Assembly: GCA_965112155.1 (NCBI GenBank)
Contig: OZ218098.1
Length of the DNA stretch: 64,000 bases
Source: Podarcis liolepis
Lineage: Eukaryota
Reading direction: 5' to 3' (one strand)
Part shown: piece by piece, positions 1 to 64,000 of the stretch
How the letters are laid out: every line of letters begins with the position of its first letter
Numbering within the stretch: position 1 is the first letter of the stretch
Notes under the pieces: generated by a model
The model's database searches: none
What the model saw: only the letters and a program-made list of their open reading frames with translations
What the model was told of the DNA's origin: nothing
Program-made: the position numbers and the translations under genes

Positions 1-239
1 GTTGGGGGGCCCTCCAGCAGAACCCGCCTCTGCATGAGCGGTAAGAATTCCTTCCACAGCATCCCCCTTCTGGAGATCCAGGACACTTGCACGTGCTGAG
101 GAAAGCCGAGGCCAGCTCCCAAGTCAGATTGCCGCGCTCTGCAAGCAGCCCAGTGCACAATACTGTGCCCCACAATCCAGACCCGGATAGTGGGAAGACC
201 TAGGGTAAAACAACAGATGTGAGTACATGAAACCAGCAT
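1..239 (-). CDS. ORF4: SGNH/GDSL-family hydrolase (partial; continues past window start)
   Basis: Manual translation gives MLVSCTHICCFTLGLPTIRVWIVGHSIVHWAACRARQSDLGAGLGFPQHVQVSWISRRGMLWKEFLPLMQRRVLLEGPP... with no stop. VWIVGHS matches SGNH block I (G-D/H-S) and RRGM matches block II. The ATG at 239-237 overlaps the YR stop codon (TAATG). Confidence 0.85.
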   Translation of the reverse strand, partial: MLVSCTHICCFTLGLPTIRVWIVGHSIVHWAACRARQSDLGAGLGFPQHVQVSWISRRGMLWKEFLPLMQRRVLLEGPP

Positions 240-1212
240 TATTTCCGCACATAACCCCTGTATGCGCCCGACTTCCAACGACCCAGGTCTTTTATCCTTT
301 TAACCGACAAGCCCCAATGGGCAGCTGTCGTTGCTGCCCCAATCCTAAAGGAATGCGGAGCAAATTCAGAGGCGGCATGGCCACAGGCAGCCACGACCTT
401 GCGCAAGACCCCGGCAAACTGATGGCGCGCCAATGGCCGCCCATCCTCATGAATGAACAGTGGCCCATTTCCTGGAGGTCGTAAAGCCATATACCTCTGG
501 AGGTCCTTAACTGGGCAAGGGCCCCCCATCCCAGTTGCTGGGAGCCGAATAACTGCTCCCCTACCCAGTTGATCAGTTTTGGAACTCCTAACATGGACCT
601 GCAGTTCTGACTGAGACAGGCTCACGTCCTGTAGCAGCAAGCCTCTAGAACCACCATCCTGTTTAGGTTCAAACACCACTTCCCCAACTCTCAGGGCCCC
701 GAAAAAGGCTAGCGAATAGGCTGCGGAAAATAGCCGAGCCTCAAACTTAGACCAACAGATGCCCTTCAATTTACCTCGCATCTCGGTCAACAAGCCAAAC
801 GTTATAGGCCTCCTTGTAGCTGGTCTGGACGGGCAAAGACGCCCCCAACCCTCCAAAGCCTTGCGTACAACGAACTTCCCACAAGGATCAGTATTGAAAT
901 AAACCTTGCTAAAGAAGGAAATTGCGGCAGAATGCAACCTCAGAGTCCTGGCTGCCCGCCGCATCTGAAATAGATGCGCCAAATATTTGAGCACTTGTGC
1001 AGTAGAATGAGGTGTGTGCATTTTCCCTACCACTGACCGCCCTGTAAAATGCAAAAAATCGGTCCAAGCCTTCTTATAGGACCGCAATGTGGAGGGGGCA
1101 ACAGATGCAGCTACTCCCTGTAAAACTAAGTGCTGCCAAGGTTCCAGAGATGATCCGGGAAAAATTCCGGACGGTCTCGAGCCACTGGCGCCAGGGACCT
1201 GAACCGCTCCAT
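239..1212 (-). CDS. ORF3: tyrosine recombinase (YR)
   Basis: Catalytic motifs ALRVGE (R), SKTDQ (K), HSFRIGAA (HxxR), GRWKS (W) and AYRGY (Y). The frame stays open upstream of the track's TTG start (1087) through SVAPSTLRSY to a TGA near 1232. The start given here is the candidate splice acceptor. Confidence 0.93.
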
Positions 1213-3018
1213 CTGAAAACGGGACAGAGCATCAGCAATCTCGTTAGATACTCCAGGAACAAAACGAGCGGAAAATACAATATTAGAACGCAAGCAATGC
1301 AAAACAAAACCCCTCAACAGTGCTGATACCCTAGGTGAACGTGAAGACTGCTTAGCAAGCACGTTCACCACTGCCAGGTTATCTGTCCAAAAACATACAC
1401 GCCGGTCCCTGAATTGCTCGACCCACAAATGGACGGCCACTACAATGGGGAAAAACTCAAGAAAGGTTAAGTCCCGAGTTATGGCTTCCCCACGCCAAGC
1501 CAGAGGCCAGCGCTCAGCACACCACCTGCCATCCCAATACAAACCGAAGCCCAATGACCCTGCGGCATCAGAGTGCACCTGAAAATCATTACACAGGTTC
1601 AAGGTGTCCTGCCAAAGTGACACGCCATTGAATTCCTCCAGGAATTTCAACCAAATACGAAGATCAGCACGCACTTGGGCTGACAGGCGCACTCTATGCC
1701 TCGGGGACCTCAATCCAGACATAAGTCTGGCCAAACGGGAACAGAAAGGCCGCCCAGGAGCGATCACCCTGCACGCAAAATTCAGGTGGCCCAGCAACGA
1801 CTGCAGTTGTCGCAGAGTGACCTTTTTTAACGGGATGAGGTCAGAAATAACACCTCTCAGCGCAAGAATCTTATCCGCCGGCAAACTGGAAGTTTGCGCC
1901 ACCGTATCCAACAAAATACCCAGGTAAGTCAGCTGCGTAGAAGGACCTTCAGTCTTCTCTGCAGCTAACGGCACACCCAGTTCCTCAGTTAAGGCCGCGA
2001 AGGCCTGCAGCAATGCCACGCAGTCTCCCGTATCGCTAGCTGAGGCCAATAAATAATCATCAAGATAATGAGTGACCCCGCCCAGGCCGGTTCTTTTGCG
2101 CAGGGCCCAATCCAGGAAGGAACTAAAACACTCGAAGGCGGCACAGGCTACTGAGCAGCCCATGGGCATGGCCTTGTCAAAATAAAATTCCCCGTCAAAC
2201 TGAAAACCCAGCAGCCAGAAATCGTCTGGATGAATCGGAAGCAGCCGAAATGCAGACTCAATGTCGCATTTGGCCAGCAGGGCACCCTGCCCGAATTTCC
2301 TTATCATTTTGATCGCTTGATCAAGCGATGCATACTTCACAGAGCAAAGCTCCGGGGGAATAACATCATTTACTGATGTGCCCCTAGGGTGAGAAAGGTT
2401 GTGAATCAGGCGAAATTCCCCCGGAGCTTTTTTAGGAACTATACCTAAGGGCGAAATATGAAAGTTGGGAAATGGGGGCTCAGCAAAGGGGCCGGCCATA
2501 CGTCGTAAAGCCAGTTCTTTCCCAATTTTCCTACGCGCGACCTCCGGCATTTCCCTCACTGACTTCTGGTTTGAAGGGTTCCTAGCTACTGGAGTTGACG
2601 CCACTGGGATTCGAAAGCCCAGAGAAAATCCATCCCGCAAATAGGACGCTGCTTCCTGAAGAGGGTATAATTGTAACCACGACAACAACGGCTGCAACTT
2701 AACTGGGGTATAAGCTAAAGAGGAAAGAACACTATTTTCCTGCTCCAGAGACTGTAGCCTGGGGGGCGGCTTTTGGGGGCTGCTGAGAGCCCCCCCCTTT
2801 CCGAAAGGGCCGACGCACCCCCGCACAAGAAGATGCCGGGTGGTTCCCTGCACACTTCTCACAGCTGTGGGAAAATCTGCAGGACTGGCGCTGACAAGTA
2901 CCCCTATTAAAATCCCAACAAAAGTACTTGCGACCCACCTTAGCCGGCACAATCTTAGGCTTCTGCAGTTCAGGGACCTTATTATCGATGCGTGGAGCCA
3001 CATAAGTAGTCCAGACAT
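1126..3018 (-). CDS. ORF2: reverse transcriptase + RNase H (DIRS/Ngaro type)
   Basis: RT motifs SPLGIVPKK, FRLIHNLS, KCDIESAF, MPMGC, HYLDD and YLGI. RNase H motifs SDAAGSLGFG, LEFFP, TDNLAVV and NEIADALSR. Overlaps gag at its 5' end and the YR frame at its 3' end. Confidence 0.95.
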   Translation of the reverse strand: MSGLLMWLHASIIRSLNCRSLRLCRLRWVASTFVGILIGVLVSASPADFPTAVRSVQGTTRHLLVRGCVGPFGKGGALSSPQKPPPRLQSLEQENSVLSSLAYTPVKLQPLLSWLQLYPLQEAASYLRDGFSLGFRIPVASTPVARNPSNQKSVREMPEVARRKIGKELALRRMAGPFAEPPFPNFHISPLGIVPKKAPGEFRLIHNLSHPRGTSVNDVIPPELCSVKYASLDQAIKMIRKFGQGALLAKCDIESAFRLLPIHPDDFWLLGFQFDGEFYFDKAMPMGCSVACAAFECFSSFLDWALRKRTGLGGVTHYLDDYLLASASDTGDCVALLQAFAALTEELGVPLAAEKTEGPSTQLTYLGILLDTVAQTSSLPADKILALRGVISDLIPLKKVTLRQLQSLLGHLNFACRVIAPGRPFCSRLARLMSGLRSPRHRVRLSAQVRADLRIWLKFLEEFNGVSLWQDTLNLCNDFQVHSDAAGSLGFGLYWDGRWCAERWPLAWRGEAITRDLTFLEFFPIVVAVHLWVEQFRDRRVCFWTDNLAVVNVLAKQSSRSPRVSALLRGFVLHCLRSNIVFSARFVPGVSNEIADALSRFQMERFRSLAPVARDRPEFFPDHLWNLGST

Positions 3019-4363
3019 CTAAATCCTTACGATCCCAGCGGGCAGTAGGGATCTTGGCAGCCCTGCGCCTGAAATTCTCATCATAAGAGATTGCAGCAGA
3101 TGCTCCCGCCATCGTAAACGCTGAACGGACTATGGACAAATAAACCCATAGGTGCATGGATCTCCGTGGGTAAGCCGCTGCCACCACGCCAGCGAACACC
3201 TGGAAACTATCCAACCATCGTTCAAAGGTCCTTTCAGCCTTTGGCAAGACCACCCTCTTTTTCGTGGCTGCCACACCCTTAACCTGCGAGTCCTGGCACT
3301 CCTGGGGGGGTGCCAAACTAAATATGTCAATGTAACGACCGTCCAGAATCCTGGACCGCAGTTTTGTATGCAAGTGGGCACCGGGAATAATGTCCCTAGC
3401 CGAATTGGTAGAAACCTTCACGTCAGGCATGAGGACCCCATCCAGGCAGTCCTGCACCGCCCCATACCTAGCCCTGTGAGAGTTTGCCCTCCGCTCCCAA
3501 GCCCATTTAGGGAGTCCAGAGGTCTCCGCAAAGCCCCAGTATAGCTTAAGTGAGGCTTCCTCGTCGCTACTGGATGTTTGGGACGAAGTACCTGTGGAAG
3601 AAGACGAAGTGTCCCTCCGTCTTCTCTTGGCGCGCCTCCTGGACTTCTTTTTCCGGCGGCGGAGCCCACCCGAAGACGACTTTGGAGGTGGTGGAAGGCT
3701 GTCCTCCACAGAGGACTCGGATGCGTCACCCTGCATCGCGACACCTGAAACTGACTGAGGCAGAGGATGAAGTGTCCCTCCGACTCCGCTTGGCCCACCT
3801 CTTGATGCTCTACTTCTCTGCTGACCTGTACCAGGAAGAGACTGAAAAGACAGAATTTGTGAATGACCAGGAACCAAACGGACAGGCGCAGAAGGCGGGA
3901 CGCCTGGCGCCTGCACTGCTCTGATCCTAGCTGACGCCCTTCTATTAGCCGTACCCCTAGCACTCCCCCGACCCCTTCGAGCAGGCACCGGCACTGCTGG
4001 TAGGTCCGGGGCCTGGGCCAAGGCGCCAGGAGAGGAATCACCGGCTGCTACAATCCCTCCCTCGTCTTCACTAGAAGAGGACACAGAAGAGGCAATGCCA
4101 GCAGGAGGAGCCGGCCCTGCGGTAGAAGTTGATGGAGTAGAACAACGATGTAACAGGCCATCCATTTCAGCCTCCAATCGGGCCAGTGCAGGAGGGTCAC
4201 CAGCCAGACCAGTGACCATGGCCTGGATGCGGCTCATCGACTGGTCTGGCCGAGGTGACCGCAGAGCCTGGGACGGACCCTTTATAGGCCTTTTTGTTTT
4301 CATAGGCTGTTTTGTTGAGGGCTCCGGCCCAGGCCTCCTTGCCGCCCTCCTCTTTGGAGCCAT
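2732..4363 (-). CDS. ORF1: gag-like nucleic-acid-binding protein
   Basis: First ATG at 4363. Low-complexity N-terminus, a basic NLS-like run (RRRKKKSRRRAKRRRR), and C-terminal CWDFNRGTCQRQSCRFSHSCEKCAGNHPASSC (a CCCH finger followed by a CCHC knuckle). Confidence 0.88.
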   Translation of the reverse strand: MAPKRRAARRPGPEPSTKQPMKTKRPIKGPSQALRSPRPDQSMSRIQAMVTGLAGDPPALARLEAEMDGLLHRCSTPSTSTAGPAPPAGIASSVSSSSEDEGGIVAAGDSSPGALAQAPDLPAVPVPARRGRGSARGTANRRASARIRAVQAPGVPPSAPVRLVPGHSQILSFQSLPGTGQQRSRASRGGPSGVGGTLHPLPQSVSGVAMQGDASESSVEDSLPPPPKSSSGGLRRRKKKSRRRAKRRRRDTSSSSTGTSSQTSSSDEEASLKLYWGFAETSGLPKWAWERRANSHRARYGAVQDCLDGVLMPDVKVSTNSARDIIPGAHLHTKLRSRILDGRYIDIFSLAPPQECQDSQVKGVAATKKRVVLPKAERTFERWLDSFQVFAGVVAAAYPRRSMHLWVYLSIVRSAFTMAGASAAISYDENFRRRAAKIPTARWDRKDLDVWTTYVAPRIDNKVPELQKPKIVPAKVGRKYFCWDFNRGTCQRQSCRFSHSCEKCAGNHPASSCAGVRRPFRKGGGSQQPPKAAPQATVSGAGK

Positions 4364-4472
4364 ACCTGCTGCCAACGGGACACAAATTCACTGTAAATGC
4401 GAGTAATCTAGCAATTAAATCACTCAGACCCAAAAATTTAAACCGCAAAGTAACCAATTACTTCCAGGCAGG

Positions 4473-4620
4473 TGCAATTCTACCGCTCGCCAGCAGGTGG
4501 CGCACCGGCAGCCTAAGCCAATTATAGGCTGCACTTGCTATCAATGGCCACTAGAGGCCAGCACACCAGTGCAGAAAGGCCAAAGAAAATGGCGCTCCCG
4601 CCAAAACGCCAAAATGGCGA
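4473..4620 (+). promoter_or_regulatory. Two CTCF-like and two YY1-like motifs in the element leader
   Basis: GCCAGCAGGTGGCGC (4489-4503) preceded by TGCAATTC; GCCACTAGAGGCCAGC (4547-4562) preceded by TGCACTTG; AAAATGGCG at 4586-4594 and 4611-4619. Confidence 0.5.
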
Positions 4621-4789
4621 CCCTCCCCGCCCCCGGTCAATAGGCCACCTACAAAGGCCTAAATTAGGCCGATTGCGAGCCAAGAAGGCCGAAACCGGGC
4701 AGCGGCGCCCGCGCAGCCCCACCAGCACGAAGCGGCCCGGTAGGCGCGCGCCAACACCGCCACCCTCGTGAGCGTGGGGGGGGGGAACG

Positions 4790-5440
4790 CGGAGGCCCTT
4801 CTGTGGGCCGGGAGGCCGCTCCGCGGCCTGTCGCCGGCCCCCCTGCCACCCCGCAATAACCCGGGGGGGGGAACACCACCCGGCCTCTCGCAAGGCCTCA
4901 GGCACCTAAAGGCCTAGCGGGCCTAGCCCGAGAGCGCGAGGCGCGAATCGGCCGCTCCCGAGGCGCCCGCGCGGCGCCTCCACCTACTCGGCCCTGCTAG
5001 GCCGCACCAGAAGCGTCGGAGCGCGCGCTAAAGGAGGCCGGCTCCTCTGGGCCTAGCGGGCCCAGCCGCCGAGAGCGCGAGGCGCGAATCGGCCACTCGC
5101 CGATGCGCCCGCGCGGCGCCTCCGCCTGCTCGGCCCAACTAGGCCACGGCAGGGAAAAAACGTGGAGGCCCTTCTGAGGGCGGGGAGGCCGCTCCGCGGC
5201 CTGTCGCCGGCTACCCTGCCGCCCCACAATACCCAGTGGGGGGGGGAGGAGCACCAGCCGGCCTCTCGCAGGCCACGGGCGCCCAGAGGCCCGGCGGGCC
5301 CAGTCGCCGAGAGCGCGAGGCGCGAATCGGCCGCTCGCCGATGCGCCCGCGCGGCGCCTCTGCCCACTCGGACCGAGTAGGCCACAGCAGGCGCGTCGGA
5401 GCGCGCGAGAAAGGAGGCCGCCGCCGACCCGGTAAGTGCC
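4790..5440. repeat. GC/CpG-rich nested tandem repeats in the retrotransposon leader
   Basis: A GAGAGCGCGAGGCGCGAATCGGCC...GCGCCCGCGCGGCGCCTC unit occurs at ~4930, ~5070 and ~5310. A GGAGGCCCTTCTG...GGAGGCCGCTCCGCGGCCTGTCGCCGGC unit occurs at ~4791 and ~5164 (period ~373 bp). Confidence 0.85.
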
Positions 5441-5889
5441 CGCTCCAAAATGGGGAAGGGAAGGAGGGAGGAAGGGACAAATACTAAGCCTAAGGTATTA
5501 AATGCGGTCCCCCGGCCCTGCGATCCCCCCGGGCCTGTTGGTTAAGGCTGAGAGTGCCAGCCGGCAATGGCCGGGGCCCACCAGACCGATCCCCCTTGCC
5601 GGCTTCAGCCGCGTGCCGGACCGTAAGCCCTGGGTCTGGTGCCCAACCCAGCCACCCCAGCGGCCCACAGGGCCCAACGCCCCGGGGGAGCTGCGTCAGG
5701 GGTCCAACTAAAATTAAAACCAAGAAAACTCAGAAAGAAGAGAAAATTAAAAGAGGGGGGGGGGAAGAATGGCAAAGAAATAGGTAAAATAAATAAAATT
5801 AAAAGGAGAGGAGATTAGGAATAGAAACGAGTTGTATACAACCAGTCCTTCGCTATGGCTCGATCCGATGCTGATCCGATGCCCACAGC

Positions 5890-5992
5890 AAAAGAGAAAG
5901 CAACACTCTGTGGGCCTTGCTTAAATATCCTCTGATCTCCACCCCCCAATTGGCAACATTCAATTTTCCCCAGCAACACCAACACCAATCTT
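5890..5992 (-). promoter_or_regulatory. Putative Pol II promoter of the retrotransposon
   Basis: Minus-strand TATTTAAG (~5920-5927), a pyrimidine-rich initiator-like CTTTCTCTTTT about 25 nt downstream, and CCAAT boxes at ~5946 and ~5985. Confidence 0.5.
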
Positions 5993-7187
5993 GACCAGTT
6001 CCTTTCCCAAGATTCTACCTGGCAACTAAAGGGTGCTTTGCCTGGCCCCAGCCGCAACACGTGCTCTCCTTTAGTGAGAACACGCTCTGTCTTCTTAAAG
6101 CTACATACGGTTCAATAGAAGAGATAAATGTTTGGCTAGCTAACACCCAGTTCATAAACACAATTACGTGGAAGGAAGCTCAATTGATTTCATTGAGCTT
6201 AGATCAGAATTCTGCTCTAGTGTATTTAATCAGGAAATCAAGTATTTAGGGCTTTTGCAATGATTGAAAATCAGTTGAGTTTCCAGGAACCTGCATTTGT
6301 GATATGAAGATTTAGCAGCATTAAAAAGAATAATAGTCTGGGTCATCTTTTTGTCAGCCATGGTGTAAAAAATAACCATTTTTTTAAAAAATAATGAGGA
6401 TAGAAATTGACTTTTAAACTATATTAATTTTGCAGGAATATTTAGAAAGGATTTACAAATACAACAAGAAATGAAAAGTTAGCATTTCCTCCACTTTGAT
6501 TGCATGTTTTTAAAAAATGAATAGAAAGGACAGAATCTCTTTTTAGATTGGGAAAAAGAGCAATTGTTTCAAAATATTTGGACCCTAGATTTAAATGTGC
6601 TTAATTCTGAGCTCAGCAGTGTGACAGCATTTTTATTCAACTATTTCAATACTAAAAAAAGAATAAGGCAAACATTAACCCTACCTCCCAAACATTACAC
6701 GAGTACCACTACTCTTTTAGTGTGGGAAGTAGAAAAGTACAGAATCATACAGATTAAAATTGGATAAAGTATTAGTAATTGATCATAAAATATTAAAGAC
6801 ACTTAAAAGTGTCAAGTGGAAAAACAAAAGTGAAAACGAAAACCCATACCCCACTCCAAGCTTAAATAGTGTACATGTGAAATACAAAAGTTGTTAAGAA
6901 AATTATTATTGACAAAGATAGAGTGGCTTAAAACAGACGTCACTTGGCAACTTCGGTAAAGATATTAAAATTTCAGGAAGCCACCTACTACTTCCTGTGT
7001 TTCAATAATAGTTCTTAGTAGCGTCCATGTCTATGAACATGGTTTAGAAAACGGCAAAACATGTAGCTCAGGAGTGATGAACCTGTTGCCTTCTAAAAGT
7101 TGGCTTGTAACTCCCATCATCTCTGAACGTTGGCAATGCAGGCTGATGGGAGTCAGAAATTTTTGAGCTATTTTTATAGCAACCGAA

Positions 7188-7302
7188 ATGGGTTGCCGTA
7201 TGTCTGGATTTCCCTGGGCGTTTCAGCATTTTCTGCCTGGACACTGCTTCCGACTGCTGTATTCTGGCTATGTCCAGGAAATTCTGGACATATGGCAACC
7301 CT
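7188..7302. mobile_element. Short MITE with (TA)GGGTTGCC terminal inverted repeats (hAT-like)
   Basis: GGGTTGCCGTATGTC...GACATATGGCAACCCTA. Relatives at ~24870-25121, ~26562-26785 and ~41566-41680. Confidence 0.6.
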
Positions 7303-7827
7303 ACCCTAGGGTCTCTGGCGGTGGTGTAGATGAGCAAAACTTGGTATCTAGAACAAGTGACACTGTTTTATTCACTACTGGAGAACATAAAAGCTCTTTT
7401 GGAGACTGTGAAGAATTAAAGAGACACATTGCACAGAAGGCCGCTGTTTGAAACCCATGTAGGCATGTACAATTAGTCGCGTGGTGCTTGGGATCCCGGC
7501 CAGCGAGCCCAATAAATTGCTTACATTCATCGCCATCATAATGTCAGCCTGAAGGATTGTTTGTGTAGGTGTCGTCCTCCTCAGTGCAATGAAAGTCATT
7601 TTTAACGCCAGTTTGAGTAGGTTTGCTTCAGTGATGGTTGTTGCATGTGGCAGGAAGCTGCAAAACAAACAACAACAACCCTATACTATATGGGGGGGAA
7701 ATCATGCTATTTCCTATATACATTGACAACTTCTGGATCTATGCATCAACCAAATTACCGGTACGCTTGAGGCCATGTTAAATAGCCAGGAGCATGGAGT
7801 CATAACTGTGGTGACAATGAGCTGCTA

Positions 7828-8197
7828 TGGACATGGGTATCACTGTGGTCTAAACCTCTGAGCCTCTTGGGCTTGCCAATCAGAAGGTCGGTGGTTCAAA
7901 TCCCCGTGATGGGGTGAGCTCCCATTGCTCTGTCCTAGCTAGCAGCTGAAAAGCACACCAGTGCAAGTAGATAAATAGGTACCACTGCGGCGGGAAGGTA
8001 AATGGTGTTTCTGTGCGCTCTGGCTTCCATGAAGGTGTTGCGCCAGAAGCAGTTTAGTCATGCTGGCCACATGACCCGCAAAGCTGTCTGTGGACAAACG
8101 CCGGCTCCTTCAGCCTGAAAAGCGAGATGAACATTGCAACACCATAGTTGCCTTTGACTGGATCTAACCGTAAAAGGGTCCTTTACCTTTACCTTTT
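7828..8197 (+). mobile_element. Sauria SINE
   Basis: tRNA-derived head (GGTTCAAATCC B-box), GCAAGTAGATAAATAGGTACC core and TTTACC tail. Confidence 0.88.
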
Positions 8198-8495
8198 ATG
8201 TAGCTTTTGAAATGGTAGCAAGAAACCAGGAAGAGTCTGTTCCATTGACACTGAACATTAATCTATAGGTCAGTAAGAACAGAAGAATAGCTTTGCTGGA
8301 TCAGATCAAAGGTCCACCTAACCTAGACGTGTTCTCACACTAGCTAACTAGATACCTACAGGAAGCTCTTAAGCAAGACAGAAGCCTAATAGTTCCCTTC
8401 AGCAGTAAATTCCTTGAATCCAGCCTTTTCTTTACATCAGGTATGGGGAACATTTGGCCCCACAGATGATTACTGAACTAAAACTCCCATAATCT

Positions 8496-8790
8496 CTGGT
8501 CTGAAGGAGTGTCTCCACCCCCATCGTTCAGCCCAGACACTGAGATCCAGCTCTGAGGGCCTTCTGGTGGTTCCCTCATTGTGAGAGGTGAACTTACAGG
8601 AAACCAGGCAAAGAGCCTTTTTGGTAGTGGTGCCTACCCTGTGGAACACCCTCCCAGCAGATGTCAAACAGCTATGTGATTTTTAAAAGACATGTGAAGG
8701 CAGTCTTGTTCAGGGAAGTTTTTAGTGTGTGATATTGTGCCTCCCCCCATTTTTTGTTGGGAGCCATCCAGAGTGGCTGAGGCAACCAGG
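8496..8790 (+). mobile_element. L2 LINE 3' fragment
   Basis: Encodes a degenerate L2 ORF2 C-terminus (PTLWNTLP) plus the 3' UTR. Matches the copies at 35164 and 44995. Confidence 0.7.
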
Positions 8791-9179
8791 CTAGATGGGC
8801 AGAGTTATAGCAAAAAGTCACTTTTTTGCAGGGGTCAGCAGGAGGGGGTAACAGATTTGTTGCACAAGAGCTCCAGATCAACTTCTGATGCACAACCTGA
8901 ATGATACAATGACTGGGACACGGCTTCTGTGTCTCTTGTAATGTAAAGGAACATTCATACATGATACACCCCCCCACCTATCACCTGAGGTGGTTCAGTC
9001 CATTATACCAGCTCAGGGTTCTAATATCTCATTTTGCTGCATGTATAAACCAGGCTTAATATGCAAGCTGAATTCTTCTCTCAAATGCCTATGTACGGAT
9101 CTATTCACATAACTCTCCCAGCCCAGGCAGAAGACTCCAGTGTCTGAAAACCAATGAAAATAACGAGTTCAAAACACTT

Positions 9180-10396
9180 GTAGGCAAAATAAATATTTTA
9201 TTGGCATAACAGCCCCTTTTAATATGAAAGCCCTTATGTCCACTCCAAATGCACTTTGACAGACTTTTCTCATAAAAGATAGTTATAGTTTTACTAGTTT
9301 TGATTATGTATTCAACACAATCTTGATTTTATTAGCTGAAAACATATTTTAAAAACAAAACCACAGAAACATAAGGAATCCCAGTGGCAATAATCCAGAC
9401 ATTATTAAACCTTGACTGTCTAGCATCCCATTGACAAAAAAACATGTAAAAGAAACTGAAAACCCTGCCAACATACAATTCCATCTGTTCTGATACATGC
9501 CATTTTCCCTGGGCCATAGTAAAACTTCAGAAAAAGGGGAACAATTCATTCCGATTCCCCCACAACAACAGCATTATCCACTTAGAAAAACCCTCTAGTG
9601 TTTTATAGACTTGTTTTATGAAAAGGAGAAAAAGGCTGCCTCCTGATACCGTTGAGAAGTCATCAATATATATTAAGGATTTTTAAAACAATACAAAGCA
9701 CACCCCCAAGGAGAAAGATTAAAGAAGCAGAAAATTTTATTTATTTTTAAAAGGTGTCTACTGCTCAGAGATAAGGCTCTCGGTGTAAGCGTTCTTAGTA
9801 GTTTTACGTAAGTTCATTTAGCTCTCTAAACTCTTTGCAAACAACAGCTTCTCCCAAGAGTTACAGCATTTTAAAACAACAACAACACAACAGGTTACTC
9901 TCCTCTTTTGAAGTGGCACTTGGTAACAGCAGTGAAAACAGGATAGTTGTTTCAAGCTCTCAGAGTGAATCAGTTATTGCACAGTTAAATACCTCACAGA
10001 GGTCAGTGGGTTTTTACATAGATATATAAAATAACAATGACAATCCTAGGCTATTTATAACTGGGGTAGATCAAGGAAGTCTTCAAGTTTTATGAGGAAC
10101 ACCTCTACACAGAAATAATTATAATAATTATAATAATAATAATAGCAAGACACTATGCACAAATGAACCGTAGGAATGTACAAATAAATATTAAGGCTTG
10201 AAAGGTGGTTCATGGGCAGTAGTAAGATGTAGAGTGTCCCAATCGGAGCAGAGGGAGCTGAAGTGGAACATTAAGCAGCACAAAACTACAAACTGTATAC
10301 AGTAGCCTTCACTTCTGTCCTCCTGAGTGCAGGCAGACACGCCCATCTAGCCTTCCAAAAAGAGAATTCCACAGTGTCCCTGGACCACATGCCAAC
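9180..10396 (-). other. ITPRID2: ITPRID2 terminal non-coding exon (3' UTR)
   Basis: Acceptor with a long pyrimidine tract, ...cccccacaatgacag|G, at 10397/10396. AU-rich, with minus-strand AATAAA at 9333-9328 and 9202-9197. The 3' end is approximate. Confidence 0.65.
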
Positions 10397-10509
10397 CTGT
10401 CATTGTGGGGGAGGGGGGGAGAGAGAGTTATTGCATGATTGTCATTTCAAATCAAAAACAAATATATTTATTTGGTGAAAGCAGCGACATGCATCTCAAC
10501 ACCTGGGAC

Positions 10510-10825
10510 TCACAACTTGCAGACTCAACCCATAGAATAAGAGAACAAGAAGAACATACGTTTAAAGAAGATTGGAAAACATCTATTGAATATATGGGAA
10601 ATAATTGTGTATAGCTGAAAACGCTGGCAGCATTAAGATAAATTCAACAGTGTAAATAAGTTTTGGTGGGTGCAATAATGGAATACCGAATGGTATAGTT
10701 TTTGTAAAATATGCAGAGATTTATGATACGTAAAATGAACTATGGAAAGAGAAGAAGGATATTTTAAGGATGTAAAATGAGTATTTGAAATTGTAAAACA
10801 GAAAATTTAAGAAAAAGTATATATA
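10510..10825 (+). mobile_element. L1-like LINE 3' fragment in the last ITPRID2 intron
   Basis: Translates to RIREQEEHTFKEDWKTSIEYM, resembling an L1 ORF2 C-terminus, followed by an A-rich 3' end. Confidence 0.55.
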
Positions 10826-11027
10826 TCATATATAACACATGCATTTCAACACCCCGGGCTAATGGTTTGGAATCCACCCACTGGTGGCCAAGTGGAGGCA
10901 GTAGTGCAATTCTGTAATATTCAGCCCCTACATTCTTTTCTGATGTAATCTGCATGGTCTTTCCCCACCCTCCTGCTAGCACTTACTGGCATGCAGCAAC
11001 ACTGAAATATTTACCTGTAGTACCGAT

Positions 11028-11138
11028 TCACGGTTGCGTTTCTTGCTTAGCGTTAGCAGATCTGCTAGGGGAAGAGACAGCTGCTAACAGTCCACTTACA
11101 ATTTCCCGTCTGATTTCACCGACGATAGATTCTTTGAT
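11028..11138 (-). CDS. ITPRID2: ITPRID2 last coding exon (human exon 17 equivalent)
   Basis: [38 protein letters not shown] acceptor at 11140-11139. The exon continues to donor CAG|GTAAAT at 11015. Confidence 0.95.
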
Positions 11139-13498
11139 CTGAAAAGAAGACATTTCAGGTTTGTCTACATTTACCATCCTTCCCCTATATTTGTAGCTCA
11201 CTGAAGGCTAAGCACAACTGCCTAGGTTGGGCCAATCCCATTCAATCTTTCCTTGTGGAATTGGGGGAATGTGGCAGTAGGCAGTTTTCCAGGGTTATAT
11301 CTGCAACACCATCCATTTGAAGCATATGGCTTTCCCCCATCTTATCCTGGGAACTGTAGTTTAAGGGTGCTGGGAACTGTAGTTCTGTGAGGGGGTAAAC
11401 TACAGTTTCCAGGTTTATTAGTGGGGAAGCCATGTGCTTTATTAAATGTATGGAGTGGATGTGTCCTAAGTTCTGTACTATGCTTCTAATCCTACAAGAA
11501 TATTGTTGGAGGGCAACACTGAAGGAGGGGGGTCAATACTGAGAAACAGACCCATGAGTTCATGGTGCAGAATAACCTAGGAGCCAAAGATGAGGAATAA
11601 ATTGACAGATACCTAAGCCAGGATGACCATTGGTGTCCAAAAACTCAGCCCTAACAGAAAGCCTTTTATCATTCTTCCTGTCTATGAGAATCCAATGGGC
11701 AGCAAGGGGCAGGAGGGGTGTGGTTGGAGAATGAGCCAGTCTAGTGGTTATTTAATGCCCAGGAAATTGCTCCAAACTGCAGCCCTGGTGGTTGACCACA
11801 AGCAGCAGCGCTGTGCTGAGAACCAAGGGTTCTGCGTTCCAGTGCTGGCGGGATTGCCACTTAAGGGACGAATACAAAGGCTATAAATAAATTGGGTGCA
11901 TTCCGAAATGAAGTGACAAAGGCTTCCCAAATTAGCGGAGCTAATGGATGAGCAAGCAAGAGAAAGGATCCATCTGTGTGGAAAGGAACAGGCAACTTGT
12001 GTTCTATTCCTGGCTTTGCTACAGCCAGGCTTCCTGTGTGACCTTGGGCAGGATGCTGTCTCTGCGTCCAAGTTTCCTCGCTGCAGTAAGGGATGTGTGC
12101 AAAGAATCCAACTTTGCATCTAGAAAGTGGCACACAAGAAAGAATACCAATGGACCTGCAATCAGTCTGATTTTAAAAAAATGTTTTACAGCTAAGTGTA
12201 AGACCTGCCACTCTTTCTAGAGAAGCTTCTTCAAATAGAGGGTGATGTCCAATGATTTCAATGGATCTATGCTGAGAATGATTAATGTTGGCTATCACCC
12301 AAAGGTTCCTTGAAACTAGTGCCTTGAAAGGCGCCAGTGTGACTTTGCAAAAGTGCACCGGTGTCTTGAAAAAGTAAAATGGAGACAGTTCAAATCAAGT
12401 ATTCCTGAAACAATTTGATTCAAGATACTATTCCCCAATAACCCGATTTCTATTAAGTAGAGAACACTAGCTCCATTCTTCTTTTATTTTATATTTTGCA
12501 TTTTTTATATTCCATAAATAAGAAAGCAATCTGCATTTCCTTCGAAGCAAGAGAGAACAAAGTTAAGTATCTTGGCCTTTTTGTAGTTTTCTTCTGTGGG
12601 AGTATGGAGAAAAGGATAGCGGGTTCCTTTTCATTCCAGTAAAAAGATACAGGTCAAAAGCTCACACACATTACAGTCTATTCTGGCATGCTCTGGAACA
12701 CTGAATACTATTTATGCTGTTTTCTCCTACAAGCCAAGATAATTCATGTATACACAGGGAGAGGAATTGTTCAGAATGCCATGAGTTTAACATTTGTGAA
12801 GAAATATCAAGAATGCATATTAATGAATTTCCCTGCAATGGATTCATTCTGCTTTGGGAAGCAAACAATGCAAGGCAGAGACTTTCGGTATTTATGAGAT
12901 GCAAAGAGATATATTAAACAAAGTGGGTGCCAGCATTAAACAAACCCACTCTGTAACATACACACAATGTGTGATTTGGCAAACTTCTGTGTTTAAGGGA
13001 CAAGCAACACAATGGGACTTACTTCTGAGGAAACATGAGAAGAATTGAATAACTTTTATGGCATTAGTCCTTAGACCATAACAGCACCAGACTTTCTCCA
13101 AAGCCCGGCACTGAGTATGAGACTCTCGGGGAAAGATCACATCCTCTGTATGCAGGACGTCTCAGTTCAACCCCCAACATCTCTTGATACTGTTGGGAAA
13201 GATCTGAACTAAGGCTGGGCCAAAAGAAGAAAGAAAGCTTTCCAACTGCTGCAAACAGCAACCTGATGGCTTCCCTCAAAGAATCTTGGAAACTATAGTT
13301 TGTTAAGGTTGCCAAGAGTTGTTAGGAGATCCCTATTACCCTCAGAGAGTTACAATTCCTCATTTCCTGGGAAGAGGGATTGATCATTAAACTATCCTGG
13401 GGATTGGAGTTCGGTGAGGTCAATCGAATCTTCTTAACCACATTAAGAAGAAAACATTGAGATAAAACGCTCCAAATGCTAGCCAGCCTGCTGCTCAC

Positions 13499-13912
13499 CT
13501 CTCGTATGACTTGCTGCAGTTCATCGTTCTCCACACTTCTGTGAATTTCTTCAACCGCAGGCACAAGAGGGATCTTTTCAAGTTTCTGCTCCACCTCCGA
13601 TCTGGACGTTGTGTGTCCCTCAGAGCTTTCAGGAGGCTGCCCTGTTCCTGCTCTTGCCGGTGGAGAGGGCATCAAGGCCACACACGCTCGGTAGATTTTT
13701 TTGCTTTGGGGCTTGGCCTTCCCCATCATCTCAGATGAGTGTGCACTGTCTTTTCTGCTGGCTTGGCTGGAACACACTGAAGAGGAGTCAGAATGTCCGT
13801 GATCAAAAGCACATTCTGAGCCGTCGGCCGGCGGAATCTCCATTCCAAGTTCTCCCAGACCCAACCTCAGCTCAGACTTCAGAAATGACTGCTCTCGAAT
13901 GAGTTCAGAGAC
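13499..13912 (-). CDS. ITPRID2: ITPRID2 exon 16 equivalent (414 nt)
   Basis: VSELIREQSFLKSELRLGLGELGMEIPP...ELQQVIRE. Junctions TAG| and |GTGAGC, phase 0/0. Confidence 0.95.
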
Positions 13913-14259
13913 CTACGGAATTATGAGAGGTGGGGGAGGAAGACAAGACAACTGCTTTACTCACTGTCTTGTGAGACAGGCAAAACCCCAAATGTATGGT
14001 GGAACAGGAGCACAAAAATTACGCCTCATCCTTGGGCTACAAACCATGCCTTCAACCCTACTGGAACGCACTGTGTCTCAGAATAGCCAAAGGCCTAGCA
14101 TGAATTTGACAGCATCCCCAGTATCTCACATGTTCTGTACATACATTTATTCCATTCCAATCCAATCCATTCCATTCATGTATCACTGCCAATGAAACAT
14201 CTCAGTGTGACTGGAAAATACCACTGCCTTCACTTCCAGCCTTTGTCTTGGTTACTTAC

Positions 14260-14325
14260 CGGCTCCATCACATTCAGTGAAGAAGGGCACGACAAGTTAT
14301 CAGTGCTTCTGCTCCCATACATGCC
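14260..14325 (-). CDS. ITPRID2: ITPRID2 exon 15 equivalent (66 nt)
   Basis: [22 protein letters not shown]. Junctions CAG| and |GTAAGT. Confidence 0.93.
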
Positions 14326-15794
14326 CTGGAAGAAAAAAACACCACAGAAATTAGGGGTTGTTGATGTTTTTGGAAGCTCTCAAAATTGCTTCGTGGCCTG
14401 TGCCACACCGCCAACTTTCTGAGAAAACAAGGACCCAGAGAGCCTTTTATGCTACCTCTGCATTTATGATTCCAGGACATAGTAAGGAAGAAAAATATTT
14501 AAAGAGCTGTAAGAGTTTAGAGGATATGGACACTGTTAGTCAGGACTCAGAGAAGACCAAATGAAATCAGTGGACTGAAGTAGCTTAAGTTCATCAATTT
14601 CAGTGGATCTATTTGGCACAACTTAGTTGGGTCTTAGTCCCCCCCTCAAAAAAACACACATCATGTTTCCTTTTCCTCCTCAGACCCATCCCTGGGTCTT
14701 CTAAACCTTTGGAATCTCCAAAGAAAAGCAACCTGAATCTGCAGAGGTCACCATTTGGTTATCGGGTAACCTGTAGTCAGCTGAGCTATTCTATCTAGAA
14801 CTTCCCCCCTCTGATGGGGGGAAAGGACAGAGCTCTTTAGCTACATGCTCTTTAGTTTAGTTTCTTCTGACTCCTCATTCAAATGTAATAGCTCCGTTCA
14901 TATGATTAAATTCTCAACACACATGCAGCCCCTTTGTTTCCCCTTCACATGAGTGGACACAAGAAACCATTGTTTGTCGTTTGGGGTGGCCATGAACCCC
15001 AGTTCTCCATTCACATGTAGCAGAAAGCTGCAGTCAGCCGTAGCTTCCTGGTTTGTTTCCTTGCTGACATGAAGGGAGGAGTGAAGGAGATGTAACAGCT
15101 CAGAAATACCCTAGTTTATTAAGCCAGGATTGGGCCACTGTCAATATAAGCCTCTATCATTTTCTATTTCAGGTTTGTTCATATGAAGAATGCCAGAGAG
15201 ATCAAGGGGCTGGAAGGTTGATCTGGATCATTAGTGGATTGTTGAACTGGATCATTAGTGACATCTGGGCTACACCACCCTAAACTACATGGGGAAATGC
15301 TTCCAGAGCAAGTTGTGAGCCTAGGGGAAAACACAGGCCATGTTTTATGCCTGTTGGTATTGACAGAGCAACGCAACCCCCAACTTCTTCTTGGCCTACA
15401 AATCCAAGCCCAGTTGCCTGTCTCTTAGTTTTTTAACAATAAAGGAGTACAAATACCCACAGGACAAACTCAACCATTCTGCTGAATGTGCATGTCCTCA
15501 CCATTCTGAGGCTGTGGGCTACAGGCCTTCAATCTGGGCTTCCCTCTTGCCACTGACTTGAAAATTTGCTTAGCATGTCTAATATTGAATTCCATTAGCC
15601 TCCGGAACATGGATCCACATGGGGGGAAAAAATACTCTGCCCCAAAACAAAAATGCTTAATGTGTCTGTTCTAATGCTTGGTGGCATAACAAAGTTCTGG
15701 GTATTAGGGGAATAACTCGCCCCATATCTACCCGGTGCTTCTACATCCCTTGCACAGATATATCTGCACAGACGGACTGTGACAAAAGACATAC

Positions 15795-15945
15795 CATGGG
15801 TGTTTGTTGCCTGTAAGGTGAAGACACGTGAATATTCCTAAGCTGCTCTTCGAGAGTAAGAAGGCGCTCCTCTAACTGCATTTCTAATTCCTGAAGCTCC
15901 ATGCGGACAGATTTCCTCAGGCTCTGGAGTTGATCAGCTTCATAT
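15795..15945 (-). CDS. ITPRID2: ITPRID2 exon 14 equivalent (151 nt; coiled-coil region)
   Basis: [36 protein letters not shown]...TPM. Junctions TAG| and |GTATGT. Confidence 0.95.
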
Positions 15946-16699
15946 CTAAATCAGAAGCAAACAAAATGGAAAGGGGAATATACAATCCTGTTGGCAGAGC
16001 ACAAATAGGCATATCATCCGAAGCAGTGGAGGGAATGATAACATATCAGTCCAGTGTTATGCAGATATATGCACTTTCACATGAAAATATATAGCAACCA
16101 AGAAAAGGGAACAGAGGAAAGAAGGAATGTGTGCATTCCACAGGAGTGCATGGGGCTTTACTTTTGGTTTTGCAAACTAATGAGGAAAATCCACTGGAGA
16201 TGAAATTAGTAAAAACAACAACAACTAATCCCTTAGGGCGGGGAACAAGACTTCCAGAGCTTAACTAGTATGTATTTAGCAAATCTGTAAATTAAATGCT
16301 ATATATAGGTTTGGATGTGGTCCAGGTATTTATTGGGAGCAGCGTATTATATAAGCAAGGGAGAGAGCTGGTCATGCAGATGCCGTAATACATGGATGGG
16401 AGAGTGAAGCAACCCTTTTCTTTCCTTACAGAATCTACAGTGAAAACGAAACGGGATTTCAGTGGAACTAGGCTGGCTTGAAGGGCTACCATGCATGTAG
16501 CAGACATCAGACAAGAAACTCATGAGCAGAGCCTTAGGCTAGGCCTGGGAAGACACACACTCAAATCTGCACTCACTTATGACTGACCTTGAGCTCAGTC
16601 ACTATTTCTCAAGCAAACCTTTACCACAAGCATATTGAAAGACTAAGATGGGGTGGGGAGAAGAAACTCAGGGCACATTTATCTCTTTAGGAGGATGGC

Positions 16700-16701
<2 letters not shown>

Positions 16702-16737
<36 letters not shown>
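16702..16737. repeat. (GT)n microsatellite
   Basis: About 18 uninterrupted GT units. Confidence 0.95.
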
Positions 16738-16741
<4 letters not shown>

Positions 16742-16839
16742 AAATGAGTATCTTCAGAAACAAATAGTTCTATGGAACCTCACCACCAGGTGGCTATAAG
16801 AGTGACTGGTATGATCTGGAGGGAAATCCTGAGACCAAC

Positions 16840-17450
16840 CCAGTGTGGTGAAGTGGTTTGAGTGTTAGACTAAGGTAAAAATAAAATAAAAGGGAAAGGA
16901 CCCCCGGACGGGTAACTCCAGTCAAAGGTGGCTATGGGGTGCAGCACTCATCTCACTTTCAGGCCAAGGGATTCAGTGTTTGTCCACACACAGCTTTCTG
17001 GGTCATATGACCAGCATGACTAAACCGCTTCCGGCACAACAGAACACCGTGACGGAATCCAGAGTGCATGGAAACACCATTTACCTTCCCGCCACAGTGG
17101 TACCTATTTATCTACTTGTACTGGATTGCTTTCGAACTGCTAGGTTGGCAAAATCTGGGAAAGAGCAACGGGAGCTCACCCTGTCACAGGGATTCAAATC
17201 ACCGACCTTCCAATCACCAAGCCCAAGAGGCTCAGAGGCTTAGACCACAGCAGCACCTGCACCCCATAGTGTTGGACTAGGACCTGAGAAACCAAGGTCT
17301 AAATCCCCACTCAGTCATTAAGTTCACTGGGTGATCTTGGGCCAGCCACAGTCTTGCAGTCTTAACCTACTGCTTCACAGGGTTGCTGAGAGGAAAAACA
17401 TTGAAGGGTCGAGAAGCATGCCACCTTGAACTCCTTGAGGAATAAATAAA
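16840..17450 (+). mobile_element. Older tRNA-derived SINE interrupted by a Sauria SINE
   Basis: A-box-like CCAGTGTGGTGAAGTGG before the insert. B-box and core (AAATCCCCACTCAG...CTTGGGCCAG) follow it. Confidence 0.6.
16873..17265 (-). mobile_element. Sauria SINE
   Basis: Family consensus in reverse orientation. TSD AGTGTT(A/G)GACTA at 16861 and 17268. Confidence 0.88.
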
Positions 17451-17929
17451 ATGAAAAGCCATCCCTTTCAAAACATCTAAATGTCCTAAGGAATAGGACC
17501 CTTGAAGTTAATGCCCAAATGAAACGAAACCCAAACGTCAAAAAGGATCTTACCAAGAGGGCAGAGATCAGAGCAAAAGGGACGAAAGGTTGGTCTTGAC
17601 AGAAGCACTCTGAAGAGAGTGGAGAAGAGGTGGCAGAACAGAAAGACCGCCATGGAGAAAGTTGCAGCAATCTAACTGTGAGTGATGATCAGAAGCAAAG
17701 TGGCAGAGTCAGAATGCAAAAGGCCAGTTCTAAATGCGCAGAAGAGGAAGGAGAAGGAGCGTGCTTTAGGATTATTTGAAGGCTGCACACCTAGAAGAAA
17801 AACAGTGCTTTTGAGAAAGAAAGAGAACAGATGCGAAAGGTTTTAGTAGAAATATAAAAGCAACCTGCATGTGAGCACAGATATAGTAAACAAGTTGCTT
17901 AGGTGAGAGCACCCCCCTACCCCACTCAC

Positions 17930-18057
17930 CTCTCTTCCTCTGTCATGTGCTGATAAACAGTGGTTTGCTGGCGCAACATGGACAATTCCAAATCCATCAT
18001 TTGCGTTCTAAACAGGTTTAGGTTCCTTCTCACGGCTTGAAGATCTTGGAATGTATT
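17930..18057 (-). CDS. ITPRID2: ITPRID2 exon 13 equivalent (128 nt)
   Basis: [43 protein letters not shown]. Junctions TAG| and |GTGAGT. Confidence 0.95.
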
Positions 18058-18107
18058 CTAGAAGACAGATACAGAGAAGTATTTATGTTCAGAACTCTGT
18101 GTAAATA

Positions 18108-18366
18108 CCGTATTTTTTGCTCTATAAGACTCACTTTTTCCCTCCTAAAAAGTAAGGGGGAATGTGTGTGCGTCTTATGGAGCGAATGCAGGCTGCACAG
18201 CTATCCCAGAAGCCAGAACAGCAAGAAGGATTGCTGCTTTCACTGCGCAGTGATCCCTCTTGCTGTTCTGGTTTCTGAGATTCAGAATATTTTTTTTCTT
18301 GTTTTCTTCCTCCAAAAACTAGGTGCGTCTTGTGGTCTGGTGCGTCTTATAGAGCGAAAAATACGG
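18108..18366. mobile_element. Tc1/pogo-superfamily MITE (CCGTATTTT TIR, TA TSD)
   Basis: TA-CCGTATTTTTTGCTCTATAAGAC...GTCTTATAGAGCGAAAAATACGG-TA. Confidence 0.85.
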
Positions 18367-19109
18367 TACATAACAAGAGCTCTGCCAAATCAGACCTAAA
18401 GGCCCCTCCAGGACAGAACCCTGTCTTCACAGTAGCCAAGCAGATGGCGACGATAGTGATGATTCACTTGTATATTGCTTATGTCAAAATGCCTCCTATG
18501 CAGTTTACAGCTACAGTTCCCCAACTATAAAAACCAATGCACAACTAAAAGAGACAAAAACCATTCTGCCGGGGCACTAAAACAACCTCAAAAATTAAAA
18601 TATGCAATAAAACACAAGAGAAGTCCACAAACAGGACATGAGCTCTCTTCTCACTTGCAATTCCCAGAAACTAGTATTCAGAGGCATTCCGCCCTCTTGA
18701 CACTGGAGGGAATAAAGAGCCACTATGGCTGGTAGCTATAGCCTTGTCTCCCATGAATTCCATGAGCCCAATCTGCCAATGGATTGTCTTCATAGAGACA
18801 ATCTGGGCTCTGGGCTGGGGCTCAGCAACTTACAGCCTATTGGTGGAGTCAGCCATCTTAGCACCACATCTACGGCATGCCCATGACCTCCCTGTCCTTT
18901 GCCCTTGAAAACCACCCAGAGGGAGGGAGGGAGGGAGAGGGCTGGATACATGGAGTAGAGAACTGCAACATCTCTTTCTTCGTCCCTATCTTCTAAAGAT
19001 GGGAGGGGAGAACCCAGATGAAAGGACATTCTCATTTTATACATATATATAGGCGCAAGTTTGTCTCAAACACAGAACATGGATGAAGAGAGAGAAAAAT
19101 GCCATTTAC

Positions 19110-19187
19110 TTCATAGAGAGGTAGAATAGAAGATCTCTGAGTACTGTAAGGGGCTGTAGTGAGGTCAGGACTTCTCATCATAGCATT
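19110..19187 (-). CDS. ITPRID2: ITPRID2 exon 12 equivalent (78 nt)
   Basis: NAMMRSPDLTTAPYSTQRSSILPLYE. Junctions TAG| and |GTAAAT. Confidence 0.93.
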
Positions 19188-21946
19188 CTAGAAAGGGAAG
19201 AGAAGAGGTCAAAACAAACATACATTTTAACAACTTGGTACATAAGACCAATAAGCAATAACATGTCAATACAGCAGTCATGAACACAACGAACTTTTCA
19301 TGCTATTGCACTAAAAAAGCCCAACAAATTTTGATTTTTACCTCTTGAAATATGGTAACCCTAACTCTGGGGGACTTCCGCAAAAGCTCAGCAACTTTGG
19401 CCAACTTCTCAGACCGCTGATGTTTAAATATATGGTACTAAATATATCAGTACTTTGAATATTTAAGAAAATATCAAAGATGTTCTGTTTTGTGTTTAAA
19501 ATATTGATCTCTTAATTTTGAGGTTATCTTATACATTGGGGCATCTTATACAAGGAAAAATACGTTTGCATTTGCCCAGTTTATTTTTCTATAACAACTT
19601 TGTGAGTAAATGGGCTGGCACTTCAAGCAAGGCCAAACTTTGGCTCTCATCCTCAACTCTGGGCCCAGCCCCCTCACACCTAAATGACAGCCCACCTGTG
19701 TTTCAGCCAGTGTTTCTGGCAGTCATACCCCTGCCACCCCTCAGATATGGAAACACTGAAGCCCCAAACAATATCTAAAATCTGAGACTGGTCAGATTTG
19801 TTACACCTCTTCAATTCTGCTGGGTGCGTGTATTCAAACCACCAAGGCCCCCAGAAGCCTTGCAAGGTGGTATAGTCCTACGGACGGCGGTATCATGTGT
19901 GCCATCTGAATTAGCTCTGTGCACCTGTGTGAAGAGCAAATTCCAACTAAGAAGTGGAATGGATTTAGATTCAAAAATCCAATTTGGCAGTGAAATTTCT
20001 GGGTAAGAAGCCAATTTGTGCAAAGCAAAACTTCCCACCTGCGATTTTTGTCCTTCCCCCAAAGGACTAAGAGCAGCCCATAGGAGACTGTCTACTCTGC
20101 GAAATAGATGAGACCAAATGCCTTCTTCAAGGCCACTTAGTGAACTTCACAATTAAGCAGGGATTTGAAACACAGGTCAATGCAGTCTAAGTCCAACGCT
20201 GTAACCCCTGCGCAAACTGGCTCATAATATTCTGGTTAAGATACAAGTACCAAATCAAAGCTGTGCTAAGATGATAATGATACATGCTGCATGACAGACA
20301 AAGGAGCTTTTCCTCAGACTTAAAAGTATCTAAGCAGTTAGCGTGCAAGTAGCAAGGCTTCAGATAGCATTATCTACACAAACCCAAATATGTCAAAACA
20401 GAAACACACAGAGGCAATACCGCCAAACTCCTAAAGGATGGGGAAATGTAGCAAGTCCAGTGTAGGTCTAGGAGTTTTATTAACTATGGACACCATGGAA
20501 AAGAATGCATTTTACAAAATGGAATGAGTAAAGCTGTGTCAGATCCCTGCGAAACTCCTGACTGGAAAAGCAACTATGTTCATTCCAAACTTTCATATGA
20601 TAAAATGAGGCTTCCGATTGTGAAAGCCTCTTCAAAAAAAGGTGAACTTTCCCCAGCTCCAGAACGGAGTTTATTGCATCTGGCAAGCATTTTAGAACAT
20701 GACAGGGCTGTTAAGTACCAAGTGGGGGAAAATCTTGGGATTCGTTCTAGGAGGAGGTTGAGAAAAGGAAGTTACTTAATCAAAATTTATTGCAGAGCAT
20801 TAAAATAGTCTGAGCTTTCAAATTAGCAGTTTTGCACATGAAACACATGGCTGCAAAACTTAAGCCGCCTAGCCTAGCTCTCAGGCTTCATGAAGACTCT
20901 GCAGAAATACGTATGGCATTCAAATATTGTTGTTTTATTCTAATTTGTGTGTGTGAACGGGGCTTGGCTCTTAGGCATACTACTCATTTCACACTTGCCT
21001 AAACCAGGCTGGCCTTCAATATAATGACATCTGGGAAATGGGAGACGGATCAGATTCATAATCCTGCTCAAGGACTCTCTAGATGAGAGGAGAACTTGTG
21101 ACCCTCCAGACATCCCTTTGTTATAACTCCCAATAAGCCCTAGCGATAATGGCCAATTATCAGGGACAATGGGAATTGTGATGCAACATTTCCACACAGC
21201 TGTACACGGCATGCATTAGACAATTAGTGGAGAGCAAACTTGCCCTTCTGCAAAGTTTGCCTCCCATTACTTATCTTGTCCTTGAAGGGACTCTGCCAAG
21301 CTCCTGGCCTGAGCAATGCCAACATTCCCCAGGGCACAGAATACCAATGGCTTACACTTCATCAGATGCACTAACAGAACAGAAATATCTTCTCAAGCCT
21401 CAATTTAATAATAATAATAAAAAGCAAGGCCTTTAAAACATTTGCATATAAAAGATCCCGAGTAGGAAGAAATCTAATTCATGCTTCACAGAACTGAGTT
21501 TTTGTACGTCAGCTTTGCCATGACTGTATTGAAAGGCAACGTGACCCAGTTGATAAGAGCATCAAATTTAGATCTGCGGAGTCAAATCCCAACTTAGTCA
21601 GGGACTCAATGGAATGTTTGGGCAGCGGCATCCAATGTAGTGCCTTCTAGATGTGGTGGACTACAACTTCTGTCAGCACAGCCAGTGGTCATGGATGATG
21701 GAAACTGCAATCCATAACACCTAGAGGGCCTCCTGTTCGCAAAACCAGTCTTTGACAAGCTTTTCCCGTTTACCAGCAAAATCAATTACATGTGGAAACA
21801 CTAAATGCCACGGGGAATCCTAAATTTAAACAAACCACCGCACAACGGTTGTGCATGCTGTCTTTCTTTTTAGCAACCAAAATATGCATCCTCCAGACAG
21901 ACACACCGGGGGGGGGTATACAAACTGCAGCCATGAGCTAGTTTAC

Positions 21947-23140
21947 CTGTGAAAGGTTTTGCAAAGAGTTCCTGATGTCGTGCAAGACTCTCCTCAGCTG
22001 CATTTCGACCGTGGAGGGCGAATGCATGGCCTGAGCTTGGCGCCGGTGCCCAGCGTGCCTCAGCGAGTAAGGGCAGCTGAACGGGGAAGGCAAACCACTG
22101 CAAGACGACCCAGGGGTGCTTGGGATGCTGTGCGTACTAAATGTTCTCATATGCGCGCATAAGGGCCTGTCTGGATAGTCAAACTGAAGGGAATGTAGCG
22201 AGCACGACGACTGAGACATATGAGCCGGGAGGTGCAAAGGGCAGCTCTGTATTCTGCTCCGACACGGTTCGTCCGCCGCCTTGTTCAAAGCAGGCTGGGA
22301 ACCTTCTTTCCTAAGGGATGATGGTGCAATGAAAAGTGTGGATTTGCACCTGGGGGGACTGTGGTCTCTCTCCTCAGGGGGCTTCTCTTCCGTCTGCTCC
22401 TCCTTTCCCTCTTGTTCAGGAGTGTCGTACTTGTAAGTAAAAGACGGGGGGCTACAAAATGTCTGTTTTCCTGGAGTGAGCTGGACATTCACAGAGGAGA
22501 CGACTTTCACCGGGTTCAGTAGTGCAGATGGGAGAGACTGGGAGCGCCTCAATGGATAGTCCAACTCAGAGATCCGATGCCTTTGCTTGAAAAGAAAGTC
22601 TTTCGACTTGAGCAGCGAGCGACCGGCTCTGGAATCAGATGAGCCGCTTATCCTCCTCTGGGCTCTTTGCAAAGCAATGCTAACCCGCTCAGTGGACGAA
22701 GGAGATGAACTGCTGCTTTCTATAGAGGACATCGATTTAAGAATGTGGTGCGTTTTATACTGAGGAAATTCGTACTCGCTGCTTTTATCTGCGTCGCTCT
22801 CTTCACTGCCTTCCTCCAGCACTTCAGACTCTCCCTCCTGTGCAAGAACACCTTCATCTTTTCTAATATATCCTCCTCGGCCAAACTCTGTATCTCCTCC
22901 GGTCTCAGCCTGCCCAGTTTCGCCTTCTAGAACTTTCCGACCTTCTCCGGCGTCGCTCCCAGAAACTGCCTCCCTCTTCCGCTGCTCCACTTCTGTGCGA
23001 AGGAATTTCTCCTCATCAAGCTCATTAAAATAGGACTGCTCATCTATTGGCGTTTTGAGTTCTTCACTGTAAGATGTCACTGTTGTCTCGCTGTCACAGC
23101 TGTCAGCGCTGCTTCCCATGGCCTGCAATGACTCGTGTCC
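21947..23140 (-). CDS. ITPRID2: ITPRID2 exon 11 equivalent (1194 nt)
   Basis: GHESLQAMGSSADSCDSETTVTS...YPLRRSQSLP...EMQLRRVLHDIRNSLQNLSQ. Junctions CAG| and |GTAAAC. Confidence 0.97.
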
Positions 23141-23406
23141 CTGTCAGGAACACAATGAGAACAGGGTGGTGAAGAGGCAACAAAAATACCAAAACATTTG
23201 AACCTTTATGCAAATAACTTTTAAAAAATAAAATGAAAAGCAAAACGAGTCCATAAGATAGCTGGATTGGAGAAATAAGCATTCATGAGAAAATAAAGAA
23301 AGACTGGATGGTAGGTCAGATCTTTAATCCACTGAATTCTCTAATATACAACACAGTGAGGTCCAGTGTGGTGTAGTGATCACAGTGTCAGATAAGGATA
23401 GATGAA

Positions 23407-23760
23407 GTAAAGGTAAAGGGACCCCTGACCATTAGGGTCCAATCGTGACCGACTTTGGGGTTGCGGTGCTCATCTCGCTTTATTGGCCGAAGGAGCCGGC
23501 GTACAGCTTCCGGGTCACGTGGCCAGCATGACTAAGCTGCTTCTTGCAAACCAGAGCAGGGCACAGAAATGCTGTTTACCTTCCCGCTGGAGTGGTACCT
23601 ATTTATCTACTTGCACTTTGACGTGCTTTCGAACTGCTAGGTTGGCAGGAGCAGGGACTGAGCAAAGGGAGCTCACCCCATCATGGGTTTTTGAACCGCC
23701 GACCTTCTGATCAGCAAGTCCTAGGCTCTGTGGTTTAACCCACAGCGCCACCCGCATCCC
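23407..23760 (-). mobile_element. Sauria SINE inserted in an older tRNA-SINE (host starts ~23363)
   Basis: Family consensus. TSD AGGATAGATGAA at 23395 and 23763. Confidence 0.9.
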
Positions 23761-25437
23761 TTAGGATAGATGAAACCCAGGTTCAAATCTGCACCTAGCT
23801 AAGAAGCTCTGTGTTGGGTGAGCTTGGGCCAGCCAGCTTAACCTACCTTGTTCAGACTGCACCAGGAATCTACCCAGCGCTCATAGGAAAATGATCTCAA
23901 ATGAAACTTTAACAGATGGCATGACAAAAGTCTGTAATTTTATCAAGACAAGTTATTTGTTGTTTACTGTTGTGACAATCGTTTTCTCAAAATTTATCTT
24001 CTGTACCATGAAAATAAATAAAAAAGGTATTTTTTAAAAAAAAAATGGGGAGGGAAAGAGAATCACGTTTGCTGCCTTGAGCTCACTGGAGAAAAGGTAG
24101 GATATAAACATGGACAATATATTTTCTGCCACTTAAAAAAGAAGAAAAATACCAAAGATTATTCTACTCCTTAAAGAAAAATCTGTTTAACAGCAGAGGG
24201 CACTAATTTATAATATTTTGAGGTAAGTCGTCTTTGGCAATTCAGTCTGGATCCCTTTCCATTTCTTACAGAGAAGCTTGTTGCTCAAGCCAGCAGAAAG
24301 GGCTAGAAGTGCACAGGAAGAGACCGGACAGGCAGTCTTTTAAAAACTTCATGGCACAAGCAAAGCTTGCTTTGCTCAAGCTAACATTACAAGTTTCCTG
24401 CCTTTCAATGCCTTCATTCACACAAGCAGAATGTTACTCATGACATTACAGCATTTTATTGCTTGTGAACATAGTCATAGATCTACAAAATACCATATTT
24501 TTGCCCAGATCAACACCAACTACTGTGGGGAGGGGACTCGCACATTGATGTGATTTTATCCTCCAAGGCAGATGAGCCCTAATACTTATTTTATAAGCAG
24601 GTCAAAGCTTATAAAAGCTTATGGACTTTTAGTTTATCTTCGGGCTGATTCCATTTCTTGATGCATGCAACAGGGACCAAAATATACATTTGAAATAAGG
24701 ACTGAAGTATACATTTGCAGAGATTCTTAGAAAGTTTTATGCTCCCTAAAAGAAGTACATCTACATATAACCAGCGTAGCATCAGGATAAAAATAATTTT
24801 AAAATTGTAGTCAAAAAGAAACAAATAGATTTGTGTAGGGATTTACACAAAATTTTGTAAATGGTGAAACAGGGTTGCCATGTGTCCTCATTTTCAGGAG
24901 TAAAATTTATGTCCAGGTGGATTTTTTAAATTTGCCAAAATGTCTCTGGCTATTCTTTCTGGATGAGACATAGGCATAACTGGTGGCTTTTCTAGTCTCT
25001 TCTCCTGCCCCCCCCCAACAGCAATATATCACAGCTTCTATAGCCTACATATGGTAGGGGTATTGAAAATGAGAGTGGTCATAGCATCTTCTTTTTTGCT
25101 CTTCAAAATACGGCAACCCTAGAAGCAGCTTTGCTGGCAGTGCTATTTTTCTAGAAGAAAAGGTGCCAGAACTCACCATGAACACCTCCCTTGTTCTCTT
25201 TAGAATGGCAATGGCGCCCACCTGTGAGGGGCCGGAACTGAGTTCGGCCGAGTTTCGGCTGAAAGAAACACCCTGATTGGTGGCAATAAAATGAGAACAG
25301 CTTCATGGCTGTAACGTTATTGTTACTCAGTCACCAAGAGCCAATAAAAACCTTTAAAATATGCCTAGGACTTTATATATCTCTCCCCCCAAACATGTAC
25401 GCATTGGGGGTTTTTGGTAAAAAAAGAAGGTTTGTAC

Positions 25438-25529
25438 CTGCAACTGATTCAGCAAGAAGCAGTCTGTGGAAGAATCCTCGGCAAAACCACTGCTGTCAGA
25501 ATGCTGACTTGCCGATCGTAAGAGCTGGT
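25438..25529 (-). CDS. ITPRID2: ITPRID2 exon 10 equivalent (92 nt)
   Basis: [31 protein letters not shown]. Junctions CAG| and |GTACAA. Confidence 0.95.
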
Positions 25530-28195
25530 CTGAGAAACCAAGAGAAACCAAGAGGTATAAACAAACTTGTCTGCAATAGATATTGTGAACCAACACAGAC
25601 ACAAATCTGCATTTAGCTATAAAGAGCAGAACTGCGATGTTCCATCCCAAAGGTTGTGATTTGAAACCGTTTCCCCAAATCACACTGCCAGAACGAGAAC
25701 GCAAAAAAATTTCTATTGGTAGTATGAGTGGAGCCATCTTTTGTGTGAATTCCAGGACAGGCATTGTATAGTTTAGGTAGACACTAATAACCCTCTGGGT
25801 TCTCCCCTCTCCTTCCTTCCTGGAAAAGCAGTAACTCTCCAGTTATAGCCTGTAGAGACTTAGAAAATTCTGATCCACGCACAGGTCTACACTATTTGTG
25901 ACCCATGGAGCCAACAAAGTCAACCAGCCACATGGGGCCTCCCATCAGCAATTCAACCAATGTGTGCTGTCTGGGATACAGAAGCAGGGACTGTCAAACA
26001 TTGGGCAGGCGCAATATACATGGCTAGTAGTTGCTTTCAGCTTGGTACAACACAAGTGGTGCTAACGTGGTCTAGTAGGAAGAGCTTATGAACTTCTGCT
26101 GATTTACTGTATTTCCATTGGCTTCAGTGTGACTTGCTCAGTTTAAATAGGCCAACTTAAGTCATTTGCAGATCTGTGTGCCAGGTCAAGTGTCTTTCAA
26201 AACTGGACACATCTTAAAATTGAATTCAGCTGACAAATAAATAAAGCAGTCCAAATATCCTGCTAAAATGATGAATTAAACCTGCTACTTGCCCACGAGT
26301 GACTCTAACCATTAATAACATTATCTGTGCAGCCCCCCCCCCCGACTCCATGTTCTTAAGTCATTCTGGTGTATACAACATAATGTTGAGATTGGCTTTT
26401 TTATTTATTTCCTTGTACTTCTTCTCCCAATGGGAGCATGGGGCAACTAAACACGATAGAAGATATCACAATCACAACAAACAATAAAATACTGTTTAAA
26501 AACACACAATGTTTAAAAATACTGTCCTGTAAAACAAAACAGCAAAAACAGTCAGCACAACTAGAGTTGCCATATTCCCAAAAGTGAAAATCCCAAACAA
26601 GTTGGGGTTTTGGAGATAATTTTTAAAGCTTTTATAAAAAAAATCACCCTACTTGCCATATATCTGAGTTTTCCCGGACATTTTGCTGATACAGCAAAAA
26701 TCCGCCCGGATGCCATTTTTGACACCCAATTCCCAGATGTGTCCAGGAAAAATTCCCAGATGTGTCCAGACGTATGGCAGCCCTAGCAAAACTACTGGTC
26801 TGTAGACAGGTGTCCCAAACTGAAACTCCTCTTGCAAAACTAAGGAAAACTTTCATTGTTTTTAAAACTGCTGGACACACTGCATTCGGTCCAGGCTGCC
26901 ATGCTCCCAACCATCTCTTAGCTTACGTAGAGCTTCAGCCATCAAGGAGGCAGTATGCCAAGTACCACTACCTACTTAGTGCAGACTGGCATTTAACATG
27001 CAAATGCCCAATTACATCTGGATGCAGCGGAACACATCACAGAAATCCAAGGAAGCGCAGCATCCTTCCTTGGGAAAGTGCTGTAGCATCTGCTTTGCAT
27101 GCAAAAAACCCTCAGGTTTAACCCCTGGCATCTCCAGGTAAGGCTGGTAAAGACTCCTGCCCAAAACCCTGGAGAGCCATTGAGAGTTAGTATAGACCAG
27201 TGTTGTTGGACTACAACTCCCATCATCCCTAACTAGCAGGGCCAGTGGTCAGGGGCGGTGGGAGTTGTGGTCCAACAACATCAAGTTTGAGAAACAATGG
27301 TAAAGACAATAATGAGCTAGATGGATGGTCTGACTTGATATAGGCAAGCCTCCTATGTTCAGATGTTGGCAATGGTCACATATAACTGTGTCAATGGATG
27401 TCACAGGATTTAGTAGGTGTCCTTGCAGGCAGGCTGTGTCCTGCACGGGGCAGACCTTTACACATTTCACAAAGTTCTGTTATAAATAAAATAAGCCACA
27501 AAGAGGCATTTTACAACACAGGTCTCAGGATTCTATGGGGAATTAAAGTGCACAGCTAGAGTAAACATTGTGGCAGGATCCAACTGGAACTCCTCTTTTC
27601 CCCTCCCCACCTAAATCGCTTTAAGAAACTGTATAATTTATAAGGAATGGCTAAAAAATGGAGCAGTGAAGTTTCTTAAAAGGTTGATGAAAGGTTTTTA
27701 AAGGTTCCATGGAGCTGACAGTCAGTACATTTCTTACAAAGTTGCGCATGAAAGAAATAATAACAATTAATCCATCAGGAGCTCTCAAGAGTCTTACAGA
27801 GCAGATTAAGTCAAGAAAGCCTTTTAACATTTGAAGCGGGTTCAACTTGCTGCTCATGAGTGTTAATAATTTGATGACTTCACACAAACGTCGTTCAGAG
27901 CAGCGGCTACTTTTAGGGGCAAGCTTTCCAACTGAATCGGCTCTCCTGTTAGAAGGTATTTTAAATTGACAACGCCTGCAAGTGACTGGACTTGGGAACT
28001 CAACTCACAAAAGATATGCCTTATAGCCAAGCTATGGCTCCTCCACAATAGACAAGGGTGACAAAAGTATTTAGTGGTGTTCATTTTTTTAATTTTTAGA
28101 ATGTTTATTTGCAGATATTACAAAAAGAAAAGGAGAAGGGGGACATTAAAAATATTTTTTCCACCAGCCTCAATTTAAACATATAGATTAATATA

Positions 28196-28705
28196 CCGCA
28201 TTTTTCACCCTATAGGACGCACTTTTCCCCCTCCAAAAATGAAGGGGAAATCTGGGTGCGTCCTATGGGGCGAATGCAGGCTTTCGCTGAAGCCTGGAGA
28301 GCGAGAGGGGTCGGTGCGCACCGACCCCTCTCGCTCTCCAGGCTTCAGGAAGCTCTGCTCAACCCTCGGGAGACCGGCTCCGAGGGTTGCGCAGAGCTGC
28401 CTGCAGTCCCCGGCTCAGCACAGCTCTGCGCGGCCATCGGGAGTGGGGCGCTAAGTCCCGCCCCGCTCCGGATGGCAACGCAGAGCTGCCTGCAGTCCCG
28501 GGATCAGCGCACTTCTCCCCATCGCCAGCCCCACAAGCTCGGGGGACAGCGGGGAGGCAGAGCGTGCCTTCCCACTGTTCCCCGACCTGGCTCTTCCAGC
28601 CCCGCACCTGGGGGGGGGGGAAATAAATTTTTTTCCCTTTATTTCCCCCCCAAAAAACTAGGTGCGTCCTATGGGCCAGAGCGTCCTATGGGGCGCAAAA
28701 TACGG
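28196..28705. mobile_element. Tc1/pogo-superfamily MITE with an internal 62-bp perfect palindrome
   Basis: TA-CCGCATTTTTC...AAAATACGG-TA. Palindrome at 28287-28348. Confidence 0.85.
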
Positions 28706-30138
28706 TAAGCAGTCCATATGTCTGAATAAGTATCTAAATGAGATTGATTATTATAAGCCCTGTGCTCAAATGTAGAAAGGGCAGTGAAATCTTCAGACCA
28801 CTGAGTAATAGATGGTGGCCTTGCAAAGTAGTAATTGCAAGTTTTTATTAGGTTGGCCTTTGTGAACCACCAAATAATTTTTAAAAAAGCATTACGAACA
28901 GTAAAATTAATACCTGCTTTATAACTGAAGGCCCAGTGTGAGCAACGTTCAGAAACAAATAGTCAAAACATTTTCAAAAGAGAGAGAAATGCTCTTATTG
29001 GCTGCTTTAAAGGGCACACGAACTCAAAAACACACTGAAACTCAATCCAACAAATTCACATCAGCAAATTCCCCTTTGTAATAATTCTTATCATACATTC
29101 CTATCCACTAAACAAACTGGCTTGAACCTGTTACGCCTTAGTCAATTTTGCATTCTGCAGACTCAGATCTAAACCTGAAACCAGAAAAACAGGAGCGAGT
29201 TAACAGCATAGCAGTGTCCTACTTGACCCTTAACTTGGTTAGCGGTGGAGGAGCAGGGTCTTCATTTGCAATTTGTTTCATCCCCTGAGGAAACCCTTGA
29301 CCTCCAGGTGTTGGAATCCAGAGTCCATCATCCCTAATTGATGGCTGAGGCTGATGGGAGCTGGAGGGCCACAGGTCCCTCATCTTTGTATGTAAGGCTT
29401 TTGGCAAGTTGGCTCTTCTCCACTGCTCAACTAAAGAGAGCTATATAACGTTGACAACCATATAGACACTGCCTTCCAAAACACCTCAGGGAAGCAGAGG
29501 GGAACAGTTGGTGGGCTCAGGAGGAAAGAGTGGTGGGTTGCTACTGCTCCACCCCAGTATCTGCTGGTTAGCAGGGTCAACTCTGATGGCACCCTCTAGC
29601 TGAGAGGTTCTCAGATATCTAGGCCTTGAAGAACTGCTGGCCCTGCGTATTGACCTGTTTGTGTACTGAAGTCTGCACACATATCTGTAACTGTTGTATT
29701 AACTACCTCCCAAAACGAGAAGCAACTGTGCTAAAAATAAAGAAGCAACACCTCCTGCAATACTGAAATAATGGTCAAGAACAACAACAACAAATTGTGG
29801 CAATGAATTATTTCACATTTCCAGTGGACACATGCATAACTTTGATCTCCTCAGCTGAAAAACGCTTGTAAATCCATCCCAGAAGCTGAATACTGGTATA
29901 GTAGAAACCCAATGTAGTGTATGCTTAGGACTTGGGAGACAAGGGTTCGTATCCCCAGCCAGCCATGGGCTCATTTGGTGACCATCAACCAGTCCCCATC
30001 TCTCAGCCAAATGTACCTCACAGGGTTGTTGTGATAGTGAGACGAGGAGAGGAGAACCACGTATACCATGGCCTTGAGCAACTTAGTGGCAAGGCAGGAT
30101 ATAAATGTAGAAGGAGTACTAGTAATATCAACAGGTAG

Positions 30139-30345
30139 GTAGCCGTGTTGGTCTGTCATAGTCAAAACAAAATAAAATAACTAAAATAAAAAAAAATTCC
30201 TTCCAGTAGCACCTTAGAGACCAACTAGGTTAGTTATTGGTATGAGCTATTGTGTCGAAAGCTCATACCAATAACTAACTTAGTTGATCTCTAAGGTGCT
30301 ACTGGAAGGATATTTATTTATTTGATTTTCTTTATTTTATTTTGT
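30139..30345. mobile_element. Penelope-like element remnant with head-to-head inverted repeat
   Basis: GTAGCCGTGTTGGTC terminus and GCACCTTAGAGAC motif, as recalled for reptile Penelope elements. Inverted arms at 30198-30248 and 30260-30310. Confidence 0.65.
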
Positions 30346-30737
30346 TAGTAATACCATCATAAACCCTTTAAATGGATAGATAAAATAGGTGATGCTGGGC
30401 AAATGTCTTATCACAGGATGGCTGGATTCAGTATAAGGCAAGTTCATATGATTGCATTTGACTTCTGAGCTTTCAAGACACTTGGGTGTTCTTCATCTCT
30501 CTCAATCTGCCAGAGACTTGAGAGCTGGGGTTCCAGAAAGAACAAACTGTTACTTACGGGTTTGTTAAACCCACCCTCTTCTTCAATGTCGTGCTCACGG
30601 TTTTCCCCCACTCATTTTATCCCTACGACAACTCTGTGAGGTAGGTTAGACTGAAATGCAGCAACACTGGCCCATGGTCACCTAGTGAGCTTCGTGGCCA
30701 AGAGGGGATTTAAACCTTGATCTCTGAAGCCTTACTC

Positions 30738-30873
30738 CAGTGATGGCCAAACTTGGCCTTCCAGCTGTTTTGGGACTACAATTCCCATCAACCCTGACCA
30801 CTGGTCCTGTTAGCTAGGGATGATGGGAGTTGTAGTCCCAAAACAGCTGGAGGGCCAAGTTTGGCCATCACTG
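30738..30873. mobile_element. Palindromic hAT MITE inserted in a tRNA-SINE
   Basis: TIR CAGTGATGGCCAAACTTGGCC and a perfect 8-bp TSD, CCTTACTC. Confidence 0.9.
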
Positions 30874-32345
30874 CCTTACTCCAACACTGGCACACTAGCC
30901 CCCCCCCCTAATACTCATGTTGCTCCAAGGTCAAGCCATCACAGAAGAAAGGGGTGAGGGGCAGGAAAGTGGTGCCTTCCCTGAAATGAGCTTCCTCCAG
31001 TTAACTAGCATTGCACATGCTGGACATTTCAGCAGCACTTTCATTTTTATAGTGCAGAGCAAGGGTATCTTTTTGTTCCAGTCATAGGAAAGAAATCCAG
31101 AAAGCAAAACATATCTCCATTCGGGTTACGTAATAACAAATGCCGGTGCTGAACACACCAGATAAACTCATTTGGGTAAAATGCATTACCTAAAAAGTAC
31201 ATCATATCATATGTACAGGAAGATTGTTTTGCAATATTGTTTTTTCAGCCAAGAGAAGATTATGAAAAATGATTACATTAAGCTTTTTTCTTTTTAAGCA
31301 CAATTCATAAAGAGGGCTGTGACATTAAAAAAAGCTTGCATTTGTGCATGGCACAGTAGTTGTAAAATGCAGCAGTGTTTAACATAAAAATCCTAAGAAT
31401 GGGTTGCCCCCATGCTTGTAAAAAAAAAAGATGAAGATTATAAAAACAATCAGATATTGTACGTTTTACTGCATGCCTGCTAAACATGTTTTTCAGACTG
31501 CAGTAAGTTACAAAAAGCAACAGTGACCTTCTCCTTGGAGGCACAATGCCACCAAAAATGTATTATAAGTGCATAACATTCTATGCTGAAGAGCATAACA
31601 CTGGTATGGGTATCAAAGCAGCCGTTTAAGAGTCACAAGCTACAAATATGAAAGGTGCATCTGGACTCCTGTTTTGTTATTAACGGGCTTTGGAAAAAGG
31701 CAGTGGAAAACAGGTTGATGGAAATGAGATAACATCTTGCAATGCAAGGCTAGGGCTTTCATGTGAGCCTGAACCAAGGTTGAAGGACTTAAGGACTCGG
31801 AGAATTAATAAACAAAACCTGGGTCTGATAATAAGCTGATTTATTACTAAACAGGAGCATAGGGCTCTCAACTCAAAGTGCACACACTCACACAAGCATG
31901 TATGTACCTAAATTCTATTGTCAGCTGCACATGCACATAGCATCAGTGTCCCCCCCCCCCCAAATTGAGATCAGTAGCAAAATGTTTTCTGTATTGAAAC
32001 TGGAAGCACAATTCACTCTATATGTCTATTTTATTTATATTGCATAGCAACTTCTAAAGTACATTCAAAAGTTACATGCATGCAATGAACAATGCATTTT
32101 CTTGATCAGCTCCCTGAATGGTGGGCAGATATCTTTGCTACACTGCACAATAACCCAGTTAATTTGGCCTCCCAGGATCCCACCCCTTTTCCTTGCTCAG
32201 ACAAGGCTCAGGAATCAAATGGTGCTTTCCTGTAATGCATTCTGGTATTTCTTCATGTCCATCAGCTGTATAGTGCAGGCTGGGAATCCTACACTGCCCT
32301 TGCTTTCATCCTTTGGGCAATAGCGTTGCCCATATATTGGCAGAG

Positions 32346-32698
32346 AAGGTAAAGGTAAAGGGACCCCTGACCATTAGGTCCAGTCATGACCGACTCTGGG
32401 GTTGTGGTGCTCATCTCGCTTTATTGGCCGAGGGAGCCGGCGTACAGCTTCCGGGTCATGTGGCCAGCATGACTAAGCCGCTTCTGGCGAGCCAGAGCAG
32501 CACACGGAAACGCCGTTTACCTTCCCGCCGGAGTGGTACCTATTTATCTACTTGCACTGTGTGCTTTCGAACTGCTAGGTTGGCAGGAGCAGGGACCGAG
32601 CAATGGGAGCTCACCCTGTCATGGGGATTCAAACCACCGACCTTCTGATTGCCAAGTCCTAGGCTCTGTGGTTTAACCCACAGCGCCACCTGCATCCC
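32346..32698 (-). mobile_element. Sauria SINE
   Basis: Near-consensus copy. TSD TATTGGCAGAGAA. Confidence 0.92.
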
Positions 32699-33269
32699 TT
32701 ATTGGCAGAGAAAGAGGGGAATAAATGCTGCACCGTGAAAACAGACTTACTAGGGAAGAATCCCCCTTGGACACTGTGGAACTTAAAATGTGCAGAGGAC
32801 TGCAGTGGAAGACAATCTGTGTGGTCAAAAGTACGAGGCTTCTGTACAGTCAGCAGTCTGAAGGGCAGTAAAATGCTGGATGTACCACACAATTCAGGTT
32901 GAAAGAGTTTGTAATTTTAAGGTTTAAAATTGTCATTTCAAATGACAGGGCTCAGTTATAAAAAAAACAAAGCAAAATACAACCTTTCAGTTTCTCCGAC
33001 CCATCACCCGCAGCACAGAGAAGCAGAACCATTCATTGAGGTTAGAAACGTGATTCATCCTCTCTCATTTGAAGTGCCACTTCACAAGGGGAACACTATG
33101 ATTTGAAAGCTGGCAGAGAAGCAGACAAGGATCTTTTGGGTGGGCTGCAATTTAAGAAGCTCCCAAGTACTTGCATCAACATGTCAATGGGCACTGTCAG
33201 AAACAAATGGGGCTGTGCCAGAGCTGTTTCAGAGGGGGCCAAAAAGAATGAGGAGAGAAAACTACTCAC

Positions 33270-33342
33270 CTTTTTTAGTCTTGGCTAAAGCCAGCTGGCT
33301 CATGTTAAGAGCATGTGGAATCTCTCCTTCTGTACTTTGAAT
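33270..33342 (-). CDS. ITPRID2: ITPRID2 exon 9 equivalent (73 nt)
   Basis: IQSTEGEIPHALNMSQLALAKTKK. Junctions CAG| and |GTGAGT; phase 0/1 fits both neighbours. Confidence 0.92.
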
Positions 33343-34180
33343 CTGCATTAGGAATAAAATCAAAGCATTTTTTGAGTCATGCCCAACATACAGTTATGCC
33401 CACTGATCAACATAACTAGCTACTTAGCTGATTCACAATGCAACGCAATCAAATTTGGCAATCCAAAGTAAACATTCATTGCTGTTTATCACTAGTATAT
33501 CCCTTTCAGACTTCCTGCAGCAGAAAATAAGTACTTAAGCTGGAACATGCAGAACATGATATATGTGGAATAAAAAGACACCATATCAGTATTCCAGGGG
33601 CAATGAAGGTTTTGGTTATTTTTTTTTAAAAAGAGAGAAATGTTGTATAGAAAACACAATCATCTCCAAAAGAGCTTTTCGTTTTTAGGCAAGAATGTTT
33701 AAAAACAAAACAAAACAACAGCAACAACAACAGGTAGCTGTGCTGGTTTGTTGATGCAGTAACACAATACTGTATCATGATTTAGACCAAACAAAAATAA
33801 TAAAGTTAATGACAGCTAGCTTGTGAATTTCACTAAAGTCTTCTCCAAAAGCTGTGTTTAAAAGGGTGGAGGGTGACATTGTTTGTATAGGGCATTGTAG
33901 AGGCCCCAGCAGCAAATCTTCTGATCTTAAAACCACTAACGTTGCAGAGGTTTCTATCATGCCTCTAAGTCTGCAAGCTACCTCCCTCTCTCTATCTCCC
34001 CCCCCCCTCAGTCCAAACCACGTTAATACTGATCCTCAGAACAGTTCTGTGAAAGCTGAAAACTATCCCATTGCTTTAGGATTTTAGCAGATCCTAACTA
34101 ATCTCCCCTTATGTATCCATATGTATACTTTTTAATATTATTTGTACAGGTTCATAGATTAAGAATTGAGTATTCACACA

Positions 34181-35577
34181 TAGCTCAGTCGGTTAGAGCA
34201 GGGGTCAGCAAACTTTTTCAGTCCACTGTCCCTTAGACCTTGGGGGGGGGGGACTATATTTTGAGGAAAAAAATAATGAACGAATTCCTATGCCCCACAA
34301 ATAACCCAGAGATGCATTTTAAATAAAAGGACACATTCTACTCATGTAAAAACACGCTAATTCCTGGACCGGTCACAGGCCAGATTGAGAAGGCTATTGG
34401 GCCGGATCTGGCCCCCGGGCCTTAGTTTGCCTACCCTTGGGTTGCATCAGTTCTCAACCTGTGGGTCCCCATATGTTCTTAGACTACAACTCCCATCATC
34501 CCTGACCACTGTTCATGTTGGCTAGGAATGATGGGAGTTGTAGTTCAACAACATCTGGAGACCCGCAGGTTGAGAAAGGCTGGGTTAGAGCATAGTGCTG
34601 ACAGTGCCAAGTCTGCAGGTTTGATCCCCATATGGGACAACTTCATTTTCCTGCACTGCAGGGGGTTGGACTAAATCAGTGTTTCCCAAACGCGGGTGTC
34701 CAGCTGTTTTTGGACTACAGTTCCCATCAGTGTTCAAAACTCCGATTGTTCTAGGCGCATTTTGCGGCAGGGAATTTCATTAGTGTGAGCAGTTTCTGAG
34801 CTCTGGGCTCAGTACTGTGCCTAAGATTTCAGATTAAAACCGCAGAGTGGAAGGAAAGGAGGACCTTTTTCTGCCTCCCCACTTCCAGCTACTCTCTGGA
34901 AAAGAGACCCTCTTAAGAATATTAGGGGGGTGGGCAGGGGAAGGATGAGACCACGTGAAAAACAAACATAATATTTTAGCTGCAGTTCACTCATTTTCAG
35001 CATTGTTTTTAAAAAACTCAGCTTTGTTATAAAAAAGCGCACCTAGACATTCCGTTGTTGTGCCCATAACCTAGGTTTAAGGTGCCATTTAGCTCCCAGC
35101 TTTCATATCTCAGTTTCTAACACTGATTCCCATGATCCCTGACTGCTGGTCCTGCTAGCTAGGGATGATGATGATGATATATTATTTATATCCCGCCCAT
35201 CTGGCTGGGCTTCCCCAGCCACTCTGGGTGGCTTCCAACAAAATATTAAAATACAGTAATGCATCAAAATCTTCCCTAAACAGGGCTGCTTCCGGCTGTC
35301 TTCTAAAAGTCTGGTAGTTGTTGTTCTCTTTGACATCTGGTGGGAGGGCATTCCATGGGGTGGGTGCCACTACTGAGAAGGCCCTCTGCCTGGTTCCCTG
35401 TAACTTGGCTTCTCACAGTGAGGGAACCACCAGAAGGCCCTCAGAGCTGGACTTCAGTGTCCAGATAGAATGATGATGGGAGTTGTAGTCCAAAAACAGC
35501 GGGAGACCCAAGTTTGGTAAACACTGACTAGATGATCCTGAGGTTCCCTTCCAGCTCTATGATTTTATGATTCTATA
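34181..35577 (+). mobile_element. tRNA-derived SINE with CR1-like tail, split by four hAT MITEs and an L2 fragment
   Basis: Head TAGCTCAGTCGGTTAGAGCA, middle segment 34583-34676, tail ACTAGATGATCC...ATGATTCTAT. Inserts at 34199-34439, ~34448-34582, 34677-35526, 34728-35125 and 35164-35470. A related copy lies at ~39878-40035. Confidence 0.75.
35164..35470 (-). mobile_element. L2 LINE 3' fragment (nested)
   Basis: APTPWNALPPDVKENNNYQTFRRQ, matching an L2 ORF2 C-terminus. Confidence 0.75.
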
Positions 35578-38225
35578 ACACCACATGGTAGGTTTATTAC
35601 CAAAGTAATTAACACCACAGACAAGGCCTGACATCACCTCAAAACACCATCCAATGTCAGCTGTCAAATCATGACTAATCTGGCCAGTAGATTCAACCCA
35701 AAACATTTAAATAGGCAGCACTACAGGTTTCACAGCTCACATTTCCCTCTATAAAGTTCTATTCAGTGTCAGAGACTATGTTGCAAGGCAGGCTGGCCTG
35801 CTAGCAGGAATGGGGAGATGTAGCACAAAGCAGCTCCTTTGTTTAAACAGCATGAAAGCTGCTCTAAATTAATTGCTAAATAAGCAGTTCTCATGCAACT
35901 TCCCACCACCCAGCAACAAAAAGAGAAACTAGACAGGAAAGGTTTTGTTCAAGGGGGGAAATATCTCTTGTTGCACAAAGCAAGAGAGCCACCTCATCAA
36001 TAAAATTATATATAAAACCATCCTGGATGTAAGAATCAAATTAAAATTTCAAAATTAAGTAAAAAAGAAACCACACCCCCAGTTGCAATCAATCTAAAAG
36101 ATGAACGTGACTACTATTTATTAGCATTCAACAGGTTTTGCAGGTGAAGTTAGCTTTGCCCCAAGGTAGGATGAGACTGCAGTCACCTCTGTTTAAATTC
36201 CCCTAGTTCTAGTGAGTTATTGCTAGCCATTGTTTGGAGAAAGCCTTGTAACCAGCTACAACACAGCTGCCAACTTTTTGGTGTGGCAACTGAGGGAATA
36301 ATTATGCCTTTAAGCAAACACATCCTCCCCAACCCAAACAAGGAAGGAAGACATCCCACAAGCTAATCTAATCACCCCACACAAAGTGGCAATTGCCTCG
36401 ATTGCGATAAGATTATTAATGTGCTCAACTGATTGGGAGATGCGTATCATCACCAATGTGGTATACATCACAATTCTTGTTTAATTCATATAAGAATAGG
36501 ATATTCAAGAGTGTGACTAGGAACGACACACTGAGTGTCAGCCTCATTCCATCTAGAGTGTCAAACTAAAAGCACCCAATCCAAAGCAATGGAAAATGGA
36601 GACTAGTGGCTGCGCTATAGCAAGGATAGGCAAATGTTTACTTTTCGAGGGCCATGTTCCCTCAGTGTTACTTTCTCAGGAGCCACATGCTGATAAGTCA
36701 GTGGAGCCACAGTCAAAAGTAGCTAAGCTTTTCTTTCTCTTTAACCCTCCCTTTTCCCTCTGTTTCTCCCTCTCTTTGCCACCCACATGAAATTGCCTGT
36801 TCTGGTCTCCAAAAGCTGAGGCTGCTGAAGAGACCAGAGACCATCTTGGCTGTGAGCCCAGGAAGACCTGCTCCCTGCCTTGTGGGCCTTTTCCACTTGG
36901 CCTGGGAAGGACTGACTCCAACTACAAAAGCTGAGGCTGCTGAACAGACTCTTGGGCTGGGGTGCTGTTGTGGGGGGGGGAGGCGTTTTGCATTTTTATT
37001 TTGGATCTTATTGTGATTTATGTGGAAATTGTTTGGTTTGGTTGCGTATTTGTAATGTTTTATTTATTTTTTTACAACTACTTTTGTTGTATATATATTT
37101 ACATGTTGTAAACAGCCTTGATCATGGTTTAAACTGTGGAAAGACATGTATGTATGTATGTATGTATGTATGTGTATGCATGTACAGTGTCTGAAGCTTT
37201 ACTCCATGTTAACATTTTGCCAAAAGCAATACTAGAAGTAGCAGGTGCCAATTAGATGATGTAAAATTAACTGAGAGTCTTGTCCAAACAATTAGAATCC
37301 ATGCCAAAACCATCTGCTATCCCCAAGTTTGCATATACATTGTTCATTCTAGCAATTTTCTCTGAACTACTCAAGCCCAGACTCTTGGGAGGGATGGGGC
37401 CCCACCAAGAATAAACTTTTTTAAAAAAGGCTATCACACCCTCTCAGTCGAAATCTGCTCATTGCTTGCCAGAAAAACTGTATTGTCTAGTTTCGTCTAG
37501 ACCCATTATGATGGCAAAGGTTACTCTATGCATGTGTTTGCAAGAAAACTACGTATCTGAGTGGCCTGCAAAGGCGCCTTAAGAGTGTAATCTTATCCGT
37601 GTCTGCTCAAGAAATAAGCACTACTGAATTCAGCCGTACTTACTCCCATTTAAGCACATATAAGATTGCAGCTTAGCAACGGCGCTACCTAAACACAAAA
37701 ACATCTCTTCATTGTTAAAAAAGAACTCTGAAATCCAGGACACAGCAAACTATAAATAGCCATTCCTTAAATTACAGAGGTTATATGCAAACTGTAGACA
37801 AGCTACAAATACAAAACTTTCTTCTGTTACATTTCACCTAAAGGTAGCAAACCCTGAACATTGTAACACGTTTAGTCTGTGAGAGAAGAACCTTCATATT
37901 TTGGAATATAGCTTTGATAATATTCATATGAAAAGGTTTAATACCAATTACTATTACCTGGCAGAAGATTCTGGATTTTTCCAGAAGAGGGTGGATTCCC
38001 CACAACTCCCAAATCCCCAAATTTGAGTTTATGGTCAACATGAGTTTGGGTAGCCTGTATAATTTGTTGTCACTAACAAACTTGTTATTTAAACATATCT
38101 GAATCAGTGCTTCAAGCCACAACATCATTTTATTCACCAGCCATCATTTTATGTAATATCCGGTCATTCAGAGTGGCATTTCTTGCTCCTGACTACTTCC
38201 CTCAAGTGAGCAGGGCAATAAAGTA

Positions 38226-38699
38226 CCGTATTTTTCGTCCCATAGGACGCTCCGTCCCATAGGACACACCTAGTTTTTTGGGGGGAAATAAAGGGAATTT
38301 TTTCCCCTTTATTTACCCCCCCCCCCAAAAGCAGGTCAGGGAAACCGAACCAGGTCGAGGAACAGCGGGATGGCGGGGCTGCACCTCCCTGCTGTCCCCC
38401 GAGCTTGTGGGGCTGGCCGATGTCTGTCCGGCGCGTGGGGCGCTCTGCTTCAGGGCGCCCCGCCCGCCGGGCGACAGGCTGCTATCCGCAGCATGGGGAG
38501 CATTGCAGGGAACTCCCGCAGGTCTGCCTAGGCTGCGGGTGTCTTCCTGAAGCCTGGAGAGAGAGAGGGGTCGGTGCGCACTGACCCCTCTCGCTCTCCA
38601 AGCTTCAGCGAAAGCCTGCATTCTCCCCATAGGATGCACCCAGATTTCCCCTTCATTTTTGGAGGGGAAAAAGTGCGTCCTATAGGGCGAAAAATACGG
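38226..38699. mobile_element. Tc1/pogo-superfamily MITE, inverted relative to the 28196 copy
   Basis: TA-CCGTATTTTTCG...AAAAATACGG-TA, with the same internal palindrome at ~38547-38608. Confidence 0.85.
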
Positions 38700-40658
38700 T
38701 AACTGTGCCCATTGCAATAACCTCTGTGTCACACAATCGTCTCCAGTCACGTTCCCCAAAGTGATGCTGCCTATAAAACAAAGTGTGATCTTTAAATTAC
38801 TAAGGCTGGTATTAAGAACTGCAAATATTTATGCCAACTTGTTTAAGTAAGAATCCATCTAAGTGAAGGCAGCTAGACTTGTTCTCTCCCTTCTCAAGTG
38901 ACCAGTCTCCACATTTCACAACTGACCAACTTTCAGACATTTCCTCAATTCCAAGATGTTCTTTGGTGATAAAACTGCTTGCTTTCTCTTTTCTCACACA
39001 ACAAACTCTGACTTAATACTGGTCTATTAAAATAGAAACATCCAATATCAAAGGACTTCCTTTTAGGAAACCAGCGTATTTTCAAAATATCAAGCTGAGG
39101 CATTGTGTCCCTGTTATCACAGCTTAAAAAGAATGGATTAAATGCTATTGAAAGAAAATTGTTTGAGCTTTGTCCAAGGAAACAAAATGGGGGATTTTTG
39201 TATGCATTTTGTTGTGTCATTCCCTCTCCCCACCCCACACCCCTGGAAGGCTAAAGGGAAGGACATCTTGAATCATACAGCACTGCGCAAGCACAGCACA
39301 CAAGACAAATTCCAGATGTGCCCCCAGCAGTGCCATTTAGTGAACCCACAGTTCTGGTGCAGGTCCTCACCAATTCTGTGGGTTTGCCATGGTGGCAGGA
39401 GACAGTAGTAATGCCACTGAAATCTGTGATGGGCACCTGCCATTTTGACTTTTCCACCGTGCCCTGGCAGAACATGGCAGGAAGACCCCAACTCAAATAT
39501 AGCTGGGTGGGTCTCTTCCAGGGCCCTGAATCCTGACTGGAAGCTGCCTGAGCATTCCACATGCTGGCACCAGCCCTGACACAGGGATTTGGCCTCTATT
39601 TGCCACGTCTATCTTGAAGGTGAAAAGAAGAAGCATGTTCCCAAATAGATTCAGCCTGAAAGCACTTATTCGGGCCCAAACCATGTGGGAAAATGCTTGA
39701 AATGGCAAAGTCCTCAAAGGGTGACTTTACTGTAACAGTTCAGTATGGTGTTAAAGTTGGACAACATAGAGGCTGTGATGTCAGAGATGATGCTGTTATG
39801 AGTAGGAGAGCTCAAGTTTTCCAGCAGAGATACATGCAGATATTGGAAAAGAAATGAAATAAAGATGATCCACATGGATAGCTCAGTTGGTTACAGCATG
39901 GTGCATTTCTCGGTAGTGGTTATTTGTTTATTTGTTTATTTATTATTATTATCAATAAGAGCTGCATATTCCTGCATTGCAGGGAGTTGCACTAGATGAT
40001 TCTCAGGGTCCCAACCAACTGTATGATTCTATGTATACCTTTCCCTTTCCATCAGTGGCCTCCAAGACAGTTTAGGGTCTAAAACTACAGTACCACAAGA
40101 AACACACACACGATGAATAGGAAATGAATGCCACCAAGATGACCACAGTTTAGCTAAAACCCTAATTTTTCTCTTCCCTGTTCCTTTCTATAATGAGGCT
40201 AATTGATCCCTTGATTCACAATACACATGGATTTCACAGGCACACACACACACACACACACACAGACACTAGTTCAGCTTCCTTCTAGAAATCCTAGTAT
40301 GGCCACTTCTGTTGACTGCCCTTGTCTAATCCTCATCCTAAACAAGATTCTATGCCAGAGGGAACTTTGATGTAGGTGCTTAGAACCTTGCAAAGGCTTA
40401 GCCTGGGATGGGACATCTGTGGTTCTCTTTATGTTGCTGGGCAACAGCTCCCATCATCCCTGACCAGCTAGGGATGACTGGAACTGTAATCCAAAAACAG
40501 CTGGAGACACAAGTTGAGGAAACCCCAGACTAGATGATCCTCAGAGTCACTGCCAACTCTATGAGTCAGTGAAAAGAAGACAAGGGATGAAGATGAGAAG
40601 GAGGGAGAAGAGCTGGCATGCTTGGTTCCCCACTTCCATGCCTCTCACATGTTTTATT

Positions 40659-40996
40659 AGGTAAAGGAATGCCTGACCATTAGGTTCAGTCATGACCAAC
40701 TCTGGGGTTGTAGCGTTCATCTCACTTTATTGGCCGAGGGAGCCAGCATACAGCTTCTGGGTCATGTGGACGGCATGACTAAGCCACTTCTGGCAAACCA
40801 GAGCAGCGCACGGAAATGCCGTTTACCTTCCCGCCTATTTATCTACTTGCACTTTGACGTGCTTTCAAACTGCTAGGTTGGCAGGAGCAGGGACCGAACC
40901 ACGGGAGCTCACCCCGTTGCGGGGATTCGAACCGCTGACCTTCTGATCGGCATTTCCTAGGCTCTGTGGTTTAACCCACAGCGCCACCCGCGTCCC
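40659..40996 (-). mobile_element. Sauria SINE
   Basis: Family consensus with a small internal deletion. Confidence 0.9.
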
Positions 40997-43282
40997 ATGT
41001 TTCCTTAATAGGATAATAATAATAGCATAATAGTAATGTCTGAAGAAGGCTTATGAAAGTGCAATAGTGACCTATGCAAATACTGCTCTGAGCAGAGCTT
41101 CATGCAGAGCTGCACCAGGCAGCCTCTTCCAAGCAGTTATTCTGAGGAACTGTGCACAGAGGCAGCAGAACTGGCTGCCCCTAACAGAGGCTTCCTTGGA
41201 ACAAGACACAAACCTCTTCTAGGAATGGGAGATTTGGGCTTGCAACAGCCTTTAATCATGTAATCTCACAGCGTAACAGGAACTCTCTTGTGGTTATACG
41301 GCAGCCTGGATGAGAACAGACTCCCCCAACCTGGCAGCCTCCCTCAAAAATGCCTTGAATGATAGCTCCAGTCATCTTCGGCAAGCATGGCCAGGGATGA
41401 CTGGAGCTATAGTTCAAATCATCTGGAAAACACCAGGCTGGACTAGAATATCTAGACAGACGGACAAGGAATGCAGAAAGAGAAAGCTGCTGCACAAACG
41501 AGTCTCAAAATTCTACTCGTCTTCATAATTGACCACCACTTCTTTGCCAAGGTACACTGTTGCATAGGGCTGCCATAAGTCTGGGATTTCCCAGACATAT
41601 CTGGGATATGTCCATCAAAAATAACGTCCGGGTGGAATTTTTGAAAAGCGGTAAAAACCCGGGCATATGGCAACCCATGCCAGAAGTGTCGATTTTTCAG
41701 CAAATCTCCTTAAAAATAGCAGAAAACTTTCAAATTTTTTGGAGATTTTGCAAACAAAAACAAAACCTCAACAACTTTGCCCCAAAAGGCTCAACAAACT
41801 TTTGTGTCCGGATTTTCACTTTTTGAAATATGCATTGCATTGCAAGCCAATAACCAGATCCAGCCACTTTTTCAACTTCACTGTGATCAGAGCCAAGTTC
41901 ACAGTATGGCCCGGAGTCCTGCCACCCCATCTAATTAAAAACAACAGCAGAATTCTATATAAATCTCAGTGTGCATCAGAAGCAGCCATGGTGCTCCTGA
42001 TCAGTGCCACCGGGGCTAATGGCAAAATGCTGGAATAGTCGGGAAAGGTGAGGCGCAACTAGAGCAAGTAGAGAGCAGAAAGCTCTCTGCGGACAGGCAA
42101 GACCCAGGTGAGTGAATTTAGTTCACCCTCAATATTAGAAGTCCTTCCACATTCCCAGAGCCTTGCAGTTTCAGCAGCCACACAAAGCAGTGCCTCTTTT
42201 TAAAGCCCCTCTTTACAAACAAAATGAAGGTTAGAAACCTCTTCGCAAAAACAAACTCATTCCTGAATCTTCTAAGGAAAGTCACTTGAAGAAGCTGAAC
42301 ATCCAAGATTTGCAACCCTGGAAGAAAGCCTCTCCGACTGTAGCTGCACTGAAAATTCCCAGGGATATAATATGCTACATATCATTGTCTAGCACTAGTA
42401 TCAGAATTTACACTGTGTTAGTGACAGGTTTACTTCAATGACATTTTTTTTTAAAAAAAACCACCACAACACCACACATGCACACACGCAAAACAGCTTA
42501 ATGCAGTTTCCTACAGAATCAAATACATATTGAAAAAGCTCATCTCACAAGCCTTTCTGCTACGGTCTGGCTTTTCGGAGGCGTTGCCTTGGTCTACTTG
42601 CTCCCGGTTGGGTACACTTAAGCTTCTTGTGTTCCCACCTTTCTATTTTTTCCTGGTGGCGTTTTTGGAGGGGGAAGGACCAGATCATTTGTCATCACCC
42701 GCCCTTGCCTGGACCCCAGGATCAAAGCCCCGCCAGCATTTGTACCCTGCAAACTTGCAACCGCCGCCCAGTCCACCCCTCTGCGCCTCCTTAGCCAATA
42801 TCAATATGGGACATAGACTTGAGAGAATCGTGATTGGCTGAGAGGGCAGAGGCCAGGGCTCCCGAGGAAACATTGCCCTGACTCACTCCCACACTGGCTA
42901 TCTTGACAGCAACAGACTTCCTAAAGGAGCCCCAGGATAGCACGGAAAAACCTGCAGGAATGTAAGCTTGCCATGCGATGCCTGATGAAAACATGCCAAA
43001 GCAATGCAGACCAGAAGGCCGCTGGGCACTCCCAGCACACACTCATTGTTTCATATGCATTTTTAGAAACACAAATAATTTTTTTAAAAGGGAATTGCCT
43101 CATTCCTGTTGGGAAAAGCTGGATTTCCCACTCCTGTGGACTTAAACACCTCTAACCAGAATGCAGATGTTTATTTAGCAAGAATTTGTCATCATTTCAG
43201 CTGTACTTAAGCTCGCTGGTGCTTCCTAGTAGTCACAATGGCTATATGCTACCTCTAGATCGAAGGAGCATATAAAACTGGG

Positions 43283-43689
43283 TAAGGCTGGGCGATATCC
43301 AGTTTTCAAGATTGTGAAGTATCACCAGCTAAACATTGCAGTATACTGATATATCACGATGTCTCAAAGAAGGATGGAGCTATGTGGAGGCATTGGCCGG
43401 CTTCACGGTTTTCCCCGCATCATGATTTTTGATGGCACCTGCTCTTGTGATTTGCTGCCCCCCTGCAGGAGGCAGGGGAGAGCCAAGTCGGCAGAGTTAA
43501 CATGGGCTGCAGGAATCAAGAGAAACACTGGCTGGCTTTACGGTTTTTCCCACCCTGTGATTTTTGCACAGCACACACACACCCCCCACAATTCACGACA
43601 CATTGCCAGGTCAAAAATTACGAAACCAATATCACGATATGGACTTCAATCCGGTTTTGGATGATATATTGATATTTCGCCCAGCCCTA
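43283..43689. mobile_element. hAT-like MITE
   Basis: TIRs TAAGGCTGGGCGATA and TTTCGCCCAGCCCTA. Confidence 0.7.
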
Positions 43690-43746
43690 GCATAGGGGGC
43701 CAAGAAGGACTTTGCACATACCCCAAACAAATGCCTTTCCACTTAC

Positions 43747-44426
43747 CTCTTCCATCTCAAACGAGTCCTTCTGCTGCAACATGAGATTGGCAATGGATGG
43801 GTTGGCGATTGAAGTGCAGGGCTGTTTATCCAACACGGGAGCAGGAGTTATTTGCTGTTCGGCGTTAACTTCGAGCCCAGAACTGGCTGGTGCTAGCGCA
43901 TCGCTCTCGATACTACTGGATGTTGTAGCCGCAGCTTTTTCATCTGAATGATCAACCGAGTCCTTGGTTTCAGGAGGCACAGTACCATCTCCTTGCTTTG
44001 CATTCATGCCAGAAGAAATTCCCGAAGCCTTGAGACCCTCAGCCGCAGTGGATTGGTTGCTTGGCGTCTCCTCTTTTACCGTAGCCAGCAGAGAAGCTTT
44101 GAAGTGTTTTGGAGTTTTGGGCTCATTTTTTGCCTCCGCTTCTTCAGCCCCACTTTCGGCTTTCCCCGTCTCGACTGGTGAGGCAGCAGGGCTGCCGGCC
44201 CCTTCACCTGCCTGCGGGCTCCCGTACAGATTGAGTTTAGACAAGGTCTTGATGAAACGACTGGCCGTGTTGCTCCGCGTCAGAGGAGGAGGGCTGGGTG
44301 CCTCTTTGCTGGAAGCGGTCGAATTCATGCTCCCAATTTTCTGCAGCGGAGTGCCAGAGACTTGGGAGTACAAGGAAGAGAATGCATTGGCCACCGTGGT
44401 GAGCACTTCAATTTGACGAAAGCGGC
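43747..44426 (-). CDS. ITPRID2: ITPRID2 exon 8 equivalent (680 nt)
   Basis: RFRQIEVLTTVANAFSSLYSQVSGTPLQKIGSM...QQKDSFEMEE. Junctions CAG| and |GTAAGT. Confidence 0.97.
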
Positions 44427-44994
44427 CTGGCAAAAGGACAAAAAAACAAAGAGATGACAAAGAGAACAATGGGAGGCATTGTAAGAGTCAATAATGAAGC
44501 TGCTTGGAACTTGCAAAGGTAAAAACAAACACATAGGCAAAGGCCCACCAGATTGCTAAACCTCAAATGTCTCTGTCAAAGAGTACCCACAGCCTTGGGC
44601 TTTTCCGAAATTCAATTTTTTAAAAAGCCAATCGTTTTATTTTATTTTTAAGAACAGCTGTTTGTTACTTCGTACTCCAAACTATTGCATTTCATTATTA
44701 AAATGTCATTTTGACTATTACATGAAAAAGGACACACACATACAAAATGTTACTGCCAATAGGCAAGTCTTTAAATCACTTGTGCCTTTCAAGTTACACA
44801 AACTATACATTTTGGTTGCATCTAGCAAAGTTCTGGTGAAATGTTTCAGGAGGAGAGAGAGGTCAGCGTCGGCCCCTTTCACCACCTTTGCCCACCCAGG
44901 TCCCTGCCCCCTTAACTCACATCCACCCCTCTCAAAGTGGTTTCATATCCTTTCCTCTGAATCCCACCATGCACCACCACCACCACCACCACAA

Positions 44995-45437
44995 TAATAA
45001 TAATAGTAATAATAATTTTATTATTTATGTGCGCCCATATTGCTGGGTAGCCCCAGCCACTCTGGGCGGTTCCCAAGAAAATATTAAAAACACAATAAAA
45101 AGTCAACCATTAAAAACTTCCCTGAACGGGAACAGCTTTCAGATGTCTTCTAAAAGTCAGATAGTTGTTTATTTCCTTGACATCTGATAGGAGCAAGTTC
45201 CACGGGGGGGGGGGGTGTGGTCACTACCAAGAAGGCCCTCTGTCTGGTTCCCTGTAGTGTCACGTCTCACAGTGATGGAACCGCCAGAAAACCCTCAGCG
45301 CTGGACCTCAGTGTCCAGGTTGGACCATGGGGGTGGAGATGCTCCTTCAGGTATGCAGGGCTGAGGCTGTTTAGGGCTTTAAAGGTCAACACCAGCACTT
45401 TGAATTGTGCTCAGAAACATACTGGAAGCCAGTGTAG
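44995..45437 (-). mobile_element. L2 LINE 3' fragment with (AAT)n-type tail
   Basis: Same 3' UTR as the 35164 copy (CCCCAGCCACTCTGGG), plus upstream ORF2 sequence. Confidence 0.75.
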
Positions 45438-45942
45438 ATTCTCTGCTCTGTCATCTGTGGTCAATTGCCTTCAAGAAGGCACTATGTGTCTTCTTGGAAT
45501 AGGGATGGGGACCCAGTGATGGCCTTCCAGATGTTATTGGGTTTCCAAGCTCTAGAGCATTCAGCATTTTGTTAGGGAAGTCCATTTAGGGTCCATCTGC
45601 ACTATACATTTAATGTAGTACCACACCACTTTAAATAGCTGCAGCTTCCCCCCCCCAAAAAAAATCATCATCATCATGAGAACTGTAGTTCATTAAGGCC
45701 TCTGAGAGTTGTTATACCTCCCATTTCCCTCACAAAGAACAACTGCTAAACCACTAGAAGTTTTTTGGGGGAAGGCTCCTATCAACACTCTGTAGCCTGA
45801 ACAAACTACAGCCCCTCTGATTTAAAGTGGTGTGATCCTGCTTTAAATGTGTACTGCAGGTGGGGCCCCAAACACTTGCTCCTGAGGCCGTCAACATGAC
45901 ACCAGCAATTTTGAAACCGTGCTCTTAATTTAGTATACATAC

Positions 45943-46151
45943 TGGTCAATGCAAAATTCGGATTTTCCACTTCCATGCGCTGCAACTGGGCATTCAGAAA
46001 CACTTTGATATCTATCCCCCTGGCAAAGGACGATGAATTGAAAAATCTCGATGGAATCTTAGAAGCAATATCTGGTTCATCACGGCCAAATCCAAGATTG
46101 TAGAGGACCTCTTCAGGATCTTCCTCGTACAGTTCCAGGAGTTCAGATACA
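45943..46151 (-). CDS. ITPRID2: ITPRID2 exon 7 equivalent (209 nt; KRAP IP3R-binding region)
   Basis: [37 protein letters not shown]...ENPNFALT. Junctions TAG| and |GTATGT. Confidence 0.97.
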
Positions 46152-46232
46152 CTAGATGAAAACAAAAACACCCCATAATTGCTTTCCACCCTTTTTTTTC
46201 CTTGGACGTGATTCCTTCCTTTCGGACAAGTA

Positions 46233-46469
46233 CAGTGGTACCTCGGTTTACAAACTTAATCCGTTCCCGAAGTGTGTTCTTAAACCCAAACTGTTCTTAA
46301 ACTGAGATGTGCTTTCCCTAATGAGGCCTCCTGCCACCGGTGCCCTTCCACTGTTTGGATTCCGTTCTTAGACCGAAGTAAAGTTCTCAAACCAAGACAC
46401 TGTTTCCAGTTTTGTGGAGTTTGTAAACCAAATCTTAAACCGGACTGTTCTTAAACCGAGGTACCACTA
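46233..46469. mobile_element. Tigger/pogo-like MITE
   Basis: TA-CAGTGGTACCTCGGTTTA...TAAACCGAGGTACCACTA-TA. Confidence 0.85.
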
Positions 46470-47018
46470 TACAAGCAAGAACTACACCCTGGTTAAACTG
46501 AAGTCCTCTGATTAAAACAGATGTAGGCTACGGTTCTAAGCATTTCAAGGAGATAAATTTGTTTTCTGTGAGTCTGCAAGGTTTACTTCCAAGAACATGT
46601 GTTGAGGAATGAGGAACTGGACCTGTCTGAGACCACAACCCTCTTCAGGTGTTTCAATAGTGAGCGCAAAAAAGAAGAAGTTGGCATCGCCCTTCTGTAC
46701 TTGTGGAGGCCGCCCACACATTTTGGAGCCCTGATTCTCCTGGGTTCTCTAAAGTGCACAGGGAGCCTTCACAAATGCAGGAGGCTTGGATTGGGTTGGA
46801 AGTTGGGTGGGAAGAGTGCCTGGGGGAAGGGACAGAACTAGCATGCTCATCTGCATTGCCCGCCCGTGTTTTCTGAAGTCTTCATTGAACTGGAGGTGGC
46901 ATTCGATAGCCATCTCCGGCTTGCTGACTTGAGAGGAACTTCAAGATCAAAGCAAAACTTGCTTTCAAGGAAATGTGTCTAGGCTTGGTATGCAAATTTA
47001 ATGCTTTAGTCCCCAGTA

Positions 47019-47227
47019 CAGTGGTACCTTGGGTTACATACGCTTCAGGTTACAGACTCCGCTAACCCAGAAATAGTGCTTCAGGTTAAGAACTTTGCTT
47101 CAGGTTGAGAACAGAAATCGTGCTCCGGCGGCGCGGCAGCAGCAGGAGGCCCCATCAGGTTAAGAACAGTTTCAGGTTAAGAACAGACCTCTGGAGTGAA
47201 TTAAGTACTCAATCTGAGGTAGCACTG
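47019..47227. mobile_element. Tigger/pogo-like MITE
   Basis: TA-CAGTGGTACCT...AGGTAGCACTG-TA, with internal TTCAGGTTAAGAAC repeats. Confidence 0.85.
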
Positions 47228-48234
47228 TATACCATTTCAGAGTCTTGAGGGTTTTAAACATGCTTCTGAGACAAGTGCTATCTACCACCTCAAAAGCAAG
47301 TTTACAATGCAATCTTGGGCACATCTACTCAAAAGAATATCAGATCAAGGGAACCAATGCCCGGGGTGAGGGTTATGTGACTACAGTTTCAACTCCAAAC
47401 AATTCAACTTAACTGGTTTATGCTATGGACAGCAGAAGTAGCCAAAGTACATAGCATTATGTAGTCTCCACTACAATAGATCTTGTAACTGGTTATGTAG
47501 TAGTTCTAGAGTGCGTGATGCTGTTCAAAACAATGCACATCTTTCTCTTTGGTTCTTAGAAAAAATCCTGTGGAAACACAGAGGTATAGCCAGCCTCATG
47601 TGTAGCATCTCATTCAGGTACAAATTGGGAGCTATTTTATCCTGTAAATGGGTGTGCAAGTGAAGGGGCCTAATCCAGCTTCCTGTCCCCATGTACTTTG
47701 CCCTCACCCCGCCTCTGACAGAGGGGGGGAAAGCGAGATTAAGATGTAAAATGGGGAGTCAATGAGAGGTTCAACTTTCATCATCTATTGATGTAAAAAT
47801 CAGGTCTATTTGAAAAGAGCAGATACATGAACAACAAATATGGCTTCCCTTATCACATTTAGCATGTCCCACAGCTTATAAAACTCCAGGGAGGTGCTAG
47901 TTTGTGAACATACCTCAAAAAAGCAGAAAGCAGGCACTTAGGCCATCAACAGATAACACAGCTTGGTGATTTTTGTTGGCAGAATAGGGGGGAAAGAAGA
48001 AATTCCATTGAGCTATTAAAAGATTGACAGTGCCAGAGCCCAGCTCTGCGGAGACGTTATCTCGGGAGCCCAGATGCATTATGGGGAATTAAAAACGGGA
48101 AGCCACCCAGGTTCCAGCACTGAGAAGTGCAAGAGGCTGGGTTGACTATATAGCCAGCATTTTATAGACAGTGGGCCCAACCTAATGTCAGGTCTGTACC
48201 TACCCCCAGTCCCCGGGTTATCAATACTGCTTAC

Positions 48235-48333
48235 CTTGAAACGGTTGCACTGCTTTTCCCCGAGCCAGTGGAATTCATACTTCTCCCCTTCTGATGAAAC
48301 TGCAGTCTCTTGTCCTTTGCCAACATGCCGTTA
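48235..48333 (-). CDS. ITPRID2: ITPRID2 exon 6 equivalent (99 nt)
   Basis: [32 protein letters not shown]. Junctions CAG| and |GTAAGC. Confidence 0.95.
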
Positions 48334-49291
48334 CTGACAACACAAATGAATCAGGCATTGAAAGAACAGCATAGCTTCCTTCCTCTTTCAAGAACACTCC
48401 AAAAATCCTATATTGTACCATTTCTCTTTTCTTAAGAATGCACGCCCTTCACTTAGAGCAGACAGCTGCAACGTTCGTACCTCAAGGATCAGAACTCCTC
48501 CAAAACAACAACAACAACAAACCTCACTCTCATCTCTGAGCTTCTGCTGTCTCCATTGTTGGAAGAAGACAAAACCACCCCTAAAGCTTTTGCACTGTTC
48601 AGGGACATTGCTGAATTCAACTTCTTTTCGAAAACAACAACAACATTGTATTTTGAAATACAGAACAAAAGGGGAAAAAGGAAGGGGGTGCATTGCCCTA
48701 CAATATCACCCACTGAAACAAAAAAACCCGAATGACTAATTCGCTGTCTTCAGTATATTATGGGTAAGCTGGTAAGACAATAAGCATAAAATGACTTGTG
48801 GAAAACCTCACCAACTCCTGAAAGAGTCCGGATGTGTAAGTTAAGAAGGGGGAAAATGCTCATCTGTATTTTATGTGATCAAAACCTTCTTTATATTCAA
48901 TATAGAAGTATTCTATGCTGCACTTATGTCTCCTTCCAGCTACTGAATTCAACTGACTGCTTCACATGATGAACGGAACGCCTCCAGTAAGTAATGTAAT
49001 CATGGCACAAACCTCATCTTTAAACCAGACCTTAAAGAAACTCTGTGTTTTTATATTTGGCAGCAAGAGCCCTGTGCCTCTGCTAGGGTTTTTGAATTAA
49101 GATCACTGGATTTCAGTTTATTTTGCTTTAAATTCTGATATTTACTTAATTCAGATTTCAAAAACATTTCCCACAATAAAGGACCTCCTTCAGTAACAAT
49201 CCATTAGATTTTTAAAATGTTTTACATAAATTGCCTGGTAGCTTATCCCCACGCCAGACATGACTCCCAAACCAGAAGTGTGAATATTCAC

Positions 49292-49331
49292 CAGATTTCC
49301 ATTTGCTCGCCGGTTTGATGCAGTTGATTAG
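49292..49331 (-). CDS. ITPRID2: ITPRID2 exon 5 equivalent (40 nt)
   Basis: ANQLHQTGEQMEIC. Strong pyrimidine tract with TAG| and |GTGAAT; phase 1/2 fits both neighbours. Confidence 0.85.
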
Positions 49332-50379
49332 CTAAAGGAGAAAGACAGGAAAAATAAATTGTTGGCACCAGACTATATGCAGTCACCCAAAGAACAATAG
49401 CCACTTGATAGGCAATGACAAATTCTGCTGTAGTTTTTTTCAGCATATATGCTATGAACACATCTTGTGTAACATCTGCAGTAGACTATACAAATCAGGT
49501 TAGAATCAGGAGCATGGCGGTTGCGCACGAGCTTTTTCCAAGACCTATTTAAGACTATGCTCCAATACCAATGTATAACAAAGAAAGTGAACTGGCAGAG
49601 CAAGGACATTTGTTTCATAATGGCTGCTATGAGATAGCAGCAGCAGCCCTTTATGTGCAAAATACAACTGAGCATGGGTACAAGAGAGCCCATAAACCTA
49701 GGAGATTCCTGGGCACAGTATATTGAGGATGACAGGTTGCCTTAAATTCAATTGTCAGTTCCTGCATGGTTCAGATCTGCTCTGCATAACTCTCAACCTC
49801 CACAATAGCAAAAGCTTCCATTAGTCCGCTTAACACATGACACCTGCAGAGCCACTGGATCTTGGGTACAAAATGTCAGCTGTGGGAAGCAGCTGCCATC
49901 CCTGCCTATGGTACAGCTATTCTTCTTCCCATCACCCTCCTGTGACAGCATCCAATCAAACATAATTTTGTGTAATCATTTGCACAGGTGCACACACAAA
50001 ATCTGCAAAAAAACCCACAAGCAACCAACCCCAAACCCTAGACTTAACCAATGTCAATAATGAGATGAACATACGTATCTGATTTTTGAGTTCAGAGACC
50101 GATCTGTAGCTATACCAACAGATCTTTAAAAGGACTTTTCATGTTTTTCCAATCATCCTCTTTCTCTCTATTTGTCAACCAATGTAGCCCATGTAGTTAG
50201 GGATGAAGAATCTATCGACTTGAGATGTCCTTGGACTTTGACTCGAAGCAATCTCAATGCTCACATGTGAGTGCTGTAGTTCAGCAAATCTTGCACTACA
50301 CATGGTTTTGCTTTTAACAAGCTGCTTGATTTTGATTTGGGGAGCAGGGAACAAGCATGCATTTTAACACCACACCTAC

Positions 50380-50436
50380 CTTCGGCTCCCAGGGATAAAT
50401 CATCTTCAAAGCTTCCTCCATTTCTCACCAGCATGC
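50380..50436 (-). CDS. ITPRID2: ITPRID2 exon 4 equivalent (57 nt)
   Basis: GMLVRNGGSFEDDLSLGAE. Junctions CAG| and |GTAGGT. Confidence 0.95.
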
Positions 50437-50835
50437 CTGAAAAGATGCCAATTTGAAGTGATCAACATCTAGCGTTGTGGTTTCCCCTTCCAGTTATCTG
50501 GATTGCCCACTTAAAACCAAAGCACCAAATGACAGCCATGCATATAAAATCCTTGTTCTTGAAAGCCAAATTTGAGCTCTCCAAGCTCAAATCTGGGGAC
50601 CAGACCAGTGCTCTGCAGTCTCAGTCTCCTTCAAGGTGAGATATGTTGTTGTTTTCAATGCAGAGAGCAGGTCTTACAACAGACACAAAAGATGCATTAA
50701 GGTAACTTCCATAGAGCTCCATGCCCAAGCTAAAGAAAATGGCCATTTCAGAGCCATGAGTACCACACACCTTTGGTTACAGCTGCACCGCATATAACAC
50801 AGAATGCATCTTAAGCAAGCCTGCAGGTCTCTTAC

Positions 50836-50875
50836 CAAGGAGTCTCAAGCCAAGGAAACGTCCTGGATCAAACAT
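50836..50875 (-). CDS. Candidate alternative first coding exon of ITPRID2
   Basis: ATG TTT GAT CCA GGA CGT TTC CTT GGC TTG AGA CTC CTT G|GTAAGA. The phase-1 donor is in frame with exon 4. Confidence 0.4.
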
Positions 50876-51103
50876 TCCCTGTCTCCCTTGCGCATTGAAA
50901 GAAAGGAGCAGCAACTACTGAAAGGGCTTCGGAGCTTCCCTGTCGCTACCTGCAGCGTCTTGTTGTACTTTGAACTTTTGCATTCTGGTTTGCGCAAGTG
51001 GTAACTTTTCAGGTGTGGCAAGTTCGGTCGGAGCAAGCCAACAGAGATTGTGCTGAAAGGGGTTGACCTACTTCTCAGTGTAATACTTAATATTCATTCT
51101 CTG

Positions 51104-51106
<3 letters not shown>

Positions 51107-51155
<49 letters not shown>

Positions 51156-51162
51156 TCTCTCT
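51107..51162. repeat. (CT)n microsatellite
   Basis: Long CT run. Other simple repeats are (CA)n at ~40241 and ~51565, (TATG)n at ~37146 and (AAT)n at ~10113. Confidence 0.95.
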
Positions 51163-51393
51163 CACACAAACAGCACAGCTTATCTTTATCACAAGAGAAA
51201 TATTGCTTAAGAGTTCCTTCAGTTAAAAAAAAAATTGCAGCTCCATTTGTCTCCTCTGCTTTCAGGCTTGCAGAAGCCCGCTCAACAACTTCTAACACTG
51301 TCAGCTCAAACCTACATTTGAATTAGGATTTTTTTTTTGTCTAACAAACAAGCAGGAAAACAGAAATGCACTTAAAAGGCCTCGGATCCTTAC

Positions 51394-51443
51394 CCTTTAG
51401 AACTGTGTTGCTCTGCTCATCCAGGGAGGCTCCCAATGGCGTT
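51394..51443 (-). CDS. ITPRID2: ITPRID2 exon 3 equivalent (50 nt; first exon found in window)
   Basis: RTPLGASLDEQSNTVLKG. Junctions CAG| and |GTAAGG. Confidence 0.93.
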
Positions 51444-51562
51444 CTGAAACCACAGAAGAGATTAAAACATGCATGGCTGTCTTTTAAAAGTTGCTTCTTC
51501 ATGTCCTTCCTTAAAGCCACACTTCTTTCACATCCGTCCCCTCCTCTTCCCGAAAATGTGCG

Positions 51563-51598
<36 letters not shown>

Positions 51599-54310
51599 TG
51601 CAAAGCAAGCTTTGAGGAAACCAGCCCCTAACCAGGCACCAGTTTGTGAAAAGGCTGTTTAATCAAATTGATACAGCTGCCAACTTAACAGACTGCTCCG
51701 ATGCAGGAAGTAAGCTCTGTGGGACTTTATTCCCAAATGACTGAGCATAAGATTGTCCGTGCTGCCGTAAGTGTACATGAACATTAACGTGATTAATTAG
51801 TCTGTCAAAAGAAAAAGGAAAAAAAAACTTTCTTTATTATCATCTTTAGCATTAATGCGTGAGTAAAGGAGACAGACCTACAGCACTATACTTAATTGAA
51901 ATTCATTCTGCACTTTAAACATTTCTCATCCATATAGCCAATGCTAAAAGTATGGGCATAATAGCCCCCTCCTCTCCCACAAACATACATACATTTCTGC
52001 TTGGCTAAAAGCAGAGTACGATCTATGATTGTTTCAGACACTCTCTTCTTTTTATCTTCTCTCAGCCCAATTTAGGCTGCAATCTGAAACCACTTTAGCG
52101 CGAGTTTAAAGTCCCACTGATCTTTGTGGGATGGGCTGCCAAGGAAATACTTACAGTATTTCACAGTATCATTACATGCTGTTAGTAGAGCTTCCAGCTG
52201 CCTGCCAAAAGGTTATGCCAGGACTTCTTTAAAAACTCAAAAGCAACGCAGCCAGCTGTAGGCACCCAGGATCTCACACTCTGCTGCTCCAACTGCCCTG
52301 CTGTAGCACACAATTTTTTACTTTTGACCCACAAAAGGTAGGGCAGGTGAGAAAATGCAACAGCTGCACCCTCATCCTTTTGCCTTTGGAACTTTTAAAG
52401 GGGCAGGTACAATTTCAGGGTCGGGTTATTAGCACCAACCTCTGACCATTTGGGGCTTTCACAGCTGGAGTACTAGCCAGCTTCTTTCTCTGCAAAACCC
52501 CACCAGCACCACCTCTGATAAATCTTGGAACGCTTGTATATCAAAGGGTGAAGGTTCAGAGGAAGGAGGAAGACTTTCCTCTGCTAAACATTTTCAAGTG
52601 ATGGCCTTTCAAAAGCTTGGGTTTAAACAACTGTGCTTATTGTTTACACCACGGGCTTTTAATGGCCCTTTTAAAATTCTTCTCCTCTGCTTCAGGCCAC
52701 TTCTGAGCATCTTGCTGTGCTCCCAGATCCTTTCGAGGCTGTTGCCAACGATACACACATCAGCTGCTAGCACAAAGCAGTAAATGAACAGCAAGGCTGG
52801 CGCTACAAGAGCTAACCCTTCACCTCTATAGCCGATTAACAGCTACCAGTGAAACAGCTTCGTCAAGGCAGCCCCGCCACTTGCATTTTCTACATACAAG
52901 ACGTCATGACAATTTAGCCCACTACAGCGATAGCCTGGGAGGGGAAGAGAGATGCTTGTGTTTGAACATAGGGCAACAGATCTGCACAATGTATGAAGCC
53001 CTTTAGGGTGCAACTGAAGAGCAAACTGGGACAGTTGGAAAGAAACTATTTTGCGGCAGCAAGACCTCCTGAGTTGGCCGAGTCTGTTTGGAAGTGTACG
53101 ATAATGCTAAACAGGAAGCTTGGGTTCTGGACGGAGGCCGCAGATATCTTGCATGCATTCAAAAGAATTTGTCAGGCAGGCACAGGAAAGACAGAACAGA
53201 GAAAAAGACTTCCTTTGCAGTTGGGTTAAGCAAGTGCTTTGGGGTGGCGATTGCAAAATGGAAACACAGCTAAAAATGAAAACTAAAATAAGGATCTTCG
53301 ACACTACAATCCTCAACATCTCCTATACCATATTTATCTGCCATGCAGAGATCTTGTTCGATGTTGTTGTGCTGGCACAACAGGTGTTATACTGGAGGAG
53401 GGGCAGAAGGCAGACCAGGGTCTCCTAGTAGATTTCTAAAGGATTTGCAGTAGGTTGTCATGGATTTCTGACTCCCAACTGTCTAACAATAGCAGCAGCA
53501 AAAAGGCAGACCTCTCTCTATCCTGAATTAGGCTGCTGAAACAAAGTATTGGGGAGTGAGGAGGAACCCAGAATGGATCTTTATCCTAGGCTAGAGGTAC
53601 CCTGCCTTTAATTCTCAGTGTTTGTCCACAGTCACTATTCTGCACTGAGGTCTGGTTCCAGTAAAAAGAAAAAAAAAATAGATCCCATAAGCCTAAAGTT
53701 TGCCCATCCCTAATATACACTAACTAGCAGACACAGGCAGTAAGAGCAAAACCATGAGCTTCTGTTGACAGGGACGTTTCTCACTAGCTTTTCAGAATGC
53801 TAGAGGTCTCTCCAGCTACCATATCTGTGGAGCTTTGACAATACACAATGCCTAAATGTCACAGTTTCCCATCCATAAAATGGGGACAGCCACAATGCAC
53901 CATTTAGGTTTCATGGAAACAAATTAGAAACCAAAAACCTTGAAGCCTTTGGCTCATGAGAATAGCTATACAAAATATTGCTCTGTTCTAAAAAGCAAAC
54001 CAACCAAGGTTGTGCGAAAAGAAAATCCCTGTCTAGCCAGCTTATCAACTTATTCTAGCCGTTTTAGCACCTCTTTGCTTTCCTTGAAGCTCCATCTTCC
54101 AAACAGCCTTGCAAATACCCTAGCCCTCAAGGGAATGCATACCAAAGCAACTTACTTGTGGCATATGAACCATCTGGGGGAGAAGATAAAGAGTGAATAT
54201 GAACCTTGTGGAGGTGGTATGGGGGAGAGAGAGAGAGAGGACACCCATCTCCATTCCATTTGCAATCTTCATTTGCACTCTATAGCTGCCACAGGGGAAG
54301 AGTGCAACTA

Positions 54311-54753
54311 CCGTATTTTTCGCTCTATAAGACGCACCCGACCATAAGACACACCTAGTTTTTAGAGGAGGAAAACAAGAAAGCAATGCAAAGCCTCTTG
54401 AGCGAAGAGGCAGGAGCACTCCCACTGTGCTCAAGAGGCTTTGCGTGGCTATCCTGGAAGCCAGAAGAGCAAGAGGGATCGCTGCGCACTGATCCCTCTT
54501 GCTCTTCTGGCTTCGGGGATAGCTACGCAGCCTCTTCAGGGCAGTGGGATGAAGGCTCCCTGCTGCCCTGAAGAGGCTGTGTGCAGCTAAGCCAGAAGCT
54601 AGAACAGCGAGAGGGAGCACTGTGCAGCAATCCCTCTTGCTCTTCTGGCTTCAGCGATAGCTGCGCAGCCTGCATTCGCTCCATAAGATGCACACACATT
54701 TCCCCTTACTTTTTAGGAGGGGGAAAGTGCGTCTTATAGAGCGAAAAATACAG
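54311..54753. mobile_element. Tc1/pogo-superfamily MITE built of serial hairpins
   Basis: TA-CCGTATTTTTCGCTCTATAAGACGCAC...GTGCGTCTTATAGAGCGAAAAATACAG, with four internal stem-loops. Confidence 0.85.
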
Positions 54754-56493
54754 TGCTTGCATGGTGAACAGCTGAACAGCTACAAGGCAGGCAAAGGTAA
54801 CCAAGTCCTCCTTTCATCATCACCACATCTCCACTGCAGGGAGACATGAACATTTCTAGCTGTTGAACAGCTCCAAAAAGGAGAGCCCACCACGACCACC
54901 AGCCTCTTCAAGCCCTTCTATTTCAGAAAGCTCTAGAAAGGGGTGTGCCCCAGGGCGTCTGTTTTTAAATGAAAGAAAGCATCAAACTCAGGAGGGTCAC
55001 CCAAGCAATACATCAACGCAGCACATTTCCAGAAAGCTAACTCATCTACCAGGCTCCAGTTAAGACGTCAAAGCTGTTCTCTCTTCTCAGGCATTTTGCA
55101 AACTCCCTATCAATCAAACCAAAAGGTGCTTTCTTCTCCCCCACCAATGAATGAATATTCACCTTACAGCGTGATGTTTACCCCAAAGTAGGTATTGCCC
55201 TGTTTTTGTGGCCAACCACAAGTGACTGGGGAAAAACTAGCCCCTGGGATCTGTGGGCACACACAAACAAGGAAATCCTCTACCCTAAGCTTAAGCTGAT
55301 TCTTATTGTCTGAACTTGAGTGTGTGTGCTGTTTATTTTTAAAAGAATTAGTCTTTCCCTGCTGGCTAAATACTGCCCGCTTACATTTCAGGGGCGACGT
55401 TTTTGCACAACATCCCAGAAAAGAAGTTCCTTGTTAAAACCACCAGCCTTTTCCCAATTTTCTGGAAAGATGACTTTTCAAACTGTTGGCTGTCTACAAC
55501 AGCAGTACATATTTAGGAAACAAGAACAAAAAAAGGGGTGTGTGTGCCCAGCCCAGATATCAATACAAGGAAGAACATTGTAAACGTATTTATTTATTTA
55601 TTTTAAAAAAGAGGCCCAATTTTCTCAGATTTCCCACAGAAAAACAGCAGTGTAATTCCCAAACTAACCTCCTGGTGGAAGGAGTGAGGAATCTGGTACC
55701 CTCTCATCACCGCTGACTATTGGCCATGCTGGCTGAATTATCTGAATGGCCACAGGTTGCTCACACCTGCATTACGGAGTCACTGGCTCCCATTCACTTC
55801 ACACAGCATTATTTTACTAGAAAAAGAGGTGACAGAACTCCCCGTGAACACCCCACCCCCGTGTTCTCTTATAATGGCAATGGCATCCACCTGAGAGGTG
55901 CTGTAACCGGGTTCTGGCAAGTTCCGGCTGAAAAAAGGCCCTGACTTCACCAATACCTACTTGAACAAGAGCACCACAGTTGATGCAAAACAGAAAACTT
56001 GCGTTTTGGAAAACAAAGACACCCATGCAAACCGTAGAACAATTCACAGATTTGTTTGTTGGGATAAGCTTTCTTTAAATAAGCGAACACCCCCACCTTC
56101 TCTTTACCTCAGCAGCCAAAGACAAGCAGAGCAAACCCATTAAGACTGTCCATCTTTTGGCGCAGTTGTAGCTTCAAACGACAAGGATGTAACTAGGATG
56201 GGCAGCATTTGGTGGGAAAGGCAAGGTGCAAATTTCAGAAATCAACTGGATGATTTAAGGCAATGCTACGTTTGTTTACTTGGAAGCATGTCAACGTTAG
56301 AAACTCAGATATAGAAGCTAGGCGCCAAATGGCTCCTTAAACCATGGTTACAGTCGCCAAAACAGAATTCCTAGTTGCTATTTTTGGGCCAGACGGCTCA
56401 AAAGTTGTATTTTAGCATGTGAGTTTTTGGTTCCTGAAATTCATTCTGATTGTGCAGATAAAATATAATGGATAGAATTCTACAGGATGTGTT

Positions 56494-56814
56494 CAGTGGC
56501 GAAGCTGCACGCTCCGCTACTGCGAGAAGAGAGCAGGCGGGGGCGTGGCTGGTGCCCCCGGGGGCATGGTGCACATCCTGGGGGCGTGGCGTGCCGCCCA
56601 CAGGGGCATGGCACGTATCCCAGGGGCATGGTATGCCACCCGTGAGGGCATGGTGTGCGTTCTAGGGGTGTGACATGCTGCCTGTGGGAGCATGGTGCCC
56701 GGCACATGGGGGGTGCGCAGCGCATGTCCGGGGGGGCTGCCGCGATGGCACCCTACCGGAATAGTGGTGCCGGGGGCAGTCTGCTCCCTCCGCACACCCG
56801 TTCCTCTGCCAGTA
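56494..56814. mobile_element. hAT MITE with GC-rich internal tandem repeats
   Basis: 8-bp TSD GATGTGTT on both sides, a CAGTGGCG terminus and ~21-bp GGGGCATGG repeats. Confidence 0.75.
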
Positions 56815-56940
56815 GATGTGTTGCTAGAGTGTTAAGGCAATCAAGATCCAAGGATCCCCAGACATGCACCTCCAGATGGTGGAGACGTCAGGCACCATTC
56901 TGGAGCCCAGGCATCTTCACCTAGGTTGTAACTGGCCGAT

Positions 56941-57272
56941 AAAGGTAAAGGGACCCCTGACCACTAGGTCCAGTTGTGACTGACTCTGGGCTTGCGGCGC
57001 TTATCTTGCTTTACTGGCCGAGGGAGCCGGCATACAGCTTCTGGGTCATGTGGCCAGCATGACTAAGCCGCTTCTGGCGAACCAGAGCAGCGCATGGAAA
57101 CGCTGTTTACCTTCCCGCCGGAGCGGTTCCTATTTATCTACTTGGACTTTTGACGTGCTTTCGAACTGCAAAGTTGGCAGGAGCAGGGACCGAGCAACGG
57201 GAGCTCACCCCGTTGCAGGGATTCGAACCGCCGACCTTCTGATCGGCAAGTCCTAGGCTCTGTGGTTTAACC
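56941..57272 (-). mobile_element. Sauria SINE (slightly 5' truncated)
   Basis: Family consensus in reverse orientation. Confidence 0.9.
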
Positions 57273-58632
57273 AATAGCCAGGTGCAAAATACACCTGGTA
57301 AATTTTGAATGCTGTGCATGCCCCCTGGGACTTACACCTAAGCAAGTGGACACATGACAGCCACCTTAACCGTGCTTCAAATTCCAAGGGAATAAATGAG
57401 ATTTAAGAATGCTAAATTTCAGCGGGTTGGACCCCCTCAACCTTGTAAACACACAATTGTCTTCATTTAGCTAAACTAACAGCTCAGTCCTATATAGCGT
57501 TACATTATACAAGCCAATTGACACCAGGAGGTTGACACGTAGCTAACTCTGCACAAGAGCACACCGTACTATTTTTTTAAAACTGGACATTAGCAGTAGT
57601 GACACACCACAGATGGGCTGTTGCAATACTAAAATGCATTTACATTTAAAATGCATTTACATTTACCACAACACTGGAGTCCCAGTCCTAAAATGCTCAA
57701 ATCAGTTATCTCTGGGTTCCTACATCCATCTGAGGATCTTTAGCGCAAAGTCCTAAAACAGATAGAAGTTACTTTAAAAGTTAAAACTCGTCCAGTCATG
57801 ATCAACATTTCTCAAGAGGAAAAAGATTTAGACTAGGGAATCCCGCCCCCACCACAACCCAGAGTCATTCAGAAGACTTAAAATAAATGTTGAAACATGG
57901 CAAGATGTTAAATATAGAATTGCAAGTTCCACCCCACCATTTGCAGGCCCTTGCTCCACCACAGGCAAAAGTGTGTCAGGCAATGTTTTCCCTTCCCCTT
58001 GGCTCCTTTTGTGCTGAGGAATCTAAACATGTTGAACTTCTACCTGTCACGCAGCTGTTCAAAGAAGCCCACACAACTTGCAGCCCACCCAGGGTGTGTT
58101 GTGACTTGCCAAGTGCTCAGCAACTGCCTTTTTTCTTGTTTTTCTGCCGTCAGTCCAAAAAGCAGGAAAAACAGGTTTATCAAACCCCTGGAAGGCCAAC
58201 ACATAGATGATTACGTTGGCCTGAAAGGTCACGATTTGGGTAGGTAGGACGGAAGCCCAGCTCAAAACACAGAAACAAACAGTGAGAAGCCCTCTTTCAA
58301 AATATAAAGGCAAGAGTGGTTACAGTGACCAGATGCAAAAGAACAAGTCTCGCTGTCCATGTAAGAACTACGCAAGAGACATTTCAGGGTGCTTAGTCTT
58401 TCTCATCCCTGCATGGCAAGCTATGCTATCCTCCACAGGTATCTAGCCAGCCTACCAATATGTCTCCTGTAACAGGGCCTGGGGGAGGGCAGCCTAATCC
58501 TATGAGCATTTACTCAGAAGTTCCACTGGGTTCAAAGTGACCAACTGCCAAGCATGGGTGCACAGGGCAAACACTGCCTAGGCTATCTCACTACTATGCA
58601 GATCTCTCATGCCCTTTGCGCAATAAGACTCC

Positions 58633-59172
58633 ATAGAATCATAGAATCATAGAGTTGGAAGACACCACAAGGGCCATCAAGTCCAACCCCCTGCCAAGCA
58701 GGAAACACCATCAGAGCACTCCTGACATATGGTTGTCAAGCCTCTGCTTAAAGACCTCCAAAGAAGGAGACTCCACCACACTCCTGGGCAGCAAATTCCA
58801 CTGTCGAACAGCTCTTACTGTCAGGAAGTTCTTCCTAATGTTTAGGTGGAATCTTCTTTCTTGTAGTTTGGATCTATTGCTCCGTGTCCGCTTCTCTGGA
58901 GCAGCAGAAAACAACCTTTCTCCCTCCTCTATGTGACATCCTTTTATATATTTGAACATGGCTATCATATCACCCCTTAACCTCCTCTTCTCCAGGCTAA
59001 ACAGCTCCCTTAGCCATTCCTCATAAGGCATCGTTCCCAGGCCTTTGACCATTTTGGTTGCCCTCCTCTGGACACGTTCCAGTTTGTCAGTGTCCTTCTT
59101 GAACTGTGGTGCCCAGAACTGGCAGGTGAGGTCTGACCAGAGCAGAATACAGAATACTATTACTTCCCTTGA
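58633..59172 (-). mobile_element. CR1 LINE 3' fragment
   Basis: (ATTCTATG)n tail. ORF2 C-terminus LFSLEKRRLRGDMIAMFKY...WNLLPRSVVESPSLEVFKQRLD. Confidence 0.93.
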
Positions 59173-59174
59173 TC

Positions 59175-60630
59175 TAGAGAGTTGAAAGGGGCCCGAAGGT
59201 CATCTAGTCCAACCCCCTGCAATGTAGGAAACTCAGCTAAATCATCCATGAGCAACCTCTGCTTTAAAACCTCCAAGGAAGGAGAGTCCACCACCTCTCG
59301 TGGGAGTCTGTTCCACTGCCGAACAGCTTTTACTGTCAGAAAGTTTTTCCAAATGTTTCGTCAGAATCTCCTTTCTTGCAACTTAAAGCCATTGGTTTGA
59401 GTCCTACGTCCAGAACAGGAGAAAACAAGCATGCTCCCCCCCTCCATGTGACAGCCCTTAAGATATTGGAAGATGCCTATCATACCTCCTCTCAGTCTCC
59501 TCTTTTCCTGGCTAAACATACCCAGCTCCTCATAAGGCTTAGTTTCCAATCCCCTGATCATCTTGGTTGCACACATTCCAGCTTGTCAACATCCTTCCTA
59601 AATTGTGGTGCCCAGAATTGGACACAGTATTCCAAGTGTGGTCCCATGTACTGCTAGCAAGCCAGGTGTCCCCCATCCTGCATTTGTGCATCTGGTTCTT
59701 CCTGCCCAAGTACAGAACCTTACATTTGTTCCTATTGAAATTCATTTTGTTAGCTTGTGCCCAGTTCTCCAATCTGTGAAGGTCATTTTGAATTCTGATT
59801 CTGTCTTCTGCGGCATTAGCTGCCCCTCCCAGTTTGGTGTCATCTGCAAATTTGATGAGCATCCCCTCAATTCCTTCATCCAAGTCATTTATAAAGACGT
59901 TAAACAACAACGGACCCAGGAGAACATGATCACTTCCTCCCGAGTTTCCGAGTACTTCCACTTCATTAATCAGTTCCTCCCTATTGGTGAGGACCAGGTC
60001 CAAGATAGATGACCCCCTTGTTGGTTCTTCCATCTTCTGGGAAATGAAATTGTCTGTGGCGCAATAGAGGAATTTGTCAGACCTTACACTCTTGGCAGAG
60101 TCTGAGTCCCAACAGATATCGGGGATGTTGAAGTCCCCCATGATTACTATTTCTCTCCTTTCTTAATGTTTGGTAATCTGCTCTAGTAAGGCATCAGCCA
60201 AGTCTTCAATCTGACTTGGCGGCCTATAGCAGACACCCACAGTAAGGTCACTGTTGCATCTCTCTCCTACCATTTTTACCCATATACAGTGGTACCTCTG
60301 GATGCAAAAAGGATCCTTTCCCGTAGCCCTGTTCGCATCCTGAAGCGAACGCAGCCTGCATCTGTGCATGCGCAGGTCACGATTCGCTGCTTCCACACAT
60401 GCGAGTGGCGTCATTTTGAGTGTCTGTGCAAGTGGCAAAACCCGGAAGTAACGCATTCCATTACTTCCGGGTCGCCACTGAGCGTAACCTGAAAACACTC
60501 AACCCAAAGCTACTTCAGCCCGAGGTATGACTGTATTCTCAATCCACTTTTCATTCTCCAGGTCATGGATTTCATCACAAGTGAAGACATCCTTTAAGTA
60601 CAACGCTACTACTCCTCCCTTCCTGTTTGG
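59175..60630 (-). mobile_element. Second CR1 LINE, internally deleted (endonuclease fused to late RT)
   Basis: Endonuclease motifs VGVCYRPP, MGDFN, LDLVL and SDH are joined directly to RT motifs LGPLLF and KFADDTKL. Confidence 0.9.
60287..60533. mobile_element. Tigger-like MITE nested in the CR1 endonuclease region
   Basis: TA-CAGTGGTACCTC...GAGGTATGACTG-TA. Confidence 0.8.
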
Positions 60631-62096
60631 CCTATTCCTTTGGAACAGTTTATACCCCTAAACTCCTAAATTCCAGTCTCTTCCAGCAAGACAACCAGCT
60701 TGCTCTTGCTACAAGTGTCCTGTTCCTTGTTCACTGGCAGAATGTCAAACATGGCACAGGTTTGACAGATCACTGCAGCAGCTCCCTCGCCCTCCATGTC
60801 TCTGGTCCTATGCACACCAAGAGACAGAACTCTGGGCCTCCCCTTTAAACTCCCCCACTAAACGCCCATTTGCGAGGTCTGTTTGCGAGCTCCCAGGATC
60901 TGCACTGAGCTAAGTTTGACTGCTGCTGGTTGCTAACTCCTCCCTCAGCCTGGCTTCCTCTCAGCTGGAACTCCTACCTCTCAGATCCTGTGTTCCCATA
61001 GAGCCATCAGCCACACACACCCTCAGCCTGCAAAAGACACAATCTTACTCTCTTCAGTCTCTTCCAGGAATCCTTGCCCGTGTTTGCAAGCTCTCTTTGC
61101 GAGCTCTTCATAATACATCATAAAGAATGACTGAGATGAATAGAAATCACCAAATAGCATTCTTGTACAGTACAACAAATCTGCTTCCCCAAAGGTTATA
61201 CAGTATATGATTTGTTACTTAAGGAATGTGTGGATGCAAGTGATGTCCCAACCCAGGCAGGGGGGAGGAGATGCAGGATTAGCTACTGCCGGTGGGGTAC
61301 AGCTTAAAATAATCATTACAGTATGAATTCCTCTGACACAGTCAAAGATAATTTTCCTATTTAATTAGCTATCAAAAAATCAAAATTACCCATGTGTAAT
61401 TAATATAATAAAATGAAACCATTATAAGCAATGCATATTAGTTTCATTAATCCTGTGTGAGTAATTCTGATTTTTCGATAACAAACTACACTGCTATCTG
61501 TAAAGGAATGACATTTGTTCAATTATGATGATTTTAGCTGATTAATGGATACTGCTGGTTACTAACGGATTGCCTTGGTGTGGTTTTGTGAAACTGGGAT
61601 GCTTGTTAGAGCCTCAATTTGATTAGATCAAACTAAGTTGCTTCCATAAAACAACAGACAGATATCTGTAACTTTTCTGATTCAATACCAGTTTTAAACA
61701 TAGGCTAACTCTGTTGCAGATAAAAATCCCTAATGGAACAGAAGGGGAAATGAACTCATTTATCCATTGCTCTGGGAAAGGGTGGTTATCAGCTTCATGA
61801 ACTGCTGACAAATGTGCAGAACAAACAAACCTGAGGCCTATTCCTATGCAGACACATCCAGGACCATTTTTTAAAAAATAATAATAATAAATCAATAGGG
61901 TTAGGCACTCCTAATATCTATGCTGGGCTGTAAAGAGAGTGAAGCAGAGATCAAGACCAAGAGATGTTCTCATGCAGATTGGTTTTTTCCCTCAGCTGTA
62001 GGGAGCCTTCACAAATTCCAAATCCTTTAAAAGACCTGCTCACACTAAGAGTGCAGATTAAGGGAAAGTGGGGCCCTGCTACTAGCTCCCACCACC

Positions 62097-62265
62097 CAGT
62101 GGCGTAGCGTGGGTTGTCAGCACCCGGGGCAAGGCAAGTAATTTGCGCCCCCTAACCCATGGATTTGCGCCTCCTAACCTGTGGATTTGCGCCCCCTAAC
62201 CCTAACCCCCAGATGTTGCGCCCGGTGCGACCGGCCCCCCCTGCACCCCCCACGCTACGCCACTG
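62097..62265. mobile_element. hAT MITE with internal CCCTAA-containing tandem repeats
   Basis: Perfect TIR CAGTGGCGTAGCGTGGG and a perfect 8-bp TSD, CCACCACC. Confidence 0.9.
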
Positions 62266-62736
62266 CCACCACCAACGTTACACCCACCCAGTGGCAGATT
62301 GGGGCTCTCAAATTTCAGCAGCGCCCTGTGCGTTGCTAAAATCTGGGGCTCCCTCACCTCTCATGCTCTGTTCTGTATCACTGTTGCAGTGCCCCCTGCA
62401 ATGCCAGCAGCCAGTGCAGCCGAACTGGTCATAATACCCTATAACCACCTCTGTCCACCCCATTCCCTGGCATCAGTGTGTTGGAGCGGATCAGATTCAG
62501 CCAGGAGAGTCCTGTTTTGGGTGAAACCACACCTGCTTCCATCCTTCTGAGCCTTGGACAAAGGAAAATGCCCTTTTATTATGACTGTGGAAGAAGGGAC
62601 AACGTAAAGGCACTCTGACCTTCTCAGAGTCACTCTGCTTCTTAATTTTAAAGTGGGCACTGACAGAGGAAAAGGGACACACATTCCCTTAATACTGAGA
62701 GCAAAGCATTCCGTGTATGCTCAGAGGCACTGCAAT

Positions 62737-63185
62737 TTGTTGTTGTTTAGTCATTTAGCCGTGCCCAACTCTTCGTGACCCCATGGACCAGAGCATGCCA
62801 GGCACTCCTGTCTTCCACTGCCTCCCGCAGTTTGGTCAAACTCATGCTGGTAGCTTAGAGAACACTGTCCAACCATCTCGTCCTCTGTTGTCCCCTTCTC
62901 CTTGCACCCTCCATCTTTCCCAACATCAGGGTCATTTCCAGGGAGTCTTTTCTTCTCATGAGGTGGCCAAAGTATTGGAGCCTCAGCTTCACGATCTGTC
63001 CTTCCAGTGAGCACTCAGGGCCGATTTCCTTAAGAATGGAGAGGTTTGATCTTCTTGCAGTCCATGGGACTCTGAAGAGTCTCCTCCAGCACCATAATTC
63101 AAAAGCATCAGTTGTTTGGCGATCAGCCTTCTTTATGGTCCAGCTTTCACTTCCATACATCACTACTGTGAAAACCATAGCACTG
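62737..63185 (-). mobile_element. BovB (RTE clade) LINE 3' fragment
   Basis: MYGSESWTIKKADRQTTDAFELWCWRR...LRLQYFGHLMRR, with a (CAA)n tail. Confidence 0.93.
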
Positions 63186-63299
63186 CAATACCAGATGCAG
63201 TTTCCGCTTTAAGAATTCCCTGCCATGGATTTGCTGCTTGTTCTTGGGCTCTGCCACTTACTGCTGTGTGTCAAGTCTTCTCCAGCTGTAAAACAGAAC

Positions 63300-63450
63300 C
63301 AGCATAGTGGACTCTCCTTCACTGGAGGTTTTTAAGCAGAGATTCAAAGGCCACCTCTCATGGATGCTTTGATTGAGATTCATGCATTGCAAGGGGTTGG
63401 ACTAGATAATTCTCCTCGTGATCCCTTCCAACCAGTTTATGATTCTATGA
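63300..63450 (+). mobile_element. CR1 3' tail fragment
   Basis: TCTCCTTCACTGGAGGTTTTTAAGCAGAG...CCCTTCCAAC...ATGATTCTATG. Confidence 0.7.
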
Positions 63451-64000
63451 ACATCCTCCAAATACTGTACTATTCCATGTATAAGACGAGTTTTTTTAAC
63501 TCTAAAATTATGTTCAAAAACTTGCCTCATCTTATCCGTGGATAGTGAATGGGGTGGACAGGTGATTGGCAGGAGCTTGTAAGTGATGATTGTTGGCTGC
63601 TAGAAGGGCTGCTTTCAATTGGCTGCTGCTTCTCTAATTGGGCTGGTGATTGGCTTCTGCAGCAAAACTGCTGTTGATTGGCTGCCGCTGCCGCAATTGG
63701 CGGTGGCTGTTCTGGGATGCGTGCGATTGCCAGCGGACAGCTTTTTTCAGTCGGGTAAGGATTTTTCTGCTGGGGAAGGGTCTGTTTGCAATTGTCTGTC
63801 GCTGTGAGAAGTGGGCAAATGTCTGCTGCCTGCAATTGTCAGTGTCGATGCTGCGTGTGAGCAATTTTTGGCAATTCCCCCCCCCCCAAAAAAAAAACCA
63901 CACTGTAAAACTCTGGGCAATCCTCCGCAAAAAAACTCAACAAATCTGAGCCATCTCTCCCCCCATTTTCTTAAATTTGAGTCCCCCCAAATATATAGAT

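Follow-up and report, generated by a model that had tools for sequence, protein, structure and literature searches.

An intact SGNH hydrolase gene in a lizard Ngaro retrotransposon, likely expressed as a spliced Gag-esterase fusion

Described hydrolase-bearing retroelements and the layout of a lizard Ngaro

A fourth ORF coding for an SGNH hydrolase has been described after the tyrosine recombinase (YR) in the Xenopus elements DIRS-53_XT and DIRS-54_XT, its function being unproven in the accessible text (PMC9210276), and a Ngaro hydrolase ORF in the same position is likewise described, with no proven function in the available portions, in PMC6681497 and PMC7192593. Among other retroelements, the ORF1 protein (ORF1p) of the LINE ZfL2-1 combines a coiled coil, an arginine-rich motif and a basic esterase, which hydrolyses p-nitrophenyl esters and binds acidic phospholipids (PMC3905857). 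LTR elements reach an extra ORF3 or env by means of spliced messages, as with the GDSL ORF3 of the rotifer element Vesta (PMC5408684), and UAAUG stop-start coupling is used in SART1, caliciviruses and influenza B (PMC10275272). For the recombinase, a frameshift was proposed by Poulter and Butler 2015, as quoted in PMC13003380.

The stretch of DNA analyzed here (the window; 64,000 nucleotides of Podarcis liolepis, G000:C1:112530001-112594000) carries at positions 1–6088 the 5′ portion of a complete Ngaro tyrosine-recombinase retrotransposon, which reads in the order A1, gag-like ORF, RT/RH, YR and hydrolase, followed by B1-A2-B2 past the left edge of the window. The assignment to Ngaro rests on element structure: the split direct repeats are present (A copies of 218 nt, 99.5% identical; B copies of 434 nt, 100% identical), the gag, RT/RH and YR ORFs overlap, and the hydrolase follows the YR, a Ngaro-like feature. 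Its parts are:

5871–6088, minus strand: A1 split direct repeat, recognized by repeat identity, with A2, B1 and B2 past the left edge
2732–4363, minus strand: gag-like ORF1, with its ATG at 4363 and a CCCH finger at the C-terminus
1126–3018, minus strand: RT/RNase H frame, 630 aa
239–1231, minus strand: 330-aa tyrosine recombinase frame, counted from stop to stop, without a conserved early ATG
1–199, minus strand: 5′ part of the SGNH hydrolase exon, its stop lying beyond the edge at G000:C1:112529625, 190 codons past the junction

Another copy is 99.8% identical across 7.7 kb, and the family is therefore young; the closest named proteins are those of lacertid lizards. DIRS-53_XT and DIRS-54_XT share with this element the A1 / B1-A2-B2 repeats, gag, RT/RH, YR and the fourth SGNH ORF. 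A reading of the window made from its letters alone (hereinafter the sequence-only reading) had called the hydrolase frame a hidden fourth ORF; the frame is real but not new, being the Ngaro hydrolase ORF already described (PMC9210276). In the accessible text on the Xenopus elements it is a separate overlapping ORF for which neither splice nor fusion is given (PMC9210276), whereas the element here, from a reptile, pairs a defined donor with two acceptors and has predicted fusion products. Membership as a LINE ORF1, that is, in a non-LTR element with an EN/RT ORF2, was rejected, the element being a YR retrotransposon.

Several features lie in the 5′ region. The 5′ leader (window 4900–5420) contains GC-rich imperfect tandem repeats (140–380 nt), whose number varies by subfamily. 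At window 4365–4400 a pyrimidine tract and YAGYAG adjoin the gag ATG in 21/21 elements, which suggests a 5′ UTR intron; contigs from two of the sequencing runs considered below (X1 and X2) skip about 210 nt near this point, the position of the donor not being fixed. One further Ngaro copy (L051, G000:C37:4225176-4234676) sits within a 177-nt tandem array. With regard to translation of the RT (window 1126–3018), no conserved start was found, and among 26 conserved YAG sites screened none stood out as an acceptor.

A mid-gag donor and its two probable acceptors

Our main reading, to which we assign a probability of roughly 0.85, is that the hydrolase frame is the intact SGNH gene of this complete Ngaro and is likely expressed by a splice from 3592 to 199, which would yield a predicted 448-aa Gag-N/esterase, and not by way of the TAATG at the YR stop. 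Splicing at 199 was one of two routes that the sequence-only reading had put forward. The acceptor that it saw is borne out (AG at 200–201 and exon start at 199, with a pyrimidine tract and a branch-like TACTCAC), and the donor, which it did not give, we located in gag at 3592, 257 codons into that ORF:

3586–3594, minus strand: phase-1 splice donor CAG/GTACTT, last exon base 3592, identified from conservation and the contig joint
219–225, minus strand: branch-point-like TACTCAC (CT[CTG]AY 20–36 nt upstream in 56/57 copies, a short motif counted without a chance control)
200–218, minus strand: polypyrimidine tract and phase-1 3′ splice site YAG/G, at fixed spacing and joined in contigs

The YAG/G falls exactly 20 nt ahead of a conserved Trp codon in 57/57 copies, and in 56 copies the acceptor is preceded by a pyrimidine-rich, AG-free stretch together with the branch-like motif. 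At the other end of the intron, CAG/GTAC occurs in 21/21 elements of the window's clade, 17 of which give fusions of >400 aa; the donor is in phase 1 in 18/21, the remaining three having upstream frameshifts. The sister clade (20 elements fetched, 15 with gag) has G/GTA at the homologous Gly in 15/15 elements with gag, in phase 1 in 15/15. Its donors read TG/GTA, GG/GTA or CG/GTA, and where the exon-side A is lost the intron side reads GTA(C/T)GT in 12/13 cases. Across 19 elements, 4/135 four-fold sites in gag are invariant, two of them being donor −2 and +2; when sister elements are included (30 elements), 2/103 are invariant and one is donor +2, in the GT. The donor, branch, tract and acceptor of the GT-AG intron 3591–200 are conserved and their phases match.

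Four sequencing runs were mapped to the element, their status as RNA being a guess, with none on record as RNA. Among the joints listed, contigs of 2/4 runs (X2 and X5, from two organisms and two studies) have a joint from 2692 to 6090 of the L032 copy with five letters between. It corresponds to the exact removal of window 200–3591 (GT..AG), with positions 198–199 and 3590–3591 sharing the same two letters; the five letters at the joint match exon starts of other subfamilies and not that of the window. Depth of the contigs with the joint is low (4.9 and 15.1, in runs guessed to be RNA and without a DNA control), and contig depth in X1 and X2 steps at both splice sites, a measure that cannot rank the parts.

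The junction also appears in NCBI gene models, which are predictions: 12 of the 19 long database matches come from Podarcis or Zootoca and run from Gag-N into the hydrolase at precisely this point, two others join the YR to the acceptor, and five are host proteins ending in the hydrolase. YR pieces are joined to the same acceptor in P0009, P0019, P0024, P0027, P0031 and P0037 (the two long matches plus four further short ones), and P0028 uses a later gag donor. A search for intron-less Gag-esterase genome copies in the window's clade gave 0 matches to the junction pattern, and no single genome match spanned P0008 among the 101 scored of 2997 candidates. Loci L083–L085 (G000:C1:87583000-87592000 and others) were considered as processed copies and rejected, being without gag. 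These loci belong to a multicopy derivative in which Ngaro repeats and an intact hydrolase exon are retained. Their likeness to the L052 copy starts exactly at the acceptor AG, ahead of which the sequence is foreign and A-rich and has a GTAAG of its own some 75 nt upstream.

Like the LTR elements with ORF3/env, including Vesta, as presented in the accessible text (PMC5408684), this element would reach an accessory ORF at its 3′ end by a splice that skips pol. The present case differs in that the donor lies well inside gag, the product would retain half of Gag, and the integrating enzyme is likely supplied from this donor too, through a second site:

1213–1234, minus strand: proposed second phase-1 acceptor where the YR frame opens, with its exon starting at 1212, identified from invariant four-fold sites and Zootoca isoforms

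The 3592 donor likely also serves 1212, giving a predicted 581-aa Gag-N/YR. A pyrimidine tract and CAG stand at the YR opening, within the RT end, in 32/33 elements, and the YR is entered in frame and remains open for >300 aa in 28/32. Only 7/149 four-fold RT sites are invariant across 26 intact RT segments, with four consecutive ones at 1213–1234. The annotated isoforms of Zootoca LOC118082278 comprise X1, with 207 aa followed by Asp-Gly and the YR, and X2, with the same 207 aa followed by the hydrolase; models P0212, P0220 and P0228 and the Anolis P0273 also enter the YR at the predicted Asp-Gly. No 3592–1212 joint is present among the contig joints listed.

The recombinase might instead be produced by a ribosomal frameshift from the RT, with 1213–1234 representing a frameshift signal or protein constraint, a proposal that would leave the Gag-esterase splice standing and that we regard as unlikely. 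The RT and YR frames do overlap by about 105 nt, the frameshift has been put forward in review (Poulter and Butler 2015, quoted in PMC13003380), and models P0214, P0217 and P0218 join RT to YR. However, the RT frame of the overlap contains no X XXY YYZ heptamer, the invariant third positions make up a phase-1 pyrimidine tract ending in CAG, and the gene models entering the YR at the predicted Asp-Gly come from Zootoca, Podarcis and Anolis. Alternative splicing, and not reinitiation, is the likely link between the esterase and the recombinase.

Elsewhere in the RT frame, three more invariant four-fold sites at window 1369–1372 and 1440 (RNase H coding; GTG GTG, GTA) may mark cis signals.

The stop-start overlap and the hydrolase frame

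The other route of the sequence-only reading was reinitiation at the end of the recombinase, where the YR stop TAA (241–239) shares an A with an ATG at 239–237 (AAA TAA TG, minus strand):

237–241, minus strand: TAATG, in which the YR stop and an in-frame ATG overlap, lying within the proposed intron and likely incidental; in frame in 15/56 copies

The overlap is indeed present and in frame in this copy, but comparison does not support it as a coupling to the recombinase, the overlap being out of frame or absent in 41/56 copies. Of 30 loci collected by DNA similarity, 15 have the ATG that overlaps the stop in frame, and the stop-to-Trp spacing in this set is 59–63 nt; in the sister clade (30 loci fetched, of which three gag matches and one unparsed locus were left out) it is in frame in 0/26, with a spacing of 52–65 nt. 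The spacing thus ranges overall over 52–65 nt and covers all three frames, and a tree from which the spacer was left out requires four changes for the in-frame state. Because the overlap is in frame in only 15/56 copies and the spacing of the acceptor is fixed in 57/57, splicing is the likely route and not reinitiation. In 13/57 copies there is no in-frame ATG anywhere upstream of the catalytic Ser. A point against our reading is that the T-G after the YR stop is kept in 29/30 copies of the wider clade, for which we have no explanation beyond descent. The alignments indicate that the TAATG overlap is likely a lineage feature, and it looks incidental.

It is conceivable, if rather improbable, that splicing is the main route and that the window's subfamily gained a minor second one from the in-frame ATG. 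Thirteen of the 15 in-frame copies belong to the window's own subfamily group, in which 13/14 are in frame, and the overlapping ATG has an A at −3; yet the shared descent of this young group accounts for the count, and the L014 copy has lost the in-frame ATG while keeping an intact enzyme.

We consider it very improbable that the main route is one in which ribosomes finishing the recombinase reinitiate at TAATG to make a free 204-aa esterase, in the style of SART1 or the caliciviruses. An overlap that is in frame here and in nearly all of the subfamily group would allow it, and SART1 offers a retrotransposon precedent (PMC10275272). Apart from the counts in both clades and the changes on the tree, the reading is opposed by 1-nt spacer indels that flip the frame among closely related copies whose enzymes are intact (L014, L027/L029), and by the 13 codons ahead of the acceptor, for which dN/dS is 0.71 (0.32–2.38, weak evidence). 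The TURBS core motif is TGGGA, which is found within 110 nt in 3/30 copies and is absent from this one. In sum, this copy has the same pentanucleotide overlap as the UAAUG systems set out in the accessible text of PMC10275272; unlike in those, the in-frame overlap is not family-wide and a TURBS-like motif was not found in this copy. Stop readthrough from the YR into the hydrolase was rejected, frame 0 occurring in only some copies.

The hydrolase frame itself, taken from the ATG at 239–237 on the minus strand, is open in frame with VWIVGHSIVHWA and leaves the window at its left edge. Extended leftward, it reaches 204 codons from the ATG and contains SGNH blocks I, II, III and V, in the form of GHS (with His replacing the usual Asp), RRGM, LGEND and DGVH. 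The early stop or missing GxND/DxxH motifs that the sequence-only reading had named as refuting it are thus not seen past the edge. The Pfam GDSL match is weak (E 1.5e-4, below cutoff) and a phmmer search of the PDB with the single hydrolase protein gave 0 matches; a family profile run against PDB sequences has the ZfL2-1 ORF1p esterase as its best match (E 0.0066). The AlphaFold (AF2) model (pLDDT 94.3) has the five-stranded α/β fold of SGNH enzymes. In Foldseek searches with it, the named top enzyme matches listed are all SGNH/GDSL-type esterases or acyltransferases (E about 1e-7), and the ZfL2-1 ORF1p esterase (4C1B) is among the matches. The computed pI of the isolated domain is 9.6.

The frame is open for at least 180 codons in 54/57 loci with the hydrolase start; blocks I–III are kept in 54/54 open copies, and DGVH in 53/54. 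Over 19 elements (21 minus two near-duplicates), pairwise dN/dS of the hydrolase exon is 0.21 (0.16–0.27), the values for YR and RT being 0.11 and 0.08. The exon value contradicts neutral evolution and, together with the catalytic blocks, supports an SGNH hydrolase that is intact and subject to purifying selection. The hydrolase is a selected and probably active enzyme. That it is a neutral passenger or relic, to which its lower dS and higher dN/dS relative to those of RT or YR might point, is scarcely credible given an interval far under 1, the preponderance of open copies and the retained catalytic blocks.

Predicted fusion products and possible captures of esterase exons

Under the splicing model, unspliced RNA would supply full Gag and the genome, splicing 3592–199 the 448-aa Gag-N/esterase, and splicing 3592–1212, from the same donor, the 581-aa Gag-N/recombinase. 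The common N-terminus, with a helical hairpin and a basic tract, may then carry the esterase into the ribonucleoprotein of the element, where the basic esterase domain could bind or hydrolyse acyl esters at membranes and thereby act in particle movement or assembly; for both steps ZfL2-1 provides the precedent. By this analogy we infer that the esterase may be particle-associated and membrane-directed. The basic tract is encoded as follows:

3614–3661, minus strand: Arg/Lys-rich tract directly ahead of the donor

Such a tract at the junction was found in 3/37 distant homologues with a mid-length N-terminus; on the sequences compared, the junction-adjacent basic tract is a lacertid-family trait and not a general one. 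In the model of the relative P0001, a helical hairpin (residues 32–68) is followed by a long disordered linker, which carries the basic tract, and then by a folded esterase; a homodimer prediction for fusion residues 25–75 scored 0.24. The ZfL2-1 ORF1p, as described in the accessible text (PMC3905857, PDB 4C1B), has a similar order of helical N-terminal domain, linker, arginine-rich motif and C-terminal basic SGNH esterase, its helical part being a coiled coil where the P0001 model shows a hairpin. Common to both enzymes are the Ser-Asp-His triad and the oxyanion Gly/Asn, and the transposon-specific Ser228 of ZfL2-1 aligns to an invariant Ser here; however, its His191 aligns to Gln, identity is 19%, and the LINE protein is encoded by a continuous ORF, whereas that of the YR element would be a spliced product.

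Esterase domains of this type also occur in host proteins. ZNF638-like proteins of Podarcis, Zootoca and Lacerta (P0014–P0018, P0063) end in a Ngaro-type hydrolase exon that uses the same acceptor; in P0014, P0016 and P0017 the catalytic His is lost (DGVN), a shared change which suggests that the capture is old. Further long proteins (P0047, P0048, P0139, P0152, P0156, P0172 and P0085) likewise end in this esterase or repeat it: gecko genes have 4–6 copies, large fish proteins (salmon, arowana, goby and eel cod) have an esterase resembling it at the C-terminus, and an isoform of snake VGLL4 belongs here too. All are possible domestications.

The literature searched, on the element, the esterase and reinitiation, yielded no report of a Gag-esterase splice, two key reviews and the supplements (including the Xenopus ORF tables) being outside that scope. 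The Ngaro hydrolase ORF was known; what the present analysis adds is the precise joint seen in contigs, a comparison that tells against stop-start coupling, and the acceptor proposed for the recombinase. Extending these results to vertebrate Ngaro elements at large, we lean slightly towards a general scheme of one donor and several acceptors, in which the front half of Gag would be a targeting module for either recombinase or esterase and no frameshift would be needed. The Gag-esterase would then be the equivalent of the LINE ORF1p, taking YR-element particles to membranes, and host genes of lizards, snakes and fish would have captured the last, esterase-encoding exon via its strong phase-1 acceptor.

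The Ngaro hydrolase has long been listed without a function or a translation route, and the recombinase has been assumed to require a frameshift; a defined donor with two acceptors now names the actual proteins to express and assay. The comparison suggests that both LINEs and YR elements came to have the same kind of protein, a basic tract plus an esterase, a point of relevance to the role of lipids in retrotransposition.

Follow-up and report, generated by a model that had tools for sequence, protein, structure and literature searches.

A tyrosine-recombinase (YR) retrotransposon at the left end of a 64,000-nucleotide stretch of Podarcis liolepis DNA (contig OZ218098.1; the window) raises the questions of what kind of element it is, how recently it arrived, and how it entered the genome. 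We read it with good confidence as a complete four-gene Ngaro-type element with identical split repeats, likely very recent and polymorphic, and likely integrating after AA through a single crossover made while the copy is folded and, at least locally, single-stranded.

The full element occupies 7,741 bp of the minus strand in the order A1–gag–RT/RNase H–tyrosine recombinase–SGNH hydrolase–B1–A2–spacer–B2, and its left part (1,654 bp) lies beyond the window edge. Repeat A1, the 5' end, spans 5872..6086 (215 bp), which corrects the boundary at 6095 given in an earlier note on this DNA. The E-box, CCAAT box and TATA-like TATTTAA in A1 likely form a promoter, and the host sequence adjoining A1 ends in AG. 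Next comes a GC- and CpG-rich 5' UTR (4388..5871) with degenerate internal repeats of 100-260 bp at 84-90%. The observed/expected CpG ratio is 0.91 in the 5' UTR and 0.64 in the ORFs compared with 0.31 elsewhere in the window, so that the CpG abundance described earlier holds up. Left of the window and on the same strand, repeat B1 (434 bp; L001 1962-2395 = G000:C1:112529162-112529595), which has an AATAAA 96 nt upstream of its end, adjoins repeat A2 (L001 1747-1961, 215 bp). A single-copy spacer C of 167 bp (L001 1580-1746) separates A2 from B2 (434 bp; L001 1146-1579 = G000:C1:112528346-112528779), whose 3' end reads GCAA. The pairs A1/A2 and B1/B2 are each 100% identical; this is the A1...B1-A2-B2 arrangement that the earlier note expected the left flank to reveal.

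The four ORFs reported as uninterrupted are all open on the minus strand, the fourth crossing the window's left edge, and the YLDD, RNase H and R-K-H-R-W-Y motifs are indeed intact. ORF1 (2732..4363; ATG at 4363, frame open from 4387, 551 aa over 4387-2732) is Gag-like and has a C-terminal CCCH-type zinc finger (Pfam zf-CCCH, E 0.03). ORF2 (1126..3018, 630 aa stop to stop) overlaps ORF1 and ORF3; it matches Pfam RVT_1 (E 3e-14) and contains YLDD at residue 318 (2067-2056) and the RNase H motifs DAAGS, LEFFP, TDN and IADALSR. ORF3 (239..1231, 330 aa stop to stop), the tyrosine recombinase, has R181, K218, H293-x-x-R296, W319 and Y327, and its Pfam matches to Phage_integrase (E 7e-6) and SAM_4 (E 3e-5) fall slightly below the cut-off. 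ORF4 (224 aa) opens at 299, occupies 1..299 within the window and closes 376 bases to its left, at G000:C1:112529625; it contains the SGNH blocks GHS, RRGM, LGEND and DGVH. The RT, RNase H, YR and SGNH motifs presumably have their usual catalytic roles. While a sequence search of the PDB with ORF4 found no match and its Pfam Lipase_GDSL match (E 0.0014) is below the cut-off, ORF4 homologues carry SGNH annotation and its predicted structure (pLDDT 92) finds SGNH folds as structural matches. Judged by its motifs and predicted fold, ORF4 is the SGNH hydrolase of an amphibian-type Ngaro; the function of this hydrolase is described as unproven in the accessible part of the literature. Across the four ORFs dN/dS is 0.02-0.22 wherever dS can be estimated, and all four are under purifying selection. 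It is plausible that the RT and recombinase form a potentially active system.

The split direct repeats with identical pairs, together with the ORF order of gag-like protein, RT/RNase H and tyrosine recombinase without a DDE integrase, are those of Ngaro-like elements (order DIRS), and the SGNH hydrolase ORF after the YR is an optional trait of the same group. Placement in another tyrosine-recombinase group (PAT-like, DIRS1-like or VIPER) seems to us highly improbable. Split direct repeats do also occur in PAT-like and VIPER elements, and the RT tree lacked named references for Ngaro, DIRS1 and PAT. However, neither inverted termini nor an ICR, as in DIRS1-type elements, was found across the complete element including its left flank, and a hydrolase ORF 3' of the YR is a trait described for Ngaro. 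Nor is there a sign of the methyltransferase that accompanies split direct repeats in PAT-like elements and inverted repeats in DIRS1-like ones: ORF2 stops just past RNase H with RVT_1 as its only Pfam match, and a genome search with PF05869, which may be insensitive to DIRS-type methyltransferases, was empty. By layout and domains we assign the element to the Ngaro of the Xenopus DIRS-53_XT type, in agreement with the Ngaro-like identity first proposed.

This class is already known, and the lizard copy adds another member. As described in the accessible text of PMC9210276, Xenopus DIRS-53_XT and DIRS-54_XT share the four overlapping ORFs (gag, RT/RH, YR, SGNH), the A1-ORFs-B1-A2-B2 layout, 100% identical repeats and the lack of a methyltransferase. 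In our own comparison, Xenopus RTs are about 50% identical to that of the lizard element. The A and B repeats of the Xenopus elements measure 236 and 152 bp, whereas the lacertid ones measure 215 and 434 bp. The same text places the hydrolase-bearing Ngaro type in amphibians, and as far as it is accessible it makes no mention of the target rule, hairpin, ENE-like spacer and splicing that we describe for the lizard.

How recent is the insertion? Besides the zero divergence between repeats, two further copies are 99.8% (10 substitutions in 7,741 bp) and 99.3% identical to this one, which supports the recent insertion claimed in the earlier note. Three of four public runs each yield a contig whose alignment begins exactly at 6087, leaving 434, 434 and 172 letters unaligned toward the element; one is from a sample that shares its organism label with the best-matching one, and the others are from two other organisms. 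In the best-matching run, X1, the contig begins at 6110 and so does not bear on the empty site. Judged from alignment edges, the contigs that leave the element at its exact boundary probably represent an empty allele, as the suggested polymorphism would have it, and the insertion is likely very recent and absent from other individuals. One could instead suppose that the copy, though intact, is silent and fixed: a passive relic of recent date, with sister copies that descend from a different master. The ORF CpG ratio of 0.64, not about 1, fits such a relic, as does the lack of any sign that L002 or L003 arose from this locus. Two observations speak against it, the probable empty allele in the same-label sample and two other organisms and the zero repeat divergence, which together exclude "fixed and old" and are compatible with "silent"; we regard this alternative as unlikely. 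The Ngaro family in the genome is large, and since its tree is broadly congruent with the hosts, horizontal transfer is not indicated.

Our literature searches found no published test of the integration mechanism of split-repeat YR retrotransposons; the relatives of this copy offer statistics on the matter. At 46 exact B|A junctions (45 elements) spacer C follows in every case and none is permuted. Among flanking ends, position -2 is A in 90/92 and position -1 is A in 78/92, so the target site ends in AA, and it is not duplicated; blunt joins are seen in paralogous host repeats, with a match spanning the site at 12/107 sites. Cores other than AA occur at 10/59 left ends and 0/59 right ends (Fisher p 0.0013). 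These flank counts exclude L048 (A1 missing in range), L050 (the same site as L052), L055 (5' end unmatched), L014 and L051 (overlapping sequences), as well as 5 of 20 divergent loci that lacked the two complete repeat pairs.

At the B1|A2 junction the sequence folds into a hairpin of about 90 nt, with the crossover at its internal loop. In the hairpin alignment, 93.9% of cells are paired and 8/20 pairs have changed on both sides, exceeding shuffled and slid controls, although related sequences can beat a shuffle control without structure. The sense strand gives the lower folding energy in 27/27 sequences, which are not independent of one another, and a T-G at +7, invariant in 27/27, also favours it. 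Since recombinase logic leads one to expect cutting of the antisense strand, the junction fold may serve RNA processing only.

Taken together, the relatives suggest AA-site integration from a folded single strand and not from a simple DNA circle. The same element could nonetheless use a classical double-stranded circle with two-strand exchange, the hairpin acting only in RNA, either in read-through of the B1 poly(A) signal or as an RT landmark. This is the standing DIRS model in the accessible text of PMC7192593, and the circular intermediate invoked in the earlier note derives from such literature. The preference of the G-U-rich pairing for the sense, RNA-like strand suits it, and in duplex form the AAA core is flanked by a small inverted repeat. 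However, a full circle, whose pair of B|A junctions would match each other over 649 bp, would leave about half of the insertions permuted, against 0/45 observed, and unbiased resolution of mismatched overlaps would leave non-AA cores at both ends, while all 10 are on the left; both asymmetries would need an extra feature, for instance a nick or an end held by protein. We find this circle model doubtful, if a serious competitor.

Two further features concern the RNA. The spacer has a predicted common fold in 27 sequences, in which G-C stems enclose a U-rich internal loop close to the RNA 3' end, the structural hallmark of an ENE; a long-range helix ends 23-25 nt upstream of AATAAA in 7/7 close subfamilies. 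We call this loop ENE-like: its U-tracts are short (4-6 U in the window copy) and variable among subfamilies, and an Rfam scan of the whole element gave no match at E up to 1. The ENEs of Evade/Copia93 and KSHV PAN RNA, as the accessible text of PMC12501189 presents them, likewise have a U-rich internal loop and G-C stems upstream of the poly(A) signal, in the former case in retroelement RNA; the lizard loop differs in being predicted and in lying in a spacer unique to read-through RNA and solo units. There are also a conserved phase-1 splice donor after 3592 in ORF1 (GT in 35/35) and a conserved acceptor in ORF4 with an exon from 199 (YAG in 34/34 with the motif). These sites predict a Gag–esterase fusion, and NCBI models P0124 and P0128 show the identical join. 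An SGNH fold joined to an ORF1 protein is found in the ZfL2-1 LINE esterase (PDB 4C1B; Foldseek E 1.6e-6), at 19% identity and TM 0.46, a poorer fit than that of bacterial SGNH enzymes. ZfL2-1 is of an unrelated class of elements, and in the lizard the fusion would come from splicing.

A possible life cycle follows these features. The element would copy itself through RNA, with transcription starting late in A1. The B1|A2 hairpin would sequester the GU-rich stretch 3' of B1's AATAAA, so that a fraction of transcripts continues to B2. The internal B|A template would be present in these read-through transcripts only, together with the ENE-like loop, which may protect their poly(A) tail. RT would restore the missing ends using B1|A2, and the recombinase would work only at the rebuilt B2/A1 junction, cutting at the hairpin's internal loop, with integration by one crossover after an AA dinucleotide while the copy is folded and at least locally single-stranded. 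The esterase would be produced as a spliced fusion to Gag's first 257 residues. The accessible text of PMC7192593 offers a parallel in DIRS-1 of Dictyostelium, whose cDNA is linear and single-stranded, and which has RT and YR, no target duplication, a short A/T junction core and an internal end-rebuilding template. DIRS-1, however, has inverted repeats with an ICR, a methyltransferase and a trinucleotide core, while the lizard element has direct repeats, a hydrolase and a 2-nt AA core.

Gene-free A-C-B solo units make up 44 of the first 100 B-end matches. The genome also has A-ORFs-B forms, as well as one extra A-C-B unit in tandem. Solos are older on average (median distance to the nearest copy 12 substitutions versus 3, p 0.012), and 16/43 lie within 4 substitutions of their nearest copy. 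Deletion in place and direct insertion are both candidate origins of the solos. A-C-B outnumbers A-ORFs-B by 44:4, which we do not count as proof that solos insert directly, since the excess is equally explained if long copies are selected against. Short gene-free A-spacer-B units, plentiful in the lizard, resemble the Cafeteria Ngaro solo AB repeats (PMC8547959) and the SIRE of VIPER (PMC6681497), as far as the accessible texts describe them; the lizard has the A-ORFs-B and tandem forms in addition.

More generally, we tentatively propose one joint reading: that Ngaro uses no two-junction circle; that the repeat-A hairpin splints single-stranded cDNA ends, the role of the ICR in DIRS-1, for one strand exchange into a 2-nt AA, as for integron cassettes; that the RNA hairpin and ENE form a switch marking genomic RNA; that solo A-C-B and A-ORFs-B forms could be template-jump by-products; and that the family in lacertids is large and still expanding. 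Because the family is young and rich in intact copies, it provides natural statistics that constrain mechanism: permuted insertions are absent, non-AA cores are confined to one side, and the crossover sits on a covarying hairpin. A vertebrate recombinase with a target of just 2 nt and no resulting duplication also gains defined substrates here, and polymorphic insertions can serve as population markers. The lacertid family offers a testing ground for the single-strand integration reading.

Our analysis indicates that the GC-rich island in the first 6,086 bases of the window (GC 52-63% versus about 44%) belongs to a real and intact element whose Ngaro identity is borne out by all structural features tested. 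With the left flank added to the window part (the window being G000:C1:112530001-112594000), the full element spans 7,741 bp in the order A1 (215 bp), UTR, four ORFs, B1 (434 bp), A2, spacer C (167 bp) and B2, and A1 and A2, like B1 and B2, are 100% identical. This is the A1...B1-A2-B2 layout that the earlier note expected from the flank; inverted termini, which it set against a Ngaro reading, were sought in the whole element with its left flank and none was found. Its claim of four open frames with intact motifs likewise stands: four minus-strand frames are open, and the catalytic motifs of RT, RNase H, recombinase and SGNH hydrolase form a complete set. Pfam matches cover RT, phage integrase and the SAM-like domain that goes with it, a CCCH finger weakly and GDSL below threshold, and the predicted structure of ORF4 (pLDDT 92) resembles SGNH hydrolases, among them the ZfL2-1 ORF1 esterase. 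CpG observed/expected is, as had been noticed, raised: 0.64 across the ORFs and 0.91 for the 5' UTR, compared with 0.31 for the remainder of the window.

An ITPRID2/SSFA2-like gene has its exons within 11000-44500 (minus strand, with SSFA2_C and KRAP_IP3R_bind matches). The element, in the same orientation, follows about 5 kb downstream of the exon that a motif marks as the last coding one. Decayed CR1-like LINE fragments and a very high-copy SINE-like repeat occupy 58711-60162 and 7843-8200, respectively.

The element is young and probably polymorphic, as the earlier note had proposed. Since 649 bp of repeats hold no differences, its age would be bounded at roughly 1 million years for an assumed rate of about 2e-9 substitutions per site per year. 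The closest other copy is full length (99.8% identity, 10 substitutions) and the second, of the gene-bearing A-ORFs-B form, is 99.3% identical, both with four open frames. Four sequencing runs were compared over 5450-8500 and all but X1 were informative: X6, from a different sample that shares its organism label with the best match, and X3 and X11, from other organisms. Each gave one contig whose alignment begins exactly at 6087, with 434 (X6), 434 (X3) and 172 (X11) unaligned letters on the element side. Because A abuts the boundary in every element form seen, these runs are best explained by a probable empty allele, to judge from where their alignments start.

The genome search for copies that had been suggested returned 1,868 RT candidates; of 147 scored (71-100% identity), 143 lack an internal stop. 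Among named proteins, those of Podarcis (81-83%) and Zootoca (79%) come closest, ahead of those from other squamates (53-60%) and then amphibians (about 50%). An RT tree that combined 19 of our own sequences with 31 named ones, all other than named DIRS1, PAT or Ngaro references, groups lacertid RTs at 1.00 within a squamate clade at 0.98. Relative to the window copy, dN/dS is 0.02-0.22 across all four ORFs where dS is estimable (0.06-0.22 for the esterase). Exact matches to the B end number 131; of the first 100, 50 form 25 B-B pairs, i.e. full elements, 44 are gene-less solo A-C-B units, 4 are A-ORFs-B and 2 are unclassified.

In a young non-autonomous subfamily (L019, L020, L023-L025, L031, L037, L039, L040, L042, L046, L053, L054, L103), the A/B pairs of most full copies are identical or near-identical. 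This subfamily has hardly any Gag or none, RT/YR in a decayed state (about 30-48% aa), a TGCA-rich tandem array and numerous near-identical solos; in the L020 group there is also a second SGNH ORF, which is open (194 aa, 77%) and keeps its splice acceptor. The more divergent of the RT families (71-76%) are strongly concentrated on the 40-Mb contig G000:C20, possibly a W chromosome. In L036, L017 and L075, Gag and RT share a single frame of 885-1,064 aa, probably through frameshifting indels. L050 and L052 share one insertion site, present on two contigs of small size (G000:C89 and C263); L050 has an additional tandem A-C-B unit, from either unequal exchange between B1 and B2 or an assembly error.

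How does such an element integrate? Upstream of 92 insertions, A occupies -2 in 90 and -1 in 78, and positions -3 to -5 show weaker preferences; the window copy's flank ends in AG. The internal junction reads GCAA^AGC. Across 44 full elements (43 chosen via the internal junction, 1 via the right end) together with 15 that are divergent, AA stands at the right end in 59/59, and the left end is non-AA in 10 of 59. Where paralogous host-repeat copies align across the target site, which makes 12 of 107 sites informative, gaps are almost never seen, and therefore target duplication is absent. If the integrating form were a double-stranded circle whose two junctions were identical, permuted copies (A-C-B-A-ORFs-B) would be expected in about half of cases. 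However, none was found among 46 exact junctions in 45 elements, spacer C coming next after every one, and 15 of 20 divergent loci share the layout. This absence of permuted copies argues that the integration substrate is probably asymmetric, which would agree with DIRS-1, whose cDNA is described as linear and single-stranded in the available text of PMC7192593. As to individual sites, the target at L065 is a SINE-like repeat whose site, CCCCGCAA^CGGGG, mimics the element's own CGCAA end, and the L007 left flank, the L043 5' region and L105 show insertions in or beside apparent same-family copies or remnants.

The B1/A2 junction folds as a hairpin of about 90 nt in all of 27 sequences, whose families have RT identities as low as 62%. 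When the sense-strand fold is predicted, the crossover falls immediately after a 5-6-bp stem in all 27 and at an internal loop in 26; the sense strand is always lower in energy (RNA z -2.3 to -8.9). Eight of 20 pairs are altered on both sides; paired cells make up 93.9% of the total, versus 37-58% in slid controls. As the hairpin would pair the GU-rich tail of B only at B1, a read-through switch is plausible. Spacer C retains 86-92% identity where RT DNA drops to 73-80%, and its predicted fold, a U-rich internal loop flanked by G-C stems, resembles the ENE in the accessible part of PMC12501189; a helix with compensatory change terminates 23-25 nt upstream of AATAAA. An Rfam scan of the whole element gave no matches.

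The esterase, in turn, is predicted to be joined to Gag by splicing, to judge from conserved sites and gene models. Gag contains a phase-1 GT donor, conserved in 35/35 elements, and a YAG acceptor lies 20 nt upstream of the SGNH tryptophan in all 34 elements having the motif (31 flagged automatically and 3 with CAG-C read from the output; the motif is missing in 2 of 36). The NCBI models P0124 and P0128 show the same Gag-to-SGNH join.

For lizard Ngaro structure, the target rule and the junction hairpin, we found no paper in the literature searched, whose coverage mostly excludes subscription papers. The organisation matches that of Xenopus DIRS-53_XT, as far as the available text of PMC9210276 describes it, and the ORFs overlap as in Xenopus, unlike the usually non-overlapping Ngaro ORFs of the accessible part of PMC3266345. 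The class of element is already known and what is new here is another member, the value of which lies in the mechanistic constraints supplied by its relatives.

Follow-up and report, generated by a model that had tools for sequence, protein, structure and literature searches.

The window, a 64,000-nucleotide stretch of Podarcis liolepis DNA, carries on its minus strand a tyrosine-recombinase (YR) retrotransposon of the Ngaro type, identified from its open reading frames and from Pfam matches to RVT_1, Phage_integrase and Phage_int_SAM_4. ORFs, Pfam matches and homologues gave the gene order gag, RT/RNase H, tyrosine recombinase, as in Ngaro elements (Table 1). Pfam detected no methyltransferase domain after RNase H, the RT ORF stopping 33 residues past ADALSR; absence of this domain sets Ngaro apart from DIRS and PAT. 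An extra ORF for an SGNH/GDSL hydrolase 3' of YR, a trait of a vertebrate Ngaro subgroup, is present as a 79-residue fragment that matches hydrolase ORFs. Only the 5' leader repeats are visible, since the element runs past window position 1 before reaching its 3' end, and self-comparison of the window revealed no second copy.

Table 1. Features of the Ngaro-type element in the window; exons and splice sites are predicted, and a slash marks a splice junction.
Feature	Position	Strand	Remarks
Candidate gag acceptor AG	4367-4366	-	first exon base would be 4365, 2 nt before gag ATG 4363
Full gag ORF	2732..4363	-	would be read from unspliced RNA; stop TAG 2734-2732
Leader exon, coding part	3592..4363	-	gag ATG 4363 to codon 257, plus first base (G, 3592) of codon 258
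5' splice site CAG/GTACTT	3586..3594	-	last exon base 3592; intron GT 3591-3590; phase 1 in gag
RT/RNase H ORF	1126..3018	-	+1 frame relative to gag; Pfam RVT_1 E 3.4e-14
Candidate RT acceptor AG	2716-2715	-	first exon base would be 2714; reads CT TAT ACC (A Y T P V)
YR 3' splice site	1213..1232	-	pyrimidine-rich tract and CAG (gctctgtcccgttttcAG)
YR acceptor AG	1214-1213	-	first exon base 1212; reads AT GGA GCG (D G A V Q)
YR exon	239..1212	-	AT completes junction codon, then 323 codons of tyrosine recombinase; stop TAA 241-239
TAATG	237..241	-	YR stop overlaps in-frame hydrolase ATG (239), 13 codons upstream of acceptor
Hydrolase 3' splice site	200..222	-	ctcacatctgttgttttaccctAG
Hydrolase acceptor AG	201-200	-	first exon base 199; reads GT CTT CCC (G L P T I R V W I V G H S)
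Hydrolase exon	1..199	-	GT completes junction codon, then LPTIRVWIVGHS...; SGNH/GDSL-like; truncated by window start

The gag ORF is about 80% similar, by eye, to gag P0121 of Podarcis lilfordi and has a CCHC-like knuckle near its C-terminus; neither gag nor its leader part gave a Pfam match. The RT frame is already open well 5' of the gag stop, and the RT ORF is 86% identical to P0122 and 81% identical to P0123 and P0124. In the YR exon, Phage_integrase and Phage_int_SAM_4 each scored slightly below the Pfam cut-off. The hydrolase exon is 83% identical to P0243 from residue 226 on; among hydrolase homologues, PF13472 is precomputed for P0032 and P0057 and matches P0244 below cut-off. The window hydrolase has a possible start of its own, the in-frame ATG in the TAATG overlap, and unspliced hydrolase models started by an ATG are known (P0244 and P0246).

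The first-pass annotation of this DNA had placed a splice acceptor ahead of each of the four ORFs, splitting a codon of that ORF after its first base. When the letters were rechecked, all four AGs were found at the positions and in the phases described, each being in phase 1 because two bases separate it from the following codon in the frame of its ORF. As had also been described, the YR frame has no ATG before its conserved SVAPST and opens a short distance (at 1231, 19 nt) 5' of its acceptor, and this acceptor lies within the RNase H codons for ADALSRFQ, so that the stretch A-L-S-R-F-Q is dual-coding. Splice sites were scored with a rough weight matrix that served for ranking only. Among the 366 AGs in the window, the hydrolase acceptor ranked 8th, the YR acceptor 11th and the gag site 28th, the RT, YR and hydrolase acceptors together holding ranks 8, 10 and 11; within the window, support for the acceptors beyond chance was modest. 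By eye, branch-like motifs could be made out before 1212 (CTAAC at -32, CTGAT at -19) and before 199 (CTCAC at about -23).

The donor that matches the junctions of homologous gene models, such as P0022 and P0243, is CAG/GTACTT at 3592/3591, a site that the first-pass annotation had missed. It is weak by consensus, ranking 20th of the 328 GTs in the window. With TTTTCAG before 1212 and CCCTAG before 199 it would delimit GT-AG introns, all three sites being in phase 1. None of the donors suggested earlier (3826, 3799 and 4366) fits the homologous gene models: homologous leaders run past both 3826 and 3799 to ...DTSSSST, and use of 4366 would remove the gag Met, where all models begin. P0121, P0128, P0130 and P0138, which are unspliced gags, retain the residues T/S-G-T-S-S at the donor (GGT ACN), and conservation of the donor was seen in lacertid gags (G-T, GGT ACN) and model junctions only. 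In distant gag ORFs the best donor was in phase 1 in 8 of 14, against approximately 40-50% in RT/YR ORFs, which is not significant in this crude test. The leader upstream of the donor contains the basic clusters KRRAARRP, KTKRPIK and RRRKKKSRRRAKRRRR, followed by DTSSSST.

Fusion proteins of this kind were found among NCBI gene models, where leader+YR and leader+hydrolase forms occur in the lizards Podarcis, Zootoca and Hemicordylus and the frog Mixophyes. These are Gnomon predictions, compared as protein and standing in for RNA evidence; the Gnomon pipeline needs transcript evidence for alternative isoforms. In P0022 of Podarcis muralis, the leader joins YR as ...DTSSSST/DGVVQVPG..., a pattern repeated in P0004, P0007, P0014, P0019 and P0023, and P0026 from Podarcis and P0114 from Mixophyes are further leader+YR models. 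Long N-terminal extensions that were not matched to gag are present in other YR models from squamates and amphibians. The leader joins the hydrolase in P0243 (XP_077785642.1) as ...RRRRDTSSSSS/GRAAIRIWIVGHS, the junction reading ...SSSSS/GRAAIRIW, and similar fusions are P0245, P0250, P0253, P0260, P0261 and P0358. In P0245 the junction reads ...SSSSY/AGLAAIRIW, its acceptor seemingly lying one codon further upstream. Every fusion model begins at the gag Met (MAPK...). Two isoform models of one Zootoca gene, LOC118082278, share an identical 207-residue leader and then continue into YR (X1, P0004) or hydrolase (X2, P0253).

Exons of the window were compared with these models one by one. By BLASTP, the alignment of the leader exon with P0022 ends exactly at ...DTSSSST (residue 222) and that of the YR exon begins at residue 224, leaving one junction codon (D) in between; the leader and hydrolase exons are collinear with P0243, with G as the junction codon. 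The model junction residues are those predicted when 3592 is joined to 1212 or to 199, and the frame is continuous across both joins. P0022, P0243, P0250, P0253, P0260, P0358, P0114 and P0125 have D, G or E at the junction; the codons of all three are GNN, as expected of a phase-1 G/GT donor. A search with P0022 residues 60-330 for Logan or ENA ORFs that cross the junction gave 3 hits, none of them informative. Retrocopying of spliced RNA could have made some of the fusion models contiguous ORFs, in which case splicing is still implied.

Conservation of the acceptors was assessed in 80 distant Ngaro-like loci, which are not independent samples. Gln was present within 9 codons of ...LSR in 45 of 48 loci, and its codon, at the YR acceptor, was CAG in all 45, against 56% CAG elsewhere in RT ORFs. 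The Ser codon of the motif was TCN in 39/39, and the tract upstream of the acceptor had a median of 13 pyrimidines in 18 positions. The YR frame was always -1 relative to RT and usually lacked an ATG; it opened 7-70 nt 5' of the AG, with one locus reaching the contig edge. For the hydrolase, we looked for a YAG 5-40 nt upstream of the first hydrolase block with at least 11 pyrimidines in 18. Such a site was found in phase 1 in 16 of 20 distant ORFs, against 14% of control codons, and in the other two phases in 1/20 and 0/20 (binomial 7e-11, the loci being non-independent). An ATG 5' of this acceptor was missing from the hydrolase frame in many of the distant loci. Both acceptors are conserved beyond coding need, and the conservation across related elements that the first-pass annotation had named as a check was clearly non-random for these two sites and absent for the RT site.

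At the RT site the AG is present, but comparative support for its use was lacking. No consistent phase-1 pyrimidine-tract YAG was found before TPV in 22 motif matches, the window included, and RT models, which start from an in-frame ATG, have no leader, nor do the RT isoform models. Among the longer gag-RT models the point of entry into RT varies between three positions; the one model that uses the equivalent of donor 3592, P0125, enters approximately 11 codons downstream of 2714. Protein conservation of the residues 5' of 2714 was set aside as a weak argument, as L/S/F/P-rich residues are also expected of a pyrimidine tract. The gag acceptor at 4365 likewise had no comparative support; its phase is meaningless because it lies 5' of the start codon, and its letters make a better donor (CAG/GTATGG, donor rank 2) than acceptor (rank 28). 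Of the original proposal that one phase-1 donor is joined alternatively to each ORF, what survives is the part concerning YR and the hydrolase, on the evidence of gene models and DNA conservation; the parts concerning RT and gag do not.

We consider it likely, with a probability of about 75%, that YR and the hydrolase are made by splicing, with codons 1-257 of gag joined to two conserved acceptors, and not by frameshifting. The element would follow a retrovirus-like plan in which unspliced RNA serves as the gag template. The weak phase-1 donor CAG/GTACTT inside gag, with last exon base 3592, would be joined either to TTTTCAG/ in the RNase H codons ...SRFQ (1212), giving Gag(1-257)-Asp-YR (G+AT = Asp), or to CCCTAG/ before the first SGNH catalytic block (199), giving Gag(1-257)-Gly-hydrolase (G+GT = Gly). 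The leader would be the YR frame's sole source of a start codon and would also bring basic, NLS-like clusters, and may act as a nuclear-import or tethering module. The spliced joins are predicted to run from ...TCCACAG to ATGGAGCGG or to GTCTTCCCA; reads across 3592/1212 should show ...TTCTTCCACAG joined to ATGGAGCGGTT, and reads across 3592/199 ...TTCTTCCACAG joined to GTCTTCCCACT. We infer that these junctions are used in the RNA of P. liolepis.

It is improbable, in our judgement, that translational recoding alone accounts for the data. YR would then be expressed through a -1 frameshift in the overlap of approximately 100 nt, which spans 1126-1231 in the window, as an RT-RNase H-YR fusion, and the hydrolase through termination-reinitiation at TAATG, the AGs being by-products of the RNase H motif and the fusion models annotation artefacts. 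A frameshift was proposed for YR expression in a review (Poulter and Butler 2015, as quoted in PMC13003380), and it agrees with the arrangement seen in every locus, where YR is -1 relative to RT and shares about 100 nt with it. In the window, TAATG is present at 241-237 and a partial slip-like AAUUUUUC in the RT/YR overlap, and Gnomon placed ad hoc introns that bridge frames in P0010, P0013, P0128 and P0153. However, the canonical X XXY YYZ heptamer is absent from 24 of 28 RT/YR overlaps, including that of the window, the four that have it all belonging to one family. Recoding also sits poorly with a Gln codon that is CAG in 45/45 loci while the overlapping YR-frame residue varies (D, E, V, G, A), and with the same junctions recurring in many independent models and species. 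As for termination-reinitiation, adjacent stop and start codons were not conserved in the distant loci, though TAATG is found in the window. Distant hydrolase frames usually lack an ATG 5' of the acceptor yet retain the phase-1 pyrimidine-tract YAG, and in places they lie tens to hundreds of nucleotides past the YR stop.

A combination of both routes appears equally doubtful. Here splicing would give the leader fusions, while unspliced RNA would be a further source of some YR, by a non-canonical frameshift, and of some hydrolase started at an ATG of its own; either route may serve the window copy. The ATG-initiated hydrolase models P0244 and P0246 and the in-frame ATG at 239 agree with such a scheme, as does the RNase H tail past FQ, whose conservation as protein means that selection acts on the unspliced reading too. 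Against this scheme, positive recoding signals were not found in the overlaps, and the residues 5' of the hydrolase acceptor are unconserved, being merely F/L/S/P/C-rich like a translated pyrimidine tract. Less probable still is host capture, in which an element located in an intron has host exons spliced to its YR or hydrolase ORF and the gag donor plays no part: P0249 (...SCS/GLAAVRIWIVGHS), P0251 and P0369 do join long unrelated N-termini, probably host exons, at the same hydrolase acceptor position, but most fusions have the element's own gag leader from its own Met, and such capture is better explained as incidental to a strong acceptor.

The element shares with described Ngaro elements (Goodwin and Poulter 2004), including the amphibian DIRS-53_XT and DIRS-54_XT (PMC9210276), the order gag, RT/RNase H, YR, SGNH hydrolase, overlapping reading frames throughout, the absence of a methyltransferase and, where RT/RNase H ends, a YR in the -1 frame. 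The difference lies in how YR expression is explained, the review citing a frameshift (Poulter and Butler 2015, via PMC13003380). In the literature that we found on Ngaro elements, splicing of their RNA was not described and the expression route of the hydrolase was not addressed.

The overlap of approximately 100 nt that puts YR in the -1 frame relative to RT/RNase H resembles gag-pol type overlaps expressed by -1 frameshifting, but the slippery heptamer that defines those systems is missing in the window and in 24 of 28 related overlaps. Splicing from gag would resemble retroviral subgenomic splicing. In avian leukosis/sarcoma viruses, whose donor is situated a few codons into gag, Env starts at the gag AUG. 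The two plans would have in common one weak donor in or near gag with alternative downstream acceptors, unspliced RNA that is both genome and gag mRNA, and downstream proteins that use the gag start codon. They would differ in the length of the borrowed leader (about 257 codons here against about 6 in the avian viruses), in the downstream products, which are a tyrosine recombinase and a hydrolase instead of an envelope protein, and in having one acceptor inside RNase H coding sequence. Spliced LTR retrotransposons are also known, namely the copia gag mRNA, the gypsy env mRNA and the plant Ogre intron. As in these, splicing of element RNA would govern which ORFs are translated, but the window element belongs to the YR class and not to that with a DDE integrase, and one leader would be fused in frame to two enzymes.

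The proposed splicing programme is probably new for YR retrotransposons. To explain how these elements express overlapping ORFs without start codons, we found a single proposal, the frameshift that Poulter and Butler put forward untested (2015, as cited in PMC13003380). A conserved splice programme is a testable alternative that names exact junction sequences, and it would explain why the RNase H tail ...SRFQ carries an invariant CAG. If it is true, the active recombinase and hydrolase work as Gag-leader fusions. We also incline, if only slightly, towards an animal-wide Ngaro programme in which a Gag leader is spliced to YR, and to the hydrolase where present, instead of frameshifting; the leader would serve as start codon and as nuclear-targeting or Gag-assembly module, and the enzymes would be delivered as Gag fusions. 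Since the spliced RNAs would retain both element ends, RT-less derivative families could arise, and an intronless derivative would be expected in DNA as ...CCACAG followed directly by ATGGAGCGG or GTCTTCCC. Strong acceptors within elements can capture host transcripts too, and this splice programme may be the source of the 'XerD-like' and SGNH 'genes' annotated in reptile and amphibian genomes.

A tyrosine-recombinase retrotransposon of the Ngaro type occupies the window from position 1 to about 5900 on the minus strand, and its closest protein relatives are from lacertid lizards. No second copy was found within the window. The tyrosine recombinase (YR) frame was confirmed to lack an ATG ahead of its conserved N-terminus. 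The 5' leader of the element (4786-5425) contains G+C-rich direct repeats, both tandem and dispersed, with units of 54-263 nt that are 63-89% identical.

Open reading frames of the element
ORF	Position	Strand	Remarks
gag	ATG 4363, stop 2734-2732	minus	
RT/RNase H	open from 3018, stop at 1126	minus	+1 relative to gag; Pfam RVT_1
YR	open 1231-239	minus	-1 relative to RT; Phage_integrase and SAM-like matches slightly below cut-offs
SGNH-like hydrolase	239 to window edge	minus	ATG 239 overlaps YR stop as TAATG

The first-pass annotation had placed a phase-1 acceptor before each ORF and proposed that one donor could be joined to them alternatively. All four AGs were found by inspection at their positions, each in phase 1 of its own frame. 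Using an approximate splice-site weight matrix, good for ranking only, the hydrolase (199), RT (2714) and YR (1212) acceptors ranked 8th, 10th and 11th among 366 AGs, which from the window alone is suggestive of non-chance placement, and no more. The gag site (4365) ranked 28th and lies upstream of the start codon, and is unsupported.

Used as a query, the YR frame matched many NCBI gene models in which a gag N-terminus is fused to YR. In one of these, P0022 from Podarcis muralis, the junction (marked /) reads ...KRSRHDTSSSST/DGVVQVPGSRGAATSEIFPRSSLEPWQQLVLQGV..., while the window gag reads ...RRRRDTSSSST/G (TCC ACA G/GT ACT) and the YR frame past 1212 reads DGAVQ ((x)AT GGA GCG GTT CAG), so that joining a phase-1 donor, CAG/GTACTT (last exon base 3592), to 1212 gives the P0022 junction. 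Leader, YR and hydrolase exons were each compared with the models separately, as they stand in the window. The leader (3593-4363) aligns with P0022 residues 1-222 and the alignment of the YR exon (242-1210) begins at residue 224, leaving a single junction codon, Asp, between them. The donors suggested earlier did not hold, as homologous leaders extend past both CAG/GTCAGC (3826) and GAG/GTGGGC (3799), and CAG/GTATGG (4366) would delete the Met that begins every model. By consensus the donor at 3592 is weak, and it had no statistical support among distant loci.

The donor site (3570-3600, minus strand) is also the top-scoring acceptor-like sequence of the entire element (CGTCTTCTTCCACAG/GT), the donor GT following directly on a pyrimidine tract plus CAG. 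A 50-nt direct repeat (3592-3641 and 3755-3804, 80% identical) copies the sequence just 5' of the donor, and the window gag with this repeat has about 29 additional residues (QRSRASRGG...SVSGVAM) that are missing from the homologous models P0243 and P0022 and, by eye, P0121. This extra segment, flanked by CAG/GTCAGC (3826/3825) and TTTCAG/ (first exon base 3744), is 81 nt long and in frame, and could itself be a small intron.

Fusions of the gag leader to the hydrolase were found in a full-library search with a 79-residue hydrolase fragment. P0243 (XP_077785642.1, P. muralis) reads ...RRRRDTSSSSS/GRAAIRIWIVGHS, and the junction predicted from the window is ...RRRRDTSSSST/G-LPTIRVWIVGHS. The pattern recurs in P0245 (P. 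lilfordi), P0250 and P0253 (Zootoca), P0260 (Podarcis), P0261 (Hemicordylus isoforms X2, X5 and X6) and P0358 (the frog Mixophyes). Isoforms X1 (P0004) and X2 (P0253) of Zootoca LOC118082278 share an identical 207-residue leader, which continues as DGPLPL... (YR) in X1 and as EKLVNIWLFGHS... (hydrolase) in X2. Of 9 models read across the junction, 8 have a codon for D, G or E there, all GNN and fitting the requirement of a G/GT phase-1 donor; in the ninth, P0245, the acceptor is apparently one codon further upstream. These fusion proteins are Gnomon predictions, and in this pipeline alternative isoforms should require transcript evidence. The 13 codons from the ATG of TAATG (237-241, minus strand) to the hydrolase acceptor encode MLVSCTHICCFTL, which resembles a signal peptide but is more likely a translated pyrimidine tract; relatives have differing F/L/S/P/C-rich residues there.

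Conservation was assessed in 80 distant Ngaro-like loci from metagenome contigs, with YR 26-44% identical to that of the window; in 48 of these a long -1 ORF comes after the RNase H tail motif. A Gln lies at most 9 codons from ...LSR in 45 of the 48, and is CAG in all 45, compared with a CAG share of 0.56 among Gln codons elsewhere in the same RT ORFs; the 3 loci with CAA as first Gln have CAG one or two codons further on. Since the YR-frame residue over the invariant G differs among loci (D, E, V, G or A), YR coding does not explain the invariance. The motif Ser codon is TCN (39/39), and a median of 13 of 18 upstream positions are pyrimidines. For the hydrolase, 16 of 20 ORFs have a phase-1 YAG with at least 11/18 upstream pyrimidines 5-40 nt before the W-I/V-x-G-D/S/H-S block, compared with 1/20 and 0/20 in the other phases and 14% at control codons (binomial 7e-11, the loci being non-independent, though of many different families).

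In the distant loci, the sequence preceding the conserved TPV motif at the start of RT showed no consistent phase-1 acceptor. RT models from Podarcis, Zootoca, Hemicordylus, Anolis, Eublepharis and Xenopus begin at in-frame ATGs without the gag leader, and in the longer gag-RT models the entry into RT falls at three different places (P0125, EWLNRYPN; P0153, GFEFGFRIP; P0128, SSPFVG), so the acceptor at 2714 is unsupported, though still conceivable. A fourth entry (QEVLDLW) occurs in P0170, whose N-terminus is not gag-like. The scattered entry points look like annotation bridging a frame change. RT is +1 to gag in most distant loci too. Another phase-1 AG is found at 2704-2703. In most loci of the distant set, CCA encodes the Pro of the conserved (S/T)-P-(V/I) start, and CCA followed by Val gives CAG/TT in phase 1, as at this AG. 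At the gag/RT change (2790-2810, minus strand), CCC TTT CGG (2809-2801), encoding Pro-Phe in both frames, is followed by AAA and eight G (2797-2790); PF.G is retained in the RT frame of the models P0122, P0123 and P0127-P0129 and in P0138 and P0162, gag-RT models with a single ORF. Gag-RT could arise by +1 slippage at UUU_C or by slippage of the polymerase within the run of G, and a homopolymer assembly error is a possible alternative.

Our literature search found no paper on splicing of Ngaro or DIRS RNA; PMC9210276 remarks, on expression, only that all ORFs overlap. Poulter and Butler (2015), as quoted in PMC13003380, proposed that ribosomes shift to the -1 frame within the RT/YR overlap. 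Recoding in place of splicing is improbable: a canonical X XXY YYZ heptamer occurs in only 4 of 28 RT/YR overlaps, all copies of one family, and is absent from that of the window. Reinitiation is hard to reconcile with a hydrolase frame that in many distant loci opens only about 10-45 nt before the acceptor, with no ATG there, and with a separation from the YR stop that may amount to tens or hundreds of nt. That splicing and recoding both operate is similarly doubtful. In models P0249, P0251 and P0369 long unrelated N-termini, probably host exons, are joined at this acceptor position to the Ngaro hydrolase; these predicted chimeras show that host capture, of which the hydrolase acceptor is apparently capable, occurs at least as a side effect, and as the main role of the acceptors it is very unlikely.

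The most likely reading, to which we give a probability of roughly three in four on these comparisons, is a splicing plan like that of retroviruses, with unspliced RNA for gag and spliced RNA for YR and hydrolase. A single alternatively joined donor is supported for YR and hydrolase, though not for RT or gag. Unspliced RNA would serve gag, and RT by some further route, the weak donor within gag holding most RNA unspliced, and two alternative acceptors would yield Gag(1-257) fused either to YR or to the hydrolase, with the start codon supplied by the leader. Basic clusters in the leader resemble nuclear localisation signals, and it may have a role in localisation.
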